From IMG/VR virus record IMGVR_UViG_3300047275_000180, positions 1 to 29,809 of that record: DNA of 29,809 nucleotides, one strand, 5' to 3'. Within the stretch, counting starts at the first letter, position 1; every line of letters starts with the position of its first letter. Position numbers and translations under genes: made by a program. The notes under the pieces are model-generated. The model was not told the DNA's origin, ran no database searches, and saw nothing but the letters and a program-made list of their open reading frames with translations. Below are positions 1 through 29,809 of this stretch, one piece after another. The stretch comes from a virus. Lineage: Duplodnaviria > Caudoviricetes.

Positions 1-2
1 TT

Positions 3-848
3 TACGACACCCAGCGCGTATTGCGCATTATTGGGGTCGATGGCAAGCCAGACATGGTGACAATCAACGAGGTTCAGGCGACCGGCGAGGTAATGAACGA
101 TGTGACCGTCGGCCTGTACGACGTAGTCATGGACGTTGGCCCCGGCTACAACTCGAAGCGCCAGCAGGCAGTTGACACCATGATGCCGCTGATGGCCGAC
201 CCGCAGGTATTCCAAGCCGCAGGCGACCTGCTATTCCGCAACATGGATTTCCCGGGCGCTGATGTGATTGCCGACCGGCTGGCCGCGATGAACCCGATCA
301 GCCAGATCGACCCGAAATCGGATGTGCCGCCGCAGGCGCAAATGCAGCTATTACAGGCGCAAAAGACAATTGCCGATATGCAACAGCAAATGATGGCAAT
401 GCAGCTCGAAATCCAGAATCGCGGGCAGGTTGCGCAGATCAAAGAAGAAGGCCAGAGCCGCAGGAAGTTGATGGATGTGATTTCCCGCGCTTACAACACC
501 GACACCATCAACGAGGCGAAGGTCAATCAAGCGAACTTGAAAGCCACGACCGACCAAAACAAGGTCGAAATCGATGCCATGCTGCGGCTGGTCTTGGCTG
601 GCGTTCCGATGGGCGCATTGAACGCCGAAATCGCCCGACGCGATGCCGAGCAGCGGCAGGAAATGGCATTTGCCGAGAACGAGGTCAACGACACCGGCAA
701 CCCGTTCATTCAGGCTGGGCAAGAATTGATTTTGCAGTCCATGCAAGCGCAGCAAATGCAACAAATGGCAGCACAGCAAATGGCGCAGCAGGCACAACAG
801 CAGCCGCCGATGCCAGAGCAAATGCCGCCTGAACAGCCGATGGTTTGA
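3..848 (+). CDS. Portal protein, P22-like (C-terminal part, truncated at window start)
   Basis: Frame open from nt 3 (YDTQRVLRIIGVDG...NDVTVGLYDVVMDVGPGYNSKRQ...DFPGADVIADRL); coiled-coil and Q/P/M-rich tail; directly upstream of scaffold and coat. Confidence 0.85.
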   Translation, partial: YDTQRVLRIIGVDGKPDMVTINEVQATGEVMNDVTVGLYDVVMDVGPGYNSKRQQAVDTMMPLMADPQVFQAAGDLLFRNMDFPGADVIADRLAAMNPISQIDPKSDVPPQAQMQLLQAQKTIADMQQQMMAMQLEIQNRGQVAQIKEEGQSRRKLMDVISRAYNTDTINEAKVNQANLKATTDQNKVEIDAMLRLVLAGVPMGALNAEIARRDAEQRQEMAFAENEVNDTGNPFIQAGQELILQSMQAQQMQQMAAQQMAQQAQQQPPMPEQMPPEQPMV

Positions 849-873
849 CATGGAATGAATACAGGATGACAAT
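845..873 (+). promoter_or_regulatory. Putative sigma70 promoter for scaffold/coat genes
   Basis: TTGACA (845-850), 17 nt spacer, GACAAT (868-873). Confidence 0.6.
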
Positions 874-918
874 AAACCTACCGGCGGGTAACACCGGGTC
901 AATTCTTAGGGAAAACCT

Positions 919-1860
919 ATGTCTGAAGTGGAAGCAAGGCTGGCGGCCAATATCGTCACCAGCGAGAATTTAGCGGAATTCGCAGCCCAGAAACTTGGTC
1001 TAGTTGAAACGCCAGCAAACGAGGCGGTAAACGAGGACGCGAACAGCGCCGTTGCCGAGCCGGATGCAGAGGCAGATCAGAGTGGACAGGATGGGGAAGG
1101 GAAGGACGCGACAGCAACAGATGAGGCGAAGGAAAAGAAGCCAAATCCCAAGCTGGAACGGCGGTTTTCAGAGATAACCAAGCAACGGGAGCAAGCGCGG
1201 CAAGAAGCGCAACGCGAACGTGAGCAAAGGGAAGCGCTGGAAGCTAGGCTGAAGGAACTCGAAGCCAAAGTAAACCCACCGGCTGCACAGCCAGAGGATG
1301 AGCTAGGCGAGGAACCGAAGCCGGAAATGTTCAACGATATGTTCGAGTACGCGAGAGCGTTAGCCGAATATACCGCTGACAAAAAGCTGATGGAACGGGA
1401 TAAGGAGGAAAAGGCGCGTCAAGCGAAGGCCGAGCAAGAAGCTAAGTTTCAAGCATGGGCTGATCGCGTAAACGCTGCCAAGAACGAATTACCCGACTTT
1501 GATGACATGGTGCAGAGTTCGGATGTGCGGGTATCTGACCCGGTTCGAGATGCCATCATTGAATCAGAGCATGGGCCAAAAATTTTGTATTGGTTGGCTG
1601 AGAATACCGACTTTGCAAAAAAATTGGCCGATATGTCGGTTGTTTCCGCAGTTCGTGAGATTGGGAAGATCGAAGCACGTTTCGAGAAGGCGAAAGACCC
1701 GGAGCCGAAGCCTGTTGTTGGGAAGTCAAAAGCGCCAGCGCCGATTAATCCGCTGCGCGGTGCGGTCAACACGGTGGATGCGAACATGGATGCCGATGGC
1801 AATTTTCATGGGACGTATCAACAATGGAAAGCCGCCCGTCAAGCAAGGAAAATCCGCTAG
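919..1860 (+). CDS. Capsid scaffolding protein
   Basis: Acidic N-terminus, long coiled coil, KAPAPINP motif, basic C-terminal helix; lies between portal and coat. Confidence 0.8.
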   Translation: MSEVEARLAANIVTSENLAEFAAQKLGLVETPANEAVNEDANSAVAEPDAEADQSGQDGEGKDATATDEAKEKKPNPKLERRFSEITKQREQARQEAQREREQREALEARLKELEAKVNPPAAQPEDELGEEPKPEMFNDMFEYARALAEYTADKKLMERDKEEKARQAKAEQEAKFQAWADRVNAAKNELPDFDDMVQSSDVRVSDPVRDAIIESEHGPKILYWLAENTDFAKKLADMSVVSAVREIGKIEARFEKAKDPEPKPVVGKSKAPAPINPLRGAVNTVDANMDADGNFHGTYQQWKAARQARKIR

Positions 1861-1888
1861 TTAAACCCTTTTCTAAAAGGAAATAGAA

Positions 1889-3145
1889 ATGTCCAACAAT
1901 TTGCTAACCATTAGCAAGATCACCAACGAAGCGTTGATGGTCTTGGAAAACGAACTGACTTTTTCGAGTGAAGTAAACCGCGAATACGACGATCAATTTG
2001 CCGTCGTAGGCGCAAAAATCGGTAACACCCTGAACGTTCGTCGTCCGGGTCGTTTCATCGGTACGACTGGCCCTGCGCTGAATGTTGAAGATTTCAACGA
2101 AACCAGCGTGCCTGTCACCCTGTCAACTCAGTTCCACGTTGACACCCAGTTCACCACGCAAGATTTGGCCCTGTCGCTTGATATGTTCAGCGACCGTGTG
2201 CTGAAGCCTGCTGTGGCAGCTATTGCCAACAAGATCGATTTTGACGGTCTGACGATGGCTAAGAACAGCACCGCTAACATCGTTGGCACCGCTGGCACCC
2301 CGCCGACCGGCCTTATCACTTACCTGACTGCCCAAGCGTATCTGGACAGCGAAGGCGCACCCCGTGATGGCCGTCGTTCTTGCATCATCGAGCCATTTAC
2401 TTCGGCCACCATCGTTGACAGCCTGAAAGGTCTGTTTAACCCACAGTCTGCAGTATCGGATCAGTACCAGAAGGGTCTGATGGGTCGTGATTCGGGCGGC
2501 ATGAACTGGAAGATGGATCAGAACGTGGTCGCGCAGACGTTTGGCGCGTGGACTACAACTGCTGGCACCCTGACCGCGAATACCCAGAGCATCGGTATTT
2601 CGACCGGCTGGGCATCATCCTCGACCATCACTCTGACCCACAGCGCTGGCCTGACCCTGCGTCAAGGCGATGTGATCCAGATCGCTAACGTATTTGCGGT
2701 CAACCCGCAGAACCGTCAGGCGTATGGTTCGAACAAGCCACGCAATTTCGTGGTTCAGTCCACCGTAACTGGTTCAGGTTCGTCCACCATTTCTGTGACT
2801 GTTGTTCCGGCAATCATCACCGGCGGTCAGTTCCAGAACGTGACCATCCCGACCACTTCGGCTACCGCGACTGTGACCCCGTTCTCTATCGGTACTTCGG
2901 CCACCGGCACCGTATCGCCGCAGAACATCATCATGCACCGCAATGCGTTCACGCTGGCGACTGCTGATCTTGAGCTGCCTGATGGCGTTCACTTTGCTGG
3001 CCGCGCATCGGACAAAGAGCTTGGTCTGTCGATTCGTGTTGTTCGTCAGTACACGATCAACAACGATTCGATCCCGACTCGTCTTGATGTCTTGTATGGC
3101 TGGGCACCGCTGTACCAAGAACTGGCCTGCCGTGTCGCAGCCTAA
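1889..3145 (+). CDS. Major capsid protein, P22 gp5 coat family
   Basis: 418 aa; NREYDDQF..GAKIGNTLNVRRP and RLDVLYGW motifs; strong codon bias; SD AAGGA. Confidence 0.92.
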   Translation: MSNNLLTISKITNEALMVLENELTFSSEVNREYDDQFAVVGAKIGNTLNVRRPGRFIGTTGPALNVEDFNETSVPVTLSTQFHVDTQFTTQDLALSLDMFSDRVLKPAVAAIANKIDFDGLTMAKNSTANIVGTAGTPPTGLITYLTAQAYLDSEGAPRDGRRSCIIEPFTSATIVDSLKGLFNPQSAVSDQYQKGLMGRDSGGMNWKMDQNVVAQTFGAWTTTAGTLTANTQSIGISTGWASSSTITLTHSAGLTLRQGDVIQIANVFAVNPQNRQAYGSNKPRNFVVQSTVTGSGSSTISVTVVPAIITGGQFQNVTIPTTSATATVTPFSIGTSATGTVSPQNIIMHRNAFTLATADLELPDGVHFAGRASDKELGLSIRVVRQYTINNDSIPTRLDVLYGWAPLYQELACRVAA

Positions 3146-3167
3146 TAACCATTGAAAGGAAATTGAC

Positions 3168-3587
3168 ATGAGCAATCCCGGCCCAGCAAGTACCCAAACC
3201 AACCACCCTTCAAATCTAGCCACCAATCAGGCCTACCGCCTGCTGGCTAGTGCGCAGGGTGTTAACCTGAACTCGGTTGCTGACACCGTTGCGAATGTTT
3301 TGAACGCTTCGACTTACAGCGTTCAGGACATCATCGTGGCGAATGCCAGCGTTGACCTGACCACCGCACAACTGGCCGTTCGCACTGGCGCAGGTGGCAC
3401 AGGTACCGCAGTCAAAACCGCTTATGCGTTGACCGGTAACTCGGCCAGCGACAAGGTGGTGGTCACTGCTGCGGATGACACAGACGCGCTGACCGGCGAC
3501 GTTCTATACATTCGTTGCACGACAGCTCAAGGCGCAGCCGCAACTGCTGACGTTTATATTTACGGTTACGACCTGTCGTTCCTGTAA
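3168..3587 (+). CDS. Virion structural protein (probable capsid decoration)
   Basis: 139 aa A/T/V-rich beta protein directly after coat, SD AAGGA, followed by terminator. Confidence 0.6.
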   Translation: MSNPGPASTQTNHPSNLATNQAYRLLASAQGVNLNSVADTVANVLNASTYSVQDIIVANASVDLTTAQLAVRTGAGGTGTAVKTAYALTGNSASDKVVVTAADDTDALTGDVLYIRCTTAQGAAATADVYIYGYDLSFL

Positions 3588-3604
3588 TCTAATGAGTGAC
3601 TAAG

Positions 3605-3638
3605 GAAAAGGCCGCCCCTTTGTGGGGTGGCTTTTTCT
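3605..3638 (+). terminator. Rho-independent terminator
   Basis: GAAAAG-GCCGCCCC-TTTGT-GGGGTGGC-TTTTTC stem-loop with U tract. Confidence 0.85.
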
Positions 3639-3665
3639 TATCAAAATCTGATGAAAGGGCAAGCC

Positions 3666-4007
3666 ATGTTGCCGAGCTTTAGACCTAACGGCCCGACCAC
3701 TCGAATCACAGTACCCGCAGCCGCATCAACGCCGCTGCAAATTACCCCGAATACCAACGTCGAAAACAACTATGTGGCGCTTCTGAACGTCGGCGCTGCG
3801 ACCGTTTCCGTCAGTTTGGGTTCGACTTCAGGCACCACGCCGACCCCTGTTGTGCCGCTGACCACCGCGACTACGCCGGGTGTCGTTTTGCCGCCGAATA
3901 TGATCTACCCGATGGTCATTCCAGCGCCGCGCAATAACTTTTTTGTGTCGATTATCGGCAGCTCTGCGGCTGGCGATGTGTATGTAACGCCTGTTTCGGC
4001 TGGGTAA
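3666..4007 (+). CDS. Hypothetical virion protein
   Basis: ATG 3666 with GAAAGGG SD (track start 3627 lies inside the terminator); beta-rich 113 aa. Confidence 0.6.
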   Translation: MLPSFRPNGPTTRITVPAAASTPLQITPNTNVENNYVALLNVGAATVSVSLGSTSGTTPTPVVPLTTATTPGVVLPPNMIYPMVIPAPRNNFFVSIIGSSAAGDVYVTPVSAG

Positions 4008-4010
4008 GTG

Positions 4011-6506
4011 ATGGCGAATCAAGTCGCCAGCCAGCAAACGATCAATATTGTTCCGGTACAGGGCATTTTTGGCCCTGAGCCGACATTTACGCCGATTACG
4101 CTGGTCGGCCCTGCTGGGTCGTACTTTTACCCTGTCATAAATCCGGTTCAATCAGGGCTGACGATCACTAACAGCACGATTGATTCGTCTGTTATTGGCG
4201 GGATCACGCCTGCTGCGGCGTATTTCACGACTGCGGAGGTCGCAGCTACTCCAACTGCCGATCAAGATGTCGCAAATAAAGCCTACGTTGACTCAGTTGC
4301 GCAGGGTTTGGACATCAAAGCGTCGTGTTTGTACACCACCACGAACAACATCACGCTGTCGGGATTGGGAACGCAAGCGGGTGGCGATTGGCCTTCGACG
4401 CTGACTGCGGGAAGCCGGATTCTGGTCAAAAACCAGACCAATCAGGCTGAAAATGGCATTTATGCGGCCAGCTTGACCGGCTGGACACGCACCACCGACA
4501 TGAATAACTGGTCGGAAGTGCCGGGCGCGTTCACATTTATTGAGGATGGCGCGACACTTTCGGCGACCGGCTGGGTCACGACCGCTGGATCGACCGGCAC
4601 GATTGGCGTGACCAATATGCCATGGACGCAATTTAGCGGCGCGGGAACGTACACGGCGGGAAATGGCCTGCAACTGATCTCGAATCAGTTTTCGGTCAAG
4701 CTAAACGGCACGACGCTTGATGCCAGCTCAAGCGGCCTGAGGATTTCCACGACGTACGCAGGCCAAACCAGCATCACAACGCTAGGAACGATTGCCACAG
4801 GCGTATGGGAAGCCACGGATGTCGCGGTATTGCACGGCGGCACGGGCGCATCGGATGCCGCAGGCGCACGGGCAAACCTGTCAGCAGCCATTTTGGGCGC
4901 GAATAACGACATCACCAGTATGTCGGCGATTACTGGATCGATTGCCAGCCCAACTTATATCCAGTTCAACACCACGCAAAACCCGCTGCCGACCGACGCG
5001 ACAGGGCGCATTTACTACGACAGTAATGACCAGTTTCAAACGTTAGCGTTCCAAATGAACGGTAACGTAGTTCAGAAAATTGGTGAAGAACAGTTCTATC
5101 GGATTAAGTGTCAGGGCGCGATTACCAAAGGGCAAGTCGTATCGTTTGCCGGTACGCTAGGATCATCGGGCGGTTTGATTGGTAAAGCCGCAACTGGGCT
5201 GACCAAAGACCAAGCGCAATATGTGCTGGGTTTGGCGGCTGAAACTGGCAATAACAACGATTGGATTTTCGTTGTGTCGTTTGGTGAGGTGAAGAACCTA
5301 AACACCACGGGCGGCGCTGAAGTATGGGCGCAGGGCGATGAGCTGTATTACAACCCGGCGGTCACGGGTGGCCTGACCAAGATCAAGCCAGCAGTTCCCA
5401 ACGCGATTGTGCTGGTGGCTGCGGTGGTCAACGTTGGCACGAACAATGGCATTTTGTTTGTGCGGCCTACCTACGGGTCGGTGTTGGGCGGTACGGATGG
5501 CAACGTGCAATTCGGAACGCTTAATAATTTGGATGTGCTGCAATACAACGGCACAGGGCAATACTGGACGAATGTGCCAGCTAGCGGCCTGTCGGTTAGC
5601 TATGCGGCAACAGCAGGCAGTGCAGGATCGGCGACCACGGCAGGCACCGCAACAAATCTTGCGGGTGGTACAACTGGGGCGCTGCCGTATCAAACGGGCG
5701 CAGGAGCCACCACATTCCTGAATTTAGGCACTTCGACCTATATTCTGACCGCTGGCGCGTCTGCGCCGACATGGACTGATCCTTCGTCTATTACGGTCGG
5801 AAACGCAACAAACGCAACAAACGCAACGACAGCGACCAATCTGGCAGGCGGCGCGGCTGCGAGTATCCCGTACCAGTCTGGCGCTGGGGCGACTGCGTTT
5901 CTGGCTTCGGTGGCAGGGGATGCTGGCAAGGTCTTGCAGAGCAACGGCACCAGCGCACCGTCGTGGGTTACGCCTGTGGCTTACGCGACGGTCACGGATG
6001 ACACGACCAGCGGCACGACGTTTTATCCGCTGATTTCTAATGTCACGACAGGCAATTTGACGACCGAATACGTCAGCTCGACCAAGCTGCAATTTGTGCC
6101 AAGCACCGGCATCTTGACTGCGACAGGATTTAGCGGGTCTGGCGCGTCGCTGACCAACCTGCCAGCGGGCAATCTATCTGGCACCATTCCATCGGCGGTG
6201 TTGGGCAATTCCAGCCTGTTTATTGGCACGACATCAATTGCGTTAAATCGGTCAAGCGCCATCCAAAGCCTGACCGGGGTCAGTATTGACGGATCGGCAG
6301 GGTCGGCCACAACTGCGGGAACGGCCACGAACGCCAATAACATCGCAATCGCTGACGATACCAGCACCAATGCGGACTATTATCCTGTGTGGGTGACGAA
6401 TTCGACCGGCAACTTGCCTGCGAAAGTGACCAGCACTAAACTCAAATTCAATCCGAGCAGCGGCGCAATGACGGTTACGGGCGGTATTGGCGGGGGTGCA
6501 TTTTGA
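4011..6506 (+). CDS. Long tail fibre / fibre-like virion protein
   Basis: G/T/A-rich; ANKAYVD, RILVKNQT..ENGIY, GGTGA..ARANL motifs; internal repeats; ends GIGGGAF; start ATG 4011 or GTG 4008. Confidence 0.8.
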   Translation: MANQVASQQTINIVPVQGIFGPEPTFTPITLVGPAGSYFYPVINPVQSGLTITNSTIDSSVIGGITPAAAYFTTAEVAATPTADQDVANKAYVDSVAQGLDIKASCLYTTTNNITLSGLGTQAGGDWPSTLTAGSRILVKNQTNQAENGIYAASLTGWTRTTDMNNWSEVPGAFTFIEDGATLSATGWVTTAGSTGTIGVTNMPWTQFSGAGTYTAGNGLQLISNQFSVKLNGTTLDASSSGLRISTTYAGQTSITTLGTIATGVWEATDVAVLHGGTGASDAAGARANLSAAILGANNDITSMSAITGSIASPTYIQFNTTQNPLPTDATGRIYYDSNDQFQTLAFQMNGNVVQKIGEEQFYRIKCQGAITKGQVVSFAGTLGSSGGLIGKAATGLTKDQAQYVLGLAAETGNNNDWIFVVSFGEVKNLNTTGGAEVWAQGDELYYNPAVTGGLTKIKPAVPNAIVLVAAVVNVGTNNGILFVRPTYGSVLGGTDGNVQFGTLNNLDVLQYNGTGQYWTNVPASGLSVSYAATAGSAGSATTAGTATNLAGGTTGALPYQTGAGATTFLNLGTSTYILTAGASAPTWTDPSSITVGNATNATNATTATNLAGGAAASIPYQSGAGATAFLASVAGDAGKVLQSNGTSAPSWVTPVAYATVTDDTTSGTTFYPLISNVTTGNLTTEYVSSTKLQFVPSTGILTATGFSGSGASLTNLPAGNLSGTIPSAVLGNSSLFIGTTSIALNRSSAIQSLTGVSIDGSAGSATTAGTATNANNIAIADDTSTNADYYPVWVTNSTGNLPAKVTSTKLKFNPSSGAMTVTGGIGGGAF
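5802..5828 (+). repeat. Tandem 9-mer AACGCAACA x3 (NAT NAT NAT)
   Basis: Seen directly; third copy ends in G. Confidence 0.85.
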
Positions 6507-6805
6507 ACTATGAATGGAAAATTGAGGGCGTCCAGGTCGATGATGGGCTGATTACTGCCGCGAAATATTATTGCCGCGCCATTAATCGCAGCGGGATTGT
6601 GGACACCGAAGGCACTTGGTTTTTTAAAGACCCGCAGCTCGTTACACCGATTGCCGATGTGACCGAGGAAATGGTCGTGGATTGGATCAAAGGCCAAGCT
6701 GACATTGAGGGTCGGCTGGCCGAGCAAATGAATAATCTGGCAGCGCAATTACCGATGTCGCTGCCGTGGGCACCGCCCGTGTTTACCCCAAAATTTGAGG
6801 ATTAA
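6503..6805 (+). CDS. Small tail-fibre-associated protein (possible chaperone)
   Basis: TTG start overlaps fibre stop; VTEEMVVDWI...LPW motif typical of genes following fibres. Confidence 0.55.
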   Translation: MNYEWKIEGVQVDDGLITAAKYYCRAINRSGIVDTEGTWFFKDPQLVTPIADVTEEMVVDWIKGQADIEGRLAEQMNNLAAQLPMSLPWAPPVFTPKFED

Positions 6806-6808
6806 ATT

Positions 6809-7300
6809 ATGGCCGCTGTAACTCTTTCACCATTTCTAGGCGTTGGTGGTCAATTATTTGATGACAACGGCAATCCGTTAGCTGGTGGCACAATTAATAC
6901 ATATCTTGCTGGCACAACAACTAATGCAGCTACATATACCACCAGTACTGGAAATATTGCACATACAAATCCAATTGTTTTAGATGCCGCAGGGCGTATT
7001 CCGAGTGGTGAAATTTGGCTGCTGTTTAATACTTCATACAAATTTATTGTAAAAGATTCTGCTGGTGCATTAATTGGAACTTTTGACAATATTGGCGGTA
7101 GTAGCGTTGGGTCAAATGTTCAAAACTACACAGGCAACGGATCAACAGTATCTTTTGCTTTACCAGTAGGCGTAACAATTGTTTTCAATATTTATATTAA
7201 TGGGGTTTACCAAAATAGAAATACTTATTCAGTAACAGGCGGGAATATTGTATTTACGCAAGCGCCGCCACTTAATTCAATTATTGAAGCGCAGGTATAA
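6809..7300 (+). CDS. Tail anchor/adaptor with tailspike head-binding-like domain
   Basis: GNPLAGG..TY.AGTT..HTNPIVLDAAGR..IWL..YKF pattern, plus short C-terminal GNGST..YINGVYQ..FTQAPP domain. Confidence 0.6.
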   Translation: MAAVTLSPFLGVGGQLFDDNGNPLAGGTINTYLAGTTTNAATYTTSTGNIAHTNPIVLDAAGRIPSGEIWLLFNTSYKFIVKDSAGALIGTFDNIGGSSVGSNVQNYTGNGSTVSFALPVGVTIVFNIYINGVYQNRNTYSVTGGNIVFTQAPPLNSIIEAQV

Positions 7301-7302
7301 CT

Positions 7303-8499
7303 ATGGCGCAAACTGGATACACCCCAATCCTAATTTACAGCAGCAGTACGGCTGCGGCTGCGCCTGCTGCTGGTAGTTTAACTAACAGCACGTTAGGGTC
7401 AGAGCTTGCCATCAACATCACCGATGGAAAACTTTTTTACAAAGACAATGCCAACGCCATTCAGGTAATTGGCTGGAAGGTCGTTCCGACTACTGCTGGT
7501 GGCACCGGCCTGACATCGTATGCGCAGGGCGATTTACTGTATTACAACACCGGCACGACACTTACGGCATTAGCCAAAAACACAACGGCTACAAGATATT
7601 TGTCCAATACTGGAACAAACAACAATCCCGCTTGGGCGCAAATTAATCTAAGCAATGGTGTGACAGGTGTTTTGCCAGTAGCCAATGGCGGCACAAATGC
7701 TTCAACGGCAAGTATTACTGCATTTAACAATATAACCGGATACACGGCATCGGGCGCAACTGGTACAACCAGCACAAATTTGGTATTTAGCACTAGCCCA
7801 AGTATTACAACTCCACGCGTCATAACAAGCATTAATGACACTAATGGAAATGAATTAATTGGGGTTACAGCAACTTCATCCGCTGTCAATGAAATTACAG
7901 TAGCCAACGCAGCCACCACAAATTCGCCAACAATTTCCGCGACTGGCGGCGATACCAATATTGGGATTCGGTTGGCGCCAAAAGGAACTGGCGATGTAAC
8001 AGTAGTGACTGGAAATTTAGTTATTGGAACGGCGGGAAATGGAATTGATTTTTCTGCAACTTCTGGAACTGGCACAAGCGAAATATTGTCCGATTACGAA
8101 GAAGGAACATTTACAGTCAATTATTCTGCCGCAACACCGTTTACTTCAGTAACTTATGATATTACTACGGGATATTACCGAAAAGTAGGAAACCTTGTTG
8201 TTGTAACTGGCCGAGTAAGAACTGATGCAGTTAGCGGCGGTGCTGGCGCTGTTTCAATTAATCTTCCTTTTACTGTTCAAAATACAACTTCATCGGCAGC
8301 CGGTACTGGATGCGCTAGAGGTGCGTCATGGGGTGGTGACTTTCCTTTAATGTTACAAGCCGAGGCTGGTGGAACTACGGCAGTACTACTTTATAGAACC
8401 GCTGTAAACAGTCTTAGTTTTGCGATTGATGTGGCTGACATGGGAACAGGCGCAAACGCTAATGACTGCCAATTTGAATTAACTTATGTAACGGCTTAA
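7303..8499 (+). CDS. Tail fibre protein
   Basis: ELAINITDGKLFYKD N-terminal motif, GGTG repeats, GIDFSAT..DYEEGTF..Y.KVGNLV C-terminal module. Confidence 0.7.
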   Translation: MAQTGYTPILIYSSSTAAAAPAAGSLTNSTLGSELAINITDGKLFYKDNANAIQVIGWKVVPTTAGGTGLTSYAQGDLLYYNTGTTLTALAKNTTATRYLSNTGTNNNPAWAQINLSNGVTGVLPVANGGTNASTASITAFNNITGYTASGATGTTSTNLVFSTSPSITTPRVITSINDTNGNELIGVTATSSAVNEITVANAATTNSPTISATGGDTNIGIRLAPKGTGDVTVVTGNLVIGTAGNGIDFSATSGTGTSEILSDYEEGTFTVNYSAATPFTSVTYDITTGYYRKVGNLVVVTGRVRTDAVSGGAGAVSINLPFTVQNTTSSAAGTGCARGASWGGDFPLMLQAEAGGTTAVLLYRTAVNSLSFAIDVADMGTGANANDCQFELTYVTA

Positions 8500-8511
8500 T
8501 AGGGATTAAAA

Positions 8512-10377
8512 ATGGCTTTGACCAAAGTAACTTATTCAATGATTAAGGATGCACCAATTGATGTGCAAGATATTGGTCTAGTTCCTGACGATATATCAGC
8601 AGCGGCCACTAATGCACAACTGTTGCAAGACTTTCTTGATCCTAGAACTGTTGATGGTTACACAGGATTGATTTTCTTTGGTGGCAAAAATGTTACCTAT
8701 CATTTTTCATCGCAACAAATTCGTGTTCGTAACGGGATTTCAATTGATCTAAATGAGAATACTTTGAGTTTTGTTTTTACAGCATCAAGCAGTCAAGATG
8801 TAAACAAAGGATTTTTAACCGCCGAACATAATTTTGAACTGTTTAACGGAAAAATTATTTGTGACATTACTGATAACCCGTTGTATGTAAATGCGGGTAG
8901 TTGTGTTCATTTAGGCTTACGAGAGACCGACACTTATTTTGGTGTAGTTACCGATTCCACGCTTCCGTACAGAAAAGGACAATTCTATCTACACGATTTG
9001 GAATTAGTAAATAACGCTATAAACGCTAATTGTATTGCTTCTCTTGCTGGTGTTGAAAATTGTGTTATTGAAAACGTAAGAATTGACGGGCAAGGAACAT
9101 TACGAGGCGGTATAAATTATGAGTGGGGATGGGCCGACGCAGTTTTGCCAGTCTATAACCGACAAACATCACACGCTAACAATTGGTTTATAGATAATGT
9201 TGTAATCAATAATTGTGATTTGGGAATTAGTGTAAGGGGTGCGTATAACTTTACTTTTAACAACATCGTTATTCGTGACTGCTATGACGGTGTTGACTTA
9301 GGTTCTGGCGAAGCATCGTTTTACAATCCTTGGAATCCTGATAAATCTGGAACGCGCAATAATATGCGTTTTACAAATTGCGTACTTCAAGACATTGAAA
9401 ATGTTGGGATGACTTTAACCGGTTGCAATTATGGTACGATTTATCTTAATCCAATAATTACAAACGCAAATCGAATTAGATTATTAGATTGCACTCTTGA
9501 AAATGTAAAAATTGGTGCTAAAGATTCAGCGACATCGTCGTGGGGTATTGCGTCAACACTACGAAATTTAGAGTGTAAAAATGTGTTTGTAAGCAACTTT
9601 GATCGCGGGTTTTTTATAACCGGCGATTGGTGGAAAGTGTTTATGAATTTTGTGCAGGTAAGAGGATGCAGACGAGAAGCAATTTTTTTGTCAAAAGCCA
9701 GTGCCTTGTTCACTAATCCAAATATTGTTGAAATTAGAAATTCAACAATTTATGAAAACGGTGATGGCGTAACAACGGCTGGTATTAACTACGATGTTAA
9801 TGTCGGCTCAAATGTGCTGATTGAAAACAATACTTTTGGAATAGTCGGAGAAACAAATCAATACTATTCCGTTGCTGGTAGTGTGTTATCTGAAGATGTA
9901 ATGATTCGATATAACAACACACTTGGTACGGCTGGTGGTGTTGCTTATTATCGTGGTGGTTCAACAGCGACAAGAGAAAATGTCTTAGAAAACAATGTAG
10001 GCATAGTTACTAGCGATCAGCAATGGAAGCGTTTAGGCCAGTTTGGTTATGATGGTGCTAATACAAAAACATTTTCGGTGGCCGATGAGCAAATATCAGT
10101 ATTTAGTATAACTTCATCAAGCGCAACTTGGACGCTCCCAACAAACGCAAATGCGCCAATTTCCATTGGGGCGCAATGGCAATTTATTGCTGGTTATGCT
10201 TCAGGAACATCTAGCATTGCAAAACAATCTGGCGTGACATTGAATGTTTATGATGGATCTGCTTATACAGCCAATGTGACTTCAATCACAATGGCCGCTG
10301 GATCGTTTGCCAATGTGCAAAAAATTGGTGTAGACACATGGAATGTTTGGGGTACTGGATTAACCGCTGTTCCGTAA
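8512..10377 (+). CDS. Tailspike / beta-helix depolymerase (pectate-lyase-like fold)
   Basis: MALTKVTYSMI..VQDIGLVPDD N-terminus; N/I/V-rich beta-helix periodicity; AT-rich DNA. Confidence 0.75.
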   Translation: MALTKVTYSMIKDAPIDVQDIGLVPDDISAAATNAQLLQDFLDPRTVDGYTGLIFFGGKNVTYHFSSQQIRVRNGISIDLNENTLSFVFTASSSQDVNKGFLTAEHNFELFNGKIICDITDNPLYVNAGSCVHLGLRETDTYFGVVTDSTLPYRKGQFYLHDLELVNNAINANCIASLAGVENCVIENVRIDGQGTLRGGINYEWGWADAVLPVYNRQTSHANNWFIDNVVINNCDLGISVRGAYNFTFNNIVIRDCYDGVDLGSGEASFYNPWNPDKSGTRNNMRFTNCVLQDIENVGMTLTGCNYGTIYLNPIITNANRIRLLDCTLENVKIGAKDSATSSWGIASTLRNLECKNVFVSNFDRGFFITGDWWKVFMNFVQVRGCRREAIFLSKASALFTNPNIVEIRNSTIYENGDGVTTAGINYDVNVGSNVLIENNTFGIVGETNQYYSVAGSVLSEDVMIRYNNTLGTAGGVAYYRGGSTATRENVLENNVGIVTSDQQWKRLGQFGYDGANTKTFSVADEQISVFSITSSSATWTLPTNANAPISIGAQWQFIAGYASGTSSIAKQSGVTLNVYDGSAYTANVTSITMAAGSFANVQKIGVDTWNVWGTGLTAVP

Positions 10378-10390
10378 TGGAGAATCAAAA

Positions 10391-10657
10391 ATGGCTTTGT
10401 TAAATAAGTTAGTTGAGCGAAAAACAGGGTTTTCTGGTGAACTTGTTTATTTAAATGCGTATTGGAAAGTCACCAAAATAAATGGTGACAAAACCGCTAT
10501 GTTTTTTGATGTAACGGTGTTTACAGAAAAAAACGGCGAAACATTGGCACAGCGTCAATATTCGTATGTGCCAACTTTAGAAGGCGATAATTTTATTGCT
10601 CAGGCATATCAGCACTTGAAAAAGTTAAAAGACTTTGAAAGCGCAACAGATTATTAA
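10391..10657 (+). CDS. Small tail-associated protein
   Basis: 88 aa, ..NFIAQAYQHLK..F..A.D motif; SD GGAG. Confidence 0.55.
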   Translation: MALLNKLVERKTGFSGELVYLNAYWKVTKINGDKTAMFFDVTVFTEKNGETLAQRQYSYVPTLEGDNFIAQAYQHLKKLKDFESATDY

Positions 10658-10680
10658 CTTGATTTTGATTGGGGATCAAA

Positions 10681-10929
10681 ATGGCGCTAGAAAAAGTCGT
10701 TGCAGTTGACCGGATTGAAGTGGTTGAAAATGGCTGCGTACAAGTACGCACAGCAACCAAAATTTTGGAAGATGGAAAAGAATTAAATAGAACTTTTCAT
10801 CGTCACGTTATTGCGCCAGGTCAAGATTATTCAAGTGAAGATTCTCGCGTTCAAGCAATTTGTATTGCTACTCATACGCCGGAAGTTATTGCTGCTTATA
10901 AAGCCAATCAGGTAAAAGTAGAGGTCTAA
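10681..10929 (+). CDS. Small tail-associated protein
   Basis: ATG 10681; D.IEV..G.VQVR.AT.I.EDG.E..R.FHRHVI motif. Confidence 0.6.
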   Translation: MALEKVVAVDRIEVVENGCVQVRTATKILEDGKELNRTFHRHVIAPGQDYSSEDSRVQAICIATHTPEVIAAYKANQVKVEV

Positions 10930-10930
10930 G

Positions 10931-11911
10931 ATGACCACCCCTTACGACATTATTACACGCGCCATGAAAGACATTGGCGCATTGGCTGCGGGAGAAAACC
11001 CGACTGCTGCCGAAGCGCAGGATGGGCTTGACCTGCTGAACGATATGCTGGCGCAGTGGTCTAACGAAAACATGATGGTGTTTTACCGCACCGAGATTGT
11101 TTTTCCCTGCGTTCAGAATCAGACGCAGTACACCATCGGCCCGTCGGGTAATGTATCGGCAAGGTTTGTGGGGTCAATTGCAGGCACTACCCTGACCGTG
11201 CCAAACGATGCGGTCACTAAGGGCGCAATTACCATCGGGATGACCCTAACTGGCAACGGTGTCTTATCTGGCACCACGATTGTCGGGTTTGGAACTGGCG
11301 CAGGCGGCAACGTCAACGAGGGCGGCACCTATACCGTCAGTCGGGCGCACACCACGCCGGTGGTCAGCCAAATTATCAATTCGTTCTACCAGCGCCCCTT
11401 GACCATTGAAAGCGCGTTTGTGCGCGTTACAACAACGTCGAACGGTGTGCCGATCTATGGCGGCGGTCTGGATTATCCGATTGCGATTCTAAGCCTTGAG
11501 GAATACGAATCTATCGGCTTAAAGACGCTTAACGGCCCGTGGCCGAAGGCGTTGTATTACCAGCCATCGGAACTGTTGGGAACCATTTACCTATGGCCCA
11601 ACCCTGCCCAAGGCGAAATGCACCTGTTTACGCAGACCATATTCCGCGAGTTTGGCGACCTATACGGCGATATGCAGTTTCCACAGGGCTACAACATGGC
11701 GTTGCGCTGGTGTCTGGCCGAGCGCATGATGCCGATGTACGGCAAGGTTAATCAGACGCAAATTGCTCAGATTACGGCTTACGCTGCGCAGGCAAAGGCT
11801 ACGATTAAGCGTACCAACATGAAGCCGCCGCAGGTCAGCAAGTATCCTGATGTGTTGATGACAGGCCGCCCAAAGGATGCGGCCTTCATCCTCGACGGAG
11901 GATTCAATTAA
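10931..11911 (+). CDS. Head-tail adaptor, P22 gp4-like, with inserted beta domain
   Basis: DIITRAMKDIGALAAGE.PTA.EAQDGL..LNDMLAQW; directly upstream of gp10-like gene. Confidence 0.75.
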   Translation: MTTPYDIITRAMKDIGALAAGENPTAAEAQDGLDLLNDMLAQWSNENMMVFYRTEIVFPCVQNQTQYTIGPSGNVSARFVGSIAGTTLTVPNDAVTKGAITIGMTLTGNGVLSGTTIVGFGTGAGGNVNEGGTYTVSRAHTTPVVSQIINSFYQRPLTIESAFVRVTTTSNGVPIYGGGLDYPIAILSLEEYESIGLKTLNGPWPKALYYQPSELLGTIYLWPNPAQGEMHLFTQTIFREFGDLYGDMQFPQGYNMALRWCLAERMMPMYGKVNQTQIAQITAYAAQAKATIKRTNMKPPQVSKYPDVLMTGRPKDAAFILDGGFN

Positions 11912-13384
11912 ATGCCAGATTTCGGTTTTGTCGGCGCGTCATATACCACCCGGTCGATCTACCAGAACGATCAGGAGTGCATTAACTTTTACCCTGAAAT
12001 TGACCCGACCAAGCAGCCGGGGGAGCGCGGTATCGTCGCGCTGTACCCAACACCCGGCCTAGTAACCGAAATCACGTTCCCGATTCCTGCCGAAGTGCGC
12101 GGGATGAGGGCGTTATCTGGCCTGCAATACGCCATCGCGGTCTGCGGCAATCGGGTCTATCGGATTGACACCAGCCTTGCTTATATCCAAGTCGGGACGC
12201 TGACCACCAGCTCTGGCCCCGTGTCGATTACCGACAACGTGATGACCACGCAAGGGCTAACCGCTTATCTGGTTGATGGGGTCAATCGGTATTACTACGT
12301 CGTGGCGACCAATACGTTTGTGACGCTGCCACCGTCGGATGGCGACTGGCAGGGCGCAAATACCGTCGATACGGTGGACAACTATGTGGCCTACAACGAG
12401 CCGGGAACGCAAAACTGGGCTGTGACTGACTTGGGATCGCCGCTGTCCACCACGGGGCTATACGGGGCTAAGGATGGGTCGCCGGACAAGCTGGTGGCGC
12501 TGATTATCGATCACCGGCAGGTTTATCTGATGGGTGAGGTGACTACCGAGGTTTGGATCGATGTCGGCAGTCAGATACCCAACATCATCACGTTTCCATT
12601 TCAGCGTGTGTCCGGCACCAGCTCACAGAATGGCTGCGGTGCGCCGTTTTCGATTGTCCGCTTTGCCGAAACGTTCATGTTTCTGGCGCGGGATACGCTA
12701 GGAACCGCGACGATTGGCATGATGAAGGGCTACGAGTTCCAGCGCCTATCGACCCACGCAGTCGAGAATAGTCTGGTTGGGCAGGTTGTCGAGGACGCAA
12801 GGGCTTGGTCGTTCCAGATCGAAGGCCATGAGTTCTACGTCATTAATTTCCCGTCAATTGACCTGACATGGGCTTATGACCTAGCGACCGGCCAATGGAT
12901 CAAATGGCTGTGGTGGGATGCGCCGAACGCTGTTTATAAGCGCCACAGAGGGCAGAATTGCATCGCGTTCGCCAATAAGAACTTAGTAGGCGATTACGAA
13001 AACGGCAAGATTTACAGCCTTGACTTTGACGCTTACACCGATGCTGGCAACCCGATTCGTAGGCTGCGCAGAGCGCCGCACCTGACCACCGATTTACAAC
13101 GGCAGTATTTCGAGGAATTCCAGATTCAGTTCCAGCCCGGTGTTGGCCTGACTAACGGGCAGGGGCAAAACCCACAGGCTATGCTGCGCTGGTCGAATGA
13201 TGGCGGCAGCACTTGGTCAAACGAGCATTGGGTCAGCATGGGTCGTGAGGGCAATTACGTCAACCGTGCGATTTGGCGGCGGTTGGGCTGGTCGCGGGAT
13301 CGGATTTTCGAAGTGGCAATTACCGATCCGGTAAAGGCTGTAATTGTGTCGGCGAATCTGAAGGCATCGGCAGGCGATAACTAA
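11912..13384 (+). CDS. Tail hub / DNA stabilisation protein, P22 gp10-like
   Basis: 490 aa; CINFYPE, LYPTPGL, GHEFYV..FP, LRWSNDGG.TWS, WRRLG motifs. Confidence 0.88.
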   Translation: MPDFGFVGASYTTRSIYQNDQECINFYPEIDPTKQPGERGIVALYPTPGLVTEITFPIPAEVRGMRALSGLQYAIAVCGNRVYRIDTSLAYIQVGTLTTSSGPVSITDNVMTTQGLTAYLVDGVNRYYYVVATNTFVTLPPSDGDWQGANTVDTVDNYVAYNEPGTQNWAVTDLGSPLSTTGLYGAKDGSPDKLVALIIDHRQVYLMGEVTTEVWIDVGSQIPNIITFPFQRVSGTSSQNGCGAPFSIVRFAETFMFLARDTLGTATIGMMKGYEFQRLSTHAVENSLVGQVVEDARAWSFQIEGHEFYVINFPSIDLTWAYDLATGQWIKWLWWDAPNAVYKRHRGQNCIAFANKNLVGDYENGKIYSLDFDAYTDAGNPIRRLRRAPHLTTDLQRQYFEEFQIQFQPGVGLTNGQGQNPQAMLRWSNDGGSTWSNEHWVSMGREGNYVNRAIWRRLGWSRDRIFEVAITDPVKAVIVSANLKASAGDN

Positions 13385-13623
13385 TGGTTGCGCTTACCAA
13401 TATTCGGTTCCCGACCAGCCCGTTTATTGAACCGGCCACAGGCCGACCATCGCGTGAGTGGATTATTTGGCTGCAAAACCCGAACGTAGTCAGCAGCACG
13501 GTGGAATACCAGATTATTAACGGTGGCGAAATTAACAACACGGTCATCGGCAACATTACGCCAGCGGCAGGCACGTTTACCCTGCTGACTGCGTTAAATG
13601 GGATCGGCGGGGGTACATTCTGA
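13384..13623 (+). CDS. Short tail needle/plug-like protein (gp26 position)
   Basis: 79 aa, TAATG coupling to gp10-like gene; G.PSREW..W N-terminus; ends GIGGGTF. Confidence 0.5.
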   Translation: MVALTNIRFPTSPFIEPATGRPSREWIIWLQNPNVVSSTVEYQIINGGEINNTVIGNITPAAGTFTLLTALNGIGGGTF

Positions 13624-14087
13624 TGGATTTAGAGTTAATTTCCGAAGCACCCAGCCGAGAGCAAATTGACCGGCTACAGGCTGAAATGGCAAAGCTACCG
13701 CAGGCCGAGCTGGAAACCGAGCATTTCTTTAGTCCGGGAATGTACCTGCGGCGGGTCTATCGGCCTGCTGGCACGTTGATTGTTGGGAAAGTCCATAAAA
13801 AGCCGCACTTTTTTCTCTGCGCTAAAGGGGAGATAATTGCTTGGACTGAAACGGGAATGCGCAAATTGCAGGCTGGCGATGTGGTCGAATCTCAGCCGGG
13901 AACCAAGCGCGTGACGCTGGCGGTAACAGATTCGATTGGGGTGACGGTGCATTTGACCGACAAAACCGATCTGGATGAAATTGAACAGGAATTAGTCGAG
14001 CCGGACGATTTGGCCTTGTTTGATTCGTCGAACAAGTTGAAGCAAATTATTGGCGAAATGAAAGTATTGCAAGGGGAAAAACTATGA
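13623..14087 (+). CDS. Cupin-fold protein in tail/ejection module
   Basis: HFFSPGMY.R...PAGTLIVGKVHKKPH...G...AGD....PGTKR cupin-like pattern. Confidence 0.55.
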   Translation: MDLELISEAPSREQIDRLQAEMAKLPQAELETEHFFSPGMYLRRVYRPAGTLIVGKVHKKPHFFLCAKGEIIAWTETGMRKLQAGDVVESQPGTKRVTLAVTDSIGVTVHLTDKTDLDEIEQELVEPDDLALFDSSNKLKQIIGEMKVLQGEKL

Positions 14088-14722
14088 CTTGGGTTGCTGT
14101 TGCCATCGGCGGGAGTGCAGTTCTTGGATACATGGGGACACGAGAGCAGGTAGGTGCTGCGCGTGAAGCCGGTTCGCAACAACTTGCCGCAACCAAATAC
14201 GCTGCTGATTTGCAGCGTGAAATGTTCGACATCATCAATAAACAGCAAGCGCCGTACCGCGAAGCTGGTTATGGTGCTTTAACCCGAATTGGCGAATTGT
14301 TGCCAAGCATGACTAGGCCGCTTACCCGTGAAGATATTTTAGGAATGCCGGGATTTCAAACCGCTATCGAACAAGGTACGGGTGCGGCGCGGCAAACGAT
14401 GAATGTTGGCGGTGGCGGGTCAAATGTAGATCGCGCTGCGCAAAAGTTTGCGATTGATTACACCGTTCAACAAGCTATGCCACAGGCATTGCAACAACGT
14501 CAAAACATTTACAACACGCTGGCAGGCATTGCTGGTGTCGGCCAGACCGCACAAGGTCAAGTGTCGCAAATGGGTCAAAACGTTGCTAGCAACATTGGTC
14601 AAGCTGCAATCGGCGGTGCAAGTGCTTATGGTGCTGGTCAAATTGGCGCAGCTAATGCGTTGGCGCAGGGATACAGCAACATAGGCAATTCTGCATTGAT
14701 GTACGCTTTGCTGAAAGGGTAA
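14084..14722 (+). CDS. DNA ejection (pilot) protein, gp7-like
   Basis: Hydrophobic N-terminus, G/A/Q-rich, PYREAG motif; synteny. Confidence 0.7.
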   Translation: MTWVAVAIGGSAVLGYMGTREQVGAAREAGSQQLAATKYAADLQREMFDIINKQQAPYREAGYGALTRIGELLPSMTRPLTREDILGMPGFQTAIEQGTGAARQTMNVGGGGSNVDRAAQKFAIDYTVQQAMPQALQQRQNIYNTLAGIAGVGQTAQGQVSQMGQNVASNIGQAAIGGASAYGAGQIGAANALAQGYSNIGNSALMYALLKG

Positions 14723-14725
14723 GAC

Positions 14726-16249
14726 ATGGCTGATTTGACCGTAACGCCCGTTGGCGCAAATGTTAAGCCAGTTCAAGGGATGAGCTTGGGCGATGTGGTA
14801 GGTCTTGCGCGTGGAGTGCAGCAATATCGCGCTGAAAAAGAAATTTTGCCAGAGCAAGTTTCGCAAGCAAAATTAGCCACCACCAAACAAGAGCAAGAGC
14901 TTGCGCAGTCAAGAGTAAGGGCAATTGCTGACAGTCAAATTGCGCTTATCAACGACCCGTTAGTGTTGATGGCCGAAGAAAACCCGAATGCGGTTGATAA
15001 AACACAACTGGTTAATTTGTTGCAAAAGCGCGGCACGACACTAGGTAAAAACTTAGGATTGCCAGAAAACAAAATTAATGAATTGCTTGTTCCATATTTA
15101 GACCAAGCACAAAAAGACCCCGGCCAATTACGCACGTTTTTGAAACAGCGTCACATTGAAGGGCTTGACCAAGCTGGTCGCACCTCTGTGCTGGCTGGCA
15201 CATTGACCCCTGTCACAACCGGCGCAGGCACAACGTTTGTTCAAGCGGGTGAATTTGCGCCAGAGCGTCGCGGTGCGCCTGTATTGTTTGCGCGTAAGAC
15301 ATTGGCACCGGGTGAGCAGATCGTTGCAGGCCCGACCGATCCTGCTGGCAATCCGACTTACAACATCCTTGACCGTACTGGTCGCGTGGTTCAAAGCGGC
15401 CTGCTGGCTTCGCAGTTGCCAGAAGTGCCGACCGAAGTTGAGCCAAGCGGCGCGGCTGTTGAGCGTGTTGCACCGCTTAACGTTCAAACAGTTCCAGCAC
15501 CTAAAAAAATGCCAGAGCCACGCGCTATTGCTGCGCCGCCCGGTAGTGGATTGGGGCCGAATGATTATCAGACTTTGCAGCAGCAAGTAACCGTTACTCG
15601 CGGCACAGTCGCAAATGCCGAAAACGCGCTGAAAGACATTAGAAATGTCGAAACGTATCTTGATGCCGCATTAACCGGCGTTGGTAGCGAAAAGCTGAAT
15701 AAAGCATTGTCTGCGCTTGGTTTGGCTGGTTTGGATACTGCCGAGCAAAAAGCCGCAGCGCGTGAAATCGTGAACAAATCTTTGGCATCGTTGGTTATGC
15801 ACCAAAACGCCACCAGCAACGGCAAATTTGCTGCTGATTTGGCGCAAACGCAAAATGCGGTGGCAAGTGTCGCGCAGACTGATCCAGCCATTCGCAAGGT
15901 TATTGGCGACATTCAAGTGCTGATGCAGCATCAAAAAGATTACACGCAGGGCATGGATAAGTTAATTCAAAAATATCCACAGTTCGGCGCGTTTTCTAAA
16001 GCCTTGTACGACACCGCCATGAACGATGCGTATGATTTCAAAGCAATGGAAATCAACAACATCAAGCGCGATCCAAAGTTAAGCAATGAAGAAAAGCAAA
16101 AGAAATTTAGGGCTTATTTGGAAAAAAATGGTTTGTCGATTGATGATGGCATGGAATTAAACGGCAAGGCAAAAACTTACAATGATTTAATTAGCGGAAA
16201 CGTAGATATTGTTGATGGCAAAATTGTGCCAGCGCCGAAAAGGAAATAG
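14726..16249 (+). CDS. DNA ejection protein, gp20 position
   Basis: 507 aa, largely helical; second of three ORFs after the tail hub. Confidence 0.55.
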   Translation: MADLTVTPVGANVKPVQGMSLGDVVGLARGVQQYRAEKEILPEQVSQAKLATTKQEQELAQSRVRAIADSQIALINDPLVLMAEENPNAVDKTQLVNLLQKRGTTLGKNLGLPENKINELLVPYLDQAQKDPGQLRTFLKQRHIEGLDQAGRTSVLAGTLTPVTTGAGTTFVQAGEFAPERRGAPVLFARKTLAPGEQIVAGPTDPAGNPTYNILDRTGRVVQSGLLASQLPEVPTEVEPSGAAVERVAPLNVQTVPAPKKMPEPRAIAAPPGSGLGPNDYQTLQQQVTVTRGTVANAENALKDIRNVETYLDAALTGVGSEKLNKALSALGLAGLDTAEQKAAAREIVNKSLASLVMHQNATSNGKFAADLAQTQNAVASVAQTDPAIRKVIGDIQVLMQHQKDYTQGMDKLIQKYPQFGAFSKALYDTAMNDAYDFKAMEINNIKRDPKLSNEEKQKKFRAYLEKNGLSIDDGMELNGKAKTYNDLISGNVDIVDGKIVPAPKRK

Positions 16250-16251
16250 TC

Positions 16252-18573
16252 ATGGCAATTGCGACGGTAGGCGATGATGAGGATTTGTTTGATCGCGCAT
16301 TAAAGGCATCGGCTAAAGGCAAAGGCGATCAGTCAGAATCGGCAGATATTTTTGATCGCGTATTACAAAAGGCTGCGGGTGGCAAAGTTGCGCCTGCGCA
16401 GCCTGCCGCAATAACACAGGCACCAGCCAAACCTGCTGCGGCTAAAACGCAAGACCGCACGGAAATGAAAGGCACTCAAGCCGAGCGTGATCGCGGTCGT
16501 GCTGAAATTCTTTTGCAAGAACGCCAATCCATTGTTGATCGCTTGTCCGATTCAAAGTTGACCGGCGATGACCGCTTGCGCGAAGAAAAAAATTTAGAAG
16601 CAATTAACCGAGAAATTGGCACGTTGCCAGCAAACCTTCGCCAGCCGCCGGTGGCCGCACCAGTTACGCCGGTGGCCGCCGCTGCGCCTGCGGCTGCGCC
16701 TGCTGCGCCAAAACCTGCTGCGCCAGCCGCCCCTGCGCCACAGCCTAAAGTTGCTGGTCTTGGTGAACGCCTATTGCGTTCTGGCGCTGGTTTAGCCGAC
16801 ACCGTATTAGGTGGCATCCAAGCATTGCCGGGTACTGCTGCGGCTGAAATAGGCTATGCGGGTGTCCGTGGTGCCGAAGCGCTGGGGTTGGTCGAGCCGG
16901 GTCGTGCCGAGCGTGGCCGCGCTGCCGTATATAAAAAGTTTGTCGAGCCGTACACCCAGCCGGTCGGTCAAGCGCTAGGCGTGACTGAAACGCCAGAATA
17001 TAAGGGCGAAGCCAGCCAGCAGTTGATGAAGTTTATCGGCGAGAACGTTAGCAAGGGTGTGGATTGGTTAAGCCGCACCACCGGCCTGCCTAAAGCCGAC
17101 ATCGAAAACATGATGGCGACAGCAGGTCTGGCTGCGCCTGCTGCAAGTAAAGCGCTGGTGTCTGAAGCCAGAATGATTGCTGGTGCGGTCAAGCCAGAGC
17201 CAAAGCCGCCGACAGCGCGGGTAGAGCCAACAATGGAAGGGCGCGTCGAGCCGACTATGACAGGTCGCGCAAGCGTCGGCGCTGCTGCGGTGCCTGATGC
17301 CATGACTGTGCGGCAGGCGTTGGCTGTTGCTAGCCCAGAGCTACGCGCAGAGATTTCAAGAATCCCAGCAGACAAGGTTAATTTAAAAGCGCTGCAACGT
17401 CAGATTGAAGCGGATTCGATTGGGGTTCGTTTGACCGAAGGCCAAGCCATAGGCGACCCAATAAAGCTATCCAATGAAATGAACCGTCGTGGCCGCGACA
17501 CAGAAATTGCTACACGACTAAACGAGCAAAACCAACGATTGATTGATGCCATTGACGAAACCAAAGACATCGCATCGCCTGATGCTTTTGGTGCGCGAAC
17601 GATGGATAACGGTCAAGCAATTATTGATGCGTACAAGGCATTAGATAACAAATTAAACGTAGGAATTGATGCCAAATATAAAGCGTTGCGCGACGCTGCT
17701 GGTGGTCAATTTCCCGTTGATGCACCTTTGTTGTTGAAAAACGTACAAACGAAGTTAAAAAAAGAATTGCTGTCGAATGATGCGCCGCCATCGCAGTTCA
17801 AAGAACTAGAACGGCTAGCAAGTGAAAACGCCATGACATTTGAGGATTTCTTGTCGTTGCGTAGAAACTTGGGTCAAATCGCTAGAACTTCGCCTGATGG
17901 CAACGTGCGCACGGCAGCGGGTTACATGATTGAAGAATTGGAAAAGCTGCCGTTGCAAGAGGGTGCGAAGAAATTGAAGCCGCTGGCAGATCAAGCGCGT
18001 AAGGCTGCGCGGGATCGTTTCCAAATGCTTGAAAAAGACCCGGCTTACCGTGCCGTGGTTAACAACAAAATTGCGCCTGATAATTTTATTGACAAGTTTG
18101 TTATTGGCGGTGTTAATCAAAACATTCAAACAATGCTGTCGCACTTGGATGATACGTCGCGGCAGCACATGGCTGCGGGTGTCATCAATTATTTGCGTGA
18201 GCGCGGTGTGCCTGCTGGCGGCAATTTTAAGCAGTCTGGCTACAACAACGCATTAACCGCATTGGACAAAAGTGATAAATTGTCGCTGATTTTTGACCCA
18301 GAGTCGGCCAGCCGTTTAAGAACGATTGGTGCTGTCGGAAAATATACGCAGGCGCAGCCAGCAGGATACTTTGGCAACCATTCCAACACATTTGTTAGCG
18401 CGTTGGCTGAACGAGCAAAAGCAACTGTTGGCCGTGCTGCGGAAACGTCATTAAACATCGCAATACCGGGAGCGCAAATTGGATCGGCTGTTATGGAAGC
18501 TAGAGCGCGGAGAGCCGCCGCTAAAGAAACGCAACGAGCATTAAAACCGGGCGCAGGAATTAGAAATGAATGA
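16252..18573 (+). CDS. Large DNA ejection protein, gp16 position
   Basis: 773 aa, helical with P/A linkers, LTEGQ motif; synteny. Confidence 0.6.
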   Translation: MAIATVGDDEDLFDRALKASAKGKGDQSESADIFDRVLQKAAGGKVAPAQPAAITQAPAKPAAAKTQDRTEMKGTQAERDRGRAEILLQERQSIVDRLSDSKLTGDDRLREEKNLEAINREIGTLPANLRQPPVAAPVTPVAAAAPAAAPAAPKPAAPAAPAPQPKVAGLGERLLRSGAGLADTVLGGIQALPGTAAAEIGYAGVRGAEALGLVEPGRAERGRAAVYKKFVEPYTQPVGQALGVTETPEYKGEASQQLMKFIGENVSKGVDWLSRTTGLPKADIENMMATAGLAAPAASKALVSEARMIAGAVKPEPKPPTARVEPTMEGRVEPTMTGRASVGAAAVPDAMTVRQALAVASPELRAEISRIPADKVNLKALQRQIEADSIGVRLTEGQAIGDPIKLSNEMNRRGRDTEIATRLNEQNQRLIDAIDETKDIASPDAFGARTMDNGQAIIDAYKALDNKLNVGIDAKYKALRDAAGGQFPVDAPLLLKNVQTKLKKELLSNDAPPSQFKELERLASENAMTFEDFLSLRRNLGQIARTSPDGNVRTAAGYMIEELEKLPLQEGAKKLKPLADQARKAARDRFQMLEKDPAYRAVVNNKIAPDNFIDKFVIGGVNQNIQTMLSHLDDTSRQHMAAGVINYLRERGVPAGGNFKQSGYNNALTALDKSDKLSLIFDPESASRLRTIGAVGKYTQAQPAGYFGNHSNTFVSALAERAKATVGRAAETSLNIAIPGAQIGSAVMEARARRAAAKETQRALKPGAGIRNE

Positions 18574-18796
18574 GGACAAAATCGATCCAGTTAAATACGG
18601 CGTACTCTGGCAAAAGGTTCAGGACTACGAGCGCCGGTTTGACGTAATGGACAAGAAAATGGACAAGATGGAAACCCAGCTCGAACACTTGGTTGCTTTA
18701 GCCAATCAAGGGCGCGGCGGGTTTTGGATGGGCATGGCCGTTGTGTCTGCAATTTCTAGCGTTGTGGGCTATGTGGCTAACGTATTGCATAAGTGA
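18566..18796 (+). CDS. Small coiled-coil + C-terminal TM protein (holin/XhlA-like)
   Basis: Coiled coil followed by ANQGRGGFWMGMAVVSAISSVVGY hydrophobic helix; first gene of lysis region. Confidence 0.6.
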   Translation: MNEDKIDPVKYGVLWQKVQDYERRFDVMDKKMDKMETQLEHLVALANQGRGGFWMGMAVVSAISSVVGYVANVLHK

Positions 18797-18802
18797 TCCA
18801 AA

Positions 18803-19507
18803 ATTGACCCGATCACCATTGCCGCTTGTTTCAAGGCAGCAACCACAGCAATTGATTTAGCAAAGGCCGGAGTAAAGTTTTACAAAGATTTGAAATCCAC
18901 AGCAGGCGATGTCAGCGGTGTATTGAAAGACCTTAGAGAGCAATACCACAAGATTGTAGAGCCGACAAAAGAGCAGACAAAACAGTACAACGAAGAAATA
19001 AAACGTGTTCAGAGATTGGCAGAAACGCCACCACAGGATGCGTTAAACAGTATTTGGGATCACTTAGGCACGTTTGTTGATGAATACGACAGGCTGTCTA
19101 AAGCGTTTATTGAGGAAGAAGCTAACGCAAAAAAAGTGTACCGAGGGTCAGAATCAATAGCGCGGAGAGCGTTGAGGCGCATACAAATTAGAACGCAGTT
19201 GGATGCGGCGCTGGTGGATGTTAGGGAATTAATGGTTTATAACACCCCAAGTGAATTATCAGATGTTTGGACGCGCTTCGAAAAGATGTGGCAGCAGATT
19301 GTACAGGAGCAAAGCGAAGCGTTAGCAGAGGAACTGCGTAAAACACAGATTGTGCTATGGCAACGCAAAAGGGCAATAAACCGAGCAAAAGCGATGGCGG
19401 CATGGGTTGGGGCAGTAATGTTCATAATCGCGTGGATGTGGGGTCTGATAATACTAATAAGAATGAGTCAGACGTATCGCTCGTTGTCGTTTTATGTATC
19501 GCAATAA
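18803..19507 (+). CDS. Coiled-coil protein with C-terminal TM; start uncertain (ATT 18803 or TTG 18890)
   Basis: Frame open from 18797: IDPITIAACFKAATTAIDL...; TM AAWVGAVMFIIAWMWGLIILI. Confidence 0.6.
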   Translation: MDPITIAACFKAATTAIDLAKAGVKFYKDLKSTAGDVSGVLKDLREQYHKIVEPTKEQTKQYNEEIKRVQRLAETPPQDALNSIWDHLGTFVDEYDRLSKAFIEEEANAKKVYRGSESIARRALRRIQIRTQLDAALVDVRELMVYNTPSELSDVWTRFEKMWQQIVQEQSEALAEELRKTQIVLWQRKRAINRAKAMAAWVGAVMFIIAWMWGLIILIRMSQTYRSLSFYVSQ

Positions 19508-19650
19508 TGGCATTGACGTTTGTTTTGGTGCTTCCGCTGTTAGGGGTAATGTACATGGACATGAACAATGCCACGGGTGCTGCGGTTCAGGAAATTAAAA
19601 AAATGCGCGAGCTTCGGGCGCAAATGTTAATGATGATGCGAGGGGAATGA
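19357..19650 (+). CDS. Small membrane protein (TM + coiled coil); start 19357 or 19507
   Basis: VSLVVVLCIAIMALTFVLVLPLLGVMYM hydrophobic stretch; in-frame ATG 19507 overlaps upstream TAA. Confidence 0.55.
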   Translation: MATQKGNKPSKSDGGMGWGSNVHNRVDVGSDNTNKNESDVSLVVVLCIAIMALTFVLVLPLLGVMYMDMNNATGAAVQEIKKMRELRAQMLMMMRGE

Positions 19651-19651
19651 T

Positions 19652-20146
19652 ATGTTGCCGATTGTTGCTGGCATTGTGTCGAATCTGATTAACAACGGGA
19701 TGCACAAGGTTGCAGATCAGGTTATTGAAAAAGGGATCGACGCTGTACAAGACAAGTTGGGCATGGAATTGAAGCCAGAGGGTGAGGCCACGCCGGAGTA
19801 CAACGCGAAGTTGCAAGAAGAAGCCAACCGCCATGCTGAGTTTATGGCCGAGCTGGATGAGAAATCCACCCAACGGGCGACTGATATGCAAATGGCTGCT
19901 CTGAATTCGCCTGACCCGTTGGTTCGCCGCCATGTGTACCTGTATGGCTGGTTCATCACTATCGTGTCGTTCTTGTATTTTTTTATGGTTTCTTTCATGC
20001 CGGTGGAAAACAAGAACCGCGACTTCATCAATATTATTTTGGGTTTTTTGATCGGCACGGCTATCAACAGCCTGATTCGATTCTGGTACGGTTCATCAAA
20101 CAAAAGCCAAGAAGATACCGACAAAAAAATGAAGGACGTTAAATGA
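19652..20146 (+). CDS. Holin, 3TM/GTA-holin-like
   Basis: N-terminal amphipathic helix, two TM helices, FWYGSS motif; directly before endolysin. Confidence 0.7.
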   Translation: MLPIVAGIVSNLINNGMHKVADQVIEKGIDAVQDKLGMELKPEGEATPEYNAKLQEEANRHAEFMAELDEKSTQRATDMQMAALNSPDPLVRRHVYLYGWFITIVSFLYFFMVSFMPVENKNRDFINIILGFLIGTAINSLIRFWYGSSNKSQEDTDKKMKDVK

Positions 20147-20805
20147 CACCATCCAGCCCTTTGCTGGTTGCTGCCAAGATAAAAGACCCAGAAAAATGGC
20201 TGCAACCGATCATCGAAACGTGCGTCGAGTTTGAGATCAACACGCCGCAGCGGGTCGCGGCATTTCTGGCGCAGACTTCGCACGAATCGGGCGGCTACAC
20301 CATGCTGACCGAAAATCTGAACTACAAGGCGGCGACGCTTGCGGCCTGCTGGCCTTCGCGCTTTGCCGAGCTAGGGCCGGATAAGAAGCCGAAGCGGGGC
20401 GACAAGGGTGCGTTGATTCCGACTAAGCTGGCGCTGTCAATTGCCGGTAAGCCAGAGCAGATTGCGAATCTGGTGTACAGCGGTCGGATGGGTAACGGCC
20501 CAGCGCAGTCGGGCGAGGGGTGGAAATTCCGGGGCAGGGGTGCCAAACAATTAACTGGCAAGGACAACTATAAACGCTGCGGCGATGCGCTGGGCGTTGA
20601 TTTAATCGGCAATCCTGATTTGCTGCTAGAGCCTATGTTTGCAGCGCGGTCGGCTGGCTGGTTTTGGAAAACAAATAACCTGTCACCTTTCGCTGATGCC
20701 GAGGACATCAAGGGCATGACGAAAAAAATTAATGGCGGCTATATAGGGCTGGAAGCGCGTCAGGCACTTTACAACCGCATCATAGCCGCCATAGGTACTA
20801 CTTGA
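20143..20805 (+). CDS. Endolysin, glycoside hydrolase family 19
   Basis: AAFLAQTSHESG, ENLNY, FRGRGAKQLTGKDNY, SAGWFW, TKKINGG. Confidence 0.93.
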   Translation: MTPSSPLLVAAKIKDPEKWLQPIIETCVEFEINTPQRVAAFLAQTSHESGGYTMLTENLNYKAATLAACWPSRFAELGPDKKPKRGDKGALIPTKLALSIAGKPEQIANLVYSGRMGNGPAQSGEGWKFRGRGAKQLTGKDNYKRCGDALGVDLIGNPDLLLEPMFAARSAGWFWKTNNLSPFADAEDIKGMTKKINGGYIGLEARQALYNRIIAAIGTT

Positions 20806-21004
20806 GCAAACGGTAAAACCACTTGTTTGCACGGCGCTGGCAGGTTATCTGGTAGCCATGCTGCCGCAGTTCGCTAATGATGCTGTTTACGGCGCACACA
20901 CTAGCGCGTTGGATAATATCCAGCGTCGTGTACTCGCCACCCTGTTGCAGCAGTTTGTACACGCGCTGAAGCCGGTCTGACTTCTCAAGGGTCGCGGCGT
21001 TCAT
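20798..21004 (-). CDS. Small winged-helix protein
   Basis: TTLDI....AVNSIISELRQHGYQI wHTH pattern; TAATG coupling to upstream gene. Confidence 0.6.
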   Translation of the reverse strand: MNAATLEKSDRLQRVYKLLQQGGEYTTLDIIQRASVCAVNSIISELRQHGYQITCQRRANKWFYRLLK

Positions 21005-21267
21005 TAGTTAAAGTCCGGGATGTCGTCATCGAAATCGACCGGCTGACGCTGCGGCACCGTCAGGCCACCTTCGCGTGGCTTCGGGTCGTTGATGTAGGCC
21101 CAGCCATCCCAGCCGCCATCTTTTAGCGGGATAACGTCGAGCTTCAACATTTCGCCGTTTTTGGTGGCAATGACCGAGCCGATCCGCTGGTAACGGTTTT
21201 TCTGCTGGCCCTGTGCGTTGGTGTAGGTGCCGACGATGCAGCTAATTTCTTTAAGAACTTTTGACAT
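21004..21267 (-). CDS. SSB-like small protein
   Basis: ATG 21267 with GGAG SD; beta-rich 87 aa ending FDDDIPDFN (SSB-type acidic tail); follows exonuclease and ERF. Confidence 0.6.
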   Translation of the reverse strand: MSKVLKEISCIVGTYTNAQGQQKNRYQRIGSVIATKNGEMLKLDVIPLKDGGWDGWAYINDPKPREGGLTVPQRQPVDFDDDIPDFN

Positions 21268-21268
21268 T

Positions 21269-21895
21269 TTATTCTCCAATAATTTTGCGTAGCGCTTCAA
21301 CTTTGGCATCAACTTCTGCCAAAAACTTTTTGACTTCAATTTCGGTAGCCTTGATCCATTGGTCATCGCGCATGACCCGGTAAACGAATAACTGCGCTTT
21401 GGCAGGCATCCGTGGGTCAAACACAACGTAGTCGCACCATATCCTGCCAGCGCAGGCCATTTGCCATTGCATTTGGGCGAAATACTTGGATTCCACCGGA
21501 TCATCTGATAGCCAGCATTCCAGCGCGGTCTTGGAACTTGGGCATTTAATCTCGACCATGCCATCGTTGCCCACCAGCCCATCAGGACTAGCACCAGACA
21601 TTTCAATGGTCGGGTGCTGTAAAAAACCCACCTCATCCACCAAAACGCCCTTGTGAGCCTCGTATGCGGCTCTAGCAAAGGGTTCCTGATCGATGCCCCA
21701 TTGCATTTCGGCGTTGGTATAGCCTTCTGCTTTGGTGCCGGTTACACGTTCCAGTACAAGCTGGGTCATGTAGTTCGCACGGTCAGCGCCGTATCCGGTC
21801 TTGGTCTTGGCTAAGACTTTGTGTACATTGCTGGCGGTCGCTTTGCCCAGCCGGATAGCGAACCAATCTTCGCTGCGTTGTTCGATGTTATCCAT
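21269..21895 (-). CDS. YqaJ / lambda-exonuclease-family recombination nuclease
   Basis: EQRSEDWF..RLGKATAS, MQWG...EP.AR, GASPDGL, EIKCP, QMQWQM; start ATG 21895. Confidence 0.92.
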   Translation of the reverse strand: MDNIEQRSEDWFAIRLGKATASNVHKVLAKTKTGYGADRANYMTQLVLERVTGTKAEGYTNAEMQWGIDQEPFARAAYEAHKGVLVDEVGFLQHPTIEMSGASPDGLVGNDGMVEIKCPSSKTALECWLSDDPVESKYFAQMQWQMACAGRIWCDYVVFDPRMPAKAQLFVYRVMRDDQWIKATEIEVKKFLAEVDAKVEALRKIIGE

Positions 21896-22463
21896 TTGCT
21901 TTTTCCTTTTTAGCGCGTTCAACACGGGATTTCTTTGCTGCGATTACTTTGGCCTGTAATTCTTGATGTTCGCCGCAAGCCTCAATAGCGGCCTTAAACG
22001 CTACCGCTAACTCATCGCTGCTGGCGGTCGCTTCAATGGCTGACAGGTGGTCGGTAATGTCCGGCAGTGGCTTAGATTGGCGGCGGCTACCAGCGTTGCC
22101 ATCGTCATCCTCTGGGGCGATGCCGCAGGCGGCCATCAGGCTGTAGCGTCGGGCATAGGTCAAGGCGCTGCCGTAGCCTTGCGGGTCTTGCTTGCTGGCC
22201 GGAACGTGGAGCTGGCCGCAGTTAATCACTTCGCCTGATTCGTGGACAAAGACTGTTTCGACGATCACACCGTCATTGCAAGGGCTAAGACGCTGGGTCA
22301 GCGCGATGCCGTTGTTGTTGAGGGCATCGACCACCGCTTCGACGCAGGCAGCTAGATCGGCGTAGCGGCTGCGGAAATGCGGGTTGGTGGATGATTTGAG
22401 TGCTGGGCCGAATTCCTTTTGTGCTTTGACCAGCGCCGCTGCTATTTGGCTAAATGTAGTCAT
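21888..22463 (-). CDS. erf: ERF-family single-strand annealing protein
   Basis: NPHFRSRYADL, HESGE, DPQGYGSALTYARRYSL, EDDDGN. Confidence 0.92.
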   Translation of the reverse strand: MTTFSQIAAALVKAQKEFGPALKSSTNPHFRSRYADLAACVEAVVDALNNNGIALTQRLSPCNDGVIVETVFVHESGEVINCGQLHVPASKQDPQGYGSALTYARRYSLMAACGIAPEDDDGNAGSRRQSKPLPDITDHLSAIEATASSDELAVAFKAAIEACGEHQELQAKVIAAKKSRVERAKKEKANG

Positions 22464-22472
22464 GATTTTTCC

Positions 22473-22598
22473 TTAAACAAATGCTTGTGGCCTGCTGCCG
22501 GGAACTGGCAACATAATTTCATGCGGTTCGCCGAGCGTATAAACGACATACACGCTGGCCGCAAAGATGGCCGCTGCGATGATGAGTATTAGATTCAT
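22473..22598 (-). CDS. 41-aa membrane peptide (not in ORF track)
   Basis: MNLILIIAAAIFAASVYVVYTLGEPHEIMLPVPGSRPQAFV; SD AAGGA. Confidence 0.6.
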   Translation of the reverse strand: MNLILIIAAAIFAASVYVVYTLGEPHEIMLPVPGSRPQAFV

Positions 22599-22625
22599 GT
22601 TTTCCTTTCAAAGACCCTTGCGGGA

Positions 22626-22724
22626 TTAAAAAATAGCCATCGCTACCCAGAGCAATGGATACAAAACGGCGGCGATACAGACTGCCGCCAAAGCTAGGAT
22701 GAGGTCGGAAGGTTCGCGGTTCAT
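22626..22724 (-). CDS. 32-aa membrane peptide (not in ORF track)
   Basis: MNREPSDLILALAAVCIAAVLYPLLWVAMAIF; ATGA overlap with upstream stop. Confidence 0.55.
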   Translation of the reverse strand: MNREPSDLILALAAVCIAAVLYPLLWVAMAIF

Positions 22725-22903
22725 GCTGTTTTCACCACGAAGCCTTCGGATTCGAGTTTCTCGGCCATCGCCGGAGCTGTGGATTTGCGCACCATGACCG
22801 CAGACGCGCCATCGAAGCGACGCTTAGCTGCGTCGGTTTCGCACATAAACGTGACGCTGGTTTCGTGGAAATCGGAAGGGAGGATAACGAAGTCGATAAA
22901 CAT
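22721..22903 (-). CDS. Hypothetical early protein
   Basis: 60 aa, SD TAAGGAG, downstream of promoter cassette. Confidence 0.7.
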   Translation of the reverse strand: MFIDFVILPSDFHETSVTFMCETDAAKRRFDGASAVMVRKSTAPAMAEKLESEGFVVKTA

Positions 22904-22908
22904 AAAAA

Positions 22909-22974
22909 CTCCTTAAAAGACCCGCGAGGGCATAGACAGATAGTAAGCTAGCTTTACGCAGTAGTCAAGCGGTC
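22909..22974 (-). repeat. Promoter/leader direct repeat, copy 2
   Basis: Aligns with 23444-23513 (CTCCTTAAAAGACC...GCAT.GACA.ATA.TAAGCTAGCTTTAC...GTCAAGCGGTC). Confidence 0.9.
22940..22968 (-). promoter_or_regulatory. Leftward sigma70 promoter PL2 with operator AAGCTAGCTT
   Basis: Minus strand TTGACT-17 nt-TACTAT; palindrome at 22945-22954. Confidence 0.8.
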
Positions 22975-23130
22975 AATTAACATTAATGCGTGGACGATGG
23001 ATTCGGCTTCTGTCGGGTTGTCGCACCGTTCGATGGTTTTGCCAACGCGCTGGGTTGCGTTGGTAGTCCACTCGACCACGCACCAGCATGGCCGCATATC
23101 TTCGTCATCGTAATATTCAACTGTGTACAT
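22954..23130 (-). CDS. Hypothetical early protein
   Basis: MYTVEYYDDED..., ATG 23130 with SD TAAGGAG. Confidence 0.65.
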   Translation of the reverse strand: MYTVEYYDDEDMRPCWCVVEWTTNATQRVGKTIERCDNPTEAESIVHALMLIDRLTTA

Positions 23131-23140
23131 AAGTTGCTCC

Positions 23141-23437
23141 TTACTTGCTTGCAAACTTTTGAATAAAAGCCTGCAATTTTGCAACTTCGTTTGCAGCCCA
23201 GTTGTATTCTTGTTCGCCGTATTCGCCGATGTACGAATCGTTGTTTATGTGACCAGACTCAAAAAAAGTTGACAGGACGTATTTGGCTTCTGCCAGAACT
23301 TCTTTGCGGGTATAACTTTCAAGTGTGCGCTTATCGTCGGCGCTGATGTTTTCCATCACGGTCATTAATTCTTGGCTTTCCATTGCATCAGCCCAAAAAT
23401 TACGGTGGTTTGCGGTTTGTAAATATGATCTTGGCAT
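23141..23437 (-). CDS. Hypothetical early protein, first gene of left operon
   Basis: 98 aa, SD TAAGGAG; no HTH or S24 peptidase motif, so not CI-like. Confidence 0.7.
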   Translation of the reverse strand: MPRSYLQTANHRNFWADAMESQELMTVMENISADDKRTLESYTRKEVLAEAKYVLSTFFESGHINNDSYIGEYGEQEYNWAANEVAKLQAFIQKFASK

Positions 23438-23443
23438 GGCTGG

Positions 23444-23513
23444 CTCCTTAAAAGACCGTTAGCTAACGGCATGGACACATATTAAGCTAGCTTTACACCT
23501 TTGTCAAGCGGTC
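23444..23513 (-). repeat. Promoter/leader direct repeat, copy 1
   Basis: Aligns with 22909-22974. Confidence 0.9.
23479..23507 (-). promoter_or_regulatory. Leftward sigma70 promoter PL1 with operator AAGCTAGCTT
   Basis: Minus strand TTGACA-17 nt-TAATAT; palindrome at 23484-23493. Confidence 0.85.
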
Positions 23514-23514
23514 T

Positions 23515-23543
23515 TTGCAAAATATTTTAAGCTGGCTTACAAT
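23515..23543 (+). promoter_or_regulatory. Rightward sigma70 promoter PR with operator TAAGCTGGCTTA
   Basis: TTGCAA-17 nt-TACAAT; ATG follows 6 nt later. Confidence 0.82.
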
Positions 23544-23549
23544 CCGCGC

Positions 23550-23708
23550 ATGGACACTAAAACCGCGATTTCCCTAGCTGGCAGCGCCACAGAGCTTGCC
23601 AAATTGCTAGGTGTTACAAGACAGGCAATAAGCCAATGGGGTGAAAACTTGCCGCAGCAGCGCATTTGGCAGCTACAGGTATTGCGACCCAAATGGTTTA
23701 AGAGCTAA
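23550..23708 (+). CDS. cro: Cro-like HTH repressor, leaderless (not in ORF track)
   Basis: MDTKTAISLAGSATELAKLLGVTRQAISQWGENLPQQRIWQLQVLRPKWFKS; classic LA..LGVT.QAISQW HTH. Confidence 0.88.
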   Translation: MDTKTAISLAGSATELAKLLGVTRQAISQWGENLPQQRIWQLQVLRPKWFKS

Positions 23709-23711
23709 AAT
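23682..23711 (+). promoter_or_regulatory. Possible promoter for the structured RNA / rep leader
   Basis: TTGCGA-18 nt-TAAAAT ending 5 nt before the RNA stem. Confidence 0.4.
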
Positions 23712-23715
23712 TTGC

Positions 23716-23784
23716 GAAACCCGGCTAGGTGGGAAGTCATGAGCCCACCGAAGAGAGACTCCGCCCCTCCTGCCGTTGGTTTTC
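23716..23784 (+). ncRNA. Putative structured cis-regulatory RNA (3-way junction) upstream of rep
   Basis: GAAACC/GGTTTT + CGGC/GCCG; GGTGGG/CCCACC; AG.GAG/CTC.CT with loop ACTCCGCCC. Confidence 0.6.
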
Positions 23785-23814
23785 CTTGTTGGGCGGAACA
23801 ATTTAGGGCGCGAC

Positions 23815-24480
23815 ATGAAGATCAGAAACTGGTCGAAATTTCAGCATTTCAAAGATCGGCGACCACCGTGGATCAAACTGTATCGAGACATTCTCGATGA
23901 CATCAACTGGCACCAACTCGACCCGCTTGCTAGCAAGGTGCTAGTCATGTGCTGGCTTATCGCTAGCGAAGACGAGGGCCGTATTCCTGACGTAAAAACA
24001 TTGGCTTTCCGATTAAGAATGTCAGAAAAGCAAACTTCTGAATGCCTTTTCAAGCTGTCTCATTGGCTGGAACAAAGTGATAACGCGATGATATCGGAGC
24101 GATATCAGGATGATGATCCAGAGACAGAGACAGAGACAGAGACAGAGGAAGAGAAAGAGAAAGAGATAGAGAAGAGAGAGAAGGTGCAGCGCGGGACGCG
24201 CTTGCCTGCTGATTGGCAACCATCGGAAGAAGAAATTATCTATTGCAAAACGAATCGGCCTGATTTGGATTGGCGTAACGTTGCCGAAAATTTTCGCGAT
24301 TATTGGATTGCTCAGCCTGCTGGCAAGGCAACCAAAATCGATTGGGTTGCTACTTGGCGGCGTTGGGTTAGAAATGAAAAGAGTGCAAGAAAGTTTGAAA
24401 GCACACGGGACGCTGAACGCAGAAAAGTTATCGAACAAGTAATGGGGGTGAAAAATGACCGAATTATCGACATCAACTAA
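23815..24480 (+). CDS. Replication initiator (O-like / replisome organiser)
   Basis: MKIRNWSKFQHFKDRRPPWIKLYRDILDD, ETETE linker, RGTRLPADW..FRDYW..DW.ATWRRW; follows cro. Confidence 0.8.
   Translation: MKIRNWSKFQHFKDRRPPWIKLYRDILDDINWHQLDPLASKVLVMCWLIASEDEGRIPDVKTLAFRLRMSEKQTSECLFKLSHWLEQSDNAMISERYQDDDPETETETETEEEKEKEIEKREKVQRGTRLPADWQPSEEEIIYCKTNRPDLDWRNVAENFRDYWIAQPAGKATKIDWVATWRRWVRNEKSARKFESTRDAERRKVIEQVMGVKNDRIIDIN
24079..24184 (+). other. Putative replication origin: phased iterons followed by purine-strand tract
   Basis: GATAAC/GATATC/GATATC/GATGAT at 24079, 24090, 24101, 24112; then (GAGACA)x4 at 24121-24144 and an A/G tract. Confidence 0.55.
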
Positions 24481-25132
24481 GCCAGTTACGCAGGGCTGGA
24501 TTGACGCGCTGTTCGTGAAAATGCTCAACACCTTTGGCAGCAGGTTTGCCGATATGTGGCGCGGCACAGACATTGATTCCGTAAAGGCAACATGGGCACC
24601 GGAGCTGTCGAAACTTAGCCGGGAAGAATTTACAAAAGGTGTTCATGCTTTGGCAACATTAAACTGGCCGCCGACGCTTGGTGAATTCGTCAACCTTTGC
24701 CGACCAAAGATCGACCCGCAAAAAGCCTTCACAGAGGCCATAAACGGGCTTCTGGCGCGAGATCGGGGCGAGGTTGGTACTTGGAGTCATCCGGCGATAT
24801 TTTGGGCTGCTGTGCGCGTTGGTGCGTTTGATATAAAAAACGCAACTTATCCGCAAATCAAGGGTCGATGGGAAAGCGCACTTGGCGATGAGTTAGAAAA
24901 ATCGCAATGGCAGGAAATTCCAAAGCCTGTGATCGCGTTGCCTGTGGCAAAAGTTTCGAAGGAAGTTGCAGAAAAATATGTTGCAAAGCTGCAAGCGCTT
25001 AATGTAGAGTCAAGCCAGATTGACCATAAGCGCTGGGCGAAGCGGATCATGGAACGGCACCAGAGGGGCGACAAAACCCTTTTGCCGGTGCAAGTGTCAA
25101 TGGCTAGGGCAGCGCTGAACGCACCGACTTGA
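24455..25132 (+). CDS. Replication protein P-like helicase loader
   Basis: LF..M...FG.RF.DMW, WPPTLGEF..LCRP, WSHPAIFWAA; follows initiator. Confidence 0.65.
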   Translation: MTELSTSTKPVTQGWIDALFVKMLNTFGSRFADMWRGTDIDSVKATWAPELSKLSREEFTKGVHALATLNWPPTLGEFVNLCRPKIDPQKAFTEAINGLLARDRGEVGTWSHPAIFWAAVRVGAFDIKNATYPQIKGRWESALGDELEKSQWQEIPKPVIALPVAKVSKEVAEKYVAKLQALNVESSQIDHKRWAKRIMERHQRGDKTLLPVQVSMARAALNAPT

Positions 25133-25140
25133 GAGGAGCT

Positions 25141-25386
25141 ATGAGAAAAAACCCAATACCACCGCATCCACTTTTGGATGACTTGGCGAACCGTTTAGGC
25201 TGCGCCAATGACCGCGAACTGGCGCAGGAAATTGGTTGCGCACCGTCGATGATTTCAAAGTTTCGGCATAGAACCTGCAACGTATCAGCGGCATTGATTA
25301 TCGAAATGCACGAGAAGTTTGGAATGTCGATTGCTGAAATTAAATTATTAATTGAGCAAGCCAATGACCAGCACGTTCGTCGTTAG
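25141..25386 (+). CDS. XRE-type HTH protein
   Basis: NDRELAQEIGCAPSMISKFRH; SD GAGGAG. Confidence 0.75.
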   Translation: MRKNPIPPHPLLDDLANRLGCANDRELAQEIGCAPSMISKFRHRTCNVSAALIIEMHEKFGMSIAEIKLLIEQANDQHVRR

Positions 25387-25486
25387 TGTAATTTTGGTCG
25401 TGGCCGGTGGGCTGATTGGCGCTGGGCTGGCTATTTTGATCGGCGCAATTGTTGGGTTGCTAATTCTTGATGATCCAGAGCGATGA
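25364..25486 (+). CDS. 40-aa membrane peptide (not in ORF track)
   Basis: MTSTFVVSVILVVAGGLIGAGLAILIGAIVGLLILDDPER fills the gap between neighbours. Confidence 0.5.
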   Translation: MTSTFVVSVILVVAGGLIGAGLAILIGAIVGLLILDDPER

Positions 25487-25685
25487 GGAATGGCGGCGGG
25501 AATGCGAAGCGCGAGAATGGATCAAGCGGTACAAAGCGCACCGAAAACAGCATGGCGCGAAAGAGGCGGCGAAGTGGTGGGAGCATATCAAGAGCCAGAT
25601 TGCCGCAAAGCGAGGGCAGCAGGCGGTGGACATTTTAATCGGTGACATGAATGCGCAGAGCAGCAAGAACAGACCAAAACCATGA
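25470..25685 (+). CDS. Hypothetical protein
   Basis: EEWRRECEAREW...RG..A...L..DM pattern. Confidence 0.6.
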   Translation: MIQSDEEWRRECEAREWIKRYKAHRKQHGAKEAAKWWEHIKSQIAAKRGQQAVDILIGDMNAQSSKNRPKP

Positions 25686-25938
25686 CGAGATTGTTAAAGC
25701 GCTTCGGCAGGTGGGTGCGACGGTTCAATCGCTGGCTGCGGTGGGTGCGGGTGTACCGGACTTATTGGTGGGTTTTCGAGGGCAGACATTTTTGGTCGAG
25801 ATCAAAAATCCAGAAAAATCGCCATCGGAACGGCAATTAACGCCAGCGCAAAAAATTTGGCATCACTGCTGGACGGGGGGGCCGCTGGGAGTTGTGGAAT
25901 CAGTTGAGGATGCGTTGAAGCTAATCGGGGTCAAATGA
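25651..25938 (+). CDS. VRR-NUC / PD-(D/E)XK nuclease
   Basis: D.NH.EI..ALR..G, GVPDLLVG, LVEIK, LTPAQ. Confidence 0.8.
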   Translation: MRRAARTDQNHDEIVKALRQVGATVQSLAAVGAGVPDLLVGFRGQTFLVEIKNPEKSPSERQLTPAQKIWHHCWTGGPLGVVESVEDALKLIGVK

Positions 25939-26336
25939 TTTTTGATTTGGAAACCGTACCGCAGGCAAGGGTTGCGCTGACAACATTGTGGGCTAAATTA
26001 AAGCCTGCGCTGGAAGCCGGGAAAGCCTGCCAGCTAGAGCTGCGGCCTTTAAAGCGAACGCTGGATCAAAATGCCAAGTTTCACGCGATGATCGGCCAGA
26101 TTGCCGACCAGATGGGCGCAGCAGGGTCGAGCTGGACAGTTGAGGATTGGAAACGATTGTTGATTGACCAATGGGCTTCTGACACAAATCGCAGGATTGG
26201 GTCGGTGGTGCCAAGCCTAGACGGGCAGCGGGTGGTGCAGTTGGGCCTGCAAAGTGCAAAATTTAGCGTGGCTGACGCGACCGAGTTTATTGAATGGCTA
26301 GACGCTTGGGCTGCGCAAAAAAATATTGAGTTTTGA
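25935..26336 (+). CDS. ninB: NinB-family recombination accessory protein
   Basis: RTLDQNAKFHAMI..IA, EDWK.L, PSLDG..V.LG..S. Confidence 0.82.
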   Translation: MIFDLETVPQARVALTTLWAKLKPALEAGKACQLELRPLKRTLDQNAKFHAMIGQIADQMGAAGSSWTVEDWKRLLIDQWASDTNRRIGSVVPSLDGQRVVQLGLQSAKFSVADATEFIEWLDAWAAQKNIEF

Positions 26337-26347
26337 CGGAGGTGACA

Positions 26348-26530
26348 ATGCTTAGAGATGGAAAATTCATCAAAGAGGAACCTATCAAGATCGGGGCGCA
26401 CTACACGCCGTGCTACCGACCCGGCTTTTTTAGCAAGGAAGAACAGTTTATGCAGGCCGTGCTGCTGGGTATTGAGCAGCGCCGCGAGTCGGTTTTATCG
26501 AAGGTCTTAGGGTTCATGCTTCGCGTATGA
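26348..26530 (+). CDS. Hypothetical protein
   Basis: SD GGAGGTGA; KIGAHY.P motif. Confidence 0.6.
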   Translation: MLRDGKFIKEEPIKIGAHYTPCYRPGFFSKEEQFMQAVLLGIEQRRESVLSKVLGFMLRV

Positions 26531-26703
26531 ATACCGACGAAATCCTAAAGTCGGCCATCATGTTGCACAGCGATACCCGCGATGCGGTGCGCTGGGCGAT
26601 TAAACGAGAACGCGCTGAGTGCGCCAAGCTATGCGAAGAAGCAAACCGCGCAGCGCAGCCTGTTGAACTGGCCGATTTGATTCGGCAGAGGAATCTAGGA
26701 TGA
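26527..26703 (+). CDS. Hypothetical protein, ERxxCA type (not in ORF track)
   Basis: MNTDEILKSA...ERAECAKLCE...ADLIRQRNLG; ATGA overlaps at both ends. Confidence 0.65.
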   Translation: MNTDEILKSAIMLHSDTRDAVRWAIKRERAECAKLCEEANRAAQPVELADLIRQRNLG

Positions 26704-26909
26704 CCAAAGATGACATTATTTGCATGGCGCGGGAGGCTGGCATTGGTTGGCTTGAAAGAGCTGAAGGCATATCAGAATTTCTAGAACGCTTTGCCAATTT
26801 AGTCGCAGCAGCAGAGCGCGAAGCCTGTGCGCAGGTGTGTGAAACTAAAGGTGAACAAGTCGACGCGTCTTGGGTAAGTTGTGCCGCTGCCATCCGCGCA
26901 AAGGGATAA
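26700..26909 (+). CDS. Hypothetical protein, EREACA type
   Basis: MTKDDII.MAREAG..LERFA.LVAAAEREACA..CAAAIRA. Confidence 0.7.
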   Translation: MTKDDIICMAREAGIGWLERAEGISEFLERFANLVAAAEREACAQVCETKGEQVDASWVSCAAAIRAKG

Positions 26910-26911
26910 AA

Positions 26912-27334
26912 ATGACAAATTACAACTACGAAATGCAGCGGCAAACCCTAATTGATTATCTGCAACTGATGGTATCCCGAGCCGATTGGCATGGCGTATC
27001 GGATGCGGCCAACGATCTGCGGGTGCTGGAGGCTGAAAACCGCAATCCTGATTTGGCGCAGGTCGGCGAAGTTGGGATATGGACTGCTGACGATACAGCG
27101 TACCGGCCCGGTGGGATGCCGCAATCAGAAACTAGTATTTGCTGCCAAGATTTTGAGCATTGCAATCGTTCATGCACTCCGCGTGGTCAATGGCTGGCAC
27201 AAAAAGAAGCACAGCGGGAATGGGAATGGCAAGGGCTGACGGATGAGGAACGAACATTCTTGGCGTGGGAATCAAACAATGAGACGGAATGCGTAGCGAT
27301 GACAGAAGCCAAGCTGAAGGAAAAGAACACATGA
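26912..27334 (+). CDS. Hypothetical mosaic protein
   Basis: DWHGVSDAANDLR N-terminal block, Cys cluster, WQGLTDEE..EAKLKEKNT C-terminal block. Confidence 0.6.
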   Translation: MTNYNYEMQRQTLIDYLQLMVSRADWHGVSDAANDLRVLEAENRNPDLAQVGEVGIWTADDTAYRPGGMPQSETSICCQDFEHCNRSCTPRGQWLAQKEAQREWEWQGLTDEERTFLAWESNNETECVAMTEAKLKEKNT

Positions 27335-27609
27335 AAAAACTAATTCTTTGCCTGCTGCTAGTGGCTGGTGTTTGCCATGCCGAAGAATGGATGGAAACCG
27401 TCAACGAAGCTGGCGGCAAAATTCTTTTTTTGCCTGCGCTTTGCACCGGTAGCACGACAGGGCGAATGGTTATCGCCAGTACCCGCGATGGCACCACAAT
27501 TCACGGTTGCTGGTATTTCTTCGCCGACATGATTCACGTTGTCTGGGTAGGTCAGGGCGGCAAGACATCGGCGTATGACCCTAAAACCTTAACTTACCGG
27601 CAAAACTGA
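27331..27609 (+). CDS. Secreted/periplasmic protein
   Basis: Signal peptide MKKLILCLLLVAGVCHA-EE; two Cys in the mature part. Confidence 0.65.
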   Translation: MKKLILCLLLVAGVCHAEEWMETVNEAGGKILFLPALCTGSTTGRMVIASTRDGTTIHGCWYFFADMIHVVWVGQGGKTSAYDPKTLTYRQN

Positions 27610-27971
27610 TGGGCCAAGTAATCAGCATTCCAAAACGCAAGTATGTGCGCAGCGAAAAACTGCTGCGGCTGGTGACTACCATCCCGTGCCAGCTCTGCGG
27701 GTCGTGGGATTTTGTCCAAGCCGCGCACACGAACTGGGGCGGCGGCAAAGGGCGGTCGATTAAATCGGATGACAACCTGATCGCGGCGTTATGTGCGTCG
27801 TGCCATTTCGACATCGATCAGGGCAGTAAATGGTCGCGCAGAGAACGGCAGCAAGCATGGTGGCTGGCGCACCGCAGGACGGTTGAGCATTTAGTGGACG
27901 CAGGGTTATGGCCGGTTGACGTACCTGTGCCGAATGATACAGAATGGCAGCGACTTTTCTCTCTCCTCTGA
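27609..27971 (+). CDS. Zn-binding HNH-like protein (DUF968/DUF1364-like)
   Basis: PCQLCG..AAH..GKG...K.DD...ALCASCH..ID. Confidence 0.7.
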   Translation: MGQVISIPKRKYVRSEKLLRLVTTIPCQLCGSWDFVQAAHTNWGGGKGRSIKSDDNLIAALCASCHFDIDQGSKWSRRERQQAWWLAHRRTVEHLVDAGLWPVDVPVPNDTEWQRLFSLL

Positions 27972-27987
27972 GTGGGATCGCTGCTTT

Positions 27988-28015
27988 GGCCGGGGTTTGT
28001 TCCCCGGTCTTTTTT
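27988..28015 (+). terminator. Rho-independent terminator at end of nin-like region
   Basis: GGCCGGGG-TTTGTT-CCCCGGTC-TTTTTT. Confidence 0.8.
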
Positions 28016-28024
28016 GGGCTGAAT

Positions 28025-28384
28025 ATGGACGAAGAAGCCGCACATTTTATTGCCACGCTATTACATAGCAGCACCGTGGCGCATTTTATGCACCTGTCCA
28101 CCGATTCCTATTCGCGGCATAAGGCGCTTGGCCGCTACTACGAGGACATCATTGAACTGGCCGACAGTTTTGCAGAGGCGTATCAGGGCCGGTACAACAA
28201 GATCAAAAAGTACCCCGACGATTACCATGCGGGTACTGATCCGGTGGAATATCTCAAAAATATGCAGAAATTTGTGGATGACGCAAGGGAGCATTTGCCC
28301 CAAGACAGCGAAATTCAGAATATTATTGACGAAATTACCGAGCTGATCGACAGCACGTTGTATAAACTGAAGTTTTTAGACTGA
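28025..28384 (+). CDS. Ferritin/Dps-like four-helix protein (DUF5856-like)
   Basis: H..H..T.SY..HKAL..YYE......D..AE.YQG; QNIIDEI..LI..TLYKL.FL. Confidence 0.7.
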   Translation: MDEEAAHFIATLLHSSTVAHFMHLSTDSYSRHKALGRYYEDIIELADSFAEAYQGRYNKIKKYPDDYHAGTDPVEYLKNMQKFVDDAREHLPQDSEIQNIIDEITELIDSTLYKLKFLD

Positions 28385-28394
28385 AAGGACTACC

Positions 28395-28613
28395 ATGAAA
28401 GACAACGCAGAAATGACCCCAAAGGGCTATGGTTCCGGCACCAAGCCGCCTGCTGGCGCATCGGCAAGCGACTCTAGCGGTGAGCGTCATGGCCGCATCG
28501 TCAATGGTGTAGGCATGGGCAAGGCTGACGGTACTGGCAAAAACAGCACATTCGACGGTGGCCGCAGCAAGGGCGTGTGCTATACGCACGACCGTTCGTC
28601 GTACCAGAAGTGA
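28395..28613 (+). CDS. Gly-rich hypothetical protein
   Basis: SD AAGGA; 72 aa low complexity. Confidence 0.6.
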   Translation: MKDNAEMTPKGYGSGTKPPAGASASDSSGERHGRIVNGVGMGKADGTGKNSTFDGGRSKGVCYTHDRSSYQK

Positions 28614-28638
28614 TTGTCAATAACACAACGGGCATCCT

Positions 28639-28854
28639 ATGAGCGATGTCCGTTGCAAATCCTGCCGATTCTTTACGCAAGCTCAAGTCATGGGCTTGTG
28701 TCGTCGTTTTCCCGAAACTCAAAACAAGCACGAAATGGACTGGTGCGGCGAACACCAGTTGAGCGTCGTCACGTCGGTGCCGGTCTATGACGTTATGGCG
28801 CAAGCGGAACCTAAAAAAAGAGGGAGGAAACCCAATGTTAAAGCCGTTGCGTGA
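28639..28854 (+). CDS. Small Cys4 protein with basic tail
   Basis: CKSC..GLCRRFP..DWCGEH; KKRGRKP. Confidence 0.65.
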   Translation: MSDVRCKSCRFFTQAQVMGLCRRFPETQNKHEMDWCGEHQLSVVTSVPVYDVMAQAEPKKRGRKPNVKAVA

Positions 28855-29092
28855 TCGTATTGTTGTCAAGCCTGAAGTCCGCAGACTGTCGGACATTCTT
28901 TATGTTCCCAACAAGGAACCGTTTAACGAAGGCACGGTGGTAGCAATTGGCCCAGCGGTGCGCGACACGAAGGTGGGCGACTTTGTTAAATACGGCAACG
29001 GCAGCTATTTAGACTGGCCTATTCATGAGTTTGAAGGGCAGGACTACCAGATTATCCAAGAAGCTGATGTCGCCATGATCGTGGAGCATTAA
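28835..29092 (+). CDS. groES: Co-chaperonin GroES (cpn10)
   Basis: LKPLRDRIVV..GTVVAIGP..KVGD.V.Y..Y.II.E.DV; SD GGAGG. Confidence 0.85.
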   Translation: MLKPLRDRIVVKPEVRRLSDILYVPNKEPFNEGTVVAIGPAVRDTKVGDFVKYGNGSYLDWPIHEFEGQDYQIIQEADVAMIVEH

Positions 29093-29365
29093 ATGGCAAA
29101 GCACGACAAACCGATTCCTAAGACGACAGTCGGCAAGGGCAAGAACTACAACCCGACCGAGAAAGGCGCGGGTATGACCGCGAAGGGTCGTGCCGAGTAC
29201 AACCGCAAGAATGACGCGAATTTAAAACCACCAGCACCAAACCCAAAGACAAAAGCCGACGCTGGACGCAAGGCGAGTTTCTGCGCGAGAATGGAAGGGG
29301 TGGTGAAACACGCCAAAGGCCCAGCGGAACGGGCGAAGGCATCATTAAAGAACTGGAATTGTTGA
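29093..29365 (+). CDS. Basic hypothetical protein (DUF6321-like)
   Basis: GMTAKGRA.YN...NLKPP..RKASFCARM..SL..WNC. Confidence 0.65.
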   Translation: MAKHDKPIPKTTVGKGKNYNPTEKGAGMTAKGRAEYNRKNDANLKPPAPNPKTKADAGRKASFCARMEGVVKHAKGPAERAKASLKNWNC

Positions 29366-29375
29366 AAGGAAAATC

Positions 29376-29809
29376 ATGTCTAATACCCAAGCCATTGGCG
29401 TGGCCTACGCCGACCCAGCCCTGAATAGTTTTGAAGTTGGCACTTCAGCGGTGCCGATTGCAAATACCGCATCGGGCAACCTGAATCAAATTTACAGCCG
29501 CACGACCCATGCATCGGGCGATATGCGTGGTCTGTACGCCCGTGTTGACTACGCTGGCGCTGGCGCTGGTGAAACTCTGAGAGCATTTTCTCGCGTAGTG
29601 GCTGCGCAAGGCGCTGGTCAGACCACTAACGGCGCACATATCAGCCTGTCGGTTAATAGCGGCGGCAGCATCAGCGGCGCTGGCAACGCGCTACGCGCAA
29701 CGCTGGGTGTTGCAACGGGTGTCACACCGGGCGGCACGTTGGCTGCGATTCAGGTCGATTCGGATTTCCCGAACACCGTGACGTTGCCGGGTTCGGCTGC
29801 ATTCCTGCG
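29376..29809 (+). CDS. Hypothetical virion-like protein, truncated at window end
   Basis: SD AAGGA; MSNTQAIGVAYADPAL..., open to the end of the window. Confidence 0.65.
   Translation, partial: MSNTQAIGVAYADPALNSFEVGTSAVPIANTASGNLNQIYSRTTHASGDMRGLYARVDYAGAGAGETLRAFSRVVAAQGAGQTTNGAHISLSVNSGGSISGAGNALRATLGVATGVTPGGTLAAIQVDSDFPNTVTLPGSAAFL

Follow-up and report, generated by a model that had tools for sequence, protein, structure and literature searches.

An int-alpA-like leader RNA with a two-site specificity loop and a self-complementary second loop upstream of a phage replication initiator gene

Introduction

The int-alpA motif (RF02996) is typed as "Gene; sRNA" in Rfam and is common, yet it has been catalogued without a known function. 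The motif is said to go back to Weinberg et al. 2017. In the literature searched, it occurs as a table entry and as a gene-order label, with "RF02996" itself unmentioned, and the term "alpA" is absent from the accessible portion of the main text of PMC5737381.

Several functionally described RNAs invite comparison with the locus reported here. The loops of C4 RNA are complementary to parts of the operon that encodes it, and systems of the repZ type include a leader peptide. For repZ of the IncI plasmid ColIb-P9, the accessible part of PMC8383071 describes a leader loop that pairs near the ribosome-binding site of the initiator gene and sets its translation; there, an opposite-strand antisense RNA blocks the activating pseudoknot. 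In the case of IsrK from Gifsy-1, translation rises about 140-fold when the short form acts in trans by binding the long isoform of the same RNA. This activation is by strand invasion, and the available text on it (PMC4825925) makes no mention of "kissing".

Kissing loops are also found in retroviruses, RNA viruses in which they function in dimerizing and packaging the genome. GACG loops of MoMuSV form a kissing homodimer of two base pairs (PMC7357161), and the palindrome of the HIV-1 DIS is flanked by conserved purines (accessible parts of PMC7357161 and PMC516450). Within the accessible literature on structured phage RNA, self-complementary leader loops and bacterial RNA homodimers, we found no leader with homodimerization as its input.

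Here we describe an RNA located between cro and rep in a viral contig of 29,809 nt, which was analysed over its whole length and is referred to as the window. By analogy, this leader may work like the repZ pseudoknot with respect to the position of its target, and perhaps also like IsrK, in that it would act on the message of which it is part; it belongs to neither system.

Results and discussion

Gene context and coordinates of the leader

The virus record is linear, 29.8 kb long and 88% complete; the contig may be incomplete. Its early region is lambdoid. A cro-like gene for a helix-turn-helix protein (23550-23708, + strand; Pfam P22_Cro, E 4e-14; PHROG regulators) is followed by the replication initiator gene rep (23815-24480, + strand; PHROG replication and replication-initiation families, E 8e-16 to 6e-8), the first gene of the controlled message, and then by the gene for a P-like helicase loader (24455-25132; phrog_109, E 3e-16). 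Relatives start at the methionine of MKI(K/R)NW, so that translation of rep is not taken to begin at an in-frame TTG at 23776. Neither Peptidase_S24 nor an integrase was matched in this 88%-complete contig, and the sole HTH_3 match is cro. The first leftward gene (23141-23437, - strand), at the position of lambda CI, has no match in PHROG or Pfam.

The int-alpA-like three-way-junction RNA occupies 23716-23783 on the + strand, as delimited by the match to the Rfam model and by the alignment of relatives. Stem P1 (23716-21/23778-83 plus 23722-25/23772-75) contains a TT bulge at 23776-77. It is followed by junction strand J1/2 (UA, 23726-27), stem P2 (23728-33/23744-49) with its predicted kissing loop (23734-23743), J2/3 (GAAGA, 23750-54), stem P3 of 3 bp (23755-57/23767-69) with the specificity loop ACUCCGCCC (23758-23766), and J3/1 (CU, 23770-71). 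A U-rich tract (23779-23790) at and after the 3' end of P1 forms the linker to target T1 and is a possible termination tract. T1 (GGGCGGA, 23791-23797) and T2 (GGGCG plus flank, 23806-23813), which lies in the ribosome-binding region, are both complementary to the P3 loop.

Directly before P1, a consensus match to a sigma70-like promoter (TTGCGA-18 nt-TAAAAT, 23682-23711, + strand) predicts a transcription start near the 5' end of P1, at about 23717. This promoter-like site, which the earlier note had missed, overlaps the last codons and the stop of cro. Of 154 unique upstream regions among relatives, 68 have a TAnnnT hexamer whose end is 14-16 nt away from the TAG of the junction, and no position more than 17 nt away has more than 5. 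This fixed distance, together with the site in the window, makes it likely that the RNA is the very 5' end of the rep message. Relatives in which another gene lies upstream still show, on inspection by eye, the -10-like hexamer.

Relatives sampled

A search with the rep N-terminus returned 233 viral loci, of which the best 80 were taken; the closest among these (L001) has a rep N-terminus that is 92% identical. In these best 80 of 233, the element directly before rep is an int-alpA-like RNA in 32, an unrelated structured leader in 37 and something else in 10, and is cut off in 1. With two loose patterns, for which about 2400 and 860 matching stretches are estimated in the viral collection, a further 120 + 120 viral loci were sampled; stem filters were passed by 88/120 and 83/120. 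A pattern scan of bacterial genomes gave mostly chance matches (5/120 loci pass the stem filters). The search of 151 genomes with RF02996 gave 20 matches in 13 genomes, 19 of them over the cut-off. From 460 loci and the window, 255 parse as junctions and 213 pass the stem filters.

Since the filters and patterns fix stem pairing, percentages of paired stems are partly so by construction. They leave untouched the loops and the sequence downstream, and it is on these that the key tests were made. Loci of doubtful appearance (e.g., L099, L101, L133, L273, L340 and L381) were retained in the set. The exact window-specific pattern had no match in viral contigs, and BLASTn against annotated phages returned five records, all of which cover the rep gene only.

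Relation to the int-alpA family

The whole window has no match to Rfam at the gathering cut-off. Compared with int-alpA itself, it reaches 23.6 bits (E 0.014), which is below the cut-off of 35.8. The 12 carriers of the RNA among 20 scanned loci all match the model, and three pass (L001, 38.1 bits; L013, 36.0 bits; L010, 35.9 bits), the nine others scoring 29.2-33.9 bits. The alignment extends over the whole model, and its UAG, GAAAA (GAAGA in the window) and CU junction strands are present. We treat the window RNA, on this comparison, as a divergent int-alpA homologue below the cut-off and not as a filed member. For the earlier note, an Rfam hit would have removed novelty: the RNA does match int-alpA and close relatives pass the cut-off, but the window itself stays below it.

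The three-way junction with UA, GAAAA and CU strands is shared with int-alpA. In contrast, the window has a longer P2 (6 bp with a 10-nt loop), a P3 of 3 bp and a score below the cut-off, and its RNA lies between cro and rep, whereas canonical int-alpA lies behind an integrase gene. The context that can be read from the family name (integrase before, alpA after) is thus not that of the window; among the canonical matches, all six tested upstream ORFs code for integrases and three of seven tested downstream ORFs for AlpA. The Rfam structure line is without a pseudoknot, and the model ends at T1. The 20 canonical matches have two targets as well (-8.3 and -6.6 kcal/mol, vs -6.2 and -4.1 kcal/mol when shuffled) and likewise carry palindromic or GACG P2 loops. 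We consider the self-complementary P2 loop to be a new element; the supplement of Weinberg 2017 may already describe the T1 pseudoknot or a palindromic loop.

Three-way junction

Folding of the single sequence is not above shuffles (z = 0.09), and the junction is a near-optimal but not the optimal fold of the window. The case for it therefore rests on the relatives. The window was aligned with 62 of 80 unique long-P2 cores (63 sequences). RNAalifold returns the junction from this alignment, with double changes in 9 of 13 pairs; of the 21 named pairs, 15 show double changes. The covariation score of the named pairs is 0.459, compared with 0.161 upon shuffling and at most 0.104 in slid registers, and 200 cells carry double changes vs 61 in the shuffled control. 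J2/3 reads GAAAA in 154 of 161 unique cores and GAAGA, as in the window, in 7/161, while J3/1 is CT in 160/161. The + strand shows many G-U pairs, with 20 at one P1 pair and 16 at the first pair of P2; this is what an RNA of that strand should show. We conclude that the three-way junction is real, a conclusion supported by covariation and not by single-sequence folding.

The earlier note had drawn this junction from the window alone. P1 with its TT bulge, P2 and all other named elements were found at the positions it had given, except that its P3 of 5 bp (23752-57/23767-71) has to be abandoned: relatives support 3 bp, and 23750-54 and 23770-71 are conserved junction strands, so that the loop comprises 23758-66. 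The comparison of relatives that it had called for gave covariation both for the stems and for loop versus target.

P3 loop and its two targets

As the earlier note had it, TCCGCCC (23760-66) in the P3 loop is perfectly complementary to GGGCGGA (23791-97), and CGCCC in the same loop is complementary to GGGCG (23806-10), which ends 4 nt before the ATG at 23815; sequences and coordinates check out. On its + strand, the window has a single copy of TCCGCCC and a single copy of GGGCGGA. Pairing of the loop is computed at -14.5 kcal/mol with T1 (7 bp) and at -10.6 kcal/mol with T2.

Pairing of the P3 loop with the downstream 50 nt of the same locus was computed for 107 unique loop types and amounts to -10.7 kcal/mol (best site) and, after masking, to -7.8 kcal/mol (second site). 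The corresponding values are -7.05 and -4.4 kcal/mol for non-cognate downstream regions (z -17.9 and -19.9; 0 of 20000 permutations each), -7.6 and -4.7 kcal/mol for the own region when shuffled, and -6.2 and -3.2 kcal/mol for coding sequence. When the downstream regions of 106 other members are offered, only 1 (best site) and 4 (second site) better the pairing of the window loop with its own. Two sites of -5 kcal/mol or better exist for 90 of the 107 loop types and are lacking for 17. Loop and targets change together, as is seen from the sets CGCCC/GGGCG, CACCC/GGGUG, CACCUU/AAGGUG, AGACCC/GGGUCU, CGUCA/UGACG and UGGUA/UACCA. Based on these comparisons, we regard the predicted pairing of the P3 loop with two sites as robust.

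The spacing is regular. P1 and T1 are separated by a median of 6 nt, as are T1 and T2, and a median of 4 nt lies between T2 and the start codon (74 cases with a start found); the distance from the junction to T1 is nearly fixed at about 17 nt. Counted in register, T1 and T2 are 10-15 nt apart in 70 of 85 cases, which would leave room for two helices at once. This spacing does not grow with the length of P2 (14.1 nt with short P2, 12.3 nt with long P2) and is thus not simply an effect of the length of a dimer arm. As a Shine-Dalgarno sequence, T2 is the better one in 46 and T1 in 36 of 85, which is hardly a difference, and T2 of the window is weak in this respect (-4.5 kcal/mol).

P4 CI and P1 C4 RNA, which the earlier note had invoked, are likewise small structured phage RNAs with loops complementary to sites in their own operon. 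The analogy holds as a resemblance only. In the window, both targets lie at most 30 nt downstream and none upstream; across relatives, pairing with the own upstream 50 nt (-5.2 and -3.3 kcal/mol) is no better than controls. Their Rfam families gave no match at E up to 10 in 23400-24000, where only int-alpA was matched. It is thus quite improbable that the RNA is an immunity-type small RNA, released as a short form that acts in trans on T1 and T2 of incoming or own messages, mainly by premature termination and free of kissing. In favour of such an RNA are its own promoter-like site and the U-tract, and 107 loop types are a diversity of loop/target sets that might stem from escape from a resident repressor. 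CI RNA itself pairs with seqA and seqC (accessible part of PMC4825925). Apart from the missing upstream target and Rfam match, this explanation is at odds with the position of T2, which is tied to the start codon, and with a contig in which no integrase or CI was matched.

The U-tract itself differs between subgroups, with a mean of 5.7 T in 10 nt where P2 is long (93 cores) and of 3.5 where P2 is short. As the tract is weak in the latter, termination to give a short form may be limited to some members. In the window, the tract at 23779-23790 is absent from the results of the terminator scan.

Self-complementarity of the P2 loop

The P2 loop of the window contains the self-complementary hexamer UCAUGA (23737-42), with three purines on its 5' side and one on its 3' side; the earlier note had missed this property. 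A palindrome of at least 4 nt is present in 33 of 45 unique P2 loops (167 of 198 members), whereas shuffled loops give a mean of 14.3 and a maximum of 24 (0 of 5000 reach the observed count). Palindromes of 6 nt occur in 11 of the 45, compared with 1.7 expected. P3 loops, taken as control, have palindromes in 5 of 101. The 12 P2 loop types devoid of a 4-nt palindrome include GACG.

Self-complementarity has been kept while the sequence changed, as there are ten different central 4-mers among the palindromes. In the 63-sequence alignment, loop columns 24/27 are C-G in 27, A-U in 18, G-C in 14 and unpaired in 4 of 63, and columns 25/26 are A-U in 48 and G-C in 15. Being adjacent, the latter two cannot pair within one strand, yet they covary. 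Self-pairing of P2 loops amounts to -4.5 kcal/mol vs -1.1 kcal/mol for cross-pairing, and a partner in the own transcript was found in none of four regions, which include leader, coding sequence and upstream sequence (z -0.5 to -1.1). Of 29 loops in which its position is unambiguous, the palindrome lies towards the 3' side in 24, in the centre in 5 and towards the 5' side in none (a further 4 are ambiguous). Among the 20 canonical int-alpA matches, 7 loops parse as GACG tetraloops (8 by eye), 9 are palindromic and 3 are neither by eye; loops of L456 and L460 were counted by eye, and L449 and L458 are near-duplicates. The loop types are related, so that these counts are not independent events. 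Loop types recombine: in the long-P2 group, 12 of 42 P3 types occur with more than one P2 loop.

In these features (self-complementarity kept through change, a 3' offset, or GACG), the loops have the sequence properties of kissing-loop homodimers. They resemble the HIV-1 DIS and the MoMuLV/MoMuSV GACG loops in presenting a purine-flanked palindromic hexamer in a hairpin loop, or a GACG tetraloop. The retroviral loops act in RNA virus genomes and the present ones in a bacterial mRNA leader, which makes this an analogy and not a homology. We consider it likely, judging from sequence, that the P2 loops of two RNA copies pair with each other.

The cores GATC, CATG, AGCT and AATT are typical modification sites. 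They thus bear on an explanation at the level of DNA, in which the palindrome would be an operator or methylation site and loop, T1 and T2 would be protein-binding repeats. The test at the ends of the loop/target helices is compatible with this explanation, as G-U (39) vs A-C (51) was null (p 0.25) and RNA pairing is not favoured. At a DNA site with two-fold symmetry, or in an inverted repeat that had been perfected, the palindrome would presumably be centred in the loop, but it lies off the axis of the flanking inverted repeat. In addition, G-U pairs are present in the stems, a GACG loop is no palindrome at the level of DNA, and the cores differ between L017 and L018 although their Cro proteins are similar. 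DNA-level elements are thus a very improbable alternative. Avoidance of CATG in the window is mild (observed/expected 0.81) and uninformative. A leader peptide starting at the loop AUG (23739) was also considered and rejected, because the AUG is not conserved (a CATG core in 3 of 45 loop types).

Proposed mechanism

With confidence somewhat short of even, we propose that the leader is a self-association switch, in which a lone leader leaves rep translatable and a docked second copy represses it. The message of rep would start with the folded leader which, when alone, would have its P3 loop parked on T1, paired first and in cis, so that rep could be translated. A second copy would dock P2 loop to P2 loop by a kiss between molecules, and its P3 loop would then cover T2 and shut off translation. 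The partner may be a short form that ends in the U-tract before T1 and thus has a free P3 loop, or a second message in a swapped dimer. This would result in negative feedback on the concentration of leader RNA, which in turn would track the copy number of phage DNA. The parts from which this mechanism is built are those brought out by the comparison of relatives: the junction, a P3 loop complementary to T1 and to T2, the placement of these two sites, a P2 loop complementary to itself, and a promoter-like hexamer that keeps its distance from the junction. As T1 is transcribed first and is usually the stronger site (64 of 107 loop types, and also in the window), the lone message is most likely on. 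A single loop with two targets suggests either an either/or switch or two loops, and the self-complementary P2 loop would supply the second copy.

An either/or switch might also act in cis only. The P3 loop would then toggle between T1 (on) and T2 (off) depending on a protein, the ribosome or the speed of transcription, and the P2 palindrome would have another role, such as protein binding, RNA storage or decay. The two sites are indeed mutually exclusive for a single loop. In addition, T1 mostly uses a more 3' part of the loop than T2 (48 vs 19, 23 equal), allowing strand exchange, and the distance from the junction to T1 is nearly constant. A cis switch gives no account of self-complementarity that was kept through ten cores lacking a cis partner, and binding of a protein should have conserved the sequence of the site. 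We thus rate it as rather unlikely.

The P2 loop evidence fits equally if self-association activates, with the lone message off by pairing of the loop with T2 and a second copy freeing the ribosome site, as in IsrK or the repZ pseudoknot. The short form of IsrK, with its effect of about 140-fold on translation of its own long isoform (accessible part of PMC4825925), is a precedent, and the distal site is equal or stronger in 43 of 107 loop types. In the window, however, T1 is stronger (-14.5 vs -10.6 kcal/mol) and made first, and an added P3 loop would cover only more target, never less. Positive feedback would also fit nucleases poorly. Activation by self-association is therefore improbable in our view.

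Repression by a docked second copy, the mechanism which we favour, shares individual traits with both systems. As for repZ, the P3 loop is complementary to a site beside the ribosome-binding site of the initiator gene. In contrast to repZ, the leader has two targets, its loop AUG is not conserved, and a consensus scan found no promoter-like site on the minus strand between 23510 and 24290 from which an antisense RNA might start. The likeness to IsrK is that of a phage leader whose short form may set the translation of its own read-through message in trans; Rfam gave no IsrK match here.

More tentatively still, int-alpA-type leaders in general could be widespread RNA switches that need no ligand and gauge the number of their own copies, one loop kissing and the other covering the ribosome-binding site of the partner, while independent shuffling of the loops creates many groups that do not cross-react. 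If so, phages and integrated elements would have a protein-free control of copy number, and possibly exclusion, for initiators, primases, nucleases and antirepressors. Provided that the P2 loops do kiss, the RNA would be a bacterial mRNA leader with homodimerization as its input, an RNA-only concentration sensor, and its two swappable loops would be a ready set of orthogonal parts. If they do not, it would still be a well-supported two-site translational leader.

Controlled genes

From 102 ORFs downstream of the RNA, 56 were picked for variety and scanned. They code for initiators or primosomal proteins (10), primase-like proteins (5), nucleases (7), antirepressor/Rha-like proteins (5), ParB-like proteins (2), tail chaperones (2) and others (5); 20 are without a match. 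The genes behind the leader are thus often dose-sensitive, which speaks for the proposed self-association switch. Tail assembly chaperone genes, found behind the same leader in L353 and L402, are outside the replication and nuclease theme.

Control of initiator synthesis by loop/target pairing, as suggested in the earlier note, is a predicted function supported by the covariation of stems and of loop and target. Its further suggestion that the RNA replaces a missing CI repressor is not supported, as the same RNA occurs behind integrases in integrated elements and 37 of the 80 rep relatives (best 80 of 233) have an unrelated leader.

Additional observations

This second structured leader (e.g., L012:1383-1500) precedes the same rep family in those 37 of the 80 loci (L001-L080, best 80 of 233), and in 6 more of the same 80 it is located about 440 nt further upstream. 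Its stems covary (8 of 33 pairs), and its closing stem is followed by 7-8 U. By eye, it contains two pseudoknots, formed by an invariant UUGGCGG/CCGCCAA and by a covarying 6-nt pairing. Five loci were scanned against Rfam at E up to 1, with no match. Two further hairpin-rich leaders, distinct from these, precede rep homologues at L007:1400-1500 and L044:745-875, also with no Rfam match.

In the window, a leftward promoter-like segment of 46 nt is duplicated (22929-22974 and 23468-23513; 85% alike). Its spacer carries the palindrome AAGCTAGCTT (22945-54, 23484-93), of which a copy with one mismatch (23529-38) is found before cro. These copies are likely, from their sequence and arrangement, to be Cro operators. 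Inside rep, four purine-rich repeats with a spacing of 12 nt (24119-24172) encode an ET/EK-rich stretch; they could be origin iterons or low-complexity coding sequence. The region 28787-29092 encodes a GroES-like co-chaperonin (phrog_3188, E 2e-8).
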